Shown here: one piece after another, positions 1 through 64,000 of the stretch | Layout of the letters: every line of letters begins with the position of its first letter | How positions within the stretch are numbered: position 1 is the stretch's first letter | Virus record (IMG/VR): IMGVR_UViG_3300032770_000003 | Location: 96,001 to 160,000 of that record | DNA length: 64,000 nucleotides | DNA from: a virus | Strand: one strand, 5' to 3' | Program-made: the position numbers and the translations under genes | The notes under the pieces: model-generated | Database searches by the model: none | Told to the model about the DNA's origin: nothing | Seen by the model: only the letters and a program-made list of their open reading frames with translations

Positions 1-92
1 GGTGCGGGAGGAGGCGGCGGCGGTGTCGCAGGCGCTGGGGTGCTTTCCTCAGCGGTCTCACTCTCGGGTTCGTCGGATCTTTTCCTGCTCAT
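1..92 (-). CDS. hypothetical virion-module protein, partial (runs off the window)
   Basis: ATG at 92 after an AGGAG RBS; translates MSRKRSDEPESETAEESTPAPATPPP...; follows the stop of the upstream gene. Confidence 0.55.
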   Translation of the reverse strand, partial: MSRKRSDEPESETAEESTPAPATPPPPPPA

Positions 93-103
93 CGTCACTC
101 CTC

Positions 104-1102
104 TCACGCCGAAGTGTCGTACAGAATGTCGACGGCTCCGTCATCATCCACAGCCTCCAACACAACACGAAGCTGTTGCGCGAGGTCTGTTGGCTGAACA
201 AAGACGTCGAACGGATACTGGAACTCTGCGGTCATCGCACGCATGTAGGTGAAGTCTGGTTGGTATTCGGGTCTCGGGACGAAGTCAGTCGCTGACAGCT
301 TCATCGCGATGATCCCTTGGCCCTCCAGATACTGGCGGCCAATCGTCAGGATGCTTTTCACGATCGCGTGCAAGTAGATCGTGAACTCCGGGTTGGGACC
401 AATGATTTGGATCTGATACGAGACTCCGTACATCGAACCCAGGCGTTCGACGACGTTGGCATTCTCGCGCTGGTAGAGACCACTACGCGGCTCACCGACG
501 ACTTCACTGGCATCGGCGCGGATGACGAAGACCGAGGTGTTGTCGAGCGCTGGTGCCCAGTTCGGTGACACCATCAGCGTGTCTTGACCGTTGGTCGTGA
601 TACCGCGCTGCTGACCAACGCCCTTGCCGCCGACGATGTGGACGGTGTTGTTACCGACACGCCACTGATCCAGCGTCCACGCTCGGTTGTCGATCTTGAG
701 CGTGTTGGCAGTCGCCGACAGGACTCGTTGCGGACCGAACCGCAGCGGGCCCTCACCACTCAACGTCGAGACAGACGCAGCTCCTCCGAGCACGTCTGTT
801 TCACCGGAAAATCCGTCATAGGACAGAGCATCCGGAACCTGTCCATAGCCCATACTGTCGCCCATGTAGGCTGTGGCTTCCTGTTCGGACTTGAGCAGGA
901 TGACGATAGCGGGGACCTTCAGCGTCTCGCGTGGGTAGTTGATATCGAGATAGACCTGCTGCTTCTGGAAGAACGTGTGCATCTCGCTCGCAGAGTTCCG
1001 ATCGAGATTCCGGAACAGCTGATCGAGCAAGCGACTGTCACCGCGGAACATACGGATTCCGCGCACGATGACAGTACGGAAGATGAACTCGGGCAGGATC
1101 AT
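104..1102 (-). CDS. putative neck / tail-completion protein
   Basis: Start MILPEF at 1102 overlaps the upstream stop (TGATG); sits after the head-closure genes in a Herelleviridae-like order. Confidence 0.55.
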   Translation of the reverse strand: MILPEFIFRTVIVRGIRMFRGDSRLLDQLFRNLDRNSASEMHTFFQKQQVYLDINYPRETLKVPAIVILLKSEQEATAYMGDSMGYGQVPDALSYDGFSGETDVLGGAASVSTLSGEGPLRFGPQRVLSATANTLKIDNRAWTLDQWRVGNNTVHIVGGKGVGQQRGITTNGQDTLMVSPNWAPALDNTSVFVIRADASEVVGEPRSGLYQRENANVVERLGSMYGVSYQIQIIGPNPEFTIYLHAIVKSILTIGRQYLEGQGIIAMKLSATDFVPRPEYQPDFTYMRAMTAEFQYPFDVFVQPTDLAQQLRVVLEAVDDDGAVDILYDTSA

Positions 1103-1578
1103 CAGATCTTGATCCGGCTGAAGGCGGGCGTGTACGCCTTGGCAATCATGTCTTCCGTCTCCTTGAAGACTTCCTCGTGAATGTCGTACGCCTCGAATCC
1201 CGGGTGCCACCAACTACTAGGAGGAGAGGTCTTGGACACCGTCCGGAATTCTCCGTCGTGCATGGGGATGACCCGGCTGGTGCGGTTCTTGAGCAGTCCA
1301 GGCTTCATGTCGAAACGCTGAGCACCGCTTTCCAGCGCCACCGGCAACCAACCTGAGAGGGTTGCTTCGACACCGTCTACATCCGCACGAACGATGAGCC
1401 CATCCATGTACTCGGTTAGGCTGGAATCCAGTACGCTCTGAGCCTTCTCTCGCCAGACGCGCTCCACCTCTTTGGCCAGCGCTGCCGAACCCTGCTTGTG
1501 AGCAGCCATCACCGCCTTCTCAATCTGAGAGGAAGATGGACCTTTGATCTCGATCCGGTATGTGTGAGCCGGAAGCAT
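1102..1578 (-). CDS. putative neck / tail-completion protein
   Basis: 158 aa; FDMKPGLL and WWHPG motifs typical of myophage neck-region proteins; tightly coupled in the operon. Confidence 0.55.
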   Translation of the reverse strand: MLPAHTYRIEIKGPSSSQIEKAVMAAHKQGSAALAKEVERVWREKAQSVLDSSLTEYMDGLIVRADVDGVEATLSGWLPVALESGAQRFDMKPGLLKNRTSRVIPMHDGEFRTVSKTSPPSSWWHPGFEAYDIHEEVFKETEDMIAKAYTPAFSRIKI

Positions 1579-2394
1579 TCAGCAGCTCACGCGCTTACTG
1601 AGCGGTATACGATCAGCCGACGTGATCAGAAGGCTGTCGTTCACGTAAGCGACGTGGCGCTTGCGGAGAAACACCAGGGGACCAAGATCGACGTTGTCGC
1701 GATCGACGCGCTCCTGAGGAGGAGCCCACACGAGCCACTCAAAGTACGCAGTGTACTTGACGACGTAGCGCTGACCGACCTGGGGGCGATTGCCGACCCA
1801 GCGGATCACGCGACCAGGGCCGAAGACGAAATCCCCATCTTCCAGGTACTGCTTACCGGTGTCGTCCTCGCACCACAGCGAGTAGACCGGTTCGTACCAG
1901 AGTCGATCCTCATCGGTTGTGAGCCCAGGCGACAACCGCAAGTTCTCGTCCATGGTGGCGGCCCCACGGACGATGGTCTGACCGTCGTTCAGCGGCTGAG
2001 CCCACGTGGCCGTGAACTTGTCGTCCAGGGCGACATGCCGCATCGGAGCGCCGTTGTGGTTGCAGCCGAAAAAGCCGGGCCCGATCGAAAACTGCATGTC
2101 GCCGGGCTGGTGGGTCCCGACGTCGATGACGTTGTTCTGTTGGCGGATCGAGGTAGCCAGTCCCCGGACCACGACAGGGTCTCGATAGAGCCAGCCGTCA
2201 CCGCCGCAACGCGGACAGTTAGGAGATCGGGTCTGATACTGACCGTCCCGGAGCAGGTTGGCCGAGACGTCAGCCGTGCGGCAGTGAGGGCACGCGACGC
2301 CGATCTCATGGATCATGTCGCTCCCGCGTTCCTCGATGAACCCCTCTTGGAGCCCCGGTTCGAACTCCACGCCAAGCCCCATCCTGCTAGGCAT
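1579..2394 (-). CDS. putative head-closure protein with Zn-binding CxxC pairs
   Basis: ACPHC...CPRCGGDGW motif and gene position as in SPO1/Twort-like head-completion genes. Confidence 0.6.
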   Translation of the reverse strand: MPSRMGLGVEFEPGLQEGFIEERGSDMIHEIGVACPHCRTADVSANLLRDGQYQTRSPNCPRCGGDGWLYRDPVVVRGLATSIRQQNNVIDVGTHQPGDMQFSIGPGFFGCNHNGAPMRHVALDDKFTATWAQPLNDGQTIVRGAATMDENLRLSPGLTTDEDRLWYEPVYSLWCEDDTGKQYLEDGDFVFGPGRVIRWVGNRPQVGQRYVVKYTAYFEWLVWAPPQERVDRDNVDLGPLVFLRKRHVAYVNDSLLITSADRIPLSKRVSC

Positions 2395-2947
2395 TGTTGT
2401 TCCTCTTCACCGCAAAGTTAAAAGGACTATCAATCCTCTCATGCGGACAGAAGCCGTAGGCTCCTCGTGCTTGATTGCAGTTGTGACACAGAACGCGGTA
2501 GCCACTCGGAAAGCTGTTCTTGATCAAGAAGCGATAAATGCTCTGGTTGCTTCCGCCGAGTTCGCGCTTGTGCACGCGACCACCACCATTGATGTGATCG
2601 ATGGCAAGAAAACAATAGTTGGATTCACCGCAACAAGCACACATTCCACCGTACGCTTGAAGAACCTGAGTGCGTAACTCAATCAGATTCTTGCGGTGCC
2701 ACTCCTTCATCAGAGTCTTGGACTCTGGTTTTGTGTTCCACTTTTGGCGAGCTGCCTTAGACGCTGCGGGGTTCTTCCTGTACTGGTTTCGGGAACAAGT
2801 GGCCTTACACTTTTTACACTGACGCGAACGTCCACCGCGTGAAGTAGCACGCAAACAAAAGTCAGCCAGAGGCTTCGTGTCGCCGCATGTGCGACAGGTT
2901 TTCTCTGTTGAGTCGACGCCTAGACCAGGCGCGAGCGAACGTGCCAC
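2387..2947 (-). CDS. HNH homing endonuclease
   Basis: N-terminal CxxC..CxxC; C-terminal CACCGE...LAIDHING...LCHNCN. Confidence 0.85.
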   Translation of the reverse strand: MARSLAPGLGVDSTEKTCRTCGDTKPLADFCLRATSRGGRSRQCKKCKATCSRNQYRKNPAASKAARQKWNTKPESKTLMKEWHRKNLIELRTQVLQAYGGMCACCGESNYCFLAIDHINGGGRVHKRELGGSNQSIYRFLIKNSFPSGYRVLCHNCNQARGAYGFCPHERIDSPFNFAVKRNNNA

Positions 2948-3026
2948 ACCAAGAGAATCCGTACTCTCAGGTCAAGAGTCAAGAGAAACGAAGTGAACGA
3001 ACTTGACAAGTAAAGCGACTTCTGTG

Positions 3027-3446
3027 TCAGTCGCTTGATCTGTCAACAGCATCCAACCAAGTCGCGACAACAGCCTCCCCGCCGGGGCACAGTGACAGGC
3101 ACGCCAAGCCGTACAGACACTCAGTGAAGGCTGCAGCCGTCTGGCCCGGGACCAGGCGCTCTATCAACGTGTCCCCACCATGCGCGACCGCATCCACAGC
3201 AGCCGCACCCATGGACTCCAGTTCCGCTGGTGAGGCAATGCGCACACGGTCAATTGCCGCGGGCAGGCCGTGGCGAAGAAGAGCAACCAACAGCCCACGG
3301 GGCCGTGCCAGGATGGGGGCCAGTAGGCGTAGATCGCCCTGCGTCAGAGCGTCTGCGCCACCTGCGGTGAACCGCTCGATGACACCCGCAAGGCCCGTCG
3401 TCGCTTTCGGGCTGCGTTGATCTTGTGTCGGTTCAGCTTGGCCCAT
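3027..3446 (-). CDS. hypothetical protein
   Basis: 139-aa ORF on the operon strand. Confidence 0.45.
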   Translation of the reverse strand: MGQAEPTQDQRSPKATTGLAGVIERFTAGGADALTQGDLRLLAPILARPRGLLVALLRHGLPAAIDRVRIASPAELESMGAAAVDAVAHGGDTLIERLVPGQTAAAFTECLYGLACLSLCPGGEAVVATWLDAVDRSSD

Positions 3447-3877
3447 GCTGCCACCCTTGCGCGCTCAGGCGCCGGATTCGCCGCCCGGCGCTTGCGGCGT
3501 CTCGCATTGACCAGATCCTTGTGGGCCCGCTGCCATGTGGTGGACTTCTGATTTATGCGCTTCGCGTTACGCTGGTAGTACCGCTTCTGGTTCGCACGGA
3601 TCCGGGAGTGATTCCGACGGTAGAAAGCACGCTGAGCCTCCAGCGAGCGCGACGGCCATAGGAGCTTTTGAACCGGGTAGGGCGTGACCACCCTCGCACT
3701 GGCGTGCCACTCGGGCGCTGCCCATGACGGCAGCGCCGTAGCCGCTGCAAAATCCTCGAAGATTTCGAGCGAAGTGAAACGCGAGCCTGACGTCGATTCG
3801 AGCCACATCGCTTTCTGTGCGCGAACAACCGCACGGTTCTTTCGTCGACGTCGACCACGGTTGCGCCGCTGGTTCAC
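3344..3877 (-). CDS. basic helical-repeat protein resembling HNH DNA-binding arms, no nuclease domain seen
   Basis: GTGA overlap with the upstream gene; Arg/Lys-rich repeats (RYYQRNAKRIN, WQRAHKDLVNA). Confidence 0.45.
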   Translation of the reverse strand: MNQRRNRGRRRRKNRAVVRAQKAMWLESTSGSRFTSLEIFEDFAAATALPSWAAPEWHASARVVTPYPVQKLLWPSRSLEAQRAFYRRNHSRIRANQKRYYQRNAKRINQKSTTWQRAHKDLVNARRRKRRAANPAPERARVAAWAKLNRHKINAARKRRRALRVSSSGSPQVAQTL

Positions 3878-5604
3878 AAAACGACCATGTTGGGTCCGCG
3901 GAAGGCACCCCGAAGCTGCGCGAGGTTGTTCGTGATCCAGTCGTTGTACTCCTTGATCGCGGCGCCGAAGATCCCCGCCTGAGCGTTCTGTGTGTAGGAC
4001 ACAGACTCTGACACACCATCCCGAGAGACCGACTGAGACGACAGGCCGGGACGGAACGCCTGGCCCGCGATGGTCAGGATCGTGATCGCCGCCTTCTTGG
4101 CTACCAGCTCCAACAGCACCTGCGGGGTCTTGCGGAAGCCCACCAGCGCCTCAAAATTCCAGAAGTTCGGCAGCGGTGTGGGGCCACGAAGCGACTCCAC
4201 CCAGACGAGCCCGATGAAGTTGAAGGCTACCTCCTGGTTGAATGGCACCAGCTCCACCCAGCCGGACATTTCGTGGCGCTCCACCCACTCCAGGGCGATG
4301 TCCACGATCCGCACGTTCGACAGCTTGCCGTAGAGCTGATCGAAGCGGATCAGGGGGATGTAGGGGCACTTGAAGCTGATCCAGTGCTTCGCGGACGGCG
4401 TGGTGTAGGTCAGGGCATCGACGACCTTGTCCCAGGTCGCGCCTATGAGCTGGGGGATGTCCGTGTCCGGGCTGAACGACAGGACGTCAGGGTCCACTTC
4501 GGTCACGATGCGGGTGGGCTCCAGGAAGACCGCTAGCACGTCGTCTTCCACCCACGAGATCGCTTCGTTGATGAGCTGGCGCATGCGCGCATCGGTCAGC
4601 GGGGTCCGGCTCACCAGCAGCTCTTCGGCGTGGCTCTGCAGGGGCAGAGCTGCGATCGACTGGATCCGCACCTGGATGTAGTCAGCCGTGTTGCCGCGCT
4701 TGAGGGTGACCATCTTCATGCCAGGCTCGATCACCTGAGACGGGCCACCGCACCACGAAAGCAGCCGGGTGATGGTCGGGGCATCCATCTGGTTGAGGAG
4801 CCCGAGAGCGGTGGTTGCTGTGCCGGCTGGGTCCACCAGCAAGGAAACGTGCCCACCCGTGATCCGGACGTGCCCCGTCTCCGCCACCGCAGTCACCCCG
4901 ATGTTGGCGGCGGTGATGACCGTCGCAACCTCAGCTGCCGTCGCATGGGTGATGTCAACGAAACTGCCTGTAAGAAAGGTTACAGTCAGGGGTCCGCTGC
5001 CATCGACTCGAAGCACGAGCGTCTGGCCGTTCGCCAGACCAAAGGTCTCAGCTGTCACCCCAAGCACGGTCGGCGTGTGATCGACGCTGAAGTTGTACGA
5101 GAGCGGTTCCCAGGTTTGGGGGTGGCGCAAAGAGACCATCTCAACCGTCACCCCGGTGATGAGCTGGGGTTGGTTGAGCACCGTCAAGACGTTGGTCGCG
5201 AACTGATCAGTCCCGTGCAGGTAGTCAGCCTTGAGCCGCGCCACCGTGATGAGCGAGATGTGGAAGTCGCAGGAAACCGCTTCCACCGTGGGGTTGCTGA
5301 CCGACACCACGTGAACGAAGTAGAGCCCACGATGAACCGTGTTCACATCATCATGATCGACGATGCTGGGGAGGAAGAAGCTCAGTTGATACGACTTCGG
5401 GATCGAGTCGGTGATCGTGAGCGTCTTGGTGGCGACGATCTCGTCTCGCGCTCGCCGCGCCTTGCGCAGCTCCAGCGTGACTTGCTCATTCAGGAGGTTC
5501 TGACCTGTGGGCGTGATCGTCGCGTAGATGGTGTTGTGCTCTTCCTCGAAGCGACTGTACTCGTCACGGTCGACCTCTACGGCCAATGTGATCGGAGCTG
5601 ACAC
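3874..5604 (-). CDS. putative head-tail adaptor with long N-terminal extension
   Basis: 576 aa; C-terminal GLSSQSVSRDGVSESVSYT motif typical of large-myophage adaptors; downstream of the capsid gene. Confidence 0.65.
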   Translation of the reverse strand: MSAPITLAVEVDRDEYSRFEEEHNTIYATITPTGQNLLNEQVTLELRKARRARDEIVATKTLTITDSIPKSYQLSFFLPSIVDHDDVNTVHRGLYFVHVVSVSNPTVEAVSCDFHISLITVARLKADYLHGTDQFATNVLTVLNQPQLITGVTVEMVSLRHPQTWEPLSYNFSVDHTPTVLGVTAETFGLANGQTLVLRVDGSGPLTVTFLTGSFVDITHATAAEVATVITAANIGVTAVAETGHVRITGGHVSLLVDPAGTATTALGLLNQMDAPTITRLLSWCGGPSQVIEPGMKMVTLKRGNTADYIQVRIQSIAALPLQSHAEELLVSRTPLTDARMRQLINEAISWVEDDVLAVFLEPTRIVTEVDPDVLSFSPDTDIPQLIGATWDKVVDALTYTTPSAKHWISFKCPYIPLIRFDQLYGKLSNVRIVDIALEWVERHEMSGWVELVPFNQEVAFNFIGLVWVESLRGPTPLPNFWNFEALVGFRKTPQVLLELVAKKAAITILTIAGQAFRPGLSSQSVSRDGVSESVSYTQNAQAGIFGAAIKEYNDWITNNLAQLRGAFRGPNMVVL

Positions 5605-6204
5605 TTAGGGGATGCCTGTGAAGAGATCCGCGCTAGCTGCGTTGGGAACTGTCAGCCGGCGCTTGTAGTTCGTGGCAGGGATGAAGATCTCAACGTCAGC
5701 CAAGCGGACCAAAGGCAGGAAGAACTCACCATTCGCGTCCGTCAGCACCGAGACCAGATCGTCGGTGAGCGCCACCAAGCTCTGCTCGATGGACGGCATG
5801 CCGACGATCTGGGCTGACACCGCAATGCCGACCTGCGGGTTGCCCTGCATGTCGTTGATGTGCCCGGTGAGCGTGCAGGTGTCGAGCACCACCGCAGTCG
5901 AGGCTTGGGTAGCCGGGATCACCTGCGCGATGGTGGTTGACTGATCGATGCTGGCGCCCTGGACGATGACCGTGAAGCTGCCCAGCGTGTTCAGCTCACT
6001 CGAAGTGAAGCCGATCGTGTAGACCCCGCTCCCGATCTCGGTGAAGTTGAGCGACGTCAACACCTTCGCGGTGAAGCTCGACTGTCCTTCCTTCCGGTAC
6101 TGGGCAGTCACATCCGTATAGACCAACCCCGTCACACCCACTGAGGCTTTGCTCAGGAGCACGACGAGGTTGGCCGCCACGGACTGAGTCGCTTGCTGAC
6201 TCAC
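5605..6204 (-). CDS. putative virion structural protein (beta-rich)
   Basis: 199 aa; TDANGEF motif; within the structural operon. Confidence 0.55.
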   Translation of the reverse strand: MSQQATQSVAANLVVLLSKASVGVTGLVYTDVTAQYRKEGQSSFTAKVLTSLNFTEIGSGVYTIGFTSSELNTLGSFTVIVQGASIDQSTTIAQVIPATQASTAVVLDTCTLTGHINDMQGNPQVGIAVSAQIVGMPSIEQSLVALTDDLVSVLTDANGEFFLPLVRLADVEIFIPATNYKRRLTVPNAASADLFTGIP

Positions 6205-6205
6205 A

Positions 6206-6484
6206 TCACCCCTCGAAGATCAAGGCTTGGTAGGTCGTACCAGACGCCGATGTCAACCAAAACTCACCAAACAAGACGTCTTCAGCAAATTCGACACCTT
6301 TGTTGATGGTGTAGCCTGTCTTCCCTCCATCGAACGAAATGTCCATGGAGTTGGTGTCCCCGGTGTTCGTGACACGGACACGAAAACCCACGCCCCCTCT
6401 CAGAGGAACAATCCGTGTCGGGACTCCAGCGCTGAGCGTGCCATTCACATGGCTCGCTCGCATGGGTCTAGTCGCTGCCGGCAT
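6206..6484 (-). CDS. hypothetical structural protein
   Basis: 92 aa with AGGAG RBS; in operon. Confidence 0.55.
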   Translation of the reverse strand: MPAATRPMRASHVNGTLSAGVPTRIVPLRGGVGFRVRVTNTGDTNSMDISFDGGKTGYTINKGVEFAEDVLFGEFWLTSASGTTYQALIFEG

Positions 6485-6523
6485 TCACAGCTCCTTAGAG
6501 CGTCGCCCTCGACGCTGATTCGA

Positions 6524-6742
6524 TTAGAGCGCCGACGGAGCGGGCGGTTCCGGCAGTTCGAGCGTCGTGGCGACCTGCTTTGCCAGCTGCATTGCCGTCA
6601 CGATCTGCGAAGTCGTGGCAGTCGATGAATCGAGCGCAGCCACAGCGGCCACGAACGCATTCCACTGCTTGCGCACTTCGTGTGCAACCCTACTGGGGGT
6701 ATCATCCGTAATCGTAACCTTGAGCGGGGTGATTGCGGCCAT
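6524..6742 (-). CDS. hypothetical protein
   Basis: 72 aa with GGAGGAG RBS. Confidence 0.55.
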   Translation of the reverse strand: MAAITPLKVTITDDTPSRVAHEVRKQWNAFVAAVAALDSSTATTSQIVTAMQLAKQVATTLELPEPPAPSAL

Positions 6743-6747
6743 GGGCT

Positions 6748-7284
6748 CTACTCCTCCGCGGTGGGTGCCTTGGTGGGCTGACGCCGCCGTTTGATGGTTT
6801 TCTCGCCAGAATCTACGTCTGAGATTGGTTCATCGTCCGCGATCGGCGCCTGAGGGGTTGCATCAGGAGTCACAGGCTCCGGAGGAAGTCGGCGCACGAC
6901 CGGTACAGTCGGGTCATCGGCACCAATCGTTGGGCCTGTGACGACTGCAGGAGGCGGAGAGATTGTTTCCCACGGCTTCGGATCCACAACCTCTTCAACA
7001 CCATTCATACCCAGGAGTACGCGGAAATCTGTCAGTTCAGAAGCGCGTCCGCGTGGTTTCAGTTCACAGATACCATTCCCATCGAATTTGAATGCTGTAT
7101 TACCCACAACAACAGTCCGACCAGTGAGTCTCTTGCAACGTGCTTTCATGATTTCCCCACGGTAAATGGCCGGCTTGGGTGGTTCAAATTGAGCTGCGTT
7201 GAGAGGTTGTACCGCAGCCATCAGTGACTTCGGAGAGGTCGTACGCCTCTTTTCCATCCTCCTACGGTAAGTATCCTCGTCCAT
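6748..7284 (-). CDS. hypothetical protein (post-capsid gene)
   Basis: Probable start MDEDTY at 7284, just after the HNH stop. Confidence 0.5.
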   Translation of the reverse strand: MDEDTYRRRMEKRRTTSPKSLMAAVQPLNAAQFEPPKPAIYRGEIMKARCKRLTGRTVVVGNTAFKFDGNGICELKPRGRASELTDFRVLLGMNGVEEVVDPKPWETISPPPAVVTGPTIGADDPTVPVVRRLPPEPVTPDATPQAPIADDEPISDVDSGEKTIKRRRQPTKAPTAEE

Positions 7285-7289
7285 CAAAG

Positions 7290-7982
7290 TCAGCTCACCT
7301 GGACTGAGATGAACTGTTCCAGTGTCTGGAAGCTTGGCACGTTGTGCATGACATCGTCCAGAAGCTTGGCTCGACGATACAGCTCCTTGATACCCGCCCA
7401 CTCTACCGTGAGATGACACTTGTCGCACAGCGTGATCAGGTTGCTCAGCGCATGAGCCTCTTCGGGGGTATCGAAGCAACGTTCAGGAATCAGGTGGTGA
7501 ACGTGTGCCTGCTTGCCAATAACCGGCTCTTTGCACTTACGGCAGTGGTGACCATCTCGCTCACGAGCTTTAGCCTTCTGTGCTTTCCCAAGTGAGTACC
7601 AACCACCATCGAACTCATGATTCGCATCAGCGGCCTGCTCATTGCGACCAGTCTTAGACATCCGATCAGACATCGAACACGTGCGCGAACAGTACCTGTT
7701 CCACGACTGAGTCACTGGATTTCCACAGCCTGGTTTGGCACACAGCGGCCGGACTACGTGGTGACGAGATGCTTTGATCTTGACCAGCATCGCCTCATCA
7801 CAGAGCACAGCACCCGGGTAAGCAGCCAGATACGTCTCCGGCAGCATCGCGTGCTCTTTGTGAAGGTGCGAATTGGTGATCATCCGAAACTCTCGACCGC
7901 AAGCTTTGCACTGAACCATATCGACCTCCCAGGGCTGCGACTCTGGGGCGCAAACGCCTGGGAGGTCAACTGGATTCATCAC
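7290..7982 (-). CDS. HNH endonuclease with N-terminal zinc fingers
   Basis: CKACG..H..H; YCSRTC; RDGHHCRKC...HVHHLIP...NLITLCDKCH. Confidence 0.85.
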   Translation of the reverse strand: MMNPVDLPGVCAPESQPWEVDMVQCKACGREFRMITNSHLHKEHAMLPETYLAAYPGAVLCDEAMLVKIKASRHHVVRPLCAKPGCGNPVTQSWNRYCSRTCSMSDRMSKTGRNEQAADANHEFDGGWYSLGKAQKAKARERDGHHCRKCKEPVIGKQAHVHHLIPERCFDTPEEAHALSNLITLCDKCHLTVEWAGIKELYRRAKLLDDVMHNVPSFQTLEQFISVQVS

Positions 7983-8007
7983 CTACTTGATTCGGTGGAT
8001 GACCTTG

Positions 8008-9468
8008 TTACGTTGCCCGGTTCAAACGACCAACGTTGATGTACCGGAGCCACTTTTTCGTAGCAAACAGGATCGGGGTCCCGTACAGCAGCACCATCCA
8101 GCGGAACGCCGGAGCCAGCACCGCGAGGTCCATCCGCAGCATCGGGAGCAGCTGGCGGAAGGTCAGCACGGATGGGGTCATCTCACCCATGTACGCGATC
8201 TCGGTGAAGGGCAAGAGGAAGTTCACGTCGTTCACCGCCGTGGTTCCGCTCGCCGCCTGCGAAGCCGCAGGCACCTGCAGGATGAGAGAGTACTGAGTCA
8301 GATCCGTGGGCGTGGCGGTGCCCGAGGCTTGAGCAGCCGTCCGGTAGATCCGGAAGTACTCAGGAGGGAACGCACCGATCGCACCAGGGTTGGTGATGAC
8401 GAGGTGGATGTGATCACCAGGATCCTTCTGACCCTGGGTGATGTCCTGACCGTTGGCAGCTCCCATGATCAGCGGCGCCGACTCGCCGAAGCGGTTGGCC
8501 GCCGTCACCACGTAGGCGTAGTTGTTCGTCCCGGCAGCGGCGCCCTTGTTGAAGTCGCCGTCCGTGGCACCAGCCACCGACGCCGCGATCGAGGCCGGCG
8601 TCGCCGGAGCGTTCGGGCTCGTCGCTGCTGAGGGAGGAACCGGCAGCTGCTTGAGGAAGACGTCCGGGTTCAGCTCCATGACGCCCGCCTGGGTCATGAT
8701 GGAGTTGACCGACAGACCGACCATGCCGTTCTGCGGAGCCGGCAGCTGGATGCGCTCCTTCGGATAGAACGTCTTCACCAGGTCGGAGGCGACACGCGTT
8801 CCCAGCCACAGGTCGGTCGGGTAGGCGAAGTTCTCCACCAGCTGGTTGGCGCCTTCCTCGACGTCAGCCTCCTGCATGGGCTGCCCTTCGAGGTCGATGA
8901 ACGTGGTCGGATCGATCAGGGCATCGAGTCCGTCCCACGATTCGCTTTCGCCGTCGAAAGCCAGAGACGAGTCACCCTTGAACAGCGACGTCTCGATCCG
9001 CTCCAGGAGCCAGAGAATACCGTTCTGGTTCTCCAGAGCGATGACGTCACCGTGTGCCGGGTGAACTACCGTCATCTGGTGGGTGACCTCACGGGTTGTT
9101 CCGATGAACTTGACCAGCGAGGTACGGCGGGCGTAGCTCGTGTCCTGTGTGGGAGGCAGCTCGCCTTCCTGCACGAACGCGAAGGCGTCCGAACCGTAGT
9201 CGATGAGTTGGTTGTACTCTTCGACGGTGCTGTACGCGGGGGACTTGGGGATCTTCTTCCACAGCTTGATGTGATGAGCCGTGTAGGTGAGAACCTTGAG
9301 AGATCCTTCCAGCGACTCGACACGCAGAGCGGAACCACCAGTCTGATTCGTGATCTGGTAGCCGGCTTCGAGCGCCTTCGCCAGATCCTGCACAGACTGG
9401 CCTTGGTCGATCCCGAAGCCGTTGTAATTCCCCGCCGAGTACGGAGAGTAGTTAGACAAACCGATCAT
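8008..9468 (-). CDS. major capsid protein (Herelleviridae-like)
   Basis: GGSALRVESLE and STVEEYN motifs; AGGAG RBS; follows scaffold and protease. Confidence 0.9.
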   Translation of the reverse strand: MIGLSNYSPYSAGNYNGFGIDQGQSVQDLAKALEAGYQITNQTGGSALRVESLEGSLKVLTYTAHHIKLWKKIPKSPAYSTVEEYNQLIDYGSDAFAFVQEGELPPTQDTSYARRTSLVKFIGTTREVTHQMTVVHPAHGDVIALENQNGILWLLERIETSLFKGDSSLAFDGESESWDGLDALIDPTTFIDLEGQPMQEADVEEGANQLVENFAYPTDLWLGTRVASDLVKTFYPKERIQLPAPQNGMVGLSVNSIMTQAGVMELNPDVFLKQLPVPPSAATSPNAPATPASIAASVAGATDGDFNKGAAAGTNNYAYVVTAANRFGESAPLIMGAANGQDITQGQKDPGDHIHLVITNPGAIGAFPPEYFRIYRTAAQASGTATPTDLTQYSLILQVPAASQAASGTTAVNDVNFLLPFTEIAYMGEMTPSVLTFRQLLPMLRMDLAVLAPAFRWMVLLYGTPILFATKKWLRYINVGRLNRAT

Positions 9469-9498
9469 GGTTTTTCTCCTTGCCTTCCAGCTTCGGGG

Positions 9499-10638
9499 TT
9501 ATCGACCGCCACCCATGGAGGCGACGACCAGTGAACGCACCTGAGGAGACATCTCCCCCGTTGCGTCGAACTTGATGACGTCGAGTTGGTTCATCTGGCC
9601 CTTCTTGACCAGCTCGAACATCACATCAGTGATTTGCGCCTTGTTGATCTGGTCCGATCCGGTATCCAGACCACCAGGTCCGAACGACTTCTGGACGGGC
9701 TGAACACCCGCCGGAGCTGCGCCCTGACCACCGCCCGGCACCGAGCGAAGATGCGACTTGGGGCCACCCACCGGTGCGCCGGCAGCCGCCGCGTTCACCT
9801 CAGCACCGCCGACAAGCTGCTGGCCGATTCCGACCATTGCCTCAGCGAAGCCCTTGTTGAACGTGGTCTGCTCGCTCATGAAACCGCCCATGCCCTTCTC
9901 CAGGGCATCGATGCGGGTGGCGAGCTTGCCAACGGTGTCGTTCAGCGCCTTGTTGATGCGCGCAGCGGTGCGCGCCTCGACGCCTTCCAGAGCCTCGCCC
10001 ATGGCGCGGGCGAACTCGTAGAGCACCGGGGACATCTCGATGCCCTTCTTCAGGTTCTGGCTGTTGGCGATCGCGCCACCCAGCGACTTCTTGGTTGAGC
10101 CCGGGTTCGCATCGGGTTCGATCTCATCGTCGGTGTCGGCGCCTGCGCTCGTCTTGGGCGCCTTGCCGGCTCCCTCTTCGGTTCCAGAAGGGGGCGCCTT
10201 CTCGGGAGACGTCGACGCCTTGGCGGTACCCGACTTCTTGGTATCGTCGTCATCGTCGTCGTCATCGTCGTCGCCGTTCTTGCCGAACGGGAACCCCTTC
10301 TTCACAGCCCAAGACTCCGCCTGGGTCAGCTTCTGACCCTTGGCGATCTTGGTGCCGATGGCCTTGCGAGCGTCGGAGCGTGCTCCTCTCACAATGGCAA
10401 CCTCGGCTGGAGTCAGCGCCTTCGACTTCGCCACCTTGTTCGCCAGCGCCTTCTTGACGCCGTCGTAGTCAGTGCCGTTGTCGTCGATGCCGTCCGAGTG
10501 CTCGTCTTGGTCTGTCTGGCCTGTGCCAGCCCACGTGCCCGGATTCGAGTCGGACGGCGTGTGAAAGAGCTGGCTCTTCGCCAATCCTTCCAGCCTCGAC
10601 AGGGCAGCGTGGAACTCGTCGCGATTGATGGTGGACAT
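9499..10638 (-). CDS. putative capsid scaffolding protein
   Basis: Lies between protease and capsid gene; acidic and coiled-coil segments; many K-S/K-A sites. Confidence 0.7.
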   Translation of the reverse strand: MSTINRDEFHAALSRLEGLAKSQLFHTPSDSNPGTWAGTGQTDQDEHSDGIDDNGTDYDGVKKALANKVAKSKALTPAEVAIVRGARSDARKAIGTKIAKGQKLTQAESWAVKKGFPFGKNGDDDDDDDDDDTKKSGTAKASTSPEKAPPSGTEEGAGKAPKTSAGADTDDEIEPDANPGSTKKSLGGAIANSQNLKKGIEMSPVLYEFARAMGEALEGVEARTAARINKALNDTVGKLATRIDALEKGMGGFMSEQTTFNKGFAEAMVGIGQQLVGGAEVNAAAAGAPVGGPKSHLRSVPGGGQGAAPAGVQPVQKSFGPGGLDTGSDQINKAQITDVMFELVKKGQMNQLDVIKFDATGEMSPQVRSLVVASMGGGR

Positions 10639-10646
10639 GTCTCCTC

Positions 10647-12338
10647 CTAGTGAGTTCCAGCGATTGCTGTGAAGATGGCGTCAGCCAGGGCCTGCGCCAC
10701 GGGATAGCTGTAGCCCCGCCGGGCCTGCAGATAGCCGAGAGCCTCTTGATACGAGATCTTCTCTGCCTTCTTGATGTGGTGACCGGGGAACGTCTGAATC
10801 TTGGCGCTGCCTTCGAGCGACTGAGGTCGGAGCACGCCACCCATGCCACCGGCGGTGAGTGCCTTCTCCTCTTCCTCGGTCTTCGTGGGCGCTGCCATGG
10901 ACTTCAGCGCGGGGCCACAGGTACAGCACCCACCCTTGCAGACGTCGTCCCAGGGATGCAGGCACCACTTCTGCTTGCCCAGTGACTTGACGATCTCGGC
11001 CCAGGTGTTGGTGTTTACAGGAGAGTTGTGTGCTACAATCCCATTCGCCTCATACCACCCCAACGACGTATCGAGATTGTAAACATGGCCAGACCAATCG
11101 AACCGTCGCGAGCTAGCGAGATCGCTGAAGCCTATCGCTTGGGAGAGCGTCCGGCCGCTATCGCCGAACGTTACGGAATCACTCGTGAGGGAGTCTGGCT
11201 CATCGCCAAAAGACTCGGCGTACGGCGAGATCGCTCTGAAGGGCAAAAGCTCCGCTGGCAAAACGCCATTCCCGCTGAGCGCAAGAAGTGGGAAACCGAA
11301 GGGGCCAAGCATCTGCGAAAGCAGCCCATTCCCGAAGAAGCTCGGCACAAGATCGCGCAGTTTCGGGAGGAACACCTTACGCTTGTCGGCCGCGGCGAGC
11401 GCGTCCTTGCCGAACTTCTCAAAGAACGCGGAATCCAATCGGTACTGCAGAAGGCCGTCGGTCGATACAATATCGACGTTGCCGCCGCATCCGTCGCCGT
11501 GGAAATCTTTTTCACCAACCGTACAAACCCTGTGAAGGGAACGCGTCCGGGAGGAAATGCGCGCAAGTTCAAATACCTGCTCGAAAGTGGGTGGCACATT
11601 CTGTGCATCATGGGTTCCAATCGTCGACGCAATCGACGACCCGGCAGTTTTCGTCCAGCCGACCAGATCACGGTTGAAACGGCCGATGCGGTAGCGGCCT
11701 TTATCAAGCTGACCAAGCGGTACCCAACCATGATCCGTGAATATCGGGTGATTCGGTGTTCCGGTGAGCTTCTCACCAGTAGCCAGTACGATCTCAACCA
11801 TCTGGCCGGTGTACCAACGTCGGCTGACCTTTTTTGACGCACCACAGACGCGAACGTCGCCAGGGAAACAGGCAGTAATCGCCACATCCTGCAGCCAGCA
11901 CTTGGCGATGGTATTCCCCTCTCGCCGAAGCACCTTGCCCTGGATCGAGAAACCAACCTTCCGATTGGACTCGTTGGCTGCGAGCGCGGTGATGTGGTCC
12001 CACCAGTACTCAGCGCGCTCCTTGCCCTTATACAAAAACCCCTTCAACCAGAGCCCAGCCGGGGTGATCCGGCATTCCGCGGGTTCGCCGACCTTGTGCT
12101 CAGGGCCCTCTTTGTGGTCGTCGTTGATGTAGCCGTACTTGAGGAAGTAGCCGTAGTCGATCCCGTTCTGACGGACCACTTCACCCTGAAGGTCACGGTC
12201 ATCTGTGGACGCGACCCCTTGGATCCAGCGCTTGCCGTCCTTACTCTCAGCCTTGGAGATCTTCTCCACCGGCATGAAGAAGTGGAAGGTAGAACCGGTG
12301 CCCAGCAAACGGTCTTCTATACCGTCCACTAAGCGCAT
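10647..12338 (-). CDS. prohead protease interrupted by an intein
   Basis: GVASTDDRDLQGE, INDDH, GFSIQG and VAITA|SPVN motifs; GGAGG RBS before ATG 12338. Confidence 0.88.
   Translation of the reverse strand: MRLVDGIEDRLLGTGSTFHFFMPVEKISKAESKDGKRWIQGVASTDDRDLQGEVVRQNGIDYGYFLKYGYINDDHKEGPEHKVGEPAECRITPAGLWLKGFLYKGKERAEYWWDHITALAANESNRKVGFSIQGKVLRREGNTIAKCWLQDVAITACFPGDVRVCGASKKVSRRWYTGQMVEIVLATGEKLTGTPNHPIFTDHGWVPLGQLDKGRYRIGRFNRDLVGWTKTAGSSIASTIGTHDAQNVPPTFEQVFELARISSRTRSLHRVCTVGEKDFHGDGCGGNVDIVSTDGLLQYRLDSAFFEKFGKDALAAADKRKVFLPKLRDLVPSFFGNGLLSQMLGPFGFPLLALSGNGVLPAELLPFRAISPYAESFGDEPDSLTSDSVTFGDSGRTLSQAIGFSDLASSRRFDWSGHVYNLDTSLGWYEANGIVAHNSPVNTNTWAEIVKSLGKQKWCLHPWDDVCKGGCCTCGPALKSMAAPTKTEEEEKALTAGGMGGVLRPQSLEGSAKIQTFPGHHIKKAEKISYQEALGYLQARRGYSYPVAQALADAIFTAIAGTH
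11025..11870 (-). mobile_element. intein (282 aa) in prohead protease, no sense-strand endonuclease
   Basis: CFPGD N-terminus, GTPNHP block B, GHVYNL...GIVAHN|S C-terminus. Confidence 0.9.
11085..11837 (+). CDS. HTH + Vsr/DUF559-like PD-(D/E)xK endonuclease encoded antisense inside the intein
   Basis: HTH (AAIAERYGITREGV); E..LAELLKERGI..Q..VGRYNIDVA..VAVE; LLESGWHIL; paralog at 39863. Confidence 0.8.
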   Translation: MARPIEPSRASEIAEAYRLGERPAAIAERYGITREGVWLIAKRLGVRRDRSEGQKLRWQNAIPAERKKWETEGAKHLRKQPIPEEARHKIAQFREEHLTLVGRGERVLAELLKERGIQSVLQKAVGRYNIDVAAASVAVEIFFTNRTNPVKGTRPGGNARKFKYLLESGWHILCIMGSNRRRNRRPGSFRPADQITVETADAVAAFIKLTKRYPTMIREYRVIRCSGELLTSSQYDLNHLAGVPTSADLF

Positions 12339-12856
12339 GTCACGTGCCTCCATCTCTTCCCCTGAGTGATCAGAGCAATGGCGGAACGTGTGACATTCAG
12401 CCTAGTGGCGATCCAACTCTGGGATCGCCCCAACCTTCGCCAGTTCAATACTTGCTGAATATCCGCTTCAGAAAGCTTAGCGCTACCACGCGGATGAGCG
12501 GCGCCCTTTGGGGCATTGGTACGTCCCCACGCTACGCAATCAGCGCGATTCTGGCGGTGAGTACCCTCGCTCAGATGATCTGGATTCACACAGTGGCGGA
12601 CATCGCAAGCGTGTAACGTTTCCATCCCCGGTAAGAGCTGGCGGCCTAGCTTCTGTTCCAAAACCAGCCTGGCAGCGATACGCGGACGACCGTTGAACCA
12701 AAACCACGCACAACCTTTGTTGTTCCTTGCACCTGTCCAGAGATGGCAAGGCCCCAGCCCTGGACGAGCCTCAGGCCCATTCAGGTCAATGAACTTCCGG
12801 AACCGGAAGGTCTCGCCTTCACCAAGCAGCTGATCGTTGATCTCTGTGAGTCGCAT
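12329..12856 (-). CDS. HNH endonuclease (HNH_3-like) with C-terminal HTH
   Basis: CHLWTG...LHACDVRHCVNPDHLSEGT..QN; SQSWIATRLNVTRSAI. Confidence 0.85.
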   Translation of the reverse strand: MRLTEINDQLLGEGETFRFRKFIDLNGPEARPGLGPCHLWTGARNNKGCAWFWFNGRPRIAARLVLEQKLGRQLLPGMETLHACDVRHCVNPDHLSEGTHRQNRADCVAWGRTNAPKGAAHPRGSAKLSEADIQQVLNWRRLGRSQSWIATRLNVTRSAIALITQGKRWRHVTCA

Positions 12857-12916
12857 CAGAGGGAGGGGGCTCGCGGCCTCATCCTCCCTTTGATGGAGCG
12901 ATGCTGCTGAGTGATT

Positions 12917-12946
12917 AACGTAGGCGGATCTTGGTCAGCGAGTCAA
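12917..12946 (-). promoter_or_regulatory. sigma70-like promoter upstream of the HNH/protease/capsid genes
   Basis: TTGACT-N18-TACGTT, next to an 11-bp inverted repeat at 12949-12975. Confidence 0.4.
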
Positions 12947-13163
12947 CATGAATCCTCTCAGTCCGAGAGGATTCAGACTCACTTGTCCAAGTACAGCTGG
13001 GGACCCGGATCGGGCGGCGCGGGGAGCTTCACCTCTTCGCCGCAGCTTTTACAGACTGCGTAATACCCGTCAGCGCGCAGCAAAACCACCTTCGCGCGCA
13101 CCTTCCCCCAGCCCGCGGTGCCTTTGACGATCACCTCGGAACACTGACACGTGAGGAGAGCGT

Positions 13164-13598
13164 CTACTCCTGCCGCGTCAGCGTCTTGTAGGTTGAGTCT
13201 GACAGCCAGGGCGGTCTTCCTTGTTCAGTGAGCGCTTTGGTGAGTGCTGGACGCATTGCATCGTATTCGGCGTCAGGTAGCACGACGGCGCCGACGTAGC
13301 CCTTCATGTCGCGGACGTAGGGGCAGGTTTTCGGGAAGGCGCCCTTGCTGATGGCCTCAGCAAGCGGCATGCACCAGCCCTTCGCCACCTCGTGCCGGCG
13401 CTCGTAGACCGAGCAGCAGCTCTTCCCGTTGCTCTTGTCCACCGCCAGGTGCTTGCAGCGCAGATCGGGGATCAGCACCGTTGTGGTCCCGCTCTTGGCG
13501 ACGGGGACTGTCGCGTGACAGCACGCACCACAGTCGACACACATCGACTCCAGCTCAGACTTCGACAGCCCCTCCAGATGGATCGGCAACCGCGTCAC
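13164..13598 (-). CDS. CxxCxxCC (YkgJ/YcgN-like) metal-cluster protein
   Basis: CVDCGACC...CKHL...CSVYERR...CPY. Confidence 0.7.
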   Translation of the reverse strand: MTRLPIHLEGLSKSELESMCVDCGACCHATVPVAKSGTTTVLIPDLRCKHLAVDKSNGKSCCSVYERRHEVAKGWCMPLAEAISKGAFPKTCPYVRDMKGYVGAVVLPDAEYDAMRPALTKALTEQGRPPWLSDSTYKTLTRQE

Positions 13599-13846
13599 TT
13601 CTTCTGTTCCTCGCCGTCTTTGCTCGACGGCACCAACTGACCGTCCGCCGAATAGATGTAATAGGGCCCGTCGCCCTCTTGCGCGGCCACGAGCTGCTTG
13701 GCCTCTTCGGGGGTGGCGACAGAGCCCACGAGGAAAAGCCCCTGGTCTTCAGGATCGCCAAAGTCGTCAACGCCGACGACGTTGTAACCGACCTGCGGGC
13801 GAAGCGCCTGCTTCTCCGCCAGGGCCTGCATGATGTCAATTGCCAT
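13595..13846 (-). CDS. hypothetical protein
   Basis: 83 aa; GTGA overlap with the next gene. Confidence 0.55.
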   Translation of the reverse strand: MAIDIMQALAEKQALRPQVGYNVVGVDDFGDPEDQGLFLVGSVATPEEAKQLVAAQEGDGPYYIYSADGQLVPSSKDGEEQKK

Positions 13847-13858
13847 TAACGCACTTAC

Positions 13859-14356
13859 TTACCCATTGGGATGCAGCGGATGAAGCTCGCTCTCCAATTC
13901 GGCCCAGAGAGCCTCATGCTCCCCCGGCGTGTAGAGAATCGCACGGAAGAGCAGGTGATCACTCTGATACTTTTTGTAGTAGGTGGAACCTCGCCAGGAA
14001 CGACGGACGTTGGCGAGACGATCAAGCAGCTTCAGAAACACCGCGTCGGTTCCAGCTGCGCGAATCTTTCGCCAGCTCGCCGCCAGCCGTTCGTCACGCG
14101 GGGGCCCCTTGGGCAGCTTGGTCACCGCCTCCACCAGGCTCGTGACCTCGGAACCGAAGCTCTTGCGCACTTCCTCCGCGGTGGTGGGCGTGTCTTCCAG
14201 GACGTCGTGCAGGTAGGCAGCAGTCTGCACCGTCGGAGAGGCGCCGTAGAGAAGCGACAGGGCGTAGACCTCATCCAGGTGAGACAGATAGGAGACATGC
14301 CCGTACATCTGCTTGCCATGGGCGGCAGCAGCAAATTCACGGGCTTTCGTCATCAT
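13859..14356 (-). CDS. small alarmone hydrolase (HD domain, Mesh1/SpoT-like)
   Basis: AH..Q..Y..HL..V; AAYLHDVLEDT; LVEAVTK; LKLLDRLAN. Confidence 0.85.
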   Translation of the reverse strand: MMTKAREFAAAAHGKQMYGHVSYLSHLDEVYALSLLYGASPTVQTAAYLHDVLEDTPTTAEEVRKSFGSEVTSLVEAVTKLPKGPPRDERLAASWRKIRAAGTDAVFLKLLDRLANVRRSWRGSTYYKKYQSDHLLFRAILYTPGEHEALWAELESELHPLHPNG

Positions 14357-14371
14357 CCTATCCACGGTGAA

Positions 14372-14391
14372 AGGTCGATCTGCGCAAAAGT
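14372..14391 (-). promoter_or_regulatory. conserved 20-bp motif ACTTYTGYGYRGATCGACCT upstream of the HD hydrolase
   Basis: One of 11 copies, each shortly upstream of a gene or transcript start. Confidence 0.7.
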
Positions 14392-14402
14392 CCAAAAGGT
14401 AG

Positions 14403-15278
14403 TCAAAGGCAGTGAAACAGCTGCTGGACGATCGGGGGGCAGATGGGCTTGGCGGCCTGTAGGCCACTGTCCGCGGCGACCGTATAGTCCAACGCTTGCT
14501 GGGCGTACTGATTGATCGGTTCAGCCTGGCGCGACAATGCCTCCTCCTGCTCAGGAGTACGGGGCTTGTAGATATCGTGAATGAAGTTCTGCATTTGACT
14601 CTGTGCTGTAGTCTGGACCTGAACTTCCTTATCTAATCCATCGCTGTCACGAATCGTAAGATGGTAGGCGCGGTATAGGCCCTTTGGGTTAGAGACGTAG
14701 TCGTCTTCCCCGACAACTTGAAAGTTCTGCTTGATGCGGTCAACCAAAGCCATCTGTTCCGCTGCATTATTCACCACACAGCGCATGCCTGTGCAGTCTT
14801 GAAGGCGTGACGCATCACTATACTCTTTCGGTTTCCTGACGAGTTTGCCCAACGCACTAGAGATGTCTTTGACTCGTCCGCTAACACGCGCTCCCTCTCG
14901 GGCGGGCACTAGGGCGTGTAGCTTGTTTACCGCTGCCGATAATGATGCTTTGTGTTGAGCTAATAGCTGTTGAGCAAGTTGAACATGCTCTTGAGTACTC
15001 ATCGTAGGAGGCAACCGACCGTCAAACTGTTGTGTTAACCGTGCGGTTTCCTTTTCTGGTGGTTCCGTCTCCTTACCTTGACTCCGGCTGCCCTCTGTTG
15101 TTGCAGCTGCTCCTGGCTTTCGGTAGTACGTCTCAGTGAATGATGTTCCGTCGCGGGTTACCTGCTCCTGAACAGCTTCCAACCCTTCGTGACCTGCCTT
15201 GAGCAGATCGAAGAGGGACTCGACACCTGTGTGTCGTCCCCCCTTGATCAGGTCAAACAAGCTCTCTACGCCAGGCAT
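14403..15278 (-). CDS. RelA/SpoT-domain small alarmone synthetase
   Basis: GRVKDISSALGK, LQDCTGMR, DDYVSNPKGLYRAYHL, KEVQVQT. Confidence 0.85.
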   Translation of the reverse strand: MPGVESLFDLIKGGRHTGVESLFDLLKAGHEGLEAVQEQVTRDGTSFTETYYRKPGAAATTEGSRSQGKETEPPEKETARLTQQFDGRLPPTMSTQEHVQLAQQLLAQHKASLSAAVNKLHALVPAREGARVSGRVKDISSALGKLVRKPKEYSDASRLQDCTGMRCVVNNAAEQMALVDRIKQNFQVVGEDDYVSNPKGLYRAYHLTIRDSDGLDKEVQVQTTAQSQMQNFIHDIYKPRTPEQEEALSRQAEPINQYAQQALDYTVAADSGLQAAKPICPPIVQQLFHCL

Positions 15279-16210
15279 CCGAATGTCCTCCGGACTTCAC
15301 CAGGGCACTCAGGCTTGGGTACGTCATCACCATTTCCGTCGAGAGCTGCGTAGTACCGAGAGAGGTCGTTGACATACGCGCGAATAGCACTCCCCGCGTG
15401 GGCTAGAGCGCGTTCCTGGCTCTCCGTCCGTGGCTTGTAGACGTCATGGGCCCAGTTGGCCAACTTGAGCTGATTGTGTGTCAGCACCTGAATCTCTTTT
15501 CCGTTGCCGTCCTTGTCGCGTACCACCACGTGATACGCGCGATAGTAGCCGCCTTTGGGACTCGTGAGGTAGTCGTCTTCCGTGATCACATCCCAGCGCG
15601 CCTTCACCCGCTCGACAGTCCGCTGGACCTCGTCCGTCGTGTCGACGACGATCCGAACCCCTGTCAGATCCTGGAGGTCAGCAGCCGATGCGTAGTGGGG
15701 CTTGTCGTGGAGCTTGCGGATCGTGCTCTCCAGGCTCTTGAGACGGCCCTCCACCTTGGAGCCTGGTAGCGCTACCTGGCGAACCTCGGACAGGAACCGC
15801 GCGTAGGTCCGCTTGTGATGCAAGATCTCATCCTGAGCGATCGCGACGTGCTCATCAAAGGAGTGCGGTCCAGGCATCTTCTCGCCGAACTCATCGCGCA
15901 GAGCTTGGAGCTGCGGTGTCGTCTCGACGGTATCGTGCCCACGGGCCGCCAGCTCCAGACTCAACGCCTTGAGCATTTCCTCCACGTCGGCACTCGGCTG
16001 ACCGCCTGGATCGTTCTTCTCTGAGCGCCACTGCATCGTGTGCATGAGGGTCATCAGAGCCCGTTTCTTGGCCAGGGCCGCTGCCTGGTTCTCGGTATCC
16101 AGTCCCTCGAAGACTTTCAGGAGATCGAGGATACGATCAGTAGGGACTCGGGAGTCTGTGATCAGACTGTCCAGTCGATCAGTCATCGCATGAATATCTG
16201 CTGCATTCAT
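15266..16210 (-). CDS. RelA/SpoT-domain small alarmone synthetase (paralog)
   Basis: GRLKSLESTIRK, LQDLTGVR, DDYLTSPKGGYYRAYHV, KEIQVLT; ATGA overlap at the start. Confidence 0.85.
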   Translation of the reverse strand: MNAADIHAMTDRLDSLITDSRVPTDRILDLLKVFEGLDTENQAAALAKKRALMTLMHTMQWRSEKNDPGGQPSADVEEMLKALSLELAARGHDTVETTPQLQALRDEFGEKMPGPHSFDEHVAIAQDEILHHKRTYARFLSEVRQVALPGSKVEGRLKSLESTIRKLHDKPHYASAADLQDLTGVRIVVDTTDEVQRTVERVKARWDVITEDDYLTSPKGGYYRAYHVVVRDKDGNGKEIQVLTHNQLKLANWAHDVYKPRTESQERALAHAGSAIRAYVNDLSRYYAALDGNGDDVPKPECPGEVRRTFGCLA

Positions 16211-17694
16211 CGACGTCCTGCCCAATCCGCCTCGTAGGCCGCCTGTTCCTGGGGTGTGGCGAAGCCAGGTGCCACCTCCGGTTCTGTGACCTTCGCTCCC
16301 CGCTTCTGCTTGATGACCCTGCCCTCTGCATCGAACTTCTGCTTACCGATGAACTTTTGCTTCGTCTTCGGTTGCCAGTCGTCCGACACGAAACCTCTGT
16401 TTTCTACTATCGTTCGAACGTACTCATCGAAGACGCCGACGTGTGTCCCCACCTGCTCGCGACTGAACGGCACACCCTTCGTCAGGTATTTCTTGACCGC
16501 GTCCTGTACAGCGCTCCTGATGTTTTCAGTCCAGCGCTGCTCACGCTCAACCCGATCAGCCTCACGTCGACGAACCTGCTCAGGAAGGGGGCTGCCGTCG
16601 GACAACCAAGACGTGGTCGTACCGATCTGCTCTGCCCAATGGGCAAACTGGGCACTGAGATCGAACTTGTCGAGCACGCGATTGGCGATGGCACCCCAGC
16701 GCTGATCATCCGCCGGCAGCTGTGCTTTCTGCTTTATCTCCAGCGCACGCGCAGCGATGTGATCTTGGAACTCTTGATTCGAGATCGTCTTGTCATCATC
16801 GAGCCCATCTGCGTATGCGATGAGGTTGGCGAATCGTTCCACATACTGTTTGTATGAAACAGGCTGACCGCTCGGAACAGCCCACTCGTAGTTACCGAAC
16901 GGGTCCTCCACCCGCTCGAAGATCGGTTCGGTTGTTCCTGTCACAGGAAGCCCTAGAAGGTTCTCAGACACGTCACGAACACAGTGTTGCGCCAGTAGCT
17001 CTGTCGTGGCCTCCTCTAGCGCAGCATTCGGACGGTAGGCTGCGTTCCTCTCACCCTCCTCACCGATCAGCGTTCCTTCGTATTGGAAGATGTTGGAGGC
17101 ATGGTGCATGGACTCGTGAACGACCACTCTGACGCCATCCATAGTCCAGTCCCTGACTTTCTTCTCCGTGACGGCTTTGTAGACGTCTATGGCCACACTC
17201 GGAGTGATCTGAATCAGACCAATGCTTCGGTTGTACTCCCCAGCTGCCCAGTTCATCTTGGGGTTCACATCGAAGAACTTCAGAGCGTCAGGATCATTGG
17301 TTGCTTCTGGTCCCTTCAGCTTCCTAGCGATCTCTTTAGCTAGTGTTCGGAACTTGTCCTTGATGACAGGTGTGACCGCTTCTACGGCTTTCTTGGCATT
17401 CGCGCCGAACTCATCATACGAGCCAATGACACCGTAGTTCAGGTCGTCGTATTTGGGCAAGTCAACGGAACTCAGATTCAGGCTCGCTGACCCTTTGAAC
17501 GATGGAACCGGAGTTGGCTTCTCTGCCAACACCGTCTTCGGATCTCTGTCAGTCGCAGGCCGATCAGCTGTAGAGCGAACCCAGCGCTTAGACTGATAGG
17601 TAGTCCCGTCCTTACGGTGAACCTCGACGTCACGAAGGACGAGACCTCCCGCCTTCATGAAGTCGAACAAGCCGAGAACCGGCTCGGTAACCAC
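16207..17694 (-). CDS. putative zincin-like metallopeptidase, probable internal virion protein
   Basis: VVVHESMHH followed by LEEATTE. Confidence 0.6.
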   Translation of the reverse strand: MVTEPVLGLFDFMKAGGLVLRDVEVHRKDGTTYQSKRWVRSTADRPATDRDPKTVLAEKPTPVPSFKGSASLNLSSVDLPKYDDLNYGVIGSYDEFGANAKKAVEAVTPVIKDKFRTLAKEIARKLKGPEATNDPDALKFFDVNPKMNWAAGEYNRSIGLIQITPSVAIDVYKAVTEKKVRDWTMDGVRVVVHESMHHASNIFQYEGTLIGEEGERNAAYRPNAALEEATTELLAQHCVRDVSENLLGLPVTGTTEPIFERVEDPFGNYEWAVPSGQPVSYKQYVERFANLIAYADGLDDDKTISNQEFQDHIAARALEIKQKAQLPADDQRWGAIANRVLDKFDLSAQFAHWAEQIGTTTSWLSDGSPLPEQVRRREADRVEREQRWTENIRSAVQDAVKKYLTKGVPFSREQVGTHVGVFDEYVRTIVENRGFVSDDWQPKTKQKFIGKQKFDAEGRVIKQKRGAKVTEPEVAPGFATPQEQAAYEADWAGRR

Positions 17695-17715
17695 GCACCC
17701 GACTCCCTTGTGATG

Positions 17716-17949
17716 TCAGCGCTTCGGAGTCGTCTTCGGCGCCGGCTTGGATGCGCTCTTGCCGACCTGGTTGAGCTGATCGGGGTCCACCAAGAGCCCG
17801 TGCTTCATCACCCGCGGCTTGAGCTTCTCATCGCCCGGGTGGACGTAGCCATCATCGGTGGAGTTGGACTTGCTCATCTGAGGTGGCTCCTGTGCGGGTG
17901 CCCCTTCTTTCGAAGGTAGCATGGTTTTGTCGTCGAAGTAGAGAGTCAC
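17716..17949 (-). CDS. hypothetical protein
   Basis: 77 aa; GTGA coupling. Confidence 0.5.
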   Translation of the reverse strand: MTLYFDDKTMLPSKEGAPAQEPPQMSKSNSTDDGYVHPGDEKLKPRVMKHGLLVDPDQLNQVGKSASKPAPKTTPKR

Positions 17950-20900
17950 GTAGCCCTTACCGCCAGTGCCGGCGGAACACCATGGTAGTGCTCAGGCGAG
18001 CTGTGCTCAGCCTGGGTATCGAACTCCGTCTCGGCGGGCGTCTCTGCTGGCGCTGCTGATGCCTCAGGCGCTGACTCGGCCTCACCAGTGTTCACCCAGC
18101 GTTTGGTTTGGTAGGTGCCGCCGTCTTGCCGATGCGCCGTCACCTCCTGCAGCTGCAGCGCCTTCATCATCGACGGGTCGGTGGGAATCTCGGCGTAGTC
18201 ATGCACGGGCACGGAGTGGATCCACTGGCTGAACTCCGTCTCATCCGCCGTCCGATCCGTCAGGTCGATACACACGTACGGCACCGGAATCGTCGCCTCT
18301 GGCAGCGCTGCGGACGCACTCCCGATCAAGCCCTTCGCTTTGGCGTTGGCCTGCAACACCTGCATGACCACAGGGTCAATCAGCACTTCCTGTACGAGCT
18401 GCAAAATGCGTAGCGGGTCCGGTTCCTGGCTGAAGTCATGGCCCCATTCGAGCGCCACCGTCAGCAGTGCCTGATTCACTGCCTGTTCCCAGGACGCGTG
18501 GTAGTAGGCCACCAGGCGCTCCACCTCACGCGCGAAGGTGTGGGTCGCGTGGTAGGTCTGCAGTCCGAGCAGCGACACGCCTTGCATGTCGAGGACACGA
18601 GACAGGTAGTGCGGTCCCATCATCCGCCGCACGTTGGGATCGACCTTGTCGCGACCTTGCGAGGGCACCGAGAAGAGGGGCATTCCCGCGGGCGTGGTGG
18701 TCTTCATCACCACGAACGCAGACAGCATCTTGTTGTCGACGTACACCTTGCGTGACCCCAACGTGACCAGAGATCCGTCGAGGATCACCGAATCAGACGT
18801 GAGCGCCGCCAGCTCGATCGCCCGCATCTTGCCCTGGTCCAACAGAGCCAAGGCAACCGCGGTCATCTGATCTTTCAGCTTGTCCGAGTCGTTGAAGAGC
18901 CCGCTGTAGTACTCCCGCAGACCCGGCAGCCGCGCATCGACGATCGTGTTCTGTTGATTGATGGCCAGCTTGGGGATCGCTCTGATGTCTGAGTGGACAT
19001 AGGTGAACCTGAACTCACCCGTGTTCGGATCACGCCAACGACCAACCCACAGGTTTTTGGGGTCGTAGCGGTTGTACTTGGCGTTCCACTCGATCTGTTC
19101 CGGATCCGCCTCCGGACAGCGGGTGATCTTCCGCCCATCCGGTGTGAAGTATTCAGGGTTCTTGTCGAAGCTGGGCTCAGAGGGATGGAGCTTGGGGTCA
19201 CCGTAGAAGTCAGCTCGATCAGGATCGCCTGACGGCGCGTTGGTGTAGCGAAGCAGATTCCCGTTCTGATCACGATAGAAGTAGCGCGGGTCATCGTCCC
19301 CGCCCTCCTTGTGATCGTAGGAGTGAGTCGGATCGACGTCCTTGTCCCGCGTGAGGATATCGAGGGCTTTGTGCAGGAGCGCCTGCTGCTCCATCAGCAT
19401 GATGACGTAGTTCACGTCGATGGACTTGGTGATGCCCAAGTCGCGGCCCATCCCCGCGTTGTTGAGCACCTCCATCAGCTTCTCGATCTTCTCGGGCTTC
19501 TGACCCTCGGGGGCCGTGCGGATGGCTCGCATGGCGGCCTTCGCCTGAGCGATGATCGGTGCCTTCTCCGGCTTCGTCTGCTCCCACTGCATGAGCGCTT
19601 GAGTCAGGCGAGGCAACACGACCTTGGGGTCGTACATCTGCTTGCGCGCGGCTGTGACCTCAGGATCTGCTAGATGCTCCGACTCTTCCGCTTCCTCCTC
19701 TGTTGCGCTCCGCCGGGCGGCTGCTCCGCCTGCATCGTCTGGTCTGTCTCTCTTGAGCCGCGTCTCTTCATCAGTGGCTGAGCGCTGAGCGTCGGCAAAG
19801 TAGTGGTTGATCTTGCCGTTCTTTCCCGCCAACCAACCAGTGAAGTCCACCTCCCCTTTGGGGTTGTAGAGATCGATCGCGGACTCGATAGCTCGATACC
19901 CGACCGAGTCGGGCAGGAGGTAGACCTGATCCGGCTTCTCCTTGCCCTCCGGGAGATCCTGGCCAATCCACTCGCCCATCACCTCGCGCTTGTTGCCAGC
20001 GAAAAAAGGGCTGTTGGTGTAGCGGTTGGCTGCATCGATCAGCTTGCCCCAGTACTGCTTGGCCGCATGCTGGATGATGTTGTTCTTCTCTTGGGGACTG
20101 ACGTCCAGCTCGCGCTTGCGCGTCTGTGGATCGTAGGTCCACTTGATCGACGGGTGCCGCATCACCTCGTCCATCGAGGGAAGGGCGCGCATGTCGAGCG
20201 GTGGCTTCTCCGGCTCCTTCTCCGCGGCCGTCTCTGGCGCTGCTTCCTCGGTCTTGAGTGCGGGATGCTGTTTCGAAAACTTGCCCTTGGTCGGCGTCCG
20301 CCCCAGCGCCTCCTCAATCGCACCGTACTCGTCATCGAGCTGACTGAGTGCCCGCTGCAGCGAACCCGCGTGCCCCTCACGTCCGGGCTTGCGCAGCTCG
20401 ATCGGGAACGATGGATGGTAGACCAACTTGTACTGGCGGTCAGGGTCGGTCGACCACTCGATCTTGTTCTCTTCCTTGTTCACCTTCCCGATCACGGGAA
20501 TCACGTTGAACCAAGGCCGCCCCTCCGGATCATTCACAGTCTGCGTGTTCGAGGTCTGCAGAAACCAGTGCTCATAGGAGGCGTAGCTCTTGAAGACCTT
20601 CTCCTGCGCAGACTCACCCTCCTTGCTGAAGAGGGGATCCGGTGCGCGATCTGATCGCTTCAGGCTGAGATAACCATTCCGCTTCACCGTCAAGGTCAGA
20701 TCAGCCTTCAGCGCTGAGTGCTTGACGGGAACCTGCTTACCGGGTTCTGACAGAGCTTCCTGCAGCGCTGCCCGGTAGGCTTTCTCTGGCGCGACGTCGA
20801 GCAACGCCTGCTTGACTTCGAAGCTGTGCGACTTTGGTACGACCTGGAAAGTCTGCCGCTGGTGCTCCTCGCCCGTTCGCGGATTGACATAGGTGTGCGC

Positions 20901-21086
20901 GGTGGGCTGTTCGGAGATCTCTGGGACCTGCCCAAACCCTTGGGCGCCACCCGGTTCACTGGCGTATTCGTACGTCCAGTGGTCCCCCTGCCATTCACGA
21001 CGGATGTACTTGTGGCCCGGCCGCTCTGTCGCGCCCTCTGGCGCGGGGCCCTTGAACAGATCGAGCTTCAATCCGTCGATGATCAT
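17946..21086 (-). CDS. large multidomain protein with a degenerate topoisomerase-IB-like domain and a possible sigma region-2-like segment
   Basis: ALALLDQGKMR...LGLQTYHAT...WGH...LIDP; YRAIESAIDLYNPKGEVDF. Confidence 0.55.
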   Translation of the reverse strand: MIIDGLKLDLFKGPAPEGATERPGHKYIRREWQGDHWTYEYASEPGGAQGFGQVPEISEQPTAHTYVNPRTGEEHQRQTFQVVPKSHSFEVKQALLDVAPEKAYRAALQEALSEPGKQVPVKHSALKADLTLTVKRNGYLSLKRSDRAPDPLFSKEGESAQEKVFKSYASYEHWFLQTSNTQTVNDPEGRPWFNVIPVIGKVNKEENKIEWSTDPDRQYKLVYHPSFPIELRKPGREGHAGSLQRALSQLDDEYGAIEEALGRTPTKGKFSKQHPALKTEEAAPETAAEKEPEKPPLDMRALPSMDEVMRHPSIKWTYDPQTRKRELDVSPQEKNNIIQHAAKQYWGKLIDAANRYTNSPFFAGNKREVMGEWIGQDLPEGKEKPDQVYLLPDSVGYRAIESAIDLYNPKGEVDFTGWLAGKNGKINHYFADAQRSATDEETRLKRDRPDDAGGAAARRSATEEEAEESEHLADPEVTAARKQMYDPKVVLPRLTQALMQWEQTKPEKAPIIAQAKAAMRAIRTAPEGQKPEKIEKLMEVLNNAGMGRDLGITKSIDVNYVIMLMEQQALLHKALDILTRDKDVDPTHSYDHKEGGDDDPRYFYRDQNGNLLRYTNAPSGDPDRADFYGDPKLHPSEPSFDKNPEYFTPDGRKITRCPEADPEQIEWNAKYNRYDPKNLWVGRWRDPNTGEFRFTYVHSDIRAIPKLAINQQNTIVDARLPGLREYYSGLFNDSDKLKDQMTAVALALLDQGKMRAIELAALTSDSVILDGSLVTLGSRKVYVDNKMLSAFVVMKTTTPAGMPLFSVPSQGRDKVDPNVRRMMGPHYLSRVLDMQGVSLLGLQTYHATHTFAREVERLVAYYHASWEQAVNQALLTVALEWGHDFSQEPDPLRILQLVQEVLIDPVVMQVLQANAKAKGLIGSASAALPEATIPVPYVCIDLTDRTADETEFSQWIHSVPVHDYAEIPTDPSMMKALQLQEVTAHRQDGGTYQTKRWVNTGEAESAPEASAAPAETPAETEFDTQAEHSSPEHYHGVPPALAVRAT

Positions 21087-21129
21087 CTCAAGCCGAGAGT
21101 ACTGTCTTCCCGTGCCAATTGGTAGCGGG

Positions 21130-23067
21130 TCAGCCCGCCTTCGGTGGACTCTGTAAGAAGCTTTGCTCGAACCAGCTCATCAAGGGCGTGTCTTGGAATC
21201 CCGCTGCTGGTGAGCTGCCGCCTTGTGGCTGGCCGCCGGCCGTGATCGGTGCAGTCCTGGATCCGAGAGAGTAATCCGTGGAGCCAAGGGGTTGCTTGAC
21301 CGGCAAGCTTGGCGATGGCATCAAGCTGGGCTCGACGGGCGCGACGCCCAACAGATCCTGTTGATCGAGCAAGAAGCCGATGATCTCCTGGCGTGCCTGC
21401 TCTGGCTTGAGCCCCTCGAACGCGCATGCTTCCCCCCAGATCTTCGATGCAATCTCCATCAGCTGGGGATCGGGAACAGATCCGATCCGCCCCAAGAGTT
21501 GCTGGACTCCGTAGAGTGTTTCAACGTCGATCGGCGGTGGTCCCAACGGCATGCCGGTCATGGGGTTGAGGCCCATCATCGGTGCCATCGGATTCATCAT
21601 CGGTGCCGGTACTTCACTGCCCGGTACCGTCGGACCAATGTCGTTCGGCAGCAGCGCCTTTCCAACGTAGCGGCGCTTGCCACCACTGGTCTCTATGTAC
21701 TGTCCACCACGCGGTCCAAACTGTGGTGAGCCACCAAAGGAGTAGCCGTACTCACCGTAAGGAAGCTTCACATTCTCTCCCTCTTCTTTGCCCGGGATCC
21801 CAATATCCCACTCTTTCGGAGTCCTGAGCTTCGGTGCGCGGTAGTTGAATCCATACTTGGCAGCCAACGCTTGATGGACCCTGTGAGCAGCTTCGGAATG
21901 TGCATCACCCTGCACACCACGAACACCGGCGACGTTGTAGGCGTGCGAAAACAGTGCCTCATACATCAGCTTCCCCAACCCCTTCCCGCGATGAGCCTCA
22001 TCCAAGCCTGAGTGCGTTTCCACAGTAGAACCGCCTTCGTCGAACACACCCTGCGTATGGTGCACCGGACCACCGACTGTGCCCACGAGGTTTTGCCCAT
22101 GCCGCAGCTGGGCCTCCATCATCTCATTGTTGATGTTTCCTGTTTTCTCACCACGAAGACCAGTGTGGTTGACGGACAGTGTGTAGCCTTGCTGCTGAAG
22201 ATTCTCCGGCAGCATGTGCGAGTAGTCGAGGTCCTGTTCCCACTTGCCACCGGCGGTTTGCTCCTGCTTTCTTGGCGAACCAATAGGGTTCTGAGCCAAG
22301 GCAGCAGCTTTCTCGATCTCGCGGTAGAAGATGACCCCTCTACCAGACCCCACGTAGTGGTCGTCGTCATTCTCGTCGATGGGCTCAGCGTCGTCAGTAG
22401 CCGATGACTCTAGTCTTGCCGCCATCCGCTCCCGTGCGCCTGGTTTACGTTCTTCAAGCCGATCAACCATTCGGTCAAGGTCCAACGCCTTCTTCGCCTT
22501 GTCGGCGAGCATGCGCTTGAACTCGTCGAGACTCATCTCCTTCATGTCCCCGAAATAGCGCTTGTCGCTGTAGTTCTCCAGGAACGTCGCCTTGGCCTCT
22601 CGAACTGAGACGAAGCCGAGCATGACCTTCTGTTCATCCAGGCGACTGAAGCCGGGTCGCTTCATCTGATCGATGATGAACACCTTGTCGCTGTCATCGT
22701 TCGGGCCCAGAAAGACGTCGATCTCCTCTCCGTCGAGACCCTCTGTCCGGCGGATGTAGCCGTAGGGAACAGACATCTTGGTCTGCCCTGTCTGCTTGGT
22801 CACCGGATCTTGCCAGCTCAGCATCTGACCAGCGTTGGCTTCGATCGAAATCGGAATCCCCTGAAACACCACACGCCGGACGATCTTCCGCTGCAATGCC
22901 TTCTTCCACACAACAGCCTTCGCTGGCGTGGGCGTGAAGACGTCGAAGTGACGAGCCATCTCTAGTTCGTCGGCTGAATGATCATGCTGATCAGTCAGCG
23001 ACTTGGTCAGGCAGCTTCCGCCTCCGCTCGCGCAGTTCGCACAGCAGGATTTCTTCACGTCTGTCAC
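21130..23067 (-). CDS. inorganic-pyrophosphatase-like domain fused to a GNAT acetyltransferase
   Basis: PYGYIRRTEGLDGEEIDVFLG...DEQKVMLGF; HRGKGLGKLMYEAL. Confidence 0.7.
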   Translation of the reverse strand: MTDVKKSCCANCASGGGSCLTKSLTDQHDHSADELEMARHFDVFTPTPAKAVVWKKALQRKIVRRVVFQGIPISIEANAGQMLSWQDPVTKQTGQTKMSVPYGYIRRTEGLDGEEIDVFLGPNDDSDKVFIIDQMKRPGFSRLDEQKVMLGFVSVREAKATFLENYSDKRYFGDMKEMSLDEFKRMLADKAKKALDLDRMVDRLEERKPGARERMAARLESSATDDAEPIDENDDDHYVGSGRGVIFYREIEKAAALAQNPIGSPRKQEQTAGGKWEQDLDYSHMLPENLQQQGYTLSVNHTGLRGEKTGNINNEMMEAQLRHGQNLVGTVGGPVHHTQGVFDEGGSTVETHSGLDEAHRGKGLGKLMYEALFSHAYNVAGVRGVQGDAHSEAAHRVHQALAAKYGFNYRAPKLRTPKEWDIGIPGKEEGENVKLPYGEYGYSFGGSPQFGPRGGQYIETSGGKRRYVGKALLPNDIGPTVPGSEVPAPMMNPMAPMMGLNPMTGMPLGPPPIDVETLYGVQQLLGRIGSVPDPQLMEIASKIWGEACAFEGLKPEQARQEIIGFLLDQQDLLGVAPVEPSLMPSPSLPVKQPLGSTDYSLGSRTAPITAGGQPQGGSSPAAGFQDTPLMSWFEQSFLQSPPKAG

Positions 23068-23210
23068 GCCGCCTTCGGACCGTCGCCGTCCCCTTCATCG
23101 TCATCGTCGTCAGGGTCAAACCAGAAGGGGTCGGGGCGGTACATGGCACCAGGCTCCGCGGTGCCATCATCGCCTTCGAGCGGGAGTTGTTCGTCATCAG
23201 GAGGAGCCAT
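23064..23210 (-). CDS. small acidic peptide (48 aa)
   Basis: Read manually: MAPPDDEQLPLEGDDG...DDDDDEGDGDGPKAA; GTGA overlap with the next gene. Confidence 0.5.
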   Translation of the reverse strand: MAPPDDEQLPLEGDDGTAEPGAMYRPDPFWFDPDDDDDEGDGDGPKAA

Positions 23211-23213
23211 ATG

Positions 23214-23474
23214 TCAGAAGCCTTTCTTAGGAGGAGGCGTCGGCAACAGATGTCTGTGGTCGTACTCATTCAACCTGTGGTCGCACTCGTTCAGCTTGGC
23301 GTCCATCTCGTACACGTGTTCAGTCAGACCAGCCATTTTGTTCGCGAGATCGTGTACGCGTTTGCGCAGCATATTGAGTTCTCGTGCCGTGTTTCGCGAC
23401 TGCCAGAGCATGCCACCGAATGTCGAAGCTACCGCCAAAGCACTAATAATCAGCGTGATGTCGAGATTAACCAT
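23214..23474 (-). CDS. small membrane-anchored coiled-coil protein
   Basis: N-terminal hydrophobic helix followed by a heptad pattern. Confidence 0.55.
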   Translation of the reverse strand: MVNLDITLIISALAVASTFGGMLWQSRNTARELNMLRKRVHDLANKMAGLTEHVYEMDAKLNECDHRLNEYDHRHLLPTPPPKKGF

Positions 23475-23531
23475 CGGGTTAAGAGTAGCGTCACCCGACC
23501 TGACCTTTGCAAAGATTTCTTGCAGTGCTGC

Positions 23532-25856
23532 TTACAGATACGTCGATAACCAACTTTGTAGGGCCTTGTAGGCAGTTGGCTCGATCGGCGTCTGCTGACT
23601 CCCTGCATTCGTCGGCGGTGCCGCTGGTCCTACCATCCTGGTAGGACGGGGCATACCCATCGGCGCCTGGACTGTGCTGGAGCCCGCACTCGGCTGTACC
23701 TGGTACATGCCCGGGATTGGCCCTTGTCGCTGGGTAGTCGGCATTGGGTTACCAACCTGTGGCTTTCCTTGATCAGGATTGAGAAGACCCTGCAAACTCG
23801 CGAATGGATCTCTCGGTGTAGACCCAGATGGTGAGCCGCCTGGAGGTCCCGCCGGTCCCCCTGGTCCCATGCCCTGGGTCCCCATGGGGGGCTGTCCCTG
23901 GGGCGTGCCCATCGGCGGTTGGCCCGGGTTCGAGGACGGTGGCTGAGCCGCGGGCGGGGGCATCTGCGGCTTGGGCATCTGCATGCTCGGCAGCCCGGGT
24001 GCCTGCCCGGACGGGGCTCCGGCACCTGGTTGACCACCAGCCTGCGGCATGGCCGGACGCATCATGTTCGGTGCCCCTGGCTGGGGGCCGCCCATGGGCC
24101 CGCCACCGCCTGGAGGTGTCATTCCTCCCCCCGGAGGTCCGCCGCTGTTCGGAGGCGGCCCGCCACCCATGGGTGGAACGCCACCGCCCATTCCAGGAGG
24201 TCGGGACGGAGGAGTCATACCGCCGCCCCCCGGCGGCTGCATTCCGCCCATGCCCTGTCCGCCACCCATCCCAGGTGCACCACCCATAGGAGGCGGTGTA
24301 GGGGGGCGTGGGGGCGCAGGGGGCTGCATCCCACCCGGACTCATCATCGATTGGCCCCCGGGCGGCGGCGAGGGAGGTGGAGCTGGTGGTTGGCCGCCCA
24401 TTCCCCCTCCACCCATCCCGCCTGGCATCTGTGGCGGCCTGACCTGCCCTGGAGGAGGTTGGCCAGCTCCCATCGCGCCCATCCCTGGCATCGCGCTCTG
24501 ACCCATCCCTGGCGGCATGGGAGGCGGCGCAGGCTTCGCGAGCGCGGGTCCGGGCGGCTGCCCCCCCATACCACCTCCGGGCGGCGCTCCCCCGAATTGC
24601 GGCCCGCCCGGAGGTGGCGAGGGAGAACCCATTCCCTGAGATCCGGGAGGCGGTCCCATCCCCGGCATGCCTGGACCCTGACCCGGTGTCGGGGGCGTCG
24701 CCCCGCCCATCCCGGGCGGCTTGGGCATCTGAGCCATGGGCATCCCAGCTCCCGCGCCCTGCGTGTTCGGCTGGGTCGCACCCGGACCTGGCATCATCGT
24801 GCGCCCACCCTGCGGCGTGCTCATCGGCGGTCCCTGCGGGGGCTGGAACTTCTGAGCGAAACGCTCCATGGGGCTCTGTGAGTCAGATCCCATCTGTTTG
24901 TGCGCCGCCGACGCTTGCAGGTGCTGGGAAGCTTCCTGGGGGCTGCCAGCGGCGCCTGCCAGCTTCTCGTGCTGAGCGGCTGCAGCTTCGTGATCCTGCT
25001 TGTCGAAATCCTTGTGAGCAGGGTGGAAAGGGTCGGCGTAGATCGGAATCCCAGAGGGAGCGAGTCCGATCGGGTTCCCCTGGTGAGGTATCTGCTGCGG
25101 CTGCGAGGCTCCCCGCATCCCCACACCAGGGATCTGGGGAGCGCCCTGACCCATGGGCGGCTGTTGATGCTGCTGCTGTTGCAGCGGAACATCCATCGTC
25201 CCGAGTGCCTTAGTAAACGACTTCAGGATGTCAATGGATTTGTTCGCAAAGTAGTTCGGATCTTTGCTTAGCTTCGAGTGGGCACCCTCAGCCATGCTGT
25301 GAGCTGCTGCTCTTCCGGCGGCGAGTTCCTTGCTCGCGTAGCTTTGCTTGGCATATTCCTGCGCGACTGGTTTATTGCCACCAGCATAAGCATTGGAACG
25401 TTCTGTCGCCGCCCGCTTGTTATGCATTTTGGCAGCGTCTTCATGATCTTCTTTCGTGAAATCAGCATGCTGTTGCTGGTGCGCTTTGATCTCTTGCTTC
25501 AGCTTGTCGGTAGCGTCCGTGCCACCAGATTGGGCTGAACGTGCTGCTGACACAAAAGAGTCATTAGGACCGTAAACAGGCTTCCCCGATCGCGTGTGGC
25601 CGATGACGTTGCCACCCCGCGATCCCTCGCCGCCGCCCGCCTTGAGCACCAGCTCCGGATTCACTTCGGGCGCGAAGCGGTTGGGCTGGAAGGCAGACGG
25701 GTAGCCGTGGAAGGCACCTCTGCGCGTGATGGGAGTTCCCATGCGGAAGTGTTCTTCGGCACGCGCCTGGTGGGTCTGGGCCTTTTCGATGGGCTCAGCG
25801 AATTGCGGATCGGCCCAGTTCAGTGGTCGCTTGGAGCCAAAATCGAAGTTGCTCAT
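23532..25856 (-). CDS. Pro/Gly/Met/Gln-rich low-complexity protein, probable internal virion protein
   Basis: 774 aa; two HxDFxKxDHExAA repeats; GSRGG..IG.T.SGKP motif. Confidence 0.65.
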   Translation of the reverse strand: MSNFDFGSKRPLNWADPQFAEPIEKAQTHQARAEEHFRMGTPITRRGAFHGYPSAFQPNRFAPEVNPELVLKAGGGEGSRGGNVIGHTRSGKPVYGPNDSFVSAARSAQSGGTDATDKLKQEIKAHQQQHADFTKEDHEDAAKMHNKRAATERSNAYAGGNKPVAQEYAKQSYASKELAAGRAAAHSMAEGAHSKLSKDPNYFANKSIDILKSFTKALGTMDVPLQQQQHQQPPMGQGAPQIPGVGMRGASQPQQIPHQGNPIGLAPSGIPIYADPFHPAHKDFDKQDHEAAAAQHEKLAGAAGSPQEASQHLQASAAHKQMGSDSQSPMERFAQKFQPPQGPPMSTPQGGRTMMPGPGATQPNTQGAGAGMPMAQMPKPPGMGGATPPTPGQGPGMPGMGPPPGSQGMGSPSPPPGGPQFGGAPPGGGMGGQPPGPALAKPAPPPMPPGMGQSAMPGMGAMGAGQPPPGQVRPPQMPGGMGGGGMGGQPPAPPPSPPPGGQSMMSPGGMQPPAPPRPPTPPPMGGAPGMGGGQGMGGMQPPGGGGMTPPSRPPGMGGGVPPMGGGPPPNSGGPPGGGMTPPGGGGPMGGPQPGAPNMMRPAMPQAGGQPGAGAPSGQAPGLPSMQMPKPQMPPPAAQPPSSNPGQPPMGTPQGQPPMGTQGMGPGGPAGPPGGSPSGSTPRDPFASLQGLLNPDQGKPQVGNPMPTTQRQGPIPGMYQVQPSAGSSTVQAPMGMPRPTRMVGPAAPPTNAGSQQTPIEPTAYKALQSWLSTYL

Positions 25857-25859
25857 GGG

Positions 25860-26342
25860 TTATCCAATCCCGTTTCGGGTCACGTGGCGGCCCTCCACCG
25901 AGCTTCCGCCAAGACCCGCGTTCCAGTTCTCTTCCTCGCGGAGCTGAGCTTCCACCAGCTGCCGGACCTTGTCCTTCTCACTCGGTGAGAACTGAGTGAG
26001 GATCTCTGCTTGCTGTGGTTCCATGTTCCGGAACCGCTGCGGATACATCACCGTCAGCAGCGCCAGATGGATAGGCAGAAGCGCGTATGGCTGAGCACTG
26101 TTGTGGACAGCATCGATCACCATGTTCTTGGCCCACTCGTAATCGAGCGTTCCATCCGGGTTGCGCCGGATGGTAGCCATTGCATGCGTGCTCGGTCGGT
26201 CATCCATGCCCTTGTACTGGGGGACGAAGCGCTGATGCGGCTGCGCCGACTCCCAGCTCGGATTCACCTGCTGACCCGTCGCCTTGATCAGACGAGGGTC
26301 TTGGATCCACAGGGGCAGTCTCGATCCGTGATCTCCAGTCAT
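25860..26342 (-). CDS. hypothetical protein
   Basis: Start MTGDHG has an ATGA overlap with the upstream gene. Confidence 0.55.
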   Translation of the reverse strand: MTGDHGSRLPLWIQDPRLIKATGQQVNPSWESAQPHQRFVPQYKGMDDRPSTHAMATIRRNPDGTLDYEWAKNMVIDAVHNSAQPYALLPIHLALLTVMYPQRFRNMEPQQAEILTQFSPSEKDKVRQLVEAQLREEENWNAGLGGSSVEGRHVTRNGIG

Positions 26343-26554
26343 GGCTTCTTGATCTCGATGGTTGCGGGTGGGGGAGGAGGAGACGTGGGAGGGGTTGGAT
26401 TCCAAAGCGTCTCTGAGCGAGCGAGCGCTGCGAGCGCGTAGCCCAGCCCAGCGAAAGCGACACTGAAGGGAGCCAGTGACGGAATGTTGATCTGGCTGGC
26501 TGAGGTAAACACAGCTCCAGCGATCAGCAGAATGAGAGTCTGTGCCTTGTTCAT
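26339..26554 (-). CDS. small two-TM membrane protein (holin-like)
   Basis: Two hydrophobic segments and a basic tail; ATGA coupling. Confidence 0.45.
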   Translation of the reverse strand: MNKAQTLILLIAGAVFTSASQINIPSLAPFSVAFAGLGYALAALARSETLWNPTPPTSPPPPPATIEIKKP

Positions 26555-27192
26555 TGTTTTTTCAGCTCCTCTAGACCAGGTTTCGTGTTCATCAAGTCAG
26601 TCATCAAACCACTGAGATCGTGCTGACCTTCGCCAGACTTCGCTCTGCCAGCTCCGCCTGAGATGAACGTACCGATCGAGGGATCACGATGCGGGTTGGC
26701 CTTGTTTGTGTTGAGGTAGAGCTGATCGTGTCGCTCATCCGCTAGGTCAGCATCTGACCGCGGATAGTCGCGATTGGTGTGGTCGAACGTGCGGGCCCAC
26801 TTGACTGGATCGATGCCCTTGAGCACCAGTGCCGGCTCTTCCACGATCGCGAGGTAGAGATGCGGCGCCGACTTCTTCGCGTAGATGGGCTTGCCGCTAG
26901 AGGTATGCCCGGTGATGTGCCCACCCCGTGAGCCTTCACCACTCTCCTTACCTCCTCCCCCACTCGGTTTGGCAAACCGGCGAAGGCTCTCATCCCCGCC
27001 GCGCCACTTCGGGTTGGGACTGTCATCGGGCCACTCATCGTCATCGAGTTGGTAGTTGGGTTCGAAGCGTTGGTACTTGAACTTGTTGCCGTAGAGGTCG
27101 ACACCGCTGCCGCTGGTGAACCCCTCCTCTTCAGCGGATCCTTTTTTCGCCTTGAAGACTGAGACATCCGGAATGGCAAGATAAAGACGCAC
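26551..27192 (-). CDS. hypothetical protein with GSRGG..GHT.SGKPIY motif
   Basis: 213 aa; repeated LYLAI...K[A/G] motif. Confidence 0.6.
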   Translation of the reverse strand: MRLYLAIPDVSVFKAKKGSAEEEGFTSGSGVDLYGNKFKYQRFEPNYQLDDDEWPDDSPNPKWRGGDESLRRFAKPSGGGGKESGEGSRGGHITGHTSSGKPIYAKKSAPHLYLAIVEEPALVLKGIDPVKWARTFDHTNRDYPRSDADLADERHDQLYLNTNKANPHRDPSIGTFISGGAGRAKSGEGQHDLSGLMTDLMNTKPGLEELKKQ

Positions 27193-27201
27193 GGAAGCCC
27201 C

Positions 27202-28812
27202 TCAGCGTCCGCCCCATGGAATGTCCATCCGTGGGTGTACGTTGTGGATAAGGCGGAGCCGCATCTCAGCGATCTCCTGACTCCGACGAAGATCGTCCTG
27301 AACCCTCTTCAGGCGGATGTCTTCGCTGTCAGCGACTCCCTGCACGGTATCAGTGACGGGGGGTGCAATACCGGTATACATCCGGGATGTCTGAGTCGTA
27401 GCCGAACGGAAGATTCCGTTCGGGTCGTAAGCCGGCTGGCGAAGGTACACGGGAATGGCAAGCGCACGAGAGGTGAGCGCCTTGTCCATGTGATGCTCTT
27501 TGCACATGCCCGCCTTGCACGCTTTGCAGGAACCCGCATCGGACATTGACTTGCTGTGGGCTCCGATTCCCATGCTTCCTCCGGTCCCTGCACTAGCAGC
27601 AGGAGCAGCCGAAGCTGCTGGCGCCGGTGCGGGTGTTGTGTGTTGTGCTGGTGCTGTCGCTGCAGGAGCTGCAGGTGCGGGCGCAGCGGGAGCAGCAGGT
27701 GCGGGAGCCGGCGAAGACGCCTGTCCGCCGCCTCCTCCACCGCCACCTCCACCGCCACCTCCAGCGCCACCTCCAGCGCTGTGGCCACCGCCGCCCCCCA
27801 TGTGGCCGCCCATGCTGGGTGTGATCGGCGCAGTCAGTGACTGAATCCCTGAGCTGGCAAGGTGGCTCGCCTCACCCGCCAGGGCGGTCGGTGGACCAAC
27901 AGTTGGGCCGCCTGCTTCAGCCCCCAGCTCGCGACCGAACCCCATACCCTGTGCCCAGCCGCTTCCAGCTGTCGGACCAAACGTCGTATCGAGACCACCG
28001 CCACCAGCCATGGCGTGTTTCAGAATGTTCAGCGCCTCACGATTGGTTTCGAGAGAGCGGCGGTAGAACATCTTGAAGCCGTGGTGAGCCCATTCCAGAG
28101 GGCTCTTGTGACCTTCCTCTTCTTCCTCCTCCTCTTCCTCCTCCTCTTCCTCCTCCTTCTCTTTCCCTTCCGCCTTCATCAGGCCAAAGAGAGCGCCGAG
28201 AGACTTGTCGGCGCCGTCGCCACGGTCCTTGGCATCGACGCCTTCCGACTCCACCTCATTGGGGGAGACAGTGATGGTCACGTTGATCTCGGGCGCGAAA
28301 GAGACGTCACCGTCCGCCTCACCGTCAGAGCCTGTGGCCTTCTTGACCATGCCATCGGAGCACTTCTCCACCTCTTCCATGAAGCCTTCCATGGATGGAT
28401 CTTCGTCACGCAATTCGGTGTTCTTCTTCACCGCTTTGGCACCACCCATGAGTTGAGCATCAGTCAAGACAGGAACCTCCACAGTGGGACGTTGATGACG
28501 ATCGGGAATCTTTGCCATGGGCCGGGGCTCTTCGGCGCGGCTCTGGTACTTGATCGGATCAAGCACAGGCAGCTCCTGTGTCTTGGCGTTCTCGCGATTG
28601 CCCCGCGGTCCGTACTTTGGTCTGCCGCTCGACGTGGTCCCAATGACGTTGCCACCACGGGAACCAACATCCTTTGAAACGGACTTACCGCCTGCTCTGC
28701 GCTGGGTCTCAAGTGCAATCGCAATTGCTTGATCCCGTGGTTTGCCAGCTTCCTGCTCGCGTTTTATGTTATCACCCACTGCGTCATCAGAAGGGCTATT
28801 CACTAGGGGCAT
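27202..28812 (-). CDS. low-complexity (poly-Glu, Gly/Ala/Pro) probable internal virion protein
   Basis: Start MPLVNSPSD with GGAGG RBS; NIKREQEAGKPRDQAIAIAL motif. Confidence 0.6.
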   Translation of the reverse strand: MPLVNSPSDDAVGDNIKREQEAGKPRDQAIAIALETQRRAGGKSVSKDVGSRGGNVIGTTSSGRPKYGPRGNRENAKTQELPVLDPIKYQSRAEEPRPMAKIPDRHQRPTVEVPVLTDAQLMGGAKAVKKNTELRDEDPSMEGFMEEVEKCSDGMVKKATGSDGEADGDVSFAPEINVTITVSPNEVESEGVDAKDRGDGADKSLGALFGLMKAEGKEKEEEEEEEEEEEEEEGHKSPLEWAHHGFKMFYRRSLETNREALNILKHAMAGGGGLDTTFGPTAGSGWAQGMGFGRELGAEAGGPTVGPPTALAGEASHLASSGIQSLTAPITPSMGGHMGGGGGHSAGGGAGGGGGGGGGGGGGQASSPAPAPAAPAAPAPAAPAATAPAQHTTPAPAPAASAAPAASAGTGGSMGIGAHSKSMSDAGSCKACKAGMCKEHHMDKALTSRALAIPVYLRQPAYDPNGIFRSATTQTSRMYTGIAPPVTDTVQGVADSEDIRLKRVQDDLRRSQEIAEMRLRLIHNVHPRMDIPWGGR

Positions 28813-28814
28813 GG

Positions 28815-29531
28815 TCAAGCCTCCGCACACAACACGGACTGACGTGTGGTTTTTGTCAATCTCGTAATGTTGACTGAGCCGTCCGACTCCCTTGATTGCA
28901 CAGTTGCTAAAGCAACTTTCTTCATTACAGAACTGAGTCTGACACCACAAGCACGTGCCCACTGCTCTGGAGATTTGGCTGCCTTAGTACTGTTGCAGGG
29001 CTTGCACGCCGGAGCCAAGTTGTGTCGAGCGTGAAGTCCGCCCTTTACCAGAGGTACGATATGGTCAAGTGTCGTGGCGGCTCGTTTGCGGCACCAAGCG
29101 CATTTGCCATCGAACGTACGAAAAAGGACGCGCAAGAATTCCAGACTAACAATCTCAACAGTGGCTGAGTGTATTCGTGCGCGACGACGATGCCAGCGCA
29201 ACAAGGCACCAATTTTGCCCACAGGGCTGTAGTAATAGGCGCGGTTCTGTTTGAGTATCGCAGCCCTGTGCTTTGTATATCGAGAAGCGTGATAGGCCGC
29301 TATCTTTGTCTTGTTCGCCTGTCGGTAGGCGATGTCCTTTTCTCTGTTGTTACTGCGGTAACGTAATTCGATTTCACGAACCTTGGCGTAGTTGGTCTTG
29401 CGATAGACCTTGGCACGAAGGCGATGACACACACGACACCAACCTCCGTATCCATTCGGACAATTCTTATTCCTGACGAACGCACTGAGTGGAAGTGTGT
29501 GTCGACATTTGATACAAATGCGCGTGATCAT
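28815..29531 (-). CDS. HNH endonuclease
   Basis: CAWC...TLDHIVPLVKGG.H...NLAPACKPCNSTK. Confidence 0.88.
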   Translation of the reverse strand: MITRICIKCRHTLPLSAFVRNKNCPNGYGGWCRVCHRLRAKVYRKTNYAKVREIELRYRSNNREKDIAYRQANKTKIAAYHASRYTKHRAAILKQNRAYYYSPVGKIGALLRWHRRRARIHSATVEIVSLEFLRVLFRTFDGKCAWCRKRAATTLDHIVPLVKGGLHARHNLAPACKPCNSTKAAKSPEQWARACGVRLSSVMKKVALATVQSRESDGSVNITRLTKTTRQSVLCAEA

Positions 29532-32512
29532 TGTTTCATACCAGGGCCGCTTGCGGCCGCTTCATTATCTTGCCCGAAGTTGTCACTGTACTTCGGCCCA
29601 GCGGGTTTTCCTTCACCACCAGGACTACCACCGGGTTTACCTCCAGCTCCGGCGCCTCCTTGAGCCAATCCCTGCGCCTGAAGTGCGCTAATGTATACCG
29701 GATTGAGGGGGACATCTCCACCTGGAAGTGGTGGCAGTGAAACCGTCTGTCTTCCTTCATTCAAACTCATGTAGCTGCTGATCTGCTCGACCAGCATCTC
29801 GTGTTTCTCGTTCTCGGACAGCTCATCGAGTCCGACGAACTCAAAGGTGAAGTGATCGTCGATCTTGTCGATGACGTGCTTGTTGATCAGCTTCGCGATG
29901 AACCGCAGAATTGGCTTGAGACCGCGGTCGCGCGAGGCTTTGAGCTTCCACTCCTGCGATGCCTCGAACAGCGGAGTCTGTTGCTGGCCTCCGTGGATCT
30001 CGAAGTTGATCTCAGCCGGATCGATCAGATACACGCCACAGGTGATCTTGATCAGATACTCAATCCACTTGCCGAACTCCATCTCCTGATTGGTCTTGGC
30101 GAGGTCAACCCACTCCAATCCTTCTGACTGGAGGATAGGAGTCTTCCAGCTGTTCTCGACGCCCGAGACCTGTGCGAGCCACTGCCGGCGGAACCCTTCC
30201 AGCTGCTCAGGGGTGTAGTTGTCGCCCTTGAGGTTGAGGATGCCTTTGGGGGCAGTACCCTGAGAGAAGAACTTCCGGTTGTACTCCTCTGCGTAGAGGT
30301 GAGCGGTCACAATCGTGATGAGCTGCTCCAGCTCACCAAAGCCGTAACCCTGAATGTAGATGTCCGTGCGCGGGTTGCGAACCCCGAAGGACAGCTCGCT
30401 CGACGAGTAGACGTTCTCGATCTGGCCGTTGATGACCTGGACGTAGGCGATAGGACGGTTGCCGGAAAGCGGCTGTCCGTACTCACGCCCTTCGTAGAGG
30501 TTGGCGAAGCGACCCGGGACCGTGGGCTTGAAGCCCATGCGATCGTGGTACGACGTGTTCACGCCGACATAGCGATCGTCTGCTGCGATCCGGATCGTGG
30601 CTGCATCGACCGCCCAAAACTCGTAGGGGAGGCCCATACCGTCGGGCACCACCTCGAAGCAGCAGTTGTGACTGGCGAAGCCTTCCGCTATGTAACTATG
30701 ATCCTCGTCAATCTCCAAGTTGAACACTGGGTAGTTCTCTACCCGCTCGCGAGTCACTTGTTCGATCTTGATGTAGAGGAATTCATCATCCTGAATGAAT
30801 GCACTACGCTGTTGCGTAGGAACAGGAATGTTCAGCAGGCGTCCATCGGACAGCGTCTGAAGACCTGTCCCACTGATGCGACCAACATACTTTTCTGAGT
30901 GATTGCGGCTATACGCCTCGTGCACGATCACCTGAGCCGGCACCACAGAACAACGGGTGTACATTCCCGCAGCTGCGAGCAATACCCGAAGTCCACCAAA
31001 GAGCGCACGAGAGACTGTAGAAAAAGTCATAGAGGAGTTCGCTACGCTCCCATCACAGGCAAGGTAGCCGCGAAGGAAAGCCGCACGCACTTCGTCACTG
31101 GCTTCGAACATCCAAGATGGAACCCTCTTGTTGTGTGCACCATCACCGAAGTTCTCAGCCATGAAGCGGGCTAGCTCCACTGAGTTGCCAGTCACTCCTG
31201 TGGCTGCACAGTCATCGTAACCAACGTCAGTCGTGCCAATTCCCAGGGAATCGAACACCTGGACGGCATGTATCAGCAGATGTTCATCATCTTTGTGGAA
31301 GGTCAAACCAACCGCGTTTGGTTCCTTGCGGGAGTTCTTTCCTGTGTGTCCGTTTGCTGTATAGAAGCCGCAAAAGGTCGCGAACTTCTCATCGAGGGTG
31401 ACAGTATTAGGACGCGGAAGTGGTGAACGTGAAAAGCCGCGTTTCTCTGCTTCGTCCTTGACGAGCTGAATTGCTGGTCCGCCCCTGCGATAATAGCCGC
31501 ATAGAATTGCCCGCACAGTAACGACGTTGATGCCAGTCGCATCCGCAATCTCTCGATAAGGAATATTCGGGTACTGTCGAGCTTTGGTCTTGTCGAAGAT
31601 CTGAAATTGAATCGGCTCAGTACGAATCGTAAGTTTGGGCTTTGGATAGACGAGATAGTGTTCGTCAGTCAGCTCCGAAGCTGGTGTCCAATCAGGCTTG
31701 ATTCCCTTGCCGCGTGATGATGTCAGCCTGAACCATCGATCTGTAACTGCCAAGAACGGATGCTCGGAGGTGGCCCCGACTGACTGTCCACCAGACCGGA
31801 TCGTAATCAAATCACCCGTATACAAGCGGCGCATGCGCTCGACCACACGCCGAATGCGTCCGGTGTGGGTCCGGACTTCGGTTCCTACTTCGATGGTCTC
31901 GATGGACTGAGGCACACCATCCGCGCACTCAATCTGCGTTGACGCAGGATGACACTGATCCAGAACCAAGCTGTCGCGGACGATCTTGCGCAGAAAGTTT
32001 TCGAAGTCGTCTCGATCGACACGCGCGTAGGGGTTGCGCTCAGCCCGACCACAGCGAAGGACGAAATCCTCCAGCTCCTTGATGAACTCCACCTCCGCCG
32101 GTGTCATCCGGTGGTCGGGGTCCTTGTGCCGAATCGCAAAGCCCAGCGAGCGCGTCCAGCGGTAGGGCTGCGCGAACGATGCCACCTGGGCCGCGCGAGT
32201 GTTGATGATCGCGTTTATGATCCCAAGCTGGGTGGCGATGCGCTTCAGGGTTTCGTAGGTCAGCGAGAAGCGACGATCCTTGTACCCCAGCGCGTACTGC
32301 AGACTGAGAGGATCGTGCATCCAGCTCTTCGGTGAGCGCTGGGGATCGGTGTTCGGGATCTGCTTCCAGGCTTTGCGCAGCTCTTGCGCGACGATGACCG
32401 GAATGTGTTGCGTGGCCACCTGGGCAGCCGCCACCGTCTTGATGATCGACTCCATGTTGAGCCCGAGAGGGCCTGACATGGATGCACCTTTGTCCTTGCG
32501 CCGACGACTCAT
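29528..32512 (-). CDS. portal protein containing an intein
   Basis: FLRKIVRDSL..DQ; VRNPRTDIY..GYG..ELE; FFSQGTAPKGIL; DPAEINF. Confidence 0.9.
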   Translation of the reverse strand: MSRRRKDKGASMSGPLGLNMESIIKTVAAAQVATQHIPVIVAQELRKAWKQIPNTDPQRSPKSWMHDPLSLQYALGYKDRRFSLTYETLKRIATQLGIINAIINTRAAQVASFAQPYRWTRSLGFAIRHKDPDHRMTPAEVEFIKELEDFVLRCGRAERNPYARVDRDDFENFLRKIVRDSLVLDQCHPASTQIECADGVPQSIETIEVGTEVRTHTGRIRRVVERMRRLYTGDLITIRSGGQSVGATSEHPFLAVTDRWFRLTSSRGKGIKPDWTPASELTDEHYLVYPKPKLTIRTEPIQFQIFDKTKARQYPNIPYREIADATGINVVTVRAILCGYYRRGGPAIQLVKDEAEKRGFSRSPLPRPNTVTLDEKFATFCGFYTANGHTGKNSRKEPNAVGLTFHKDDEHLLIHAVQVFDSLGIGTTDVGYDDCAATGVTGNSVELARFMAENFGDGAHNKRVPSWMFEASDEVRAAFLRGYLACDGSVANSSMTFSTVSRALFGGLRVLLAAAGMYTRCSVVPAQVIVHEAYSRNHSEKYVGRISGTGLQTLSDGRLLNIPVPTQQRSAFIQDDEFLYIKIEQVTRERVENYPVFNLEIDEDHSYIAEGFASHNCCFEVVPDGMGLPYEFWAVDAATIRIAADDRYVGVNTSYHDRMGFKPTVPGRFANLYEGREYGQPLSGNRPIAYVQVINGQIENVYSSSELSFGVRNPRTDIYIQGYGFGELEQLITIVTAHLYAEEYNRKFFSQGTAPKGILNLKGDNYTPEQLEGFRRQWLAQVSGVENSWKTPILQSEGLEWVDLAKTNQEMEFGKWIEYLIKITCGVYLIDPAEINFEIHGGQQQTPLFEASQEWKLKASRDRGLKPILRFIAKLINKHVIDKIDDHFTFEFVGLDELSENEKHEMLVEQISSYMSLNEGRQTVSLPPLPGGDVPLNPVYISALQAQGLAQGGAGAGGKPGGSPGGEGKPAGPKYSDNFGQDNEAAASGPGMKQ
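30665..31954 (-). mobile_element. intein (430 aa) with LAGLIDADG endonuclease and HTH
   Basis: CHPAST start, ATSEHPF block B, FLRGYLACDGSV, VFNLEI...ASHN|C end. Confidence 0.9.
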
Positions 32513-32515
32513 CGC

Positions 32516-33460
32516 TTACGGTCTCCCGATGTAGTCGCGCAGGCCGTTCAACCGCTCACGCAGACGAGCCGCCTTCCACTGCTCGAACGCAGCCCGATGA
32601 CGAGGGGCCAAGCGAATGCCCTTGGCGATCTGCTCAGGCGTGACACCCATGGCGTCTTGCAAGAACTGCTGTTCGAGCGAGGACACCGGCGGGGCCACAC
32701 GCGGCGCCGTCGCCTGGAGTTGTTGACCATACGACTTGAGCAGGTCAACAGCACTCCAGTGCTTCTCGCCATCGTTCGTCGCCAAAGGCGCGAGCCCATC
32801 ACCAGCTCGCGTGAACAACTGCGGCTGTTGTGAACGGGTGATCGGCTCGTGCCAGTTGCGACCGGTGGTCTCGTCCTCAGGCATCTGTGCTGCGGTATTA
32901 CCGGGATGCACGTCAGTCTGGAGACGTGGTTGCTCCTGGATCGACTGATCCTCAGTGCGATTCACAGTGGCTGCGGACGGAATCGGAACCGCACCCTTCT
33001 CAGTCTCATCCTTCTTGTCGTCGTCGAACTCAGTGCCTTCCAGCGAGGCTTCTTCGACAGTCTCCCCTGGATCGAGCGGTGCCTTGGCCGTGCCCTTGGC
33101 CAGATCACAGCCATAGGGGCACGTCTTGAGCAGCTTCGAAGCCTCGAAGATCTGCGCCGGCTCAGTCGCCTTGACCAGCTTGAAATCAGCATTGGGGGCA
33201 TAGCTGAAGTACCAGAGATCTCCAGACGTCGACTTCACCGTGCCCCGATAGGCTTCCATGCGCCCGCGGCGCATGACTCCGTAGCGGATCGAAGCAGGAA
33301 TGACTCCGCAATCGACTGCTCCGCGAACCAGGAACTCGTCCATGTCGATGTGCTGCATGGACAGAGAGCGGTACATCGAGAGGAATGAGCCCTGCTCATC
33401 GTCTTTGCGAGCCGCCAGCGCGTTGGCGTCGCTCTCATCGACGTGAATGAATTCACTCAT
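32516..33460 (-). CDS. hypothetical protein
   Basis: 314 aa, coupled in operon. Confidence 0.6.
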   Translation of the reverse strand: MSEFIHVDESDANALAARKDDEQGSFLSMYRSLSMQHIDMDEFLVRGAVDCGVIPASIRYGVMRRGRMEAYRGTVKSTSGDLWYFSYAPNADFKLVKATEPAQIFEASKLLKTCPYGCDLAKGTAKAPLDPGETVEEASLEGTEFDDDKKDETEKGAVPIPSAATVNRTEDQSIQEQPRLQTDVHPGNTAAQMPEDETTGRNWHEPITRSQQPQLFTRAGDGLAPLATNDGEKHWSAVDLLKSYGQQLQATAPRVAPPVSSLEQQFLQDAMGVTPEQIAKGIRLAPRHRAAFEQWKAARLRERLNGLRDYIGRP

Positions 33461-34203
33461 TGATTACCTGTGTGCATTGCCTGCCAGGCTCGCAGAGCAT
33501 TCAGATAGCCCTGTTGCTGCCCCTGCAGATAGCCACTCGCCGTCTCCAACCGCTTCGCTGGTTCCTGCTTCTCCTGCGGCGCGGGCTTGTAGTTGAGCAA
33601 GGTGTGAACGCCGTGAATCGTGGTCGGCGGATCCATCGGGCGAAGGCTCTGAGCTGTCGGCACCTGCTGCGGAGCTTGAGAAGGCTGCTGCTGTGGCTGC
33701 GCATCCATGTACGAAGGCGCCTGGTAGCCGTAGCCCCCTGGTTCGGTTCCCGGGTTCGAGGGGGCGGGAGCTGGCTCAGGGTTCTCTTCGTTGTGACGCG
33801 TTACAACATGTTCGAGCTTGGCCAGATGGTGGTCAGCCAGTGCGCCCCCGCTCTTCGGCGCTTGGATGAAGCCGCCCGAACGCGGATCGTGGAACGAGTT
33901 GCCCGAACCGGACGCGGGGTGGAAAACCGCGATGCGACGTCCTTTCACTAGGGTCGCGTCTAGGAAACTCTTGTTCGCGCACGGTACGCCCGGCCGGTGC
34001 CAGCGGCTGCACGAGGTGCAGTAGGTGCTAGCTGGTGCTCGGTTGTCCGCGCCGGTGAGCGGGTTCCCCGCTCCCATCATGCGTTTGGCCTGCTGGTCAG
34101 CGAACGAGTCCTTGTGATGCTTCTCGTCAAGGCTGTCGCCTTGACCCTTGAGCAGCTCGGGCTCGATGAAGTACGCGCGGCGCATGATGGGAGCTGATCC
34201 CAA
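33457..34203 (-). CDS. hypothetical protein
   Basis: 248 aa, coupled in operon. Confidence 0.55.
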   Translation of the reverse strand: MGSAPIMRRAYFIEPELLKGQGDSLDEKHHKDSFADQQAKRMMGAGNPLTGADNRAPASTYCTSCSRWHRPGVPCANKSFLDATLVKGRRIAVFHPASGSGNSFHDPRSGGFIQAPKSGGALADHHLAKLEHVVTRHNEENPEPAPAPSNPGTEPGGYGYQAPSYMDAQPQQQPSQAPQQVPTAQSLRPMDPPTTIHGVHTLLNYKPAPQEKQEPAKRLETASGYLQGQQQGYLNALRAWQAMHTGNQ

Positions 34204-34206
34204 CGG

Positions 34207-34956
34207 TCATTCCTCGTAGCCGCCCGCGCCCATCGGGCGGGGGTTGACTCCGATCACATTCGCGCTGTTGGGGTTGCTGGCAGCGTTGCGCCCCACGACC
34301 GTGGCCCCGGTAACGGTTCGGGTACCAGCTTGGCTAGCCGGAGTGGCGGCGGCTGCCGTCCTGGTAGGACGGCGTCGCGTGCGCACGACCGCCTTCGCGA
34401 CCGACTGATCAGCCCGCCGCTGCCCCTCAGGCGGACGCGTGTCAGGGGTCATGGCCGTCAGCACGCTGTTGCCCAGCCCGCGCGTCTCTGGGACCTCGAT
34501 GAAGACGAAGTTCTGTGCGTAGCCGGGGTCCTCGATGAACAGCACCTCGGCGTCCTCGGTCCCCGTGGCACAGATCCGGTAGGTGGTTCCTTTGAGCAAG
34601 CGCAGGTGCGCGCCACTCTGCAGTCGGTGGTACGTCGACGAACCATCGTCCATCAGCTGCACAAACAGGCTGCCAGCACGACAGATGATCAGGCGATCCT
34701 GAGTCGGGTTGGCACCGAGTCCGAGGTTGTTGCCCGCTCCGATCACCTCCGAGCGAACGACAAACCGCTCGGTCTGCATCAGCGTCGAGGCGATCCCAGT
34801 CGCCGTCGTGACCCGATCCGTGAGGGGCACCGTCAGCCCCAGGCCCTGGCGGCGCATGATATCAGAGTGCTTCGTGCCGGCGTGCGGATCCTGGGCGCAG
34901 GCGGAAGTGCGGTTGCGCTTGTAGAAGTTCGATGCTCGGACGGGATTGAAACTCAT
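34207..34956 (-). CDS. cupin-like domain protein
   Basis: GGAGAGG RBS; beta-strand pattern CRAGSLFV...LQSGAHLRL.KGTTYRI. Confidence 0.5.
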   Translation of the reverse strand: MSFNPVRASNFYKRNRTSACAQDPHAGTKHSDIMRRQGLGLTVPLTDRVTTATGIASTLMQTERFVVRSEVIGAGNNLGLGANPTQDRLIICRAGSLFVQLMDDGSSTYHRLQSGAHLRLLKGTTYRICATGTEDAEVLFIEDPGYAQNFVFIEVPETRGLGNSVLTAMTPDTRPPEGQRRADQSVAKAVVRTRRRPTRTAAAATPASQAGTRTVTGATVVGRNAASNPNSANVIGVNPRPMGAGGYEE

Positions 34957-34965
34957 GACCTCTCC

Positions 34966-35250
34966 TCAATTGGTGTGCATGGCGCGAACGGCTTCACTTC
35001 CGGATTGAAGTGTGCCTCCACAGCGAAGCAGCTCATCGACGGTGAAGCGATGACCGCAATCGCACAGCAGCTGCCACAAGCCGGCTGTCAGGCTCGAAGC
35101 GTGGATTACACAGGTCGGTAGGGCGATCGGGCGATCACACACGGTGCACACCATCACGGTGTTCCGCGCGACACAAACCCATTCCCGCGTCGCTGCCGCT
35201 GCCGGTGACGGCGCTGGATGCTCAGGTCTTCGATGCGTTGTCGTCTCCAT
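34966..35250 (-). CDS. small Cys-rich zinc-finger protein
   Basis: CTVC...CDCGH. Confidence 0.4.
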   Translation of the reverse strand: METTTHRRPEHPAPSPAAAATREWVCVARNTVMVCTVCDRPIALPTCVIHASSLTAGLWQLLCDCGHRFTVDELLRCGGTLQSGSEAVRAMHTN

Positions 35251-35392
35251 TTGAGCCTGTTTTGGCGTTGCAGTAGGTCCTCCTGATACGCGCCAGGGCA
35301 TCTACACACGACCCGCATGTTCCCGATTTCTAGAAGCGGCTCCTTGCAGTGTGGACAAGAATCCATCCTAACCCCTCTACAACAAAGGCGTA

Positions 35393-35671
35393 CTATATAA
35401 CTGTTCGCCTGACAGTGCGAAGCTCTACTCTCGGTGCGAGATGCTCGATCTCGGGGTCAAGCTCGTACGTCGAAACGACCCGACCGAGAGTGTGCTTCCA
35501 CTGGTGAACGCACTGCCTGCTGACCTGAAAGATGAAGCTGATCTTTGCGCCGGAGGCTCCACTCCTGAGCATCTCGATCAGCTCGTTGAAGGCTTCGCGC
35601 CCGTACGTCTTGATCAGGTGATTCGCTAATGATTGCGCGCTGGTCTTGGGTTTTTCTTTGACTTCAGCCAC
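35393..35671 (-). CDS. HTH DNA-binding protein
   Basis: SGAKISFIFQVSRQCVHQW; preceded by TTGACA-N18-CATCCT. Confidence 0.65.
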   Translation of the reverse strand: MAEVKEKPKTSAQSLANHLIKTYGREAFNELIEMLRSGASGAKISFIFQVSRQCVHQWKHTLGRVVSTYELDPEIEHLAPRVELRTVRRTVI

Positions 35672-35732
35672 AGGTGCGAGGATGGAACCGAAGCGATTGA
35701 CCTGTCAAGTACTCTCAGGATGAGATGACAAG

Positions 35733-36044
35733 TCAACCTGCGGTTTGGGCTAGCCCACCTTCGACTACCTGGACGCGTGCCCAAACGCCTGCGGGCGTGA
35801 AAACGAAGTACCGCCCGCCCGCTGGCTCCGGCTCCTTGACCAAGTCGCCGGTGCGGATCTGGCGGTGCCCCTCAAGCTGAGACTCCTCCGGCTTCATGAG
35901 CGCGACCCGGAGCGCGACGTCTTTGACGCTGATCGCCTGAACGTCACCAGCCCACTCATAGTCGACGTCCAGGAAGGCAACCTCGGGAGCGCGGCCGTCG
36001 TAGAGCTTGCGGAACCAGACCTCGAACGCAGGCATCCCCCGCAA
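35733..36044 (-). CDS. hypothetical protein
   Basis: 103-aa ORF. Confidence 0.5.
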   Translation of the reverse strand: MRGMPAFEVWFRKLYDGRAPEVAFLDVDYEWAGDVQAISVKDVALRVALMKPEESQLEGHRQIRTGDLVKEPEPAGGRYFVFTPAGVWARVQVVEGGLAQTAG

Positions 36045-36085
36045 GCGTACACGCTCACGGGGGAAAGGCTAGAGACCCTGACTCG

Positions 36086-37177
36086 TCAGGGAGTCGGGGC
36101 GAACGCTCGCTGGACCACCCCCTCCACCACGGTGGCATCCGCCGGGGGCATCTGATTCAGGAAGCAGTATTTTGCCGCGATGAGAGGATTGCCCAGACTG
36201 ACGAGGGTGTTGGCCCAGTTGATCAGGTCGCGGTGAGAGAGCGGCGGCACCGAGATCTCGCCGTTCTGATACGCCTTCCGGATCTTGCCCGCGGCCTTGA
36301 CCAGGTAGCTGATGGCCAGCGGTTCGATCTTGCCCTCGAATCGGCGGCGCAGCATTTTGATCTCCTTCGCCTCGTCCAGGTATCCCAGGCTGATGGTGAG
36401 GCTGAAGCGTTTGAGCTGAGCGTAGTTTTGCACCTTGGTGCCGGCGTAGTGCCCACTCTCGTCACCCAGGCCACGCGTGTTGGCGGTGGCGAAGTACGTG
36501 TTGTCAGGGTGGAGGGGAACCAGCGTTCCGCCGGTTTCGAGCACCAGGAGCTGCCCCTGGTTCTGATCGAGGGGCCGCTGGAACACGAAGGCCGTGTCGT
36601 TGGTCATCGCATCCCACTCGTCGAGCAGGATGATGGTTCCCGGCATGCGGTGCGCTCGCGCGAGCATCCCCCAGGAGAAGTCCATCTCCTTGCCCTTGAC
36701 GATCCACTCGCCCACCAGATCGGGGCGCGTGATCCCGCCGTCGAGGCTGATCAGGACGACCTGATAGTTCAGCCGCGCGGCGATCTGCTGAATGAGCGTC
36801 GTCTTGCCGACGCCGCTGTGGCCGTGCACCAGCACCCGCTGCCGGGTGGCGAGCCCCATCAGCGCGATCTTGGTGTCTTCCTCCGGGAACTCGTAGCCCG
36901 GATCGATCTCCGGCACCCACGGCGTGCGATCGGCGTAGCCCATGATCTTGGGCGAGCGCCTGACCGGCTTGCCGTTCGCGTCCTTCTGTATGTTGCCAGA
37001 CGCGTCACGTACGAAGTAGTTCAAGCCGAACGTCTCCGAGACGTCGTACTCCTTCTTGACGCGCTCCGGATACTCCGGTGGTACCAGCGGCTGAAGTGGT
37101 GCCGTCCCCACCTGAACCTGCTGTTGACTGACCGGGCGGCGACGTAGCGGTGCAGCAGCAACCTCTTCTTGAGCCAT
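36086..37177 (-). CDS. MoxR/CobS-like AAA+ ATPase
   Basis: GHSGVGKT (Walker A), ILLDE (Walker B), ATANTRG. Confidence 0.85.
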   Translation of the reverse strand: MAQEEVAAAPLRRRPVSQQQVQVGTAPLQPLVPPEYPERVKKEYDVSETFGLNYFVRDASGNIQKDANGKPVRRSPKIMGYADRTPWVPEIDPGYEFPEEDTKIALMGLATRQRVLVHGHSGVGKTTLIQQIAARLNYQVVLISLDGGITRPDLVGEWIVKGKEMDFSWGMLARAHRMPGTIILLDEWDAMTNDTAFVFQRPLDQNQGQLLVLETGGTLVPLHPDNTYFATANTRGLGDESGHYAGTKVQNYAQLKRFSLTISLGYLDEAKEIKMLRRRFEGKIEPLAISYLVKAAGKIRKAYQNGEISVPPLSHRDLINWANTLVSLGNPLIAAKYCFLNQMPPADATVVEGVVQRAFAPTP

Positions 37178-37201
37178 GACTTCAGTTCCCCTTTCGACGG
37201 G

Positions 37202-37221
37202 AGGTCGATCCGCACAGAAGT
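37202..37221 (-). promoter_or_regulatory. conserved 20-bp motif
   Basis: ACTTCTGTGCGGATCGACCT; other copies at 14372, 39456, 43524, 45159, 45178 (+), 49825, 50881, 53183, 53745, 54823. Confidence 0.75.
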
Positions 37222-38328
37222 TCAGATCAGCAGCGACAACCGCCACTGCACGTATGCGCTGCTCCGTGCATCTATCCGATCGCGTAGTCGCTCAGCCAAC
37301 CACAACACCACACTCGTGTTGACGAGCGCGTCCCCCGCGTCGACCTTGACACTGTGTGTCTCATCAATTAAGTTGACAATTGAAATACGAGTCTCAGGAA
37401 ATGCTGACTTGATCCGCTCCACTGAGCGCACCGATTCCCGCGTGGCATCCGCATCCCAGCAAAAGATGATCTCCCCAGGTCGCAGCTCCCTGAGCAGCTC
37501 GACTTGAGCTTCCGAGATCGACTTGCCGAAAGTGCAGAGAGCCGGGGTGCCGTAGCGGAGAAACCCCAACGCATCGAATACGCCCTCCACCAGGACGACA
37601 GCACCGCCAGATCGGTAGCGTTCAAAGAAGCACGGTTCCAGTGGCCACAGCCAATCGTGAACGTTGGCGCTGGACAGATACTTGATCTCTTTACCAGCTA
37701 TGCGCCGGCCTTGCCAAGCAACATCTCGCTGACCCACCCGAATCGGAAAGACCAGCCACGGCCCCCTGACCTCGTTCACCTTGCCCGTGACCGGATTGAC
37801 CTTCCGAGCTGGCAGACGGAGAGCCGCTCCCAAGCGGAGAGCCCGGATCTCCGCATCTCTCAGTCCCCGTACTTGAGTCGCGTACTGGTAGACCTCCTGG
37901 CTCGTGAGGCCGGTGAAGGTTGCTGCGCCCGGCACCACCACCGCCTCAGGGGAGTAGATCCTGGTCTCGGACACCGGCTCAGCGAAGAGCGTAGCCAGCG
38001 TCTGCACCAGACCCGGATCACCAGAGATAGCCGGTAGGACGGTACTGAGTAGCTCGATCCGGATCGCGGTCTCGTGGCGATCCGAAACCGCAGCCATCAG
38101 CTCCGCTAGGTCAGGCGCCCAGCCGTCGGCGCGCTTGCGGCCCCAGTCGCACTTGTAGCAAATCCAACGCTTCTTCTCGACGTTGACGTAGAGCTTCCAG
38201 TCGTCAGCTCCGCACTTCGGGCAGACCTCGATTCGACGCTCGTCACCGCCACCATCCTTGAGCTGGACGTACTGCTCAAGCCACGCCTCAAGATCGAGAT
38301 CGTCGATCGCCTCCCGCAGAGTGGTCAC
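37222..38328 (-). CDS. DNA primase (Zn-finger + TOPRIM)
   Basis: CPKC..CYKC; WQGRRI; KYL; LVEGVFDA; WDAD. Confidence 0.85.
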   Translation of the reverse strand: MTTLREAIDDLDLEAWLEQYVQLKDGGGDERRIEVCPKCGADDWKLYVNVEKKRWICYKCDWGRKRADGWAPDLAELMAAVSDRHETAIRIELLSTVLPAISGDPGLVQTLATLFAEPVSETRIYSPEAVVVPGAATFTGLTSQEVYQYATQVRGLRDAEIRALRLGAALRLPARKVNPVTGKVNEVRGPWLVFPIRVGQRDVAWQGRRIAGKEIKYLSSANVHDWLWPLEPCFFERYRSGGAVVLVEGVFDALGFLRYGTPALCTFGKSISEAQVELLRELRPGEIIFCWDADATRESVRSVERIKSAFPETRISIVNLIDETHSVKVDAGDALVNTSVVLWLAERLRDRIDARSSAYVQWRLSLLI

Positions 38329-38736
38329 TTACCATTCTGCTTTGCGGGCGGTCTCTTCGAGCGCCTTCTGCAGCTCCTCTTCCTCTGAGAGTTTCTGCTG
38401 GTGGTCCTCCGGCGAGATCGACGATATCGCCGATGATCCAAGCAGTGACTGAACATCGAGAGCTGTCAAGACCGCACAGGGAAAGCTATTCGCTTCGATG
38501 CTGTAGCCTTTGTCGATCTTCTCCTGACGGAGCTTCTCATACGAGTTGAATGCTGACTCGAAGGTGTTGAATTTCAGAACCCTCGTCTGCAGAGAAGCAC
38601 TTCTCCGGCCCCACCCGATCCGAAGCTCCCAACCAGATGCGTGGGGATTCTTGGTAACGAACAGGGCGTAGTGCTTGTTGGACCTACCTGACACAAAGGT
38701 CAGGTAGGTCAACAACTCGTGGTGCGGTTGTGCCAT
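38329..38736 (-). CDS. WGR-domain protein
   Basis: SNKHY...IGWGR...KIDKGY. Confidence 0.7.
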   Translation of the reverse strand: MAQPHHELLTYLTFVSGRSNKHYALFVTKNPHASGWELRIGWGRRSASLQTRVLKFNTFESAFNSYEKLRQEKIDKGYSIEANSFPCAVLTALDVQSLLGSSAISSISPEDHQQKLSEEEELQKALEETARKAEW

Positions 38737-39437
38737 CAGAGAGCCCAGGCAGCGTTGACCCGCTTCAGGATCTCTTGACCGTTCGCCGAGATGAGTGCGT
38801 TTTCGACGTTGTCTTCCGCCTCGCGGATGATCTCCGCGATCTGCTTGGCCATCTCGCGCGCTTCCTCGCGGACCGTCTCCAGCGCCTTCCGCGCCTTCGG
38901 ATCCTGAAGCAGCTCCAGGGCCGGCTTCGTGGTCACGAGCATGTTCCGGACCTTCTTGACGTCGAATTCCTTCAGCGCGGTCTTGAGCGCCTCCGTGTTC
39001 TGATTCAGCGTCTCGCGAAGAGCCTCCACCCCGTCGCGGTTCGTCGGATCGACCGTGGTGCAGAGCACGCGGAACTTGATGTAGCAGTGCTTCGCGCCCG
39101 CGTTGAACTCGTCGACCATGCCTCGCGCTTCCTCGACGGCGGCGAGCAGCTGATCCTTGTTCGCCGCCGGACAGAGGTAGCCCAGCTCGGTGTAGAGGCA
39201 CTTCGACCGAATGCGAAACCGGGCGTTCGAGTACACCTGGTCTGCTTTCTTCGCCTCCTCCTTGTTCTTGAAGTGCCGCTGGCTCAGCCAGGTGGCATCT
39301 TCCGAACCGTCACGGTGCGTAACGACGTTTTCGTCCCGGCGGTAGTAGCTGACGCCGCGCTCGACGCTCAACTTCTCCGTCACCAGGATGCACGGGTTGA
39401 TTTTGAGATTGCTCTGTTTCCAAGTCACAGTTGCCAT
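38736..39437 (-). CDS. hypothetical protein
   Basis: GGAGG RBS downstream of a 20-bp motif copy. Confidence 0.65.
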   Translation of the reverse strand: MATVTWKQSNLKINPCILVTEKLSVERGVSYYRRDENVVTHRDGSEDATWLSQRHFKNKEEAKKADQVYSNARFRIRSKCLYTELGYLCPAANKDQLLAAVEEARGMVDEFNAGAKHCYIKFRVLCTTVDPTNRDGVEALRETLNQNTEALKTALKEFDVKKVRNMLVTTKPALELLQDPKARKALETVREEAREMAKQIAEIIREAEDNVENALISANGQEILKRVNAAWAL

Positions 39438-39481
39438 TTCGAACCTCCGGGGGAGAGGTCGATCCGCACAGAAGTTCAGTC

Positions 39482-40894
39482 TCAGGCTGAGACGATCTGG
39501 TGATCGAGCCACTCACGCACTGCACGCAGATCCTCATAGACCTGCGTTCGCGCCGATGGATTACGCGCTATGTAAGCTGGATGATACGATACCCGAGTAG
39601 GTCCGAACGCTGTGTTGTGCCAGATGCCCCGTAGGGATGACAGCGGTGCGGTACTGAGAGTAGGAGCCAAGAGCGCTGTGGTGGCGACTCGCCCGAGTGC
39701 CACGACAGTGAGCGGCCGCACCAACTCCAGCTGACGCTCAAAGTACGGACGGCACGCCGCCAGCTCCGCGGGTGCCGGCTGACGATTCCGGGGTGGCCTG
39801 CAGTTGGATACTAACATCCCATCTGCTATATACTGCCCGCTTCTGGTCTGCAAATTGTAAACATGACCACTAAACCACTTCCTTTCGATCTTCAGGATCT
39901 TAGCCAGCGCTACTTGCGTGGCGCTGGATTGGAACCTTTGTCCCGGGAAGTTCATATTGGGCAAGCTACGCTCAAGAAGTTGTTCCTGAAAGCCGGTGTC
40001 GCGGTACGAGACCGCTCCGCCGCTATGAAGACCCGGCTGCGCCAGATGACACAAGAGCAACGAAAGGAACTCACTGAAGCTGCGCACGCAGCTTGTCACG
40101 GCCGTGTACGCCCTCTCGAAGAATCTCAGCGAATTGCCGAAGCGCGTGCTCGCCGCTTTCAGGAAACAAAAAAGGTGGTCGGATCCTTCGAAGATCTCTT
40201 GGTCAGTTGGATCAGACAGCGCGGGATTACTGTGACCCCGCAACAGCCTGTAAGGGGTTACAACCTCGATATTGGCATGTCCCCCGTCGCCGTGGAAGTT
40301 CACGTGGCTGTCAACCATCCATTTGCGGATGCCGACATCCGACAGCGTACGAAAAAGTTGATCGAACTTGGTTGGAGCGTGCTCTATGTCTGGATCACCA
40401 AAGCCCACCCTCTTCAGCACAGGGTAGTGGATGAGATCATCGCCTTCCAACAGGCGCGAAAGAGGAAGCCGCCCTCTGCTGGAAAATACCGGGTGGTTCG
40501 GGGTTCCGGAGAGGTCACCCTTCTCCGTATGGACCTTGAGTAACGGCCCCTCATACCATCGTCGATAGATCTTCTCGATCCCTGAAGCACACACCACAGT
40601 AGCTCCAGGAAAACACATCACTGGGTTAAGGATGTAGACCTGTTCCCGGGTGTAGCCCATCCAGGCGATGAACTCGTCGAGAATCGCACCCGCCCGGCCC
40701 ACGAACGGAAGGCCCGACAGATCCTCGTTCTGTCCAGGCGCCTCACCAACGAACGCGACTGGCGGGCGAGCGACATTCCCAGTGCCGAATACGACCTTGG
40801 TCCGCCCGCCCGCCAGTGGACACTTCGTGCAAGTCGAAGCCTCAGACCGGAGCGCGACCAACGCATCGATCTGCGCCGGTGTGCCCGGTTCCAT
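39482..40894 (-). CDS. family-4 uracil-DNA glycosylase interrupted by an intein
   Basis: CTKCPL, VGEAPG, FVGRAG, CRPP, YHPAY. Confidence 0.9.
   Translation of the reverse strand: MEPGTPAQIDALVALRSEASTCTKCPLAGGRTKVVFGTGNVARPPVAFVGEAPGQNEDLSGLPFVGRAGAILDEFIAWMGYTREQVYILNPVMCFPGATVVCASGIEKIYRRWYEGPLLKVHTEKGDLSGTPNHPVFSSRGRLPLSRLLEGDDLIHYPVLKRVGFGDPDIEHAPTKFDQLFRTLSDVGIRKWMVDSHVNFHGDGGHANIEVVTPYRLLRGHSNPALSDPTDQEIFEGSDHLFCFLKAASTRFGNSLRFFERAYTAVTSCVRSFSEFLSLLLCHLAQPGLHSGGAVSYRDTGFQEQLLERSLPNMNFPGQRFQSSATQVALAKILKIERKWFSGHVYNLQTRSGQYIADGMLVSNCRPPRNRQPAPAELAACRPYFERQLELVRPLTVVALGRVATTALLAPTLSTAPLSSLRGIWHNTAFGPTRVSYHPAYIARNPSARTQVYEDLRAVREWLDHQIVSA
39803..40615 (-). mobile_element. intein (271 aa) in UDG, no sense-strand endonuclease
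   Basis: CFPGA start, GTPNHP, GHVYNL...GMLVSN|C end. Confidence 0.9.
39863..40543 (+). CDS. HTH + Vsr/DUF559-like PD-(D/E)xK endonuclease encoded antisense inside the intein
   Basis: RDRS; E.LL..WIRQRGI...Q.PVRGYNLDIG..PVAVE; LIELGWSVL; YRVVRGSGE; paralog of 11085. Confidence 0.8.
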   Translation: MTTKPLPFDLQDLSQRYLRGAGLEPLSREVHIGQATLKKLFLKAGVAVRDRSAAMKTRLRQMTQEQRKELTEAAHAACHGRVRPLEESQRIAEARARRFQETKKVVGSFEDLLVSWIRQRGITVTPQQPVRGYNLDIGMSPVAVEVHVAVNHPFADADIRQRTKKLIELGWSVLYVWITKAHPLQHRVVDEIIAFQQARKRKPPSAGKYRVVRGSGEVTLLRMDLE

Positions 40895-41397
40895 TACGCC
40901 GCTTTCTGCGCCTTGGCCTTCTTGGCACCCGGCGGGAAGTACTTCACCGCCCGCGCTTGGCCCTCCTTCATCATCTTGCCCTCGGCAAGCAGCTGCCGGA
41001 TCGGCAGGACCATCTCCTTAGTCGGCACACCCAGATTCTTGGACATCGATTCGGCACCCTGTCCAGGATTGGTGACGACCCACGAGAGGATCTTCGTGCG
41101 CAGCTTCGCCAGGTCATCGGCGGAGCGCTTGCCCCGTCCGTGCCCGTTCGCTGACTCCGACTTCGCTTCCTCGGGAACCGGTGTCAGCGACCGGCGAACC
41201 GCCCGCTTGCGCCGGTGTCCGTTGGCCTTCGGCGCCTCTTCTTCCTCGGATGGCTTGAGGAACGCCTTCAGCTCCAGCGTCCCCTCCAACTCTTGGTAGA
41301 CCTTCGGATGACTGGCGTCGAGCGCCGCTGCCAGCAACGCCTCGTCCAGGTTCTCGAAAGTCTGCTGTTTGTCGTTCAGCACCAGATACGTACTCAT
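40894..41397 (-). CDS. basic winged-helix nucleoid-type DNA-binding protein
   Basis: KRSADDL...NPGQGAE...LPIRQLLAEGK...GQARAVKYFP. Confidence 0.6.
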   Translation of the reverse strand: MSTYLVLNDKQQTFENLDEALLAAALDASHPKVYQELEGTLELKAFLKPSEEEEAPKANGHRRKRAVRRSLTPVPEEAKSESANGHGRGKRSADDLAKLRTKILSWVVTNPGQGAESMSKNLGVPTKEMVLPIRQLLAEGKMMKEGQARAVKYFPPGAKKAKAQKAA

Positions 41398-41399
41398 GT

Positions 41400-43508
41400 C
41401 TACCCTTTCTTGTGCCTGAGGCACTGGTCTATCTGATTCAGACCTTGACGAGGTAATTCGTCAAGCTTTTTCACTACCACAGTGTTCGAATATATGCCAG
41501 TGACTGCGTCGGTCTCGATTCCGATCACTACGAGTTCAACGAGCTTTTCTACCGCCCTGGCACAATCCGTAGCGTAGTTGACATGCGCTGCGTGGTCCTC
41601 ATCAAACCTCGGGAATCTCTGTCGACTATCGTCCACATCCCACACGGGCGCAACCGGCACCGGCTCCCCGTCGTTGAAGACGAAGAGGAGCTTGCGTTTC
41701 TCAGGCCGAGAGAGGAGCATCCGAGCGCCAAGCTTGACGGTCTCCCCATCGTAGGTGTTCGCCTTGAGGTTCTTAGGCATCTGCAGGAAGCGCGGCCCGG
41801 CCGCATACCAGGAATCGCCGAAGGACTTGTACTCCCCCAGCCAGAGATCCCCCCAGCGCTGATAGGTGGCCTGGACCTCGGGAGTCGTCGGCAGCTTGCG
41901 CCGGAACGCCACTTCGGGCTGAGAGGTTGACCAGCCGTAGCACGCGAAGGGAATCTTGAGCTGGTTGAACAGCTCGCCGAAGATGACGGCCGTCTGTGCG
42001 GCCAACAGGATCTTGCTCCCGTCCATCGACCCGGAGTGATCCACCAGCAGCAGTGCACAGGTATCGAACGCCTCGCCTGCGACCTGTGACCGAAACACGT
42101 CCTTGCCGGTGCCGTTCACGACCTTGTACAGTCGCCGGCCGTTGAGCTTCCCGCGGAACTTGCCTTCCTCCCAGCGGCTCTGGGTGCGCGCCATGAGCGC
42201 CCGCGTGAGCTTGAGCTTCATCGGGGCGACCATCGCGTTCGCCTGGTTCATGAAGCGGACGAACTCCGTGCGATCGCCCTCCTTGATCTTCTCGATGGTG
42301 TCACCCTCCGTCGTGAAGATCTGGTAAGCGTGGCTACCCTTGCGCGCCTCTTCGACCGCTTTCTGGAGCAGCTCACCACGATCCGGAGCTTGTTTTTGCT
42401 CCGCACGCACCTCTTCCTCAGAGGGATCGAAGTTTGGTGCTGGCGCTGGGGCGGGGGCCTGTGACGGGGGCGCCTGCTCTTCTTCCTGGGACTCTTCCTC
42501 GCCACCACTTCCCTCTTTCGCGCCTTCGTCTTCCTCGCCCTGCTCGGATCCTGTGGCCGCACCCGCGGGCGGAGAGTCGTCTTCCGACTCATCCTCCTGT
42601 TCCGCGTCCCCCCCGTCGGCCTCTCCATCACCCTGTTCAGAGTCGTCCTCTGATCCCTGCGGCGGGGCCGTCTCCGTCTCTTCCGTCTCCTCAGGATCAG
42701 AATCCTCAGACTGCGACTGTTGCGGTTGGGGCTGCGGTTGCTCCGGCTGCTCCGGCTGCTCGAACATCGCCTGTTCTTGCGGCGACGGGGGCGGCGGGGG
42801 CGGCTGGTTCGACTGCTGTTGCCGTGGCTGCTGCTGCGGCTGTTGCGGCTGTTGCTGAGGGGGCGGCGGCGGGGGCGGGGGTGGCGTCGTGTCCTTCAGC
42901 CGTTCGAGAAGGATCTCAGCAAGCTCCCGCACCTCACGGGTGCTCCGAGCTTCGAACCGCGCTCGGCGGAAGAGGTCTTCTCCGTCCCGCTGAAAGCGCG
43001 CGAGGATCTCAGGCTCGACCACCGTCTGCAGAAACCAGTGATCGTAGTTGAATCCCGTGGTCGCGTACGCGAGCCCGGTGTAGAGGAATTTCCCGAGTGC
43101 CGTGCGTGTCGCCCAGGCTTGCGCCGGATTCGCCGCGACCTTGCGCAGATCCCACTCTGCGGCAAAATCGAAGTTGGATTGCGCTCCGGGGTAGATGTCG
43201 ATCCACCTCTGCTCGATCCGCGGATCCTCCAGCGCGTTCAGCGCGAGGAAGAGCTTGGGCTTGCGCGCCAGCTCCTCCAGCATGTCGAAGTCGCTGTGGA
43301 CGCAATGAGACGCTTCGTGGTCCAGGTAACCCTGTGTCGCGCGCAGCAGCTCGTCGCTGGCATCGTCCGGGAGCAGCGGCAGATAGATCGTCTTGCCGTT
43401 GGTGCGAGGTTGTGCGTGCGTGAAGATGACCTTGAGCTTCCACTGCTCCACCAGGATGCGCGCCAGGCGTTCCAGCGATGACTCGACGATTCGAAGCTGC
43501 TGCGTCAT
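41400..43508 (-). CDS. CobT-like vWA domain protein
   Basis: DHEASH N-domain, acidic/Pro linker, LVDHSGSM MIDAS, NDGEP. Confidence 0.85.
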   Translation of the reverse strand: MTQQLRIVESSLERLARILVEQWKLKVIFTHAQPRTNGKTIYLPLLPDDASDELLRATQGYLDHEASHCVHSDFDMLEELARKPKLFLALNALEDPRIEQRWIDIYPGAQSNFDFAAEWDLRKVAANPAQAWATRTALGKFLYTGLAYATTGFNYDHWFLQTVVEPEILARFQRDGEDLFRRARFEARSTREVRELAEILLERLKDTTPPPPPPPPPQQQPQQPQQQPRQQQSNQPPPPPPSPQEQAMFEQPEQPEQPQPQPQQSQSEDSDPEETEETETAPPQGSEDDSEQGDGEADGGDAEQEDESEDDSPPAGAATGSEQGEEDEGAKEGSGGEEESQEEEQAPPSQAPAPAPAPNFDPSEEEVRAEQKQAPDRGELLQKAVEEARKGSHAYQIFTTEGDTIEKIKEGDRTEFVRFMNQANAMVAPMKLKLTRALMARTQSRWEEGKFRGKLNGRRLYKVVNGTGKDVFRSQVAGEAFDTCALLLVDHSGSMDGSKILLAAQTAVIFGELFNQLKIPFACYGWSTSQPEVAFRRKLPTTPEVQATYQRWGDLWLGEYKSFGDSWYAAGPRFLQMPKNLKANTYDGETVKLGARMLLSRPEKRKLLFVFNDGEPVPVAPVWDVDDSRQRFPRFDEDHAAHVNYATDCARAVEKLVELVVIGIETDAVTGIYSNTVVVKKLDELPRQGLNQIDQCLRHKKG

Positions 43509-43542
43509 TGTCCCCTCGACAGGAGGTCGATCCGCACAGAAG

Positions 43543-44364
43543 TCAAAATCGCCAGTGCGCGCGTATAGCCTTGGCCAGCTCGTGAGCTGCAAGCGAAGTG
43601 CGCACTGTGACACGGTAACTACAGGTCGCGTACTTCGACGCCACCTTCGCCGGTGTCGGAGTTGGAGGTTCGAGCTGGTGCAGATCCGCCTGCATGTAGC
43701 GAAACGTACCGAGTGCCGCTGAGATCTCAGTCAGCCGGTCTATCAGCTCGGGTACGATGCCAACGAAAGCGTATTTACCGGTGTCAAGCCAGAATCGAAC
43801 GATCACGAGTCCGTCACGCATCACACTGCAGTAGCTCGCAGTCAGAGCGAGCTGATACTGCCCGCGGTGCGCATACTGCGTTGCAAAATCACGCGCCGAC
43901 CACATCAGCGGCAGGACGGGCAGCTCCCCTAGCGTCCGCCGGAATTCAGCCAGGAACGAGTCGACGGCGCGACCCATAGGCACATACTCGCGCCTCGCGT
44001 ATTTATCGGTACCGGCCCAGCGGCTCTTTTTGGTGGCGGGCTTCTTTCCGTGCTTCGCGGGCGGGGACGATGGACGCGGCGGGGGCGGCAGCGGATCTTG
44101 TTTCAAGGGGACTACGAGCTGGGGACCGCTGGCCACAGCTACCGCCTCAGTGCGAAGCTTCCAGGCGCGTTCGCAGAAGCGCGCGAGACCACAGCTCGGT
44201 GCTTCGCCACAGGGCCCTTCGCCTTCGACCACGAAGAGACCAAAGCAATCAGTCTGATCAACCGTCGCCGTCTCCTCAGGACGCATCGAGCGCTTGATTA
44301 GCTTGACCACCGGGACTAGCCACGGGTCACGGGCCCATTCAACCTGCGGAAGCTCGTTGGACAT
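43543..44364 (-). CDS. hypothetical protein
   Basis: 273 aa; GAGG RBS. Confidence 0.6.
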   Translation of the reverse strand: MSNELPQVEWARDPWLVPVVKLIKRSMRPEETATVDQTDCFGLFVVEGEGPCGEAPSCGLARFCERAWKLRTEAVAVASGPQLVVPLKQDPLPPPPRPSSPPAKHGKKPATKKSRWAGTDKYARREYVPMGRAVDSFLAEFRRTLGELPVLPLMWSARDFATQYAHRGQYQLALTASYCSVMRDGLVIVRFWLDTGKYAFVGIVPELIDRLTEISAALGTFRYMQADLHQLEPPTPTPAKVASKYATCSYRVTVRTSLAAHELAKAIRAHWRF

Positions 44365-44660
44365 ACCTCTCGAACAAAACTATGACTCTAAACTTGACTT
44401 GTCAAGATAACGTGCTCTAGGTGCGAACGATCCAGAATCAGAGTTGACTTGTCAAGGTCTTTTCCGCTGTTGCCGTCGCATGTATTTGTCAGCCCAGTGG
44501 GCGGGCTTTGGCCTGCGCCGCAGCACTAGCTGACCCGAAAGGCTGCAGCGCGGTTCCCCGAACCAGTCAGGCGCGTCCCCCAGGTTGTGAACCGGAAACC
44601 GATGGTCATCTCGGATCGGTAGGACTGCGCTGCAGCGGCACGTCCGCCAGTGAAACGTCA

Positions 44661-44966
44661 TCAGCGCTGCACGGGCAGGTCGTCACGGTGGAGGTACGAG
44701 ATCGTGACTTCGCCCGTGTGGGGATCGGTGACGTCGGCGATCTGATACTCGCCATACAGCGCCGCCCGCCAGCGGAGCCGATCAAGCAACCTCTCCCGCG
44801 CATCGATGTCATGCACCGGCGCGAAGTCGCGCAGATCCTTGGGCCGAATCTCGGTCAGCACCACCGGGGTGGGCTCGACCCTGACCACCTCCAGCGAGCC
44901 TTGCTCCTGGAACACATCCTCGATTCGCGACGCGAACAGCTTCAAGAACTTCTGCAGGAATGCCAT
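44661..44966 (-). CDS. hypothetical protein
   Basis: AGGAGG RBS; starts MAFLQKF. Confidence 0.55.
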   Translation of the reverse strand: MAFLQKFLKLFASRIEDVFQEQGSLEVVRVEPTPVVLTEIRPKDLRDFAPVHDIDARERLLDRLRWRAALYGEYQIADVTDPHTGEVTISYLHRDDLPVQR

Positions 44967-45148
44967 TGTCAGAATCCTCCTTCGGTAGATTTGGGTTCGG
45001 CCTTGACATGTCAAGGCTTGGGGTGTTTAGATGAAGCACAGCGGCTAGGCAAGGCTCGGCCTGGATCGTTTCGGCTAGGTCAGGCTTGACTGGGTTCGGC
45101 AGGCATGGAAGCCGGGGTGGGGAGATGTGTCATCCACTCCCGGCTCTC

Positions 45149-45207
45149 TTCGCCCGAAAGGTCGATCCGCACAGATGTCTTTTGTGCGGATCGACCTTTC
45201 GGCGAAA
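45149..45207. repeat. inverted repeat made of two back-to-back copies of the 20-bp motif
   Basis: GAAAGGTCGATCCGCACA-gatgtcttt-TGTGCGGATCGACCTTTC. Confidence 0.85.
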
Positions 45208-45217
45208 GGACCGACCA

Positions 45218-45358
45218 ATGGCCAAAAAGACCAAATACAACCCTGAGAAACGTGCATGGCGCGGCCGTTCCTATAAAAACGGCGGCCGTCGCGTCAAAGA
45301 TCTGCGCGATGCAGGGAAGGCTTCAACAGCGCTGGCAGACGCCAAGCACTCAGGTTGA
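45218..45358 (+). CDS. small basic protein (46 aa)
   Basis: MAKKTKYNPEKRAW... with AAGGA RBS, just downstream of the plus-strand motif copy. Confidence 0.55.
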   Translation: MAKKTKYNPEKRAWRGRSYKNGGRRVKDLRDAGKASTALADAKHSG

Positions 45359-46114
45359 GATGTCAGATTCGCGCGGCGGTACGTAGGCGGTGTGGGCGCG
45401 CACTTGGTGGATCTCCGGCTTAGCGCGATTCGGCACAAAGACCGCCGCCGTCAGCCAGCCCCCAAAACAGCACCCCGTGTCAATGCCATAGCACTCGACG
45501 CCGTTGTCACGTACGTCAATGCGTACCGCGTGGCGGTCGTGGCGGATGTGCCCATACACCACGGACTGCGGCCCCACCCACCGCTCAGTCCAGTACACCG
45601 ACCCTGGAGGTAGCTCGTGGGGGTTCCCAGTGGACGCATAGGCGCCTGCCCCGTCCACCCAGCGACAGCGCAGGATCTGTCGGTAGTCCACCTGCTCTAG
45701 GGCTCGATTGGACGGTATGCCCCCGTGGGTCACCAGCCAGGGGCGCTCCATGTGGATGAACTGCAGCACGATGGGCAGGCGCGCCAACCACTGCCGATCG
45801 TCTGCAGACAGCGCTGCGTGCTGCGCGAGACGGGTAGCCGAACGTGGGCGCATGGGGTTCTTGTAGTGTGGGTCTTCCTGGCAGCGCGCCTCATGGCGTG
45901 CATAGCGCAGAGCCCACTCCTCATGATTACCCATCACCACCTCAGCCCCCACCTCCTGCATGAAGTGCACAACACCTACAGGATCGGGACCGCGATCGAT
46001 CAGGTCACCTACCGAGATCAGCCGGTCAGCGCCCGTACGAAACTGGAGCTGGTCTAGCAGCTCTCTCAGTTCGAGGAGACAACCGTGAATGTCACCGACG
46101 ACGATCGTTCTCAC
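45350..46114 (-). CDS. metallophosphoesterase (Ser/Thr phosphatase / PrpE-ApaH-like)
   Basis: GDIHG, GDLIDRG, GNHE, THGG, YGH, IDTGC. Confidence 0.88.
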   Translation of the reverse strand: MRTIVVGDIHGCLLELRELLDQLQFRTGADRLISVGDLIDRGPDPVGVVHFMQEVGAEVVMGNHEEWALRYARHEARCQEDPHYKNPMRPRSATRLAQHAALSADDRQWLARLPIVLQFIHMERPWLVTHGGIPSNRALEQVDYRQILRCRWVDGAGAYASTGNPHELPPGSVYWTERWVGPQSVVYGHIRHDRHAVRIDVRDNGVECYGIDTGCCFGGWLTAAVFVPNRAKPEIHQVRAHTAYVPPRESDIST

Positions 46115-46407
46115 GACACCTTGTCAGGTGCCGGCTCTGCTGGCGGATCCCCTGCCTCTGCTTCGTTCATGCGATCGATGTTCAGCATTGCTCGATTCCA
46201 CGCATGCATGCAAGCCTCTTGGAACGCTTGCACGGTCATGTGCTCGCCGATCGCCCTGCCCGCAACGGAGTCGAGATCAGCGAACAAAGCGTAACGATCA
46301 CCCCATTTCTTGTACCGGCAGCGCGAATCGCGGTGAGGGTCGTCGAACCCTGAGTAGACGGCGCCTTTTTTGACGACGGGAACCTTCGTCCGCTTCTTCG
46401 GAGGCAC
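46111..46407 (-). CDS. hypothetical protein
   Basis: GTGA coupling. Confidence 0.5.
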   Translation of the reverse strand: MPPKKRTKVPVVKKGAVYSGFDDPHRDSRCRYKKWGDRYALFADLDSVAGRAIGEHMTVQAFQEACMHAWNRAMLNIDRMNEAEAGDPPAEPAPDKVS

Positions 46408-46459
46408 GCTGTCACAATGCTCGCTAGAATTGACAAGTCAAGGAGTTCACTCCTGAAAG

Positions 46460-46981
46460 CTACTGTGTGGGGATCTCGTACCTCTGCAGGAATGCAGGCA
46501 TCGGCAACCGCTCAACGTCGTCATGGTCATTGGCGCTTATCAACTCCCTCGTCGCCCAGTCCTCAGCTTGCTGCCGCTGCTCCGGCGTCCAGCGGAGGAT
46601 CTCATCGAAGGTCGGAGCCCGCGCCAACACCAGGCTCAGCAGGTCGGTCAAGATACGTTGGTTGTCATCGACCACGGCGCCAGGTCGGCACGCGCGACAG
46701 AAGTGCGCATCACGGTCATTCAGCACCTCACAGTCTCGGCAAATCCACTTGTTGCTGACCCCCGGACAGTACGTCGCGTAGGGGCCCACGACCCGCACGA
46801 AACAATGGCAACAAACGTACGCCGTCAGGTTGTGGCGCATCGGTAGCGGATCGTCATGTGGGATCTCTTCACCGAGCTTGTGAGTCGCGGGAATCCTCGC
46901 GCCACCCTGCTGGCAGACATGACAGATCACACCAGTACAAGACTGGCTGACGAAGTGTTTGGCCTCTACCCTCGTTGACAT
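46460..46981 (-). CDS. Cys-rich zinc-finger protein
   Basis: CHVC, CCHC, WICRDC...CRAC; GGAGG RBS. Confidence 0.55.
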   Translation of the reverse strand: MSTRVEAKHFVSQSCTGVICHVCQQGGARIPATHKLGEEIPHDDPLPMRHNLTAYVCCHCFVRVVGPYATYCPGVSNKWICRDCEVLNDRDAHFCRACRPGAVVDDNQRILTDLLSLVLARAPTFDEILRWTPEQRQQAEDWATRELISANDHDDVERLPMPAFLQRYEIPTQ

Positions 46982-47097
46982 GGGGGCCTCCTTTCGACCC
47001 CCACTACGGTAGCACAGTGAGGTCCATCGGTAATCGGGGGTGGGTCGTGAGTCGAACACGACCTTGCGGGAGCCCTACTGCTCACCACCCTGTTTGG

Positions 47098-48690
47098 CTA
47101 TTCGGCGTTGGTTCCTTCCACCTCCGGGTGCGCCTCCGGCACACGAACTTTGTCAGCCTTGCCCGCGATGGCAACCCTTCCCGTGTAGGTCAGTGAAGCG
47201 GCGATCTTGCTGAGTCCCGCCTCCACACACTGACCGATGATTTCAGCCGCCTCGATCTCGGCATCGACAGGCTCCTCACGCTTCTCGTTGAGCATGTCGA
47301 TCTGAGCTTGCATGTGGTTGGCGGCAGTGACCAGATCGGCACCCGTGATCCGTATCGATTCATCACCAGGCTTGATGTGCCTGATCGCAGAGAGCTTCGA
47401 GCGCTCCACCGCCTCACGAATCGAGGCGGGAATGAAGCCCCGCAGCTTCTCCCCAGCCAACGTCAGGTCTTCCTTGTCGGCGATGAGACCGCGCCCATAG
47501 AGCCGCATGAGCCGCTCCGCTGCCTTGGCATCCGGCGCTCGAACCGGTACCACGGTATCGATGCGACCCGGCCGCAGCATGGCCTGATTGATCCCTTGCA
47601 CCTTGTTGGTCGTGAGCACCACGATGACCTCGGTGTTTTTCGCGTCGACACCGTCGAGGGTGTTGAGGATCTCGTTGACCTTCGCGGTGCGCGCATCGGG
47701 AGCTTCGTCGCCGTCCTCGTCCACCTGGATCTGGTTGATGTCCTCGGCGAACACCACACAGGGCTGGTACTGTCGAGCCATGGCGATCGCGCGTCCGAGG
47801 TCAGTAGCAGCCTTCACATAGATGAAGGTCCAGCGCGCCTTGGAGTTCACGCACTTGGCAGCCGTCACGTACGCTGCCAACGTCTTCCCCACTCCGTAAG
47901 GTCCTTCGAGCAGGATTCCGCGCTTGAGCGGAATCTTGAAAAACCGGCACACGTCGGTGTGCTCGATGGGCGCGAACAGCGCCGTCTCGATCATGTCCTG
48001 GACCTCGTCGGTGAAGATCAGTTCCTCCGGATGCACGTCCGTGAGATCCATAAACGAGGGCAGGTAACCGGGCTGGATCGAGAAAGGCCCATCACTGTCT
48101 GCATCGGGGAAGACCACCGAGATCGCCTTGCCGCGGAAGATCGAGTGCTCCTTGATCCAGTTCCGCAGGAGCATCACGATCTCGTTGACCTGGTCTTCGC
48201 TCTTGCGCCGGATCTCACCGCTCAGCTTGAACTTGACCGTCTTGTCCGGCATGACGCGAAAGTCGGCGTGAAGGAACCCCTCGACGTTGGGCAGCTCGAA
48301 GCGGCCCCACGGTACCTGGATCGTCTTGCCCGGTTCGATCTCCACACCGATCAACGTCGGCGGGGTTTCACCGAAGAAGTGCTCGTCGCCCTTGACGTCA
48401 ACGAATCCGTACTTGTTCTGCAGCACGGACAACAGCGCGTGAGCCCCCTCGACCGGGTAGCAGTCGATCACGTGTGAGACCTGGACGATCGTCTTCTCTT
48501 TCTCGATCTGGCGTGCGATCCAGACGGCGGCTTCTTCGTGTGACATGCCCTCCGGGAAGATCATCTTGTTGCCCTCGCGGGCGAACGTGACGTCTTTGAA
48601 TTTGGTATCGATGTCTTCCTCTTTTGGCTTCTTCGAGTCCTTCAGATTCTGAAGCGCTTTCTGCAGTGTGGACGCGGTCGGTGTTCCCAT
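47098..48690 (-). CDS. AAA+ ATPase (FtsH/CDC48-like clade)
   Basis: RGILLEGPYGVGKT, FAED, ILNTLDG, LTTN, RPGRID. Confidence 0.88.
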   Translation of the reverse strand: MGTPTASTLQKALQNLKDSKKPKEEDIDTKFKDVTFAREGNKMIFPEGMSHEEAAVWIARQIEKEKTIVQVSHVIDCYPVEGAHALLSVLQNKYGFVDVKGDEHFFGETPPTLIGVEIEPGKTIQVPWGRFELPNVEGFLHADFRVMPDKTVKFKLSGEIRRKSEDQVNEIVMLLRNWIKEHSIFRGKAISVVFPDADSDGPFSIQPGYLPSFMDLTDVHPEELIFTDEVQDMIETALFAPIEHTDVCRFFKIPLKRGILLEGPYGVGKTLAAYVTAAKCVNSKARWTFIYVKAATDLGRAIAMARQYQPCVVFAEDINQIQVDEDGDEAPDARTAKVNEILNTLDGVDAKNTEVIVVLTTNKVQGINQAMLRPGRIDTVVPVRAPDAKAAERLMRLYGRGLIADKEDLTLAGEKLRGFIPASIREAVERSKLSAIRHIKPGDESIRITGADLVTAANHMQAQIDMLNEKREEPVDAEIEAAEIIGQCVEAGLSKIAASLTYTGRVAIAGKADKVRVPEAHPEVEGTNAE

Positions 48691-49030
48691 TGAGTTAATT
48701 CCTTTCTGAATCGAGACGATGATTTCCTCTGGCACATGCTCTGGCGCAAGTCCGGCTTGCTTTACGATGCTGATGAAGACAGCACCTGCTGCTTACTCAA
48801 AAAGAGGCGATGGCAGATTGGCTGCATCGATCCTCTGTAGTCGCTCGATGATCTCTCCCGCCTTCTTGTTCGGAAGGACCACGCGAGCGAACACGGCTAG
48901 ATCACATAGAACGCACACATTCAAAACCCTCCTTGGAATGGGGAAGGGCTTGTCCCGCACCCTCGGGGACCAAGTCCAAGTTGAAAAAGAAATCGCACCC
49001 TGCCATGAGACCCGGCATGGGTGCAACTCC

Positions 49031-49249
49031 CTATTCGCGTTTTACGAGTGCGTACCCGAACTGACCTGCGACTACACGCAGAGCTGGCTCGTCACTACCC
49101 GGTGCTGCTTGAACCTTGCTGATCAGCACGTCGAGTCCGTGGGCCCGCGGCGCCGCATAGTCCTCATCCCTGTAGCAGACCAGTTGTTCCAGTGCAGTCA
49201 GCACCAACTGGCGCTCAGCTTCAGAGAGCACCAACAAAGTCCAATCCAT
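49031..49249 (-). CDS. hypothetical protein
   Basis: 72-aa ORF. Confidence 0.4.
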   Translation of the reverse strand: MDWTLLVLSEAERQLVLTALEQLVCYRDEDYAAPRAHGLDVLISKVQAAPGSDEPALRVVAGQFGYALVKRE

Positions 49250-49593
49250 CGCCCTGGGGCGAACCCTACCAGAGGCGTACTTCGTCGCGCCAGAAAGATC
49301 GGCTCACCGACGGAGTTCGTCGGTGCGGCCCGCTCGCACGTATCTCGCTAGCTCGTGCATGAGCGCGAGCCACGCCAAGCGCCCCGGACGGATAGCGAAA
49401 CTCCGGGCCGCTGCCCGGAGCTGCCACGCCCACCGCCAGGTATGCTTGTCCCGTGTTGGGGCATAGACGACACCGACTGGGCTCAGTCGATGCACGGCTT
49501 GCGCGTACTTGCCGATTGCACGTCTGGTGGTTCGTGCTCGGTACTTCCGCCCGCCTTGCCACTCCGTAAGTATCTTGCGTGCTAGTCGAGCCC

Positions 49594-49803
49594 TCATCGG
49601 TTCTCCTTGGTTTTGACGACCACCTCTTCGAAGCGGCTATTCCGCATCAGGATCGTGCCCACCGACTCGCGGAGCTGCGGACCCGCACAGATCAGCGCCA
49701 GAAGCGTCTTCTTGTCGCCGGCTCGCCGAGCACCACTCACGATACGTTGGATGGCTGCATCCGTTGCGATGTACTTCACCGCCGGCTGTTTCTGCTGAGA
49801 CAT
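49594..49803 (-). CDS. hypothetical protein
   Basis: Downstream of a 20-bp motif copy; AGGAGG RBS. Confidence 0.55.
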   Translation of the reverse strand: MSQQKQPAVKYIATDAAIQRIVSGARRAGDKKTLLALICAGPQLRESVGTILMRNSRFEEVVVKTKENR

Positions 49804-50049
49804 GACAACCCTCCTTCCGGAGGGAGGTCGATCTGCACAGAAGTTACGGCGGCGGGATCGGCTGCTGTTCGTCGACCGCATCCAAGATCTCAGCGATCTT
49901 CAGCCACGCGGTACCGCCACCACAAGACGACGACGCCGCGATCGCACTGATCGCGGCCAGCGCCCGCCGGAGATAGCGACTCTCGGGGCAACCGCATTCT
50001 GCGAACGCTTGAGGCGTGCGATCTTCCCGCAGCGGCTGCTCGACGACGC

Positions 50050-50562
50050 TCACGCCCACCCTCTGGACTCGGCGTACAGTTGGTCTTCTTGAGCAGCTTC
50101 GTGCCGGAGCTGCTCTTTCACGCGCATCATGGCCAAGCCGTAGCTGCGCAGCTCCAAGGCGACCCTGGCGGTCGTCTTGTCCCGTTCGCTGGTGCGTCTG
50201 TTTGCGATGTCAGCCCGCAACTCCGTGATCGTGTGTGTCACAAGCCAATAGATATCGTAGACCCAGGGTCGTGAAATTTGAAACAAATCAGCGACAGCGT
50301 TGATGCCGTCGGCACCTTTGTCACCTAGTGGTTGGCGCCGAACGCAAACCGCTCCGATCGCACACGTTCCACAGCTCGGCTTCTTCTCCTCAGAATTATC
50401 AGGGTGCCATACGCCGTTCCGGCGGACGCCCACGTGAGGATTGAAACCAGGCCCGTACTTGACGATCCAAAGAATGTCCTCTTTGACGTCCTGTACGAAG
50501 CGCGTGACTTCTTCCGGTGTGGGATCCGGGATCTCGTATGAAGTTTGAAGTGACATGGTCAC
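50050..50562 (-). CDS. hypothetical protein
   Basis: 170-aa ORF. Confidence 0.5.
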   Translation of the reverse strand: MTMSLQTSYEIPDPTPEEVTRFVQDVKEDILWIVKYGPGFNPHVGVRRNGVWHPDNSEEKKPSCGTCAIGAVCVRRQPLGDKGADGINAVADLFQISRPWVYDIYWLVTHTITELRADIANRRTSERDKTTARVALELRSYGLAMMRVKEQLRHEAAQEDQLYAESRGWA

Positions 50563-50665
50563 GACACTCTAGATCAGGAGTCGTGACCCAGACAACCTCA
50601 AAACAGGATGTCCGTCATACAGGCGTCACAGGTCCCCCGCCCGGGGACGGCCGCACGCTGCTGGG

Positions 50666-50860
50666 TTATCGCTCGACCTCGAACCAGGCGACGACAAGCC
50701 CGTCATCGTCATGAATCTCGACGGTCAGCGCCCCCGTGTTGGCGGCCTGCCGGCGGGCATCCGCCAGAATCAGGGCCCGCACGTGGTCACTCGTAGCGCC
50801 GTCGAGGTCGTGCCAATTGGCACTTTGTGTGGCGTCCAGATGAAGTGTCAGTTGCTGCAT
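50666..50860 (-). CDS. hypothetical protein
   Basis: Downstream of a 20-bp motif copy; GGAG RBS. Confidence 0.55.
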   Translation of the reverse strand: MQQLTLHLDATQSANWHDLDGATSDHVRALILADARRQAANTGALTVEIHDDDGLVVAWFEVER

Positions 50861-50903
50861 CTCTCCCTACCTCCGGCAAAAGGTCGATCTGCACAAAAGT
50901 CAA

Positions 50904-51275
50904 CTACTCGTCATCGTCGGTGGGCTTGCGCTCGAAGGACTCGAAGCTCCGCGGCTCATGGTGCTGCGCCATGCTCATGGCCAGCGTGACGGCGTGGGCG
51001 ACACCCGTGGGAGGCTCCGACACCCCGGCGCCGAAGTTGTCGGCGCACGCTTCCTCCCACAGCGCCGCCAGGGCCGCCCGGATGACCTCCTCCTCGGCAG
51101 CCGTCGCACCCGCGATCGCAGTCGTGAACGCGGGCCGGTCAAACGCGCATGCGTCGAGATCGACTTCGAAGCCGCAGCGCTCATCGATGCGATCCGAGAC
51201 GTATTGAATCCACGCGTCGTAGTCCGCTTCGGTGACGTCTCCCATGTTGTAGCTCGTCAAAGTCACAGAAATCAT
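50904..51275 (-). CDS. acidic hypothetical protein
   Basis: ATGA coupling. Confidence 0.55.
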   Translation of the reverse strand: MISVTLTSYNMGDVTEADYDAWIQYVSDRIDERCGFEVDLDACAFDRPAFTTAIAGATAAEEEVIRAALAALWEEACADNFGAGVSEPPTGVAHAVTLAMSMAQHHEPRSFESFERKPTDDDE

Positions 51276-51658
51276 TGTTGCCTCCCTGGTAACCAGAAGC
51301 TGGGGCTGCTACGCACCACATTCGGGTGTTGGTCGGGTGCGAGCACAAAGCCCAGGCGCGCCAGCCCCGGCACCAACTGCTGATTGAGAACGTTCTCCAG
51401 GTAGAGTGTCAGGTCAGGGTAGTCGGTGCGCAGCTGGTGAATCAGCGCCTTGAACGAGCCCCGCCCCGGTTCAGTCGCGCTCGCCGAAGCGATGGTGAAC
51501 ACGGGATTCCAAGGCTTGCGATCGATGTACCGTGGCCCGAAGCGCACGTACAACGAGCTGAAGCCCGGCTGCTGAATGTGACGGCCAACTGGCCAGTTCA
51601 GTTCACGACCGTAGGCAATGAACTGTGCAAGATCCATCATCGTTGTCTTCGCTCTCAT
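51272..51658 (-). CDS. possible GNAT-fold protein
   Basis: PGRGSF...LYLENV...LARLGF. Confidence 0.4.
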   Translation of the reverse strand: MRAKTTMMDLAQFIAYGRELNWPVGRHIQQPGFSSLYVRFGPRYIDRKPWNPVFTIASASATEPGRGSFKALIHQLRTDYPDLTLYLENVLNQQLVPGLARLGFVLAPDQHPNVVRSSPSFWLPGRQQ

Positions 51659-52017
51659 GCCTTGTCCTCCGCGATGGCACGCAAACAATCAACCACAGCA
51701 AGCCAAACCAGGAAGAGCAGCCCCGCGTCCCAACCCAGTAGCACAGTGGTCAGCACGACGGTCGGAATGTAGATCACCAGGCGGATCACGATTCACTACT
51801 CCCGATCGCTAGTCATCTTCGTCAGCCAGAGCGATCGCGATCCTCGTCGCTACGAACTGCGCGACCCCTTGCGAGCCATGAAGCTTTTCCCAGCGCGCCA
51901 GTCCTTCCGCGATGGAAAGGATGTGATCGTTCTCGACGGTGCAGGTGCAGATGGGTGGGCTGAGCGGCCCACTGTTCGCGTTCAGCATGCAGTCTTCATC
52001 GTGGTTTGCTGTTGGCT

Positions 52018-52191
52018 TCATAGCGGCCTCTTGAGGAAAGCAGTCAGGCATGTCGTGTCGTCCTGGGAGGAAGTAGAAACAACGACTGAGACCAGCTCCC
52101 AGCCTGTCGCCCCGAACGTGTCGAGCGTGTCCTGGAGTGCCTCCGGCTGATCCTCTTTCACCTGGCAGCACATGTATTCCCACTTGGTCAT
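52018..52191 (-). CDS. DUF4177-like small protein
   Basis: KWEY...LDTFGATGWELVSV...FLKRP. Confidence 0.6.
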   Translation of the reverse strand: MTKWEYMCCQVKEDQPEALQDTLDTFGATGWELVSVVVSTSSQDDTTCLTAFLKRPL

Positions 52192-52360
52192 CGGCTTCTC
52201 CGAAGCTGTTCGATTTCCAGCTCGTTCATGCGCTCGACCATCCACTCGCCCGGTGAGCCGCCGTAGCCCTCATCGATGTTGGCGCGGAAGGTCTTCCAGC
52301 TGGTTTCAAGCTCAGCCAGCTCGCGGGTCAGCTCCGCATCGCTCAGGGCGGTGGCCGGTC

Positions 52361-52651
52361 TCATTTGGGTGGCTGGGGCATGGTGGACTTGATGGCCTTG
52401 TTGAGCGCCCAGTAGCGCCGAGCGAAGGCAACGTCCTGCTTGGTGAGGTAGCGATAGTCCCGCAAAGTGGTGTCCTCCTCATCATTCGGCATGCAGCCGA
52501 TGTCGAGCACTGACAGCCGCGTGTCCTTGAAGTACCGGTCCCCGGCGGGGATGTGCCGGTTGAGCCACTTGATGGCCCGGACCACAGCCAGGGCATCTTC
52601 AGCCGACGCGCATTCGATGGTCCCGTCGGGCCGCACGGCAAACTTTCCCAT
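52361..52651 (-). CDS. hypothetical protein
   Basis: 96-aa ORF with RBS. Confidence 0.5.
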   Translation of the reverse strand: MGKFAVRPDGTIECASAEDALAVVRAIKWLNRHIPAGDRYFKDTRLSVLDIGCMPNDEEDTTLRDYRYLTKQDVAFARRYWALNKAIKSTMPQPPK

Positions 52652-52979
52652 TGAAGTTGTCCCTTCCCCTTGGTTCCAAGTTCCTGAGTCAAAGTGCTAC
52701 GTTACAGCCCCAACACCCATCCCACTGTCACCTCGAAGTGTCACCCGCCCAGGCAGTCTAGCTCAGGGCCCCAAGCCCGTGAAGCACACTGCCGAAGTCC
52801 TTCATCTCCTTCATTTTCTTCACTCGTCATCCGCCTCCAGCATCACCCAGTGCCAGCCCCCCGCAGAGCGGGGATACCCAATGAAGCGATGCTTCTCCAG
52901 GTCGCTGATCGGTAGGGTAGGGAACTGACGCATGACCCCGCGCCGTTGCACGTCGGTCAGCTCCGCCCAGGTCTTGGCT

Positions 52980-53165
52980 TTAAGTGTCAGGGTCATTCTT
53001 GAGCAGGTCGAAGCCGTCCGTCGTGGTGTGCGGTTCGTCGAAGACCTCGAAGCGCCAGCCGTCCGCGACCTTGGACACGGTGAAGTTCCGTCCCTGCCGA
53101 ACCAGCTGGGCGCAGGTGTCGCTGGCGATCCTCTCGTCTGAAAGCGTGATGGTCTTTGCGTTCAT
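52980..53165 (-). CDS. hypothetical protein
   Basis: Downstream of a 20-bp motif copy; GGAGGAG RBS. Confidence 0.55.
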   Translation of the reverse strand: MNAKTITLSDERIASDTCAQLVRQGRNFTVSKVADGWRFEVFDEPHTTTDGFDLLKNDPDT

Positions 53166-53498
53166 GCTCTCCTCCGACCTCAAGGTCGATCCGCACAGAA
53201 GTCAAAGGGGACCCTACCATGGTAGGCTCGTAGCTAACCGCGTCAGTTTATATTATGCGTCAATTTAGTTTCTACCCCCAAAATTTTCGATCACAGGCCA
53301 GATGTCACCTCCGGGCCGCCGAGGAACGGTGGGCCCCTAAACAATGGCTATAAATAGCCCATCATTCCGCGGACCTACCGGTCTGAGAGGCAAAGCCTCT
53401 CAGACTGGCAGGTCAGCCTCTCACGCTGAGATGCTGGTGAGGCATGGCCGTAGGCCATGCTCACGGAGCATCTCAAGCTGAGGGGAATGATTGGGCTT

Positions 53499-53720
53499 TC
53501 AGGCCGAGAGGACGGGGTAGGCGGCTGCGGCCTTCGGGAGGTCGTGACGAGCGCGTCCAGCGGCCTTGCGGTTGCGGCAGTGCAGGCAGTTCTTGTGGGG
53601 GCGTGGCAGGAAGACGGGGCCTTCACCTCCGTGGCGAAGGGGAAGTGGGCAAATGTCCTTCCCGCATCCGGTGCATGCGACGTCTTCGAGGCCGTGCTTG
53701 GTGGGCTTGAGGATCATCAT
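53499..53720 (-). CDS. small zinc-finger protein
   Basis: CTGC...CLHC; downstream of a 20-bp motif copy. Confidence 0.55.
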   Translation of the reverse strand: MMILKPTKHGLEDVACTGCGKDICPLPLRHGGEGPVFLPRPHKNCLHCRNRKAAGRARHDLPKAAAAYPVLSA

Positions 53721-53973
53721 GGGTCGGTCTCCTTTCACGCTGAGAGGTCGATCTACGCAGAAGTTTTGACGCCTTGGGCCCAATTGTAACTTCGAAGTTC
53801 TTTCGGCCTGGGGCGCAGATCAACTCAAGTGGTCGATATCGTTGGGATAATGCTTCGCGTCCATTTGTAAACAACAGGCCATTCCTACCGGCCTGAAAGG
53901 TGTTGACCTCTCAGACTGGTAGGGACCTGATGACGCCGACGCACGCACGACAGGCGCATGCTAACGTAGCAGA

Positions 53974-54354
53974 ATGCTTCGAAGTCCTACTTGGAAGGTC
54001 TACTGCCTGTTCGACCCACAAGACGGCGAGCTGCGCTATGTCGGGTGCACAGCTCAAGCACTCGGGGCCCGCATCCGGACGCACCGCCAGGTGCGCGAGC
54101 TACGCACAACCAACTGGGGTCTCTCCTACCTGCCTGAGGAGCGCGGCAAGTCCAAGAAAGAGATGTGGATCCGAGACCTCAGACGAAGAGGAGCCACCCC
54201 ATACGTCGTCGTGGTGTCCACCTTCCATGACAAGAAGACCGGTCTTCAGGCTGAGAGGTGGCTGATAAACCTATTGATAACGCTAGGTTACGCACTAACG
54301 AACAGCGACAGTCGTACACAAAAGCTTGCCCGACAGCGCTGCGGACAGTTCTGA
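53974..54354 (+). CDS. GIY-YIG endonuclease
   Basis: VYCLFDP...RYVGCT...R...H...AERWLI...LTN. Confidence 0.8.
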   Translation: MLRSPTWKVYCLFDPQDGELRYVGCTAQALGARIRTHRQVRELRTTNWGLSYLPEERGKSKKEMWIRDLRRRGATPYVVVVSTFHDKKTGLQAERWLINLLITLGYALTNSDSRTQKLARQRCGQF

Positions 54355-54716
54355 CGCTTTCACGCTACTGCACGTCTCACCTCTCTTTCCTTTGGCTGCG
54401 ACCTTCGAACCCCATGTCGGCACGGAAGGATGATGGCGTCCGGGTGGACCACACTCTCAGCTCGGAGGGCACGCTTGCGCCAGTAGAGGGTGGGCAGCGC
54501 CGCCAGCACCAGGAGAACCACATCAGCGACGAAGTGCATGGACCTCTCTCCTTTCAGCGGCGGATGAGCCGCTCTGCGAGCTGTGCGCGCCGAACCCAGC
54601 GCCGGGCGGTGATCAGAAGGCTCACACCGAGACCAAGCTGACCCGCGAGAATGACTGCTGCGACAAGTGTCATGACCTTTCTCCAGTAAAAGTGCTACGT
54701 TAGCGGACCCAATCAG

Positions 54717-54791
54717 TGGGCCCAGAGGCGAGGACTCGAACCTCGCTTTCCAACCGAGTGAGCAGTTGGTGACCCTGTCGTCCCTCTGGGC
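54717..54791 (-). ncRNA. non-canonical tRNA-like RNA with encoded CCA
   Basis: CCCAGAGG/CCTCTGGG acceptor, GGTTCGAGTCC T-arm, C-CCA end; small D-arm; atypical anticodon loop. Confidence 0.65.
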
Positions 54792-55012
54792 TGCCCGGGT
54801 TTCTCACTTCCCGAACGCCAAGAGGTCGATCTACACAGAAGTCAGGTCAGAGCGCGCCTAATGTAGGCAGCCTCACGACAAAAAACACACGCATCAAAAT
54901 GCTCTAGGATGCGCGTTCGCCTACCTCCAGGCACCTAGGGTCCATCCGCGCGATCGCCCAAAATCGGACCCAAAACCCTCGATTCCTGAAATGTCGCACA
55001 AAGTGCTTGACA

Positions 55013-55237
55013 TACTCTCAGGATGAGCGTACTGGCGACTGTTCCTCTCATCCTGAGAGGAACGCATTGAGAGTACGCGTCCGCGTACTCTCATACTGAG
55101 GTGCTGGGTCGTCTCAGGATTGAGACGACCCCCGCTCAGAGCCTTTCAGTCTGAGAGCCTTCGGCCTCTCAGACTGAGATAACTACGCGTTTTCCTTACG
55201 GAAAACGGAAGGCCCGGAAGCCCGCGTTCCGCGGGCT
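55013..55237. repeat. cluster of inverted repeats (CTCA/TGAG core), candidate origin or packaging region
   Basis: IRs at 55041-55063, 55068-55093, 55106-55131, 55146-55177, 55188-55207, 55219-55237. Confidence 0.7.
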
Positions 55238-55779
55238 GTGTGCTGGGAGAACATCTAGAGATACGGATGAGCTTCCTAGGGGTGAAGAGCACCTACAGAA
55301 GCAGACACAGAGGCTAGGTGAAAGGCATATCCCGAGAGCTGTGGTTCCCGTCCTTCCCGTTCCCCTCTCCTGTGGCTCTGTGGTCCCTCTCGTTGTCCTT
55401 CCCTGATCTCTCGGATGTTCTCGTTTCCTCTACTCTTTCTCGTCTGTTACCTGGTGGACTTGTGGGGGGCTATGACCTGCCATCCTGGTAGTGGTCTACT
55501 CCTCCCCTCTGGTGGTCCTTCCCAGGGTTTTGTGGGGGATGTGGAGGCTATTGAGGGGTGACAAGAGGGATTTTCTCGGGGGAATATTCGTGTCGGGTGT
55601 TTGGAGGTCGGTTGAGGGGGGTTGGGTGTGGTTTTCGGTGTGATTGAGAGGGGTTGGGATGGGAAGTGTGGGGGAAATAGGGGCTAAGATATGGGAATCG
55701 TTAGTGAAAGAGGGAATTTGGGTTGTGGAGTCTGGGGAGCTGGAAGTGGGTGGTTTGTGAGTGATTACGGCTAGTTAGC

Positions 55780-56268
55780 ATGTTTGGGTTGAGCTTGGGT
55801 TGGCTGGTGTGTCAGGGTCTTTCGGGATTCGTTGGTTTGGGGGATTGGAACTTCTACTTTGGAACACTGTGTTGCTACTTGGCTGCGGCCCTTTGGGCTG
55901 CTGGACTGACATGGCCTCCTGCGCCTGTGCCGCTCGGTCTTCTCAACCTGCCTCTTGTCAACCTGCCTCTTGTCAACCTGCCTCTCACTTCCCCGCCGCA
56001 CATTCCAGCGGGGGCGCTGACCAAAGAAGAGGCAATGTTTATGCTGACTTGCATCTGGAGCAGCGCCGAGAGCGGTGCTTTGCCGGGTCAGCTCTTTGGG
56101 CAGACCGCCAAGCTCATTCGCTTGATGCGCAGCGTGGTGCCCGACTTCGATCCTGACGCCATGCTGGAGCGCATCAAGCACAAGCTGGTCGCTTTGGCGG
56201 TCGTGGAAGAAATGGGTCCGCGAGATGAGCCGTTGACCAACGCAGTCAAAGCGGGGCCCTGGTGGTGA
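55780..56268 (+). CDS. membrane-anchored hypothetical protein containing a 15-bp tandem repeat
   Basis: TM segments; TCAACCTGCCTCTTG repeated about 3 times at 55943-55985. Confidence 0.5.
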   Translation: MFGLSLGWLVCQGLSGFVGLGDWNFYFGTLCCYLAAALWAAGLTWPPAPVPLGLLNLPLVNLPLVNLPLTSPPHIPAGALTKEEAMFMLTCIWSSAESGALPGQLFGQTAKLIRLMRSVVPDFDPDAMLERIKHKLVALAVVEEMGPRDEPLTNAVKAGPWW

Positions 56269-56272
56269 GGCC

Positions 56273-56524
56273 ATGAGTCGGATTGCCGCCCTGAATGAGC
56301 AGCTGATTGTGGCGCTTCGCACCGTCATGCCTAACGCCGTGGCGGACTACTTTGCCGCCAACATCGACCGCTGGCTTGGCATCGAGGCAGCCGCCCGCAT
56401 GGTTGTAAACGCCGCTGAGGTCGACAAATCGCCCCAGGCGCTTGCGCTGGCGATCTTCCAGCTTCGCGAGGTCGTGAACGCACCCACGCCCCCGCCACCA
56501 GGGTCGTCGGAAACCAAGCAATGA
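56273..56524 (+). CDS. hypothetical protein
   Basis: GAGG RBS. Confidence 0.5.
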   Translation: MSRIAALNEQLIVALRTVMPNAVADYFAANIDRWLGIEAAARMVVNAAEVDKSPQALALAIFQLREVVNAPTPPPPGSSETKQ

Positions 56525-56707
56525 CCCAGTGGTTTTATGCACTGCGGTTCTGGTGGTACTGGCTGCGGGCCCCGGCAAGCGCCCGCCTGCTTCTGAGCTT
56601 CAACGGTGTAACGGTGCGCGCCGTGCGGTTGTCGAGTGACGTTATCCTCGTGCGTGATGCGTCACGGTTTCGTGGTGCAGTCGGCTTCTTCCAGGAGAAA
56701 TGACACA

Positions 56708-58210
56708 ATGGGCATCTCAGGCGAGATCAAGGTCGGCGATCGGTTCATTTGGAACGGCGTGAGGACTTACGGAAGCGGCTGGACCATAGAGCCAGGGGAC
56801 GTCGTGGTCGTCACGGATAAGACTCGGGGTGTGCCTGTGACACACAGGGGGCATCTCTGGTTGGCCCGGGTCGAACGCACAGACGCGCACTCGTGGTTCG
56901 CCTTCACCCACGAGGCGTGGGCGCGCTACGTCGAGGGGCCCATGCCCGAGGACAAGCCGCCGCTGCAGCCCGCTGCCAAGTGCCCAATCGCTCTGGGGTC
57001 ACGTTGGCGCAAGAAAGTGGGGGCTGGAAATTGGAAAGAGGGTGACGAAGCTGTAGTGGTGCACATCGAGCAAGGTCACTTCGGGTGGCTTGTTCAGATG
57101 CAAAACGACAAAGGGTTTAGCGATGGACCCTGGTGCTTCAGCCCAGACGGGAGGCATGACCAGGGGACGTGGCTTTGGCTCTGCGACCCGCCAGTCGAGA
57201 GCCCCACCCCTGCTCCCGACCCCGCTCCTGCACGCAAAGCCAAGGCTTGCCCGATCGCCGTAGGCTCACGCTGGCGTCGAACGCGCGGCGGTGGCTGGAA
57301 AGGGGTCAATGGCGGGTCTTGGGACCTTGGCGAACAAGCCGTGGTGGTCGGAGTCAGCGACAAGCCGCTGGACGGTGATTGGCTGGTCACGCTGCAGAGC
57401 ACCAAGGATGGCTACATCGATGCAGGTTGGCATTTCCATGTAGATGGAACCCACGACCTGTGGGCCCTGGTGAGCGATCCCCGCGACAAATGCCCGATCG
57501 CTCTTGGGTCACGCTGGCGCAGGAATTCGCCCGAAGGTTACTGGAAGCAGGGTGACGAAACCGTCGTGATGAGTGTGAAGCTGGCTCTGGCCAAGAACTG
57601 GCTTGTTGTGCTGCGCAGCGACGAGCACGGAGATACAGATTGGCTCTTTGAGCCAAATGGGACTCACCGCGCCTGGACCCTGGTGAGCGTCAAACAACCC
57701 CTCGTCGGGTCACGCTGGCGCATCACCAGTGACCTTTGCGGCTGGAAAGCCGGCGATGAAGCTCAAGTCATAAAAGTCTTGGAACGATCCACAGGTGGCT
57801 GGTTTGTCGTCCTGCGCAAGCTTGACGAGCACGGATGGTGCAACGATCTGGTCAAGCGGGCCACCGACTGGCACTTCAGCGCACAGCAGACTGACAACAC
57901 CTGGGTGTGGGTCTGCGACCCACCAGTCCACAAGATTGGCGGCGAGCTGAACACCCAGCCGGCTCCGACCTACGTCAAGTGCGCCCCTGGCTGCACCCCC
58001 GCTAGCCCCTGCAAGCGCTCTGTGTGCCCTGTCTGGCGTGAGCCTGGATTCCGCGTGATCGAATCCCAGGTGCTCTGGGCTCAGCGCCAAGACCACATCC
58101 ACAAGGAGGCCAAGGAGCGCCCCGTCGATCCAGCGCCCCGTCAGTACGCTCCGCCGGAGCTGCATTGCGAGCTGAACTGGGCGTGCGGTTTGGTCCGGAC
58201 CAAGCAATGA
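56708..58210 (+). CDS. Trp-rich tandem-domain repeat protein
   Basis: Four GSRWR...W..G[DE]..[VI]...W[LF]V repeats plus one degenerate copy; AGGAG RBS. Confidence 0.7.
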   Translation: MGISGEIKVGDRFIWNGVRTYGSGWTIEPGDVVVVTDKTRGVPVTHRGHLWLARVERTDAHSWFAFTHEAWARYVEGPMPEDKPPLQPAAKCPIALGSRWRKKVGAGNWKEGDEAVVVHIEQGHFGWLVQMQNDKGFSDGPWCFSPDGRHDQGTWLWLCDPPVESPTPAPDPAPARKAKACPIAVGSRWRRTRGGGWKGVNGGSWDLGEQAVVVGVSDKPLDGDWLVTLQSTKDGYIDAGWHFHVDGTHDLWALVSDPRDKCPIALGSRWRRNSPEGYWKQGDETVVMSVKLALAKNWLVVLRSDEHGDTDWLFEPNGTHRAWTLVSVKQPLVGSRWRITSDLCGWKAGDEAQVIKVLERSTGGWFVVLRKLDEHGWCNDLVKRATDWHFSAQQTDNTWVWVCDPPVHKIGGELNTQPAPTYVKCAPGCTPASPCKRSVCPVWREPGFRVIESQVLWAQRQDHIHKEAKERPVDPAPRQYAPPELHCELNWACGLVRTKQ

Positions 58211-58470
58211 CCGCTGTTGTCGAGGGTGTCGATATCACCCCAGAAGAGGCAATCTTTCTGCTGACTTGCTGTTGGTACAATCGAATGGAGGGCGAAAACT
58301 ACCTGCCTTGCCAATTCCCGAGCAGCGCAAGCGTTGAGAACGTCATCGCGCAACTTCGGGCGATTGTTCCCACGTTCGATCCTGACCGGTGCGCGGCAGA
58401 GATCGATCGCAAGGTCAACGACGCCATTCGGCGCGAGGAGCTGGCAGCAAGCCGTAAGACCAATGGCTGA
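58207..58470 (+). CDS. hypothetical protein, paralogous to the C-terminus of 55780
   Basis: T.EEA.F.LTC.W...LP.Q...R..VP.FDPD. Confidence 0.55.
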   Translation: MTAVVEGVDITPEEAIFLLTCCWYNRMEGENYLPCQFPSSASVENVIAQLRAIVPTFDPDRCAAEIDRKVNDAIRREELAASRKTNG

Positions 58471-58747
58471 TGCACCCGATCCCGATCTCGGGGCCATCAG
58501 GGCGGTCTTGCAACAAAGCGTCAGCGACCCTCAACTCGTTGATACCATTGTGCAATTGATCAAGCGCTGGACGGATATCGAAGGCGCCGCGACGATCGTC
58601 ATGTACACCGCGGCCAGCTATGACGATGGCTCCGCGTCCGCGTCGTCGAGACTGCTCCACGAAATCGCACTTGGGCTCTTAGGCAAGGCGCTGAGCATTC
58701 CCATGCCCGAAATCGTTGCACCGGCGACGCCCGCGCGACCGAGCTGA
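58463..58747 (+). CDS. hypothetical protein
   Basis: Overlap coupling with the upstream gene. Confidence 0.45.
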
Positions 58748-58760
58748 CTCGGAAACTTTC

Positions 58761-59498
58761 ATGCCAGGAGACTTCATGCCACTTCGACTTAACGCCACAC
58801 AAGCGCAAATACGTGTGCTAGCCAACAAGCATGTTGCGCGATACAGCAAGTACATAGACCACGCCAGAGCTGGTCACCCTGGGTACTCCTACGAAGACAG
58901 CTTGCACTATCTCGGCATTTGGGTCGGGATCTTGGCCAAGGACTGCGATCCGGCGCGCCTGGCGCCCTTCGAGCGCAGAGAGGTCGTGGAGGCGATGGAT
59001 GATGAGGTCGGCGACCTGGAGGCTGAGCTGAACAGGCCGTGGGAGCCGCACCCGACCGAACCACTGCCGCCTACAGTTGTCGGGATCATCGTTCAGCTTC
59101 CCCCGAAGCTCCCTGATGTCAGCGTTTCTACGGAGGACGTAATCGCGATCCTACAGCGGGCCATGACCGAACCCGTTCGGATGCTCATCGTCGAGCGCAA
59201 AGAAGCCCCTGGCAAATGGGCGCTCCCCGGGGGCAAGGTCGAGCCTGGTGAAACCCTTCTGCAGGCTTTGACTCGAGAAGTCAAAGAAGAGACGGGTGTC
59301 GTAGTCGAGGTCGCTGATGAGTTCTTTCGCGGCACATCGTCGCGCAGCGGTCGCCCAGTCATCGCCTTCAACGTCACCAGGTGGTCGGGCACGCCAGAAA
59401 CACGCGAGCAGGGCGTCAATGTACGCTGGGGAACGCTAGAAGACCTACTCGACAGCCCTTTCGCCGACTTCTACAAAGCGATGTGGTGGCTTCCATGA
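58761..59498 (+). CDS. NUDIX hydrolase with N-terminal extension
   Basis: [27 protein letters not shown] Nudix box. Confidence 0.88.
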
Positions 59499-59843
59499 AT
59501 CCAGAAAGGGTGTAAGTCATGCAACTTATTAGGGAATTCCTGCACATGGACTGGTCGACGGCGTGTGTATTTTCCGTGGCGTTCATCATGGGCGGGATCA
59601 CGATCTCGATCGGTCTCGCGACGAGGCGCCCATGACCGACACACTGCTTGTGGTGGGGCAGCGCTGGGAAGCATTGCGTGATATCGAGGCGCACCCCGAC
59701 CATCCGCTGATCCCCAACAAACCCTAGCAATGGGCACTCGGATTCATGCTTGCCATATCGGTGATTTGCAAGCGCCATGGCTGGCACCCCACTCACTTCT
59801 TTCAGTGGGTTGCTGAAAGCTTCCCCCCACAAGCGAGTGGCTG

Positions 59844-60155
59844 ATGTTCGAGCACGAACCATTCGCGCCCGATGACGACTACTACGGCGAGCACACGCTA
59901 CGGGCCAAATCGCTGCTTGATGGGCGTGAAGTGCACCTGCTCCAGTACATGTTCAACCTGCGGCTAGCTGTTACCACGGAGCCGCATGGCATGTGTTACG
60001 AGGACGGCTATTGCTTCCACGACAGCGCGGCGGCGTACCGTGCTTTCGAAAGCTGGGATGGTGATTCCATCCCGAGTGAGCCGTGGGCGAAGAATCCCTT
60101 CAGAGGGGTCTACGGACCATGCTCATGTGTGAGCTGCCAAGGGCATCAACGATGA
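59844..60155 (+). CDS. hypothetical protein
   Basis: 103-aa ORF. Confidence 0.5.
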   Translation: MFEHEPFAPDDDYYGEHTLRAKSLLDGREVHLLQYMFNLRLAVTTEPHGMCYEDGYCFHDSAAAYRAFESWDGDSIPSEPWAKNPFRGVYGPCSCVSCQGHQR

Positions 60156-60712
60156 ATCCATACTTCAGCCCTGAGGAAGCGATCATAGTTCGTTACGTAC
60201 TCCATGGCGGAGAAGAACATGTGATCGTCACGCTCACGTGCTGCGGTACCTATCGAGGTACGCATCATCTCGGCATGAACGTCACCAGCGGCTTTGGCTC
60301 ATATGGATACGAGTGGCACAGCATCGGGCAACCGGACCCGCGGAGGTTCCTCATCAGCTGCGATGCTGACTACCTCTATCGCAAGCTCACCCACGTAGTT
60401 CGGGTCTATGACGGTGAACAGACCCTGGCCAATGTCGTTGCTGCCTTCAAAGCAACTCATCCGGATCTCATCGATGACCTCGGCGATGAGTTCAATTCCC
60501 TCGACAGAATCGAGGATTTCCACCTGTGGTGGCACAATCTCGACAATCCGCGATTTCACAATGATGACATGGATGGGAACGACGATCCGCAGCAATTGGT
60601 CGCCTACAAGCGGGAGCCTCAGTGCTGGACGTTCTGTGAGCAGTACTTGCCACTGCTCAAGGATCGGCTACGCCAGGAACTGGACGCGGGCTTAGCATTC
60701 GGCTGCAAATGA
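60152..60712 (+). CDS. hypothetical protein
   Basis: ATGA coupling at both ends. Confidence 0.55.
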   Translation: MNPYFSPEEAIIVRYVLHGGEEHVIVTLTCCGTYRGTHHLGMNVTSGFGSYGYEWHSIGQPDPRRFLISCDADYLYRKLTHVVRVYDGEQTLANVVAAFKATHPDLIDDLGDEFNSLDRIEDFHLWWHNLDNPRFHNDDMDGNDDPQQLVAYKREPQCWTFCEQYLPLLKDRLRQELDAGLAFGCK

Positions 60713-61059
60713 CCATTCTGGTTTGTGGCGGCCGGCTCTTCCGGCCCACAGCACAGAGCTATTCGACACTCGCTGATCATCTGCTGCCTGGCACCAAACT
60801 GATCCACGGTGGCGCCACGGGTGCCGACGCGTTCGCCGATGAGTTCGCCAAGGGGCTTGGCTTCGTCGAGGTCGTACCCTACCGTATCACCAGAGCTGAG
60901 TGGGCACAGCTTGGACCGGCTGCAGGGCCCATACGGAATCAGCGCATGCTCACTGAAGGCAAGCCTGACTTGGTGATCGCGTTTCCTGGAGGTCGTGGTA
61001 CTGCTGACATGGTAGAACGCGCGGAAGCTGCTGGGATTCCGGTCATCAGAGCAAAGTAG
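60709..61059 (+). CDS. SLOG-family (DUF2493/YspA-like) protein
   Basis: ILVCGGR, IHGGATGAD, AGPIRNQRML, AFPGGRGT.DMV. Confidence 0.85.
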   Translation: MTILVCGGRLFRPTAQSYSTLADHLLPGTKLIHGGATGADAFADEFAKGLGFVEVVPYRITRAEWAQLGPAAGPIRNQRMLTEGKPDLVIAFPGGRGTADMVERAEAAGIPVIRAK

Positions 61060-61452
61060 GAGGTAGCGATGGGCGCATACCTGAATCCTCCGATCGACAA
61101 AGCCATCTGGCTGGAACTCCACGGAGAGCCGCTCCCGACGCCTCCCACGAAAGTGCACACGGGTGAGAAGCTTGCCGTCTGCCTGGTCAACAACGGGCCC
61201 TTCACAGCCGCTGGGATCATCTTCGATGAAGAGCATAGCAACTTGTCAAAGTACCTGAAGCGGTGACCAAAGCTAACCCCGAAGCTACGCGCCTTCGCGC
61301 AGCTCTTGAGCCAAGCGCCCTACGCCAAGCGTGGAAGGACTGGCAATGGTTGCATTGTACACACCTGGAGGATGGCCCTCAACAACACGGAACCGTGTGC
61401 ATCACGTGTGCGCTTGACTGCATCGCTGCCCGCATAAAAGAGGACTGACCGC

Positions 61453-61692
61453 ATGGATTCCGATTCACAATTCGGTATCAAGCACTGGGTCATCTACAAG
61501 AACCCCAGCGACTACCCCAACAAGTACGTCGTGCGTTGCCTGGTTGCGGTCAAGGGGGAAGTGCTCGCTGACATGGAGCCAACCACAGTGGTCGATACCC
61601 TCGAAGCTGCCCGTGCGCGGGTGCCAGATGGCACGGTCATGGTCGCGAGACACCCCAGCGACGATCCGGTCATCGTCGAGGTCTGGCTTTGA
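61453..61692 (+). CDS. hypothetical protein
   Basis: IY.NPSDYP..YVVR...DDPVIVEVW; GAGGA RBS. Confidence 0.6.
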   Translation: MDSDSQFGIKHWVIYKNPSDYPNKYVVRCLVAVKGEVLADMEPTTVVDTLEAARARVPDGTVMVARHPSDDPVIVEVWL

Positions 61693-61916
61693 TGGATGAC
61701 AAGCACAACTATTTCACGGTGGATCGGCTGCTCCACACCACAGCTCATACTCGCGCTGTGCGAATGACCATCTGGCTCGACGATGATACGAATTGCGAGG
61801 TGCTCATGACGCCTGAGCAAGCACGGGCTCTAGCAGCTCGGCTGACCGAGACCGCGAACGATCCAGTGACCCCAGAGGAAATCGCTGCTTTGGCAACAAC
61901 AGCGGGTAACAACTGA
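61689..61916 (+). CDS. hypothetical protein
   Basis: MTPEQARALA motif; coupled to the upstream gene. Confidence 0.5.
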   Translation: MMDDKHNYFTVDRLLHTTAHTRAVRMTIWLDDDTNCEVLMTPEQARALAARLTETANDPVTPEEIAALATTAGNN

Positions 61917-61931
61917 CGAAAGGACCAAACC

Positions 61932-62342
61932 ATGAAGACGTTCATCGCTCTGTGCATCGCAAGCTTTGTCATCGCTGCCGCTCCAACGCGAACCTCTGCG
62001 GCCGACAAAGGCGTCTGGGGCTATGTCAGCCTTAACGTTACCTGCAACCCAAAAGGGCGATTCGGGGAGCAGACACGCGCGAAGCTTGTGTCCATGGTCT
62101 TTGGGTTTTGCGGCATGGAGCTGCGGGATGCCATCCTGCAAGATGCAGAGCCGTACTACTCACAAGCAGCCGATGACGTATGTGGCCCAAACAACTGGGA
62201 CATCACATACAAGTACGTCGCGGTATCGTTCATCAGCGAAGAGGATGCCCAAAACCGACATGACAAAGACTTGATCTCGGGGAACTACAGTATCCACAAA
62301 GAGTTTCCGTACCTGTGGACGGCGTACTGCAAAGGCAAGTAG
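61932..62342 (+). CDS. secreted protein with signal peptide
   Basis: MKTFIALCIASFVIAAA...; AAGGA RBS; four Cys in the mature part. Confidence 0.6.
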   Translation: MKTFIALCIASFVIAAAPTRTSAADKGVWGYVSLNVTCNPKGRFGEQTRAKLVSMVFGFCGMELRDAILQDAEPYYSQAADDVCGPNNWDITYKYVAVSFISEEDAQNRHDKDLISGNYSIHKEFPYLWTAYCKGK

Positions 62343-62714
62343 GCGGTGAGCTTCACTCTGCGTGACTACTTGGTCTGCACCGTCTATAGCTACGTTTCGC
62401 TTTCACTCATCGGAGTGTGGAATCCCAAACACCACACTCGACAACGAATTCGTATCGTCGCCGCTTTCTTGTGGCCCATTGGCATTGTGTTTGCCATCCA
62501 CCAGATTGGCCGCAAGCTGGTCAAGCTGCTGTCAAAATGAAGTGCCAAACCTGCCAGCACACGTACCTGTGCCATGTAAACAACTACGGAGTTGGGCGCT
62601 GTCAGAAAGGTGGCTGTCCTTGCGTCAAATATGTGGCGCCCGAATTGGTCCTTCTGCCATCGATTCCAAATGATGACTTGACAAAGTAACCTCACGAATG
62701 CTTAGCTTAGAGAC

Positions 62715-63092
62715 ATGTTGCGCAAGACGATAGACAGTGCAGTTTCGTTCTATCGACGCCACAAGGTGGTCCGGGAACTCGTTAACCACCAGTTTCCGAA
62801 GACCTCGGTCTTCCTTGAAGTGCGCGGAATCCGCCTGCGAATCGGGCTCAGGACATTCGTTCCCCTGCCCTGGCACGTGACGGACCTAGCGGATGTGCTG
62901 GTCGAGCGCAACCCCCGTACCGGATCGTGGGTCTGCACCAAGCACCCGGATCAGGTGGTCCCCTTCGTCGTCGAGCCGGGGCTACACGCCCGGAGTTGCT
63001 TCTGTTCCCAGATCGATCGGACCCTGCGCCCGTGCATTGTGTGCCAGGATAACGCAAAGCTGATCGGGCGCGACTTCAGCGCCATTCAGTAA
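62715..63092 (+). CDS. hypothetical protein
   Basis: Preceded by TTGACA near 62678. Confidence 0.5.
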   Translation: MLRKTIDSAVSFYRRHKVVRELVNHQFPKTSVFLEVRGIRLRIGLRTFVPLPWHVTDLADVLVERNPRTGSWVCTKHPDQVVPFVVEPGLHARSCFCSQIDRTLRPCIVCQDNAKLIGRDFSAIQ

Positions 63093-63298
63093 GTGGTGCC
63101 GGTACAGTACATCACACTGCCGCTGACCACGTCGATCGTAGAGCTGCGGACGTGGTTCGAGCAAGGCTGGCGACTGGTGTGCTGGGTCGACCACTACACG
63201 CTCGCACACCATGGGGAAATCTCGGGTCCGATGACAGGCTAGTCCTCTCACGTCAAGATATTTGACGAAAATCTCCCGAGAGGGACTAGCATGGAGGC

Positions 63299-64000
63299 AT
63301 GACGATCAAGACGCGTCGTGTCTCAGCGGCAGCGGCCGCAGTCGCTCTGCTGTTTGTCGTGAGCGTCGCACTCCGACACAAGCCTGCGAAGCACCACCTT
63401 CCGACGCCGCAAGCGAGACGACTCCAGCTCGCGGCAGCTTCTTCGACGATTTGCACGATCGCGCAAGAAGGGAACCAGGCTTCGATCAAGTGCCCCGCTG
63501 GCGAAGTGTTCAGCAGCGTCTTCTTCGCGAGCTTCGGGAACGCTACGGGCACCTGCTCGACGTACAAGCTCGGCACGTGCAACGCGACCACGTCAGTCGC
63601 TGTGGTCTCGCTGGCGTGTCTCGGAAAAGCTTCCTGCAAGGTCAACGCTTCGAGCGCCACGTTCGGCGGCGATCCTTGCGCGGGGACTGTCAAGCATCTC
63701 AGTCTGAGACTTGTCTGCTCACCGCCACCCCCACCACCTTGCCCCGCTGACGGCGGCGCGGGAAGTGGTGGCTCAGGTGGTAGTGGTGGCAGCGGGGGAG
63801 CTGGTGGCGTAGGCGGCTCTGGTGGCACCGCTGGCTCTGGCGGCGTAGGTGGCTCTGGAGGCTCAGGCGGTAGTGGTGGAGTCGGAGGTACTGGAGGCTC
63901 AGGCGGATCCGGAGGCTCTGGTGGATCGGGTGGATCGGGTGGATCGGGTGGATCGGGTGGATCGGGTGGAAGTGGTGGTTCAGGCGGCACGGGAGGAACA
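63299..64000 (+). CDS. exported SUEL/galactose-rhamnose-binding lectin-domain protein with Gly/Ser linker, partial
   Basis: Read manually (not in the ORF track): GGAGG RBS, hydrophobic N-terminus, CPAGEVFSSVFFASFG...GTC...C...CLGKASC...FGGDPCAGTVKHL...C, then (GGS)n. Confidence 0.8.
   Translation, partial: MTIKTRRVSAAAAAVALLFVVSVALRHKPAKHHLPTPQARRLQLAAASSTICTIAQEGNQASIKCPAGEVFSSVFFASFGNATGTCSTYKLGTCNATTSVAVVSLACLGKASCKVNASSATFGGDPCAGTVKHLSLRLVCSPPPPPPCPADGGAGSGGSGGSGGSGGAGGVGGSGGTAGSGGVGGSGGSGGSGGVGGTGGSGGSGGSGGSGGSGGSGGSGGSGGSGGSGGTGGT

Follow-up and report, generated by a model that had tools for sequence, protein, structure and literature searches.

A phage prohead protease intein with a predicted Vsr-like nuclease gene on its opposite strand

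Introduction

Canonical large inteins such as PI-SceI and PI-PfuI carry a LAGLIDADG or HNH domain in frame, as part of one polypeptide that is made only with the host gene. LAGLIDADG homing endonucleases (HENs) have reportedly also been found antisense to inteins, by Gorbalenya in 1998 and by Gogarten and co-workers in 2002, as relayed in the preprint of Gosselin and colleagues discussed below. Where two strands are read codon on codon, GC-rich DNA yields shadow ORFs, and a stop in the antisense frame arises wherever the sense frame has TTA, CTA or TCA.

I-Bth0305I and the EDxHD family of Vsr-like homing endonucleases were described by Dassa et al. 2009 (PMC2677866) and Taylor et al. 2011 (PMC3239194), and a His residue serves as the general base in both Vsr and I-Bth0305I (PMC3239194). 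In "fractured genes," a free-standing Vsr-like homing endonuclease gene (HEG) lies between the halves of a split intein (Dassa et al. 2009, PMC2677866). Finally, Gosselin, Arsenault and Gogarten described full inteins with anti-sense VSR-like HENs in actinobacteriophages and reported structural matches to 1CW0 and 3R3P (bioRxiv 10.1101/2025.01.02.630785, version of Oct 2025). The preliminary description of our locus, made from the sequence alone, knew of no account of such an architecture, but the 2025 preprint gives one (bioRxiv 10.1101/2025.01.02.630785).

Here, we analyze an intein of this kind in a phage prohead protease gene. It shares with the Gosselin inteins the matches to 1CW0 and 3R3P, a contiguous intein, a complete ORF on the opposite strand and a predicted Vsr-like fold. 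Theirs are inteins of actinobacteriophages, whereas ours interrupt a prohead protease gene and a UDG gene of a 171-kb metagenomic phage and have relatives in Salmonella, Escherichia, Pseudomonas, Aggregatibacter and Vibrio phages. The text of the preprint makes no mention of a promoter, ribosome binding, a start codon, a protease or a glycosylase (bioRxiv 10.1101/2025.01.02.630785).

Like I-Bth0305I and the EDxHD enzymes, the antisense nuclease is tied to a self-splicing element in a phage gene and has, in its predicted structure, the common nuclease fold with a helix Glu and an Mg-binding Asp (E105 and D131 here) and a modular DNA-binding N-terminal part. However, I-Bth0305I is encoded by a group I intron and has NUMOD motifs, whereas our protein has a helix-turn-helix (HTH), lacks the motif His and is encoded in antisense over a translated intein. 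Fractured genes, which are also found mostly in phages, have a nuclease of the same superfamily in the same place between the N- and C-terminal splicing lobes, but here the host ORF is continuous rather than split, and it is the opposite strand that carries the HEG. The antisense LAGLIDADG inteins follow the same principle, a nuclease on the opposite strand, with a different nuclease family. As in canonical inteins, splicing domain and nuclease form one mobile unit at a conserved site of an essential gene; in contrast to them, the nuclease is a separate predicted gene product with separate candidate signals. Relative to the literature compared, the basic architecture is thus already in the preprint, and what we add is the host genes, the spread far beyond actinophages, the integrity of the antisense frame in 80/80 loci, the strand flip of selection and the candidate signals in blocks F and G.

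Results

The window, that is, the whole stretch of 64,000 nucleotides analyzed here, comes from an IMG/VR virus record of 171,494 bases with an estimated completeness of 96%. Its protease precursor is encoded by a single minus-strand ORF that is continuous through the intein (Table 1). The host gene is a phage prohead protease of the T4 gp21 / herpesvirus assemblin fold by both profile and structure: residues 22-161 match the head maturation protease phrog_1028 (E 2.7e-44), and the extein part of the protease model matches the T4 gp21 capsid assembly protease (5jbl, E 1.2e-4, prob 1.00).

Within this ORF, all motifs quoted in the preliminary description for a 282-aa intein with intact splicing motifs were found. 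The sense strand reads CFPGD (C1), TPNHP (block B), GHVYNL (block F) and NGIVAHN (block G) followed by Ser, and the class-1 residues C162, T199-P-N-H202, H442-N443 and S444 are present. The class-1 positions are invariant or nearly so across 28 sense homologues, with T199, P200, H202 and P203 of block B invariant in this set. The match to the Pfam family Intein_splicing (PF14890) is weak and below the cut-off (E 0.003). In the model, the two splicing lobes take the HINT fold expected of a class-1 intein; they have a pLDDT of 77-85, and Foldseek matches them to the RecA, RadA and DnaB inteins with a prob of 0.99-1.00, although with an E of only about 1e-2.

The closest relatives of the exteins, with 56-66% identity in the N-extein, are 313-358 aa long and lack the insert, and intein-less relatives read DVAITA(A/S)PINTNTW or AITPAPVN across the site (P0278-P0282, P0292). 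Because these homologues run straight through the site, the insert is bounded exactly by A161/C162 on one side and N443/S444 on the other. The nearest protease relatives are such empty alleles, and intein-bearing proteases are more distant. The intact C1, T-x-x-H, H-N and +1 Ser, together with the essential nature of the host gene, suggest that the precursor undergoes protein splicing.

The plus strand of the intein is open from 11028, with the start codon at 11085, to 11837, wholly within the intein at 11025-11870. As had been claimed for this 250-aa ORF, its register relative to the sense frame is exact: both the first base of the plus codons and the lowest base of the minus codons fall on coordinates divisible by 3. 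The plus strand encodes the motifs VGRYNIDVA, VAVEI and LLESGW, and the sense motifs FHGD and VDIV are the complement of VAVE and YNID in the nuclease core, so that the intein-side motif is indeed the shadow of the nuclease motif that the preliminary description took it for. At the C terminus, the antisense motif YRVIRCSG (YRVIRxSG) is the complement of intein block B. The conservation of FHGD/VDIV is driven by the nuclease core and that of YRVIRxSG by block B. In most relatives the antisense ORF ends at intein residues 2-26, and in the window at residue 12. The promoter-like box, Shine-Dalgarno (SD) sequence, ORF and stop of the antisense gene all lie inside the mobile unit.

Table 1. Positions in the window of the protease intein, its antisense gene and the second copy
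Feature	Position	Strand	Basis or remark
Prohead (capsid maturation) protease precursor gene	10647..12353	-	568 codons + stop, intein-interrupted
Class-1 intein, 282 aa (C162 to N443; +1 residue S444)	11025..11870	-	in-frame insert relative to intein-less alleles; motifs
Intein block B, TPNHP (T199, H202)	11745..11759	-	sequence
Intein block F, GHVYNL	11073..11090	-	sequence
Intein block G, NGIVAHN	11025..11045	-	sequence
Antisense gene, HTH + Vsr-like nuclease, putative homing endonuclease	11085..11837	+	250 codons + TGA
N-terminal HTH DNA-binding module (predicted), residues 1-45	11085..11219	+	
Nuclease core (predicted), residues 99-234; family-invariant E105, N129, D131, A138, E140	11379..11786	+	
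Terminator-like hairpin + T-run, 3' end of antisense ORF	11803..11836	+	pattern scan, weak
Second intein of the same type, in UDG-family gene 39482-40894	39803..40615	-	search of own record, ORFs
Second antisense HTH/Vsr-like ORF, intact, 226 aa	39863..40543	+	ORFs

The antisense ORF is a real, selected gene and not a shadow of high GC content. Given the codon usage of the exteins, the intein would avoid TTA, CTA and TCA by chance with a probability of 1.8e-3 at this locus, the range for 16 other loci being 1e-1 to 1e-11, and for Aaphi23 (GC 0.42) the chance of such an antisense run is 3e-10. To remove the ascertainment bias of a search with the antisense protein, we gathered relatives by the sense frame only. 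The antisense frame was open in all nine phage and IMG/VR loci first gathered in this way, and likewise in 80/80 further IMG/VR loci (GC 0.40-0.72), in which not one antisense stop was met; their in-register antisense runs span 236-370 codons, each matching the nuclease HMM at E<=7e-44. All homologues from the initial search with the antisense protein turned out to lie opposite an intein. This includes P0006, a candidate for a free-standing homologue with no overlapping gene called, which was rejected when the DNA showed the intein of a MuF-like gene on its other strand; no free-standing member of the close nuclease family was seen among the homologues examined. GC content by codon position fails to separate the strands inside the intein (sense position 3, 0.64; position 1, 0.60).

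The strand under selection is visible in the substitutions, for which we counted codon changes that are silent on just one of the two strands. In Jersey-like phages (first of six pairs), sense-synonymous changes outnumber antisense-synonymous ones by 93 to 6 in the N-extein, 44 to 1 in the C-extein and 4 to 0 in the last splicing block, and the relation is inverted, 16 to 54, in intein residues 61-250. In the protease clade of the window (5 loci, 10 pairs), the corresponding counts are 185 and 19 in the N-extein, 162 and 39 in intein residues 1-55, 193 and 350 in the intein centre and 66 and 3 in the last 20 residues, a strand flip that is weaker than in the Jersey-like set, with the pairs near saturation. 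The window and two diverged relative loci (L001/L002) on their own are too diverged for a sharp strand test. These counts indicate that purifying selection maintains the sense frame at the splicing ends, whereas in the centre it is the antisense frame that is maintained. The sense-frame model gives the protease and splicing lobes a pLDDT of 77-88 and leaves the centre mostly disordered, below 40 for the most part (26-40 over residues 323-402, plus other gaps), and no nuclease fold is found among its structural matches.

The AF2 model of the antisense protein, based on a 42-sequence alignment, has a mean pLDDT of 88.5 and a pTM of 0.75 and supports a Vsr-type PD-(D/E)xK-like fold. The family profile, as opposed to the single antisense sequence, also reveals a relationship to I-Bth0305I (3r3p_A, E 1.7e-4 over 82 positions). 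Both results agree with the Vsr-type PD-(D/E)xK core that had been read, after an N-terminal HTH, from the plus-strand ORF. D131 aligns with the position of the catalytic Asp196 of 3r3p, and E105 and D131 are invariant in the 42 sequences of the nuclease alignment. Pfam MTES_1575 is matched by 27/42 relatives at E<=0.01; the antisense protein alone has no Pfam match, and hence does not reach the curated cut-off of MTES_1575 / DUF559, and no significant PDB sequence match. At E<=1e-3, the nuclease family comprises 1262 relatives in a library of 50%-identity clusters.

The EDxHD His is absent from the antisense protein, which reads VAVEIFFTNRTNP at this place and has no His in residues 141-169. 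The family consensus is GGxxH, with the His kept by about three quarters of the aligned relatives; a minority subfamily likewise lacks it. There is no conserved Asp column at the aligned place of the second Asp of EDxHD, where the alignment is loose. Owing to the missing His, we file the antisense protein as Vsr-like and EDxHD-related and not as a strict member of the motif family, and the nuclease activity of this copy is less certain than its predicted fold suggests.

The codons of blocks F and G appear to serve a second purpose on the plus strand. The antisense ATG is the complement of the CAT codon of the block F His423 (11085-11087). Among 64 distinct relatives this His is encoded by CAT in 51 and by CAC in 13, which gives ATG or GTG on the antisense strand, compared with 29% CAT in exteins (Fisher p 1e-14). 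The CTC codon of the block F Leu yields an SD-like antisense GAG (11073-11075); the Leu of H-V-Y-N-L is CTC in 44/60 cases, versus 32% in exteins/elsewhere (p 1e-10). GGAG, GAGG or AGGA stands at SD distance in 40/64 loci, and the window has only GAG(A) (11073-11076). Further upstream, the plus strand reads an extended -10-like box, TGCTACAAT (11031-11039), which is the complement of block G codons. In general, the codons of G-I-(I/V)-(A/T)-H-N in block G read GTG-TG(C/T)-TA(T/C)AAT on the other strand, and this pattern recurs in relatives. Within 90 nt of the start, 50/64 loci have a -10-like hexamer, against 19.6 expected from synonymous reshuffling, with a peak 50-59 nt upstream of the ATG, and the block G Ile codons are ATT or ATA in 65/91 cases (34% in exteins). 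A generic sigma-70 scan returned no -35/-10 pair in 10600-12400; the extended -10 reading comes from the comparison across loci. Terminator-like hairpins such as that at the 3' end of the ORF are not more frequent in the region than expected by chance, and no conservation of them was seen elsewhere. Taken together, the codon biases point to a promoter-like box, an SD sequence and a start codon for the antisense gene.

A second intein of the same type lies in the same record, in a gene whose product matches Pfam UDG (E 5e-28). Its antisense protein (P0276) is 31% identical to the first and matches Pfam MTES_1575 with an E of 1.8e-5 and 25.1 bits, below the curated cut-off of 38.2. The family extends to more than 550 IMG/VR loci. 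The host genes are MuF-like, portal, terminase, UDG, lysozyme, polymerase-exonuclease and protease genes, and the intein type also occurs in cultured phages of Salmonella, Escherichia, Pseudomonas, Gordonia, Mycobacterium, Aggregatibacter, Vibrio, Pantoea and Edwardsiella, whose records hardly ever annotate the antisense gene.

Discussion

Our work indicates that the protease intein is very probably a bidirectional selfish element and homing unit, with the intein on the minus strand and a separate gene for an HTH plus Vsr/I-Bth0305I-like nuclease on the plus strand. Two open frames, the predicted fold, conservation, the strand under selection, the codon biases at the signals and the empty alleles all speak for this reading. 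The intein would be translated within the late prohead protease precursor and then splice itself out. On the plus strand, the same codon triplets would form a 250-codon nuclease gene of its own, and both frames stay open because the codons TTA, CTA and TCA are avoided; the sense peptide between the splicing lobes would be a largely unstructured linker. The antisense gene would be transcribed and translated from its own signals in the intein codons, namely, the -10-like box in block G, the GAG from the block F Leu and the ATG from the block F His. Its product most likely cuts intein-less protease alleles near the junction of AITA and SPVN, and recombinational repair of the cut allele would copy the intein and nuclease gene together. 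The empty nearest protease relatives and the presence of the element in many unrelated genes support such mobility. Of the dual-coding selfish element with an independently expressed nuclease that was proposed initially, the dual coding, the predicted fold and the selection have thus stood up, and independent expression and homing keep their conditional form.

Could the plus-strand ORF instead be a non-coding shadow of the intein frame, in GC-rich DNA that rarely uses TTA, CTA or TCA, and its family a mirror of intein residues? No other register is as prone to shadow ORFs, the window has a GC content of 0.60, GC3 does not discriminate between the strands inside the intein, and the antisense YRVIRxSG truly mirrors block B. 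However, this explanation is already contradicted by the data, and we regard it as extremely improbable: 80/80 relatives, with a GC as low as 0.40, keep the antisense frame open, with a P of 3e-10 in Aaphi23, the substitutions in the centre are antisense-synonymous, the start-codon and SD codon biases are present, and the confidently predicted fold matches proteins that are not encoded in inteins. There is equally little to be said for a functional in-frame domain in the sense-frame centre, a new intein endonuclease with FHGD...VDIV whose conservation the antisense frame would follow, even though F284, H285, G286, D287 and V293 are invariant in the 28 sense homologues and the AF2 sense model gives moderate confidence (about 70-79) to residues 293-322. 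The FHGD...VDIV residues are the exact complement of VAVE/YNID in the nuclease core, the larger part of the sense centre is predicted with low confidence and has no nuclease fold among its matches, and sense-nonsynonymous changes dominate the intein centre.

An explanation that we consider improbable, if not to the same degree, accepts the antisense protein as real and selected but not, or no longer, as a homing endonuclease. Its role might then be that of a DNA-binding regulator, of a helper such as a nickase or maturase-like protein, or of a nuclease directed against competing phages, to name some examples. The protein does lack the His that acts as the general base in Vsr and I-Bth0305I, as does the minority subfamily, and some inteins with VSR-like HENs look vertically inherited (preprint 10.1101/2025.01.02.630785). 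Against this stand E105, D131 and E140, which are invariant in the nuclease family, the nesting of the whole antisense gene plus its candidate signals inside the mobile unit, the same intein type in unrelated hosts (MuF, portal, terminase, UDG, lysozyme, polymerase and protease) and the empty nearest protease alleles. A nested gene, many host genes and empty nearest alleles form the pattern that homing predicts, and we favor the bidirectional homing unit.

For the family as a whole, the chances seem about even that the intein is obligately dual-coding and self-contained. Blocks F and G would then double as promoter, Shine-Dalgarno sequence and start, and the nuclease would be made independently of the late host gene, possibly earlier. 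Such an intein would never occur without its antisense gene, at all GC contents, in many host genes and beyond actinophages.

The element is a clean natural case in which about 750 bp encode one protein on each strand, with the codons in register, and in which the selective load visibly changes strand from one part of the element to the next. Automatic annotation overlooks the nuclease gene or breaks up the host gene, and a phage homing endonuclease family as large as 1262 clusters at 50% identity and >550 IMG/VR loci is unannotated as a result. Antisense nucleases of this family could supply new site-specific enzymes. Separate expression, if true, would mean that the nuclease need not follow the host protein in timing and stoichiometry, and it bears on how inteins gain and retain nucleases.

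RESULTS

The intein in the prohead protease gene is not the only one in this virus. A UDG-family gene contains a second, similar in type, and this intein too carries an intact HTH/Vsr-like ORF on the opposite strand, whose product is 31% identical to P0002, the 250-aa protein encoded antisense to the first intein. Upstream of the ATG of this second antisense ORF lies a TGCTATATA box, at 31 to 39 nt, itself preceded 17 nt upstream by TTGGAT.

Features at the second intein and beside the protease gene
Feature	Position	Strand	Remark
UDG-family gene with second intein	39482-40894	-	
Second antisense HTH/Vsr-like ORF	39863-40543	+	intact, 226 aa
Free-standing HNH_3 homing-endonuclease-like ORF	12329-12856	-	175 aa; Pfam E 6.9e-7, exceeds cut-off
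ORF adjoining protease gene, downstream side	9499-10638	-	379 aa

In the alignment of the antisense nuclease family (A1, 42 sequences), the majority have GGxxH after the E-strand, in the columns following VAVE. A minority, including relatives of both copies such as P0002, P0004 and P0005, lacks this histidine and keeps a conserved proline about 8 residues later; its members may have a different catalytic arrangement. In P0007, a protein as long as 2,159 aa, 23 separate stretches match the P0002 nuclease core (the best being residues 139 to 182), which may be explained by a repeat artefact or by a tandem array.

The HNH_3 ORF sits immediately upstream of the protease gene and runs into it: about 25 nt are shared between the end of this ORF and the start of the protease gene. 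The 379-aa ORF, which had no match in Pfam, has an acidic poly-Asp run and an Ala/Gly-rich low-complexity tail; its position next to the protease gene suggests that it encodes a scaffold protein.

DISCUSSION

Salmonella phage PK2 (L017) is among the few GenBank records in which the antisense ORF is annotated. There it is a "hypothetical protein" (1204-2013, minus strand) that overlaps the head morphogenesis gene, and a nested shorter CDS is annotated as well.

At three other loci (L003, 1959-3524, minus strand; L001; L002), gene callers split or dropped the intein-bearing host gene and called the antisense ORF instead, and one such product was named a very-short-patch-repair endonuclease by JGI. 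Because gene callers favor the antisense ORF over the host gene, the nuclease appears free-standing in public protein sets.

Follow-up and report, generated by a model that had tools for sequence, protein, structure and literature searches.

The family-4 uracil-DNA glycosylase (UDG) gene described here probably harbors a mobile unit that uses both DNA strands, a splicing UDG intein and, antisense within it, a gene for a separate homing endonuclease; we put the probability of this reading at roughly three in four. The gene lies in a 64,000-nucleotide stretch (hereafter the window) of the 171-kb record of a large uncultured wetland phage. Translation of the minus-strand UDG gene would run straight through the 271-aa intein. 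The Hint lobes of the intein (approximately residues 1-66 and 233-271) would then cut it out and ligate ...NPVM to CRPP..., which restores the family-4 UDG, with the ~108 sense residues between the lobes serving only as a disordered tether free of stop codons. The plus strand would be transcribed and translated into a separate protein of 226 aa, which combines a helix-turn-helix (HTH) module with a Vsr-like PD-(D/E)XK core and is most likely the homing endonuclease of the element. It would cut intein-less UDG alleles at NPVM/CRPP (the slash marks the insertion point), and repair would then copy the element in. The nuclease would start at the codon complementary to the His codon of block F, and its likely -10 box would come from synonymous positions of block G codons. 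The case as a whole is well supported computationally, by the anatomy of the gene, both predicted folds, homology, frame-specific selection in relatives, frames open on both strands and nearest alleles that lack the intein.

Table 1. Features of the UDG element, of the second copy in the window and of the codon-change counts in relatives (positions in the window).
Feature	Coordinates	Strand	Basis
Family-4 UDG precursor gene, 470 aa including intein	39482..40894	-	Pfam UDG E 5e-28
N-extein, 93 aa; CxxC pair and motif A GEAPG, C-terminal end ...YILNPVM	40616..40894	-	phmmer, 1ui0 residues 4-82, E 4e-18
Class-1 intein, 271 aa; Cys1, block B TPNH, block F GHVYNL, Ser-Asn end	39803..40615	-	sequence; AF2 model vs Mtu RecA mini-intein
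C-extein, 106 aa; first residue the +1 Cys of CRPPRNR, motif B HPAY	39482..39802	-	aligned from Cys84 of 1ui0, Cys86 of 4zbx
Sense-frame linker, intein residues 125-232; open, predicted disordered	39920..40243	-	AF2 pLDDT <50 (43 sequences); sense identity to relatives 0.12-0.25
Antisense nuclease gene, 226 aa; N-terminal HTH, helical linker, Vsr-like PD-(D/E)XK core	39863..40543	+	relatives, AF2, Foldseek, synonymous bias
Putative nuclease start ATG, reverse complement of the CAT His codon of intein block F (GHVYNL)	39863..39865	+	register map; relatives
Candidate -10 region, TGcTATATA / TATACT, in block G Tyr-Ile-Ala codons, ~30 nt upstream of ATG	39824..39834	+	consensus scan
Predicted three-helix HTH DNA-binding module, nuclease aa 10-43	39890..39991	+	AF2 helices 10-18, 23-30, 34-43, pLDDT 94; weak HTH profile matches
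Predicted nuclease catalytic core, aa 105-180; family-invariant E110, D136, E145	40175..40402	+	invariant alignment columns; topology; E-to-D spacing 26
Doubly constrained overlap, intein residues 25-60 (block B, N4) vs nuclease aa 192-226 and stop	40436..40543	.	lowest substitution rate; 19 sense:13 nuclease; shadow map
Other intein copy, 282 aa, in head maturation protease gene	11025..11870	-	N-extein vs phrog_1028, E 2.5e-45
Antisense nuclease of other copy, 250 aa from ATG opposite block F His codon	11085..11837	+	ORF; relatives
Hint ends outside overlap			56 sense-synonymous vs 6 nuclease-synonymous changes, p 3e-11
HTH, linker and core (centre)			48 sense-synonymous vs 205 nuclease-synonymous changes, p 3e-24

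The exteins match the solved family-4 UDGs 1ui0, from Thermus thermophilus (E 4e-18 and 3e-11), and 4zbx. Since the N-extein alignment to 1ui0 ends at residue 82 and that of the C-extein runs gap-free from 84, the two adjoin and the insertion is exact, directly before a conserved Cys. The motifs GEAPG, HPAY, CTKC and CRPP...AAC all stand at conserved family-4 positions, with the second downstream Cys also in place. The Pfam UDG match of the 470-aa ORF (98 bits) falls in two separated stretches, and the match to the intein splicing domain is weak. Between the two UDG stretches the intein occupies precursor residues 94-364, beginning CFPG... and ending ...LVSN before the +1 Cys of CRPP. The coordinates and nested layout proposed in an earlier note on this DNA are thus borne out by the ORF map and the extein alignments. 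Both class-1 nucleophiles are present, Cys1 of CFPG (found in 44/44 relatives) and the +1 Cys, and block B TPNH (intein residues 38-41) is kept in 42 of the 44. The terminal residue is Asn271. Its neighbor is Ser270 rather than His, as the note had observed. Penultimate His is usual, not obligatory, in class-1 inteins, and because 18 of the 44 family members have another residue there (the sister element also has Ser), the substitution is nothing special. The note had further taken the +1 Cys for an iron-sulfur cluster ligand that makes splicing essential. The residue does align with the conserved Cys of 1ui0 and 4zbx, but the ligand fails as the reason for splicing: Cys-to-Ser changes cost only ~40% of activity in two family-4 UDGs (PMC5295032). 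Splicing would be needed because 271 residues sit inside the UDG fold.

In the AF2 model of the intein, built on a 43-sequence alignment, the Hint lobes are confident and superpose on the Mtu RecA mini-intein with Z 12.6 and an rmsd of 1.5 Å over 105 residues; across Mtu RecA, NpuDnaB, gp41-1 and other inteins the values are Z 11-12.6 and 1.5-1.9 Å over 100-106 residues. We rejected an in-frame endonuclease domain, the sense centre being disordered and poorly conserved. Residues 80-120 of the intein are modeled confidently, yet the codon data described below give no sense constraint beyond approximately residue 60, and a real sense-frame structure at 80-120 was rejected on that ground.

The nuclease ORF lies wholly inside the intein and in exact codon register with it, codon positions 1 and 2 of the sense frame facing positions 3 and 2 of the antisense frame. 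The same triplets are read in reverse, intein residue r lying opposite nuclease residue 252-r. An exhaustive HMMER search returned 1,617 cluster representatives of the nuclease at E<=1e-3 and 1,064 at E<=1e-10, most of them near full length. The PHROGs contain no family matched by either nuclease in the window. Pfam PF18741 (REase_MTES_1575) matches the UDG-site protein below threshold (25.1 bits against a gathering cut-off of 38.2, E 1.8e-5), and the protease-site protein gave no match to it. A sequence profile searched against PDB chains found weak HTH matches only, with Vsr at E 0.33, which made a fold search necessary. The AF2 model of the nuclease reached a pLDDT of 89 with only 19 aligned sequences; in it a helical linker connects a three-helix HTH to a core of alpha-beta-beta-beta-alpha-beta topology. 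Foldseek placed 3r3p_B, 3r3p_A, 1cw0 and 1vsr as its top four matches (probability 1.00, E 3-5e-3), and the best PDB structural matches are I-Bth0305I, E. coli Vsr and a DUF559-like protein. The invariant E110 and D136 have the same spacing of 26 as E170/D196 of I-Bth0305I. A family-wide His was not found in the nuclease alignment; H147 is conserved in the closest ten sequences only and position 152 is mostly Asn. As the general-base His of EDxHD/Vsr enzymes is not conserved across the family, the chemistry may differ, and we classify the protein as Vsr-like by its predicted fold, not as a proven EDxHD member.

Relatives of the element were collected from metagenome and viral contigs by nuclease homology, giving 60 loci (L001 among them). 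A scan of viral contigs with a single nuclease protein gave no match; closer alignment did retrieve loci. The host genes comprise stand-alone UDGs, UDG-PolA fusions interrupted at the same N../CRPP site, MuF-type head proteins (N/CRC), terminase and others, and 125 deposited phage genomes, those of Gordonia and Salmonella phages among them, carry nuclease relatives where the annotation names a MuF, head morphogenesis or protease gene. In the nuclease tree, the UDG-site elements form a clade (support 99/98) in which the window copy is sister to the element L007. The proposal that the family has spread over different target sites agrees with both observations, several host genes being occupied and lineages tracking insertion sites. 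The same architecture had been reported 28 kb away in another gene, and this second copy was confirmed in the head maturation protease gene (Table 1). The two copies, ~28 kb apart, share the codon register and are the only two in the virus record, and the motifs listed as common to both inteins and to both antisense proteins are all present in both. Their antisense proteins are 31% identical over 190 aa (E 3e-16). Because the protease copy is a long branch outside the UDG-site clade, the two belong to different site-specific lineages of the family. We rejected a recent intragenomic duplication, given their separate placement in the tree and an identity of only 31%.

Intein-less UDG alleles were sought as the earlier note had recommended, and the seven nearest UDG relatives (179-202 aa, with 69-82% identity on the N-extein) all lack the intein. 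One of them, on a contig syntenic with the window, has the allele of L066 type, ...ILNTVM/CRPPGN, and the intein-less alleles read VM/CRPP at the insertion point. The distribution of the UDG-site element is therefore sporadic when set against intein-less alleles. A blastn of 8 kb around the UDG gene against phage records found no match, and hence no close relative of the phage at this region among the sequenced ones.

Sequences that could express the nuclease are found within the codons of intein blocks F and G. In the 33-34 related loci where the block F His was located, the position opposite is ATG or GTG. A -10-like hexamer, often TGnTAYAAT at -51, is present in 22 of 33 loci where 8.5 +/- 2.0 are expected, and an SD-like motif at -12/-13 in 29 of 33 (12.8 +/- 2.7 expected); for these expectations the last 20 intein codons were scanned after resampling synonymous codons with the usage of each locus. 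The UDG copy has TATACT at -34, a 5/6 consensus match at a less common position, and the protease copy has an extended -10, TGcTACAAT, at -51 (11031-11039). An SD-like motif was not found upstream of the nuclease in either of these two copies. We infer that blocks F and G, through their synonymous codons, provide the nuclease across the family with a start codon, a -10-like box and an SD-like motif.

The alternative that survives best accepts the layout as real and proposes that the intein is fixed and vertically inherited, with a nuclease gene that is unexpressed or inactive, although still unbroken. It would account for the absence from both window copies of the SD-like motif seen in 29/33 relatives. 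It also gains from the sister L007, whose nuclease already has one nonsense codon (since the UDG-intein sense frame of L007 is open, this fits the prediction of a homing cycle as well), and from the fact that an unselected antisense frame can stay open for a long time in a GC-rich genome. On the other hand, the nuclease ORF of the window copy is intact and has all 14 of the 14 family-invariant residues, including E110, D136 and E145, its ATG and -10-like box are kept, and nearest UDG relatives without an intein fit recent mobility better than old fixation. On balance we consider this alternative unlikely.

It is even less probable, and in our view quite improbable, that the antisense protein is expressed in another role, such as repressing transcription or helping the intein in the manner of a maturase, or that it is a nuclease directed at rival phages. 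Such a role would be suited by the lack of a conserved Vsr/EDxHD His and by the fact that an HTH domain could regulate on its own. However, all 60 of the 60 loci collected by nuclease homology have the gene nested antisense in long ORFs, the family being found in inteins only. Its lineages follow insertion sites, and it occurs sporadically, with close relatives that lack the intein. The three acidic residues E110, D136 and E145 do not vary in the family, and the structure matched best is that of an enzyme with proven homing activity.

The remaining alternative is a GC-driven shadow ORF, in which the sense strand alone codes, the antisense frame is open by chance and its conservation mirrors that of the sense frame. 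TTA, CTA and TCA together make up 1.06% of codons in the window, where a 227-codon antisense run free of all three has a probability of 0.09, and in 12 of the 22 long ORFs of the window the antisense strand stays open for 250 codons or more. An open antisense frame alone is not beyond chance in a GC-rich phage. Furthermore, the antisense motif KYRVVRGSGE is a codon-for-codon shadow of sense LSGTPNHPVF (block B), and PVAVEV is a shadow of NFHGDG, so the motif lists of the two frames are not independent. With openness within chance and two motifs non-independent, the case for the antisense gene must rest elsewhere. The earlier note had argued from the shared motifs against a shadow ORF; these two motifs are mere shadows, but its conclusion stands, as the gene is real by selection, predicted fold and relatives. 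Overlapping ORFs of 257-290 aa at 38329-39512 are another shadow-ORF case in the window.

For the selection test, six pairs of relatives with 73-97% nucleotide identity were compared, counting the codon changes that were silent in just one of the two frames. Outside the overlap the Hint ends favor the sense frame, and in the centre the bias is 205:48 toward the nuclease frame, the switch falling near intein residues 60 and 240; these counts describe relatives rather than the window copy, whose closest relative has 57% nucleotide identity. For the window element itself, conservation of the centre by frame had been set beforehand as a refuting test. Against the five nearest relatives, the antisense identity there is 0.31-0.69 and the sense identity 0.12-0.44, in a sense-guided alignment, and the ends show the reverse; the test thus came out in favor of the antisense gene. 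Both frames are open in 43/43 non-redundant loci compared with 7.1 expected from the codon usage of each locus. The codon counts in relatives thus indicate purifying selection on the antisense frame, and the amino-acid conservation of the window copy agrees. The evidence that the antisense gene is real and selected is therefore largely independent of its openness and of the shadow motifs. With a centre more conserved in the antisense frame, an antisense protein that is predicted confidently to fold as HTH plus Vsr-like nuclease opposite a disordered sense centre, and a start codon, SD-like motif and -10-like box enriched over synonymous expectation, the shadow-ORF explanation is largely refuted and hardly credible.

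The layout of the two-strand element is already known. Full inteins with anti-sense VSR-like endonucleases were described in actinobacteriophages (Gosselin, Arsenault and Gogarten, bioRxiv 10.1101/2025.01.02.630785, version Oct 2025), in a preprint that also cites older anti-sense LAGLIDADG cases. As here, the sense frame of those inteins is open across a separate opposite-strand Vsr-like nuclease ORF and the in-frame centre lacks recognisable structure. The link to 3R3P was made there by HHpred and for the UDG-intein nuclease by Foldseek, and the Gordonia MuF-type minor capsid inteins of that study are also among the relatives of our nuclease. The differences are in host, frequency and extent. 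The hosts in the preprint are Pol III alpha, minor capsid, TerL and ThyX, whereas those in the window are UDG and protease, which makes UDG a new host gene. The layout was regarded as extremely rare, whereas the nuclease family has >1,600 cluster representatives. The second ORF there is typically outside the splicing domain, whereas here it starts opposite the His codon of block F and continues until just upstream of block B. We did not find UDG or protease hosts, an ORF reaching into blocks B and F, or embedded promoter, SD and start-codon signals in the text of the preprint.

The closest structural relative, I-Bth0305I, belongs to the EDxHD/Vsr-like homing endonucleases associated with "fractured genes" (Dassa et al., 2009, PMC2677866; Taylor et al., 2011, PMC3239194). 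It is likewise bipartite, its HTH-type DNA-binding part lying at the N terminus and its Vsr-like nuclease at the C terminus, and shares with the UDG-intein nuclease the spaced Glu and Asp and the association with inteins in phage genes. Of its motif residues E170, D196, N208, H213 and D222, the His and the second Asp are not conserved in our family, and the conserved E145 stands at the Glu place of DUF559/MTES_1575 proteins. Genes of the I-Bth0305I type are intron-borne or free-standing on the same strand, with the intein split in two, whereas here the intein is contiguous and the gene antisense. Canonical bifunctional inteins (PI-SceI, PI-PfuI; LAGLIDADG or HNH) also have the nuclease in the slot between the Hint lobes, and presumably follow the same homing cycle. 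In those, however, the nuclease is a domain of the intein, whereas here it would be a separate polypeptide from the other strand, which therefore needs its own transcription and translation signals, and the excised intein would have only a disordered tether. A cyanobacterial dnaX intein with an out-of-frame LAGLIDADG endonuclease offers a further parallel (Phillips, DeSimone and Gogarten, bioRxiv 10.64898/2026.09.14.751524, citing Gorbalenya 1998). As described there, an overlapping second frame encodes the endonuclease and purifying selection favors this frame in the overlap; the frame is +2 instead of antisense in register, the nuclease family is another one and the host is cellular.

Our analysis extends the antisense-endonuclease layout to family-4 UDG, UDG-PolA fusions included, and beyond actinophages to a wetland phage in which one genome holds two independent lineages. 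The family tests provide quantitative support for selection in both directions on one stretch of DNA, and indicate that expression signals of one gene may lie in synonymous sites of the catalytic motifs of another. We are evenly divided on whether the element is an old, co-adapted bidirectional unit that exists in the nested form only, and not an accidental, rare invasion by a free-standing nuclease gene. In such a unit the start codon, SD-like motif and -10 box would be kept in synonymous positions of blocks F and G and ~35 codons (block B/N4 against the nuclease tail) would be doubly constrained, and the family, largely unannotated and without a PHROG family, would be widespread, occupying many target sites in phages whose hosts are just as varied. 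Antisense nuclease genes of this kind escape gene callers and the rules of phage annotation, so that inteins of this type have probably often been filed wrongly, as decaying inteins or mini-inteins. The nucleases themselves are candidate new site-specific enzymes. Around the putative homing site, a 7-bp inverted repeat, GTCTACA-N17-TGTAGAC, is seen across the window and L066 alleles.

Intein residues 80-120 of the UDG element, which sit opposite the catalytic core of the antisense nuclease and include the invariant FHGD, are predicted by AlphaFold to form a helix and a beta-hairpin, with confident pLDDT of about 80-90. Going by this model, the fold could be a genuine additional Hint element. 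It could also be an artefact, with the conservation imposed by the opposite strand; sense-frame constraint was not seen in the codon changes across these residues. Downstream of the UDG gene, three ORFs of 257-290 aa overlap one another on both strands over the phrog_11021 gene and illustrate the ease with which long shadow ORFs form in this genome.

The nuclease frame of the UDG element's nearest relative, on contig L007, is broken by a single in-frame stop at codon 97, whereas the UDG-intein frame there (529 aa) remains open. From the reading frames, this looks like an endonuclease in decay within an intein still able to splice. Among the relatives, 29 of 33 have a GGAGG, GAGG or AAGG motif 12-13 nt upstream of the nuclease start codon. 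These motifs are absent before the start codons of both window nuclease genes, in the UDG and protease copies, both of which read ATTGTAAACATG.

Coordinates of the features discussed, in the window unless a contig is named
Feature	Position	Strand
Intein residues 80-120, UDG element	40252-40375	minus
Region before nuclease start, UDG copy	39803-39862	
Region before nuclease start, protease copy	11025-11084	
Overlapping ORFs over phrog_11021 gene	38329-39512	both
GTCTACA	40592-40598	
CobT/VWA-like gene	41400-43613	
Closest relative of UDG element	L007:2001-2678	
Frame with tandem inteins	L002:1-2948	minus

The invaded hosts include proteins of about 1,000-1,150 aa at four loci (L009, L013, L021 and L045), in which the UDG domain forms the N-terminal portion of a fusion with a family A DNA polymerase and the intein occupies the same N..|C(R/H)PP position. 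On another contig (L002), a single open frame of 982 aa contains two tandem inteins, each with its own, different antisense nuclease ORF: one (421 aa) has three HTH repeats and is related to the window nuclease, and the other (410 aa) combines repeated CxxC zinc-ribbon-like units with an MTES_1575-like C-terminus.

A copy of GTCTACA sits at the homing site, 18-24 nt upstream of where the intein inserts, and the reverse complement of this heptamer (TGTAGAC) immediately follows the insertion point in the intein-less UDG allele of a syntenic contig (L066); judged from sequence, the pair may constitute a pseudo-palindromic target. Adjoining this intein-less allele is a CobT-like gene (624 aa), syntenic with the CobT/VWA-like gene of the window, whose 737-aa product has a Pro/Gln/Glu-rich low-complexity insert of roughly 150 residues.
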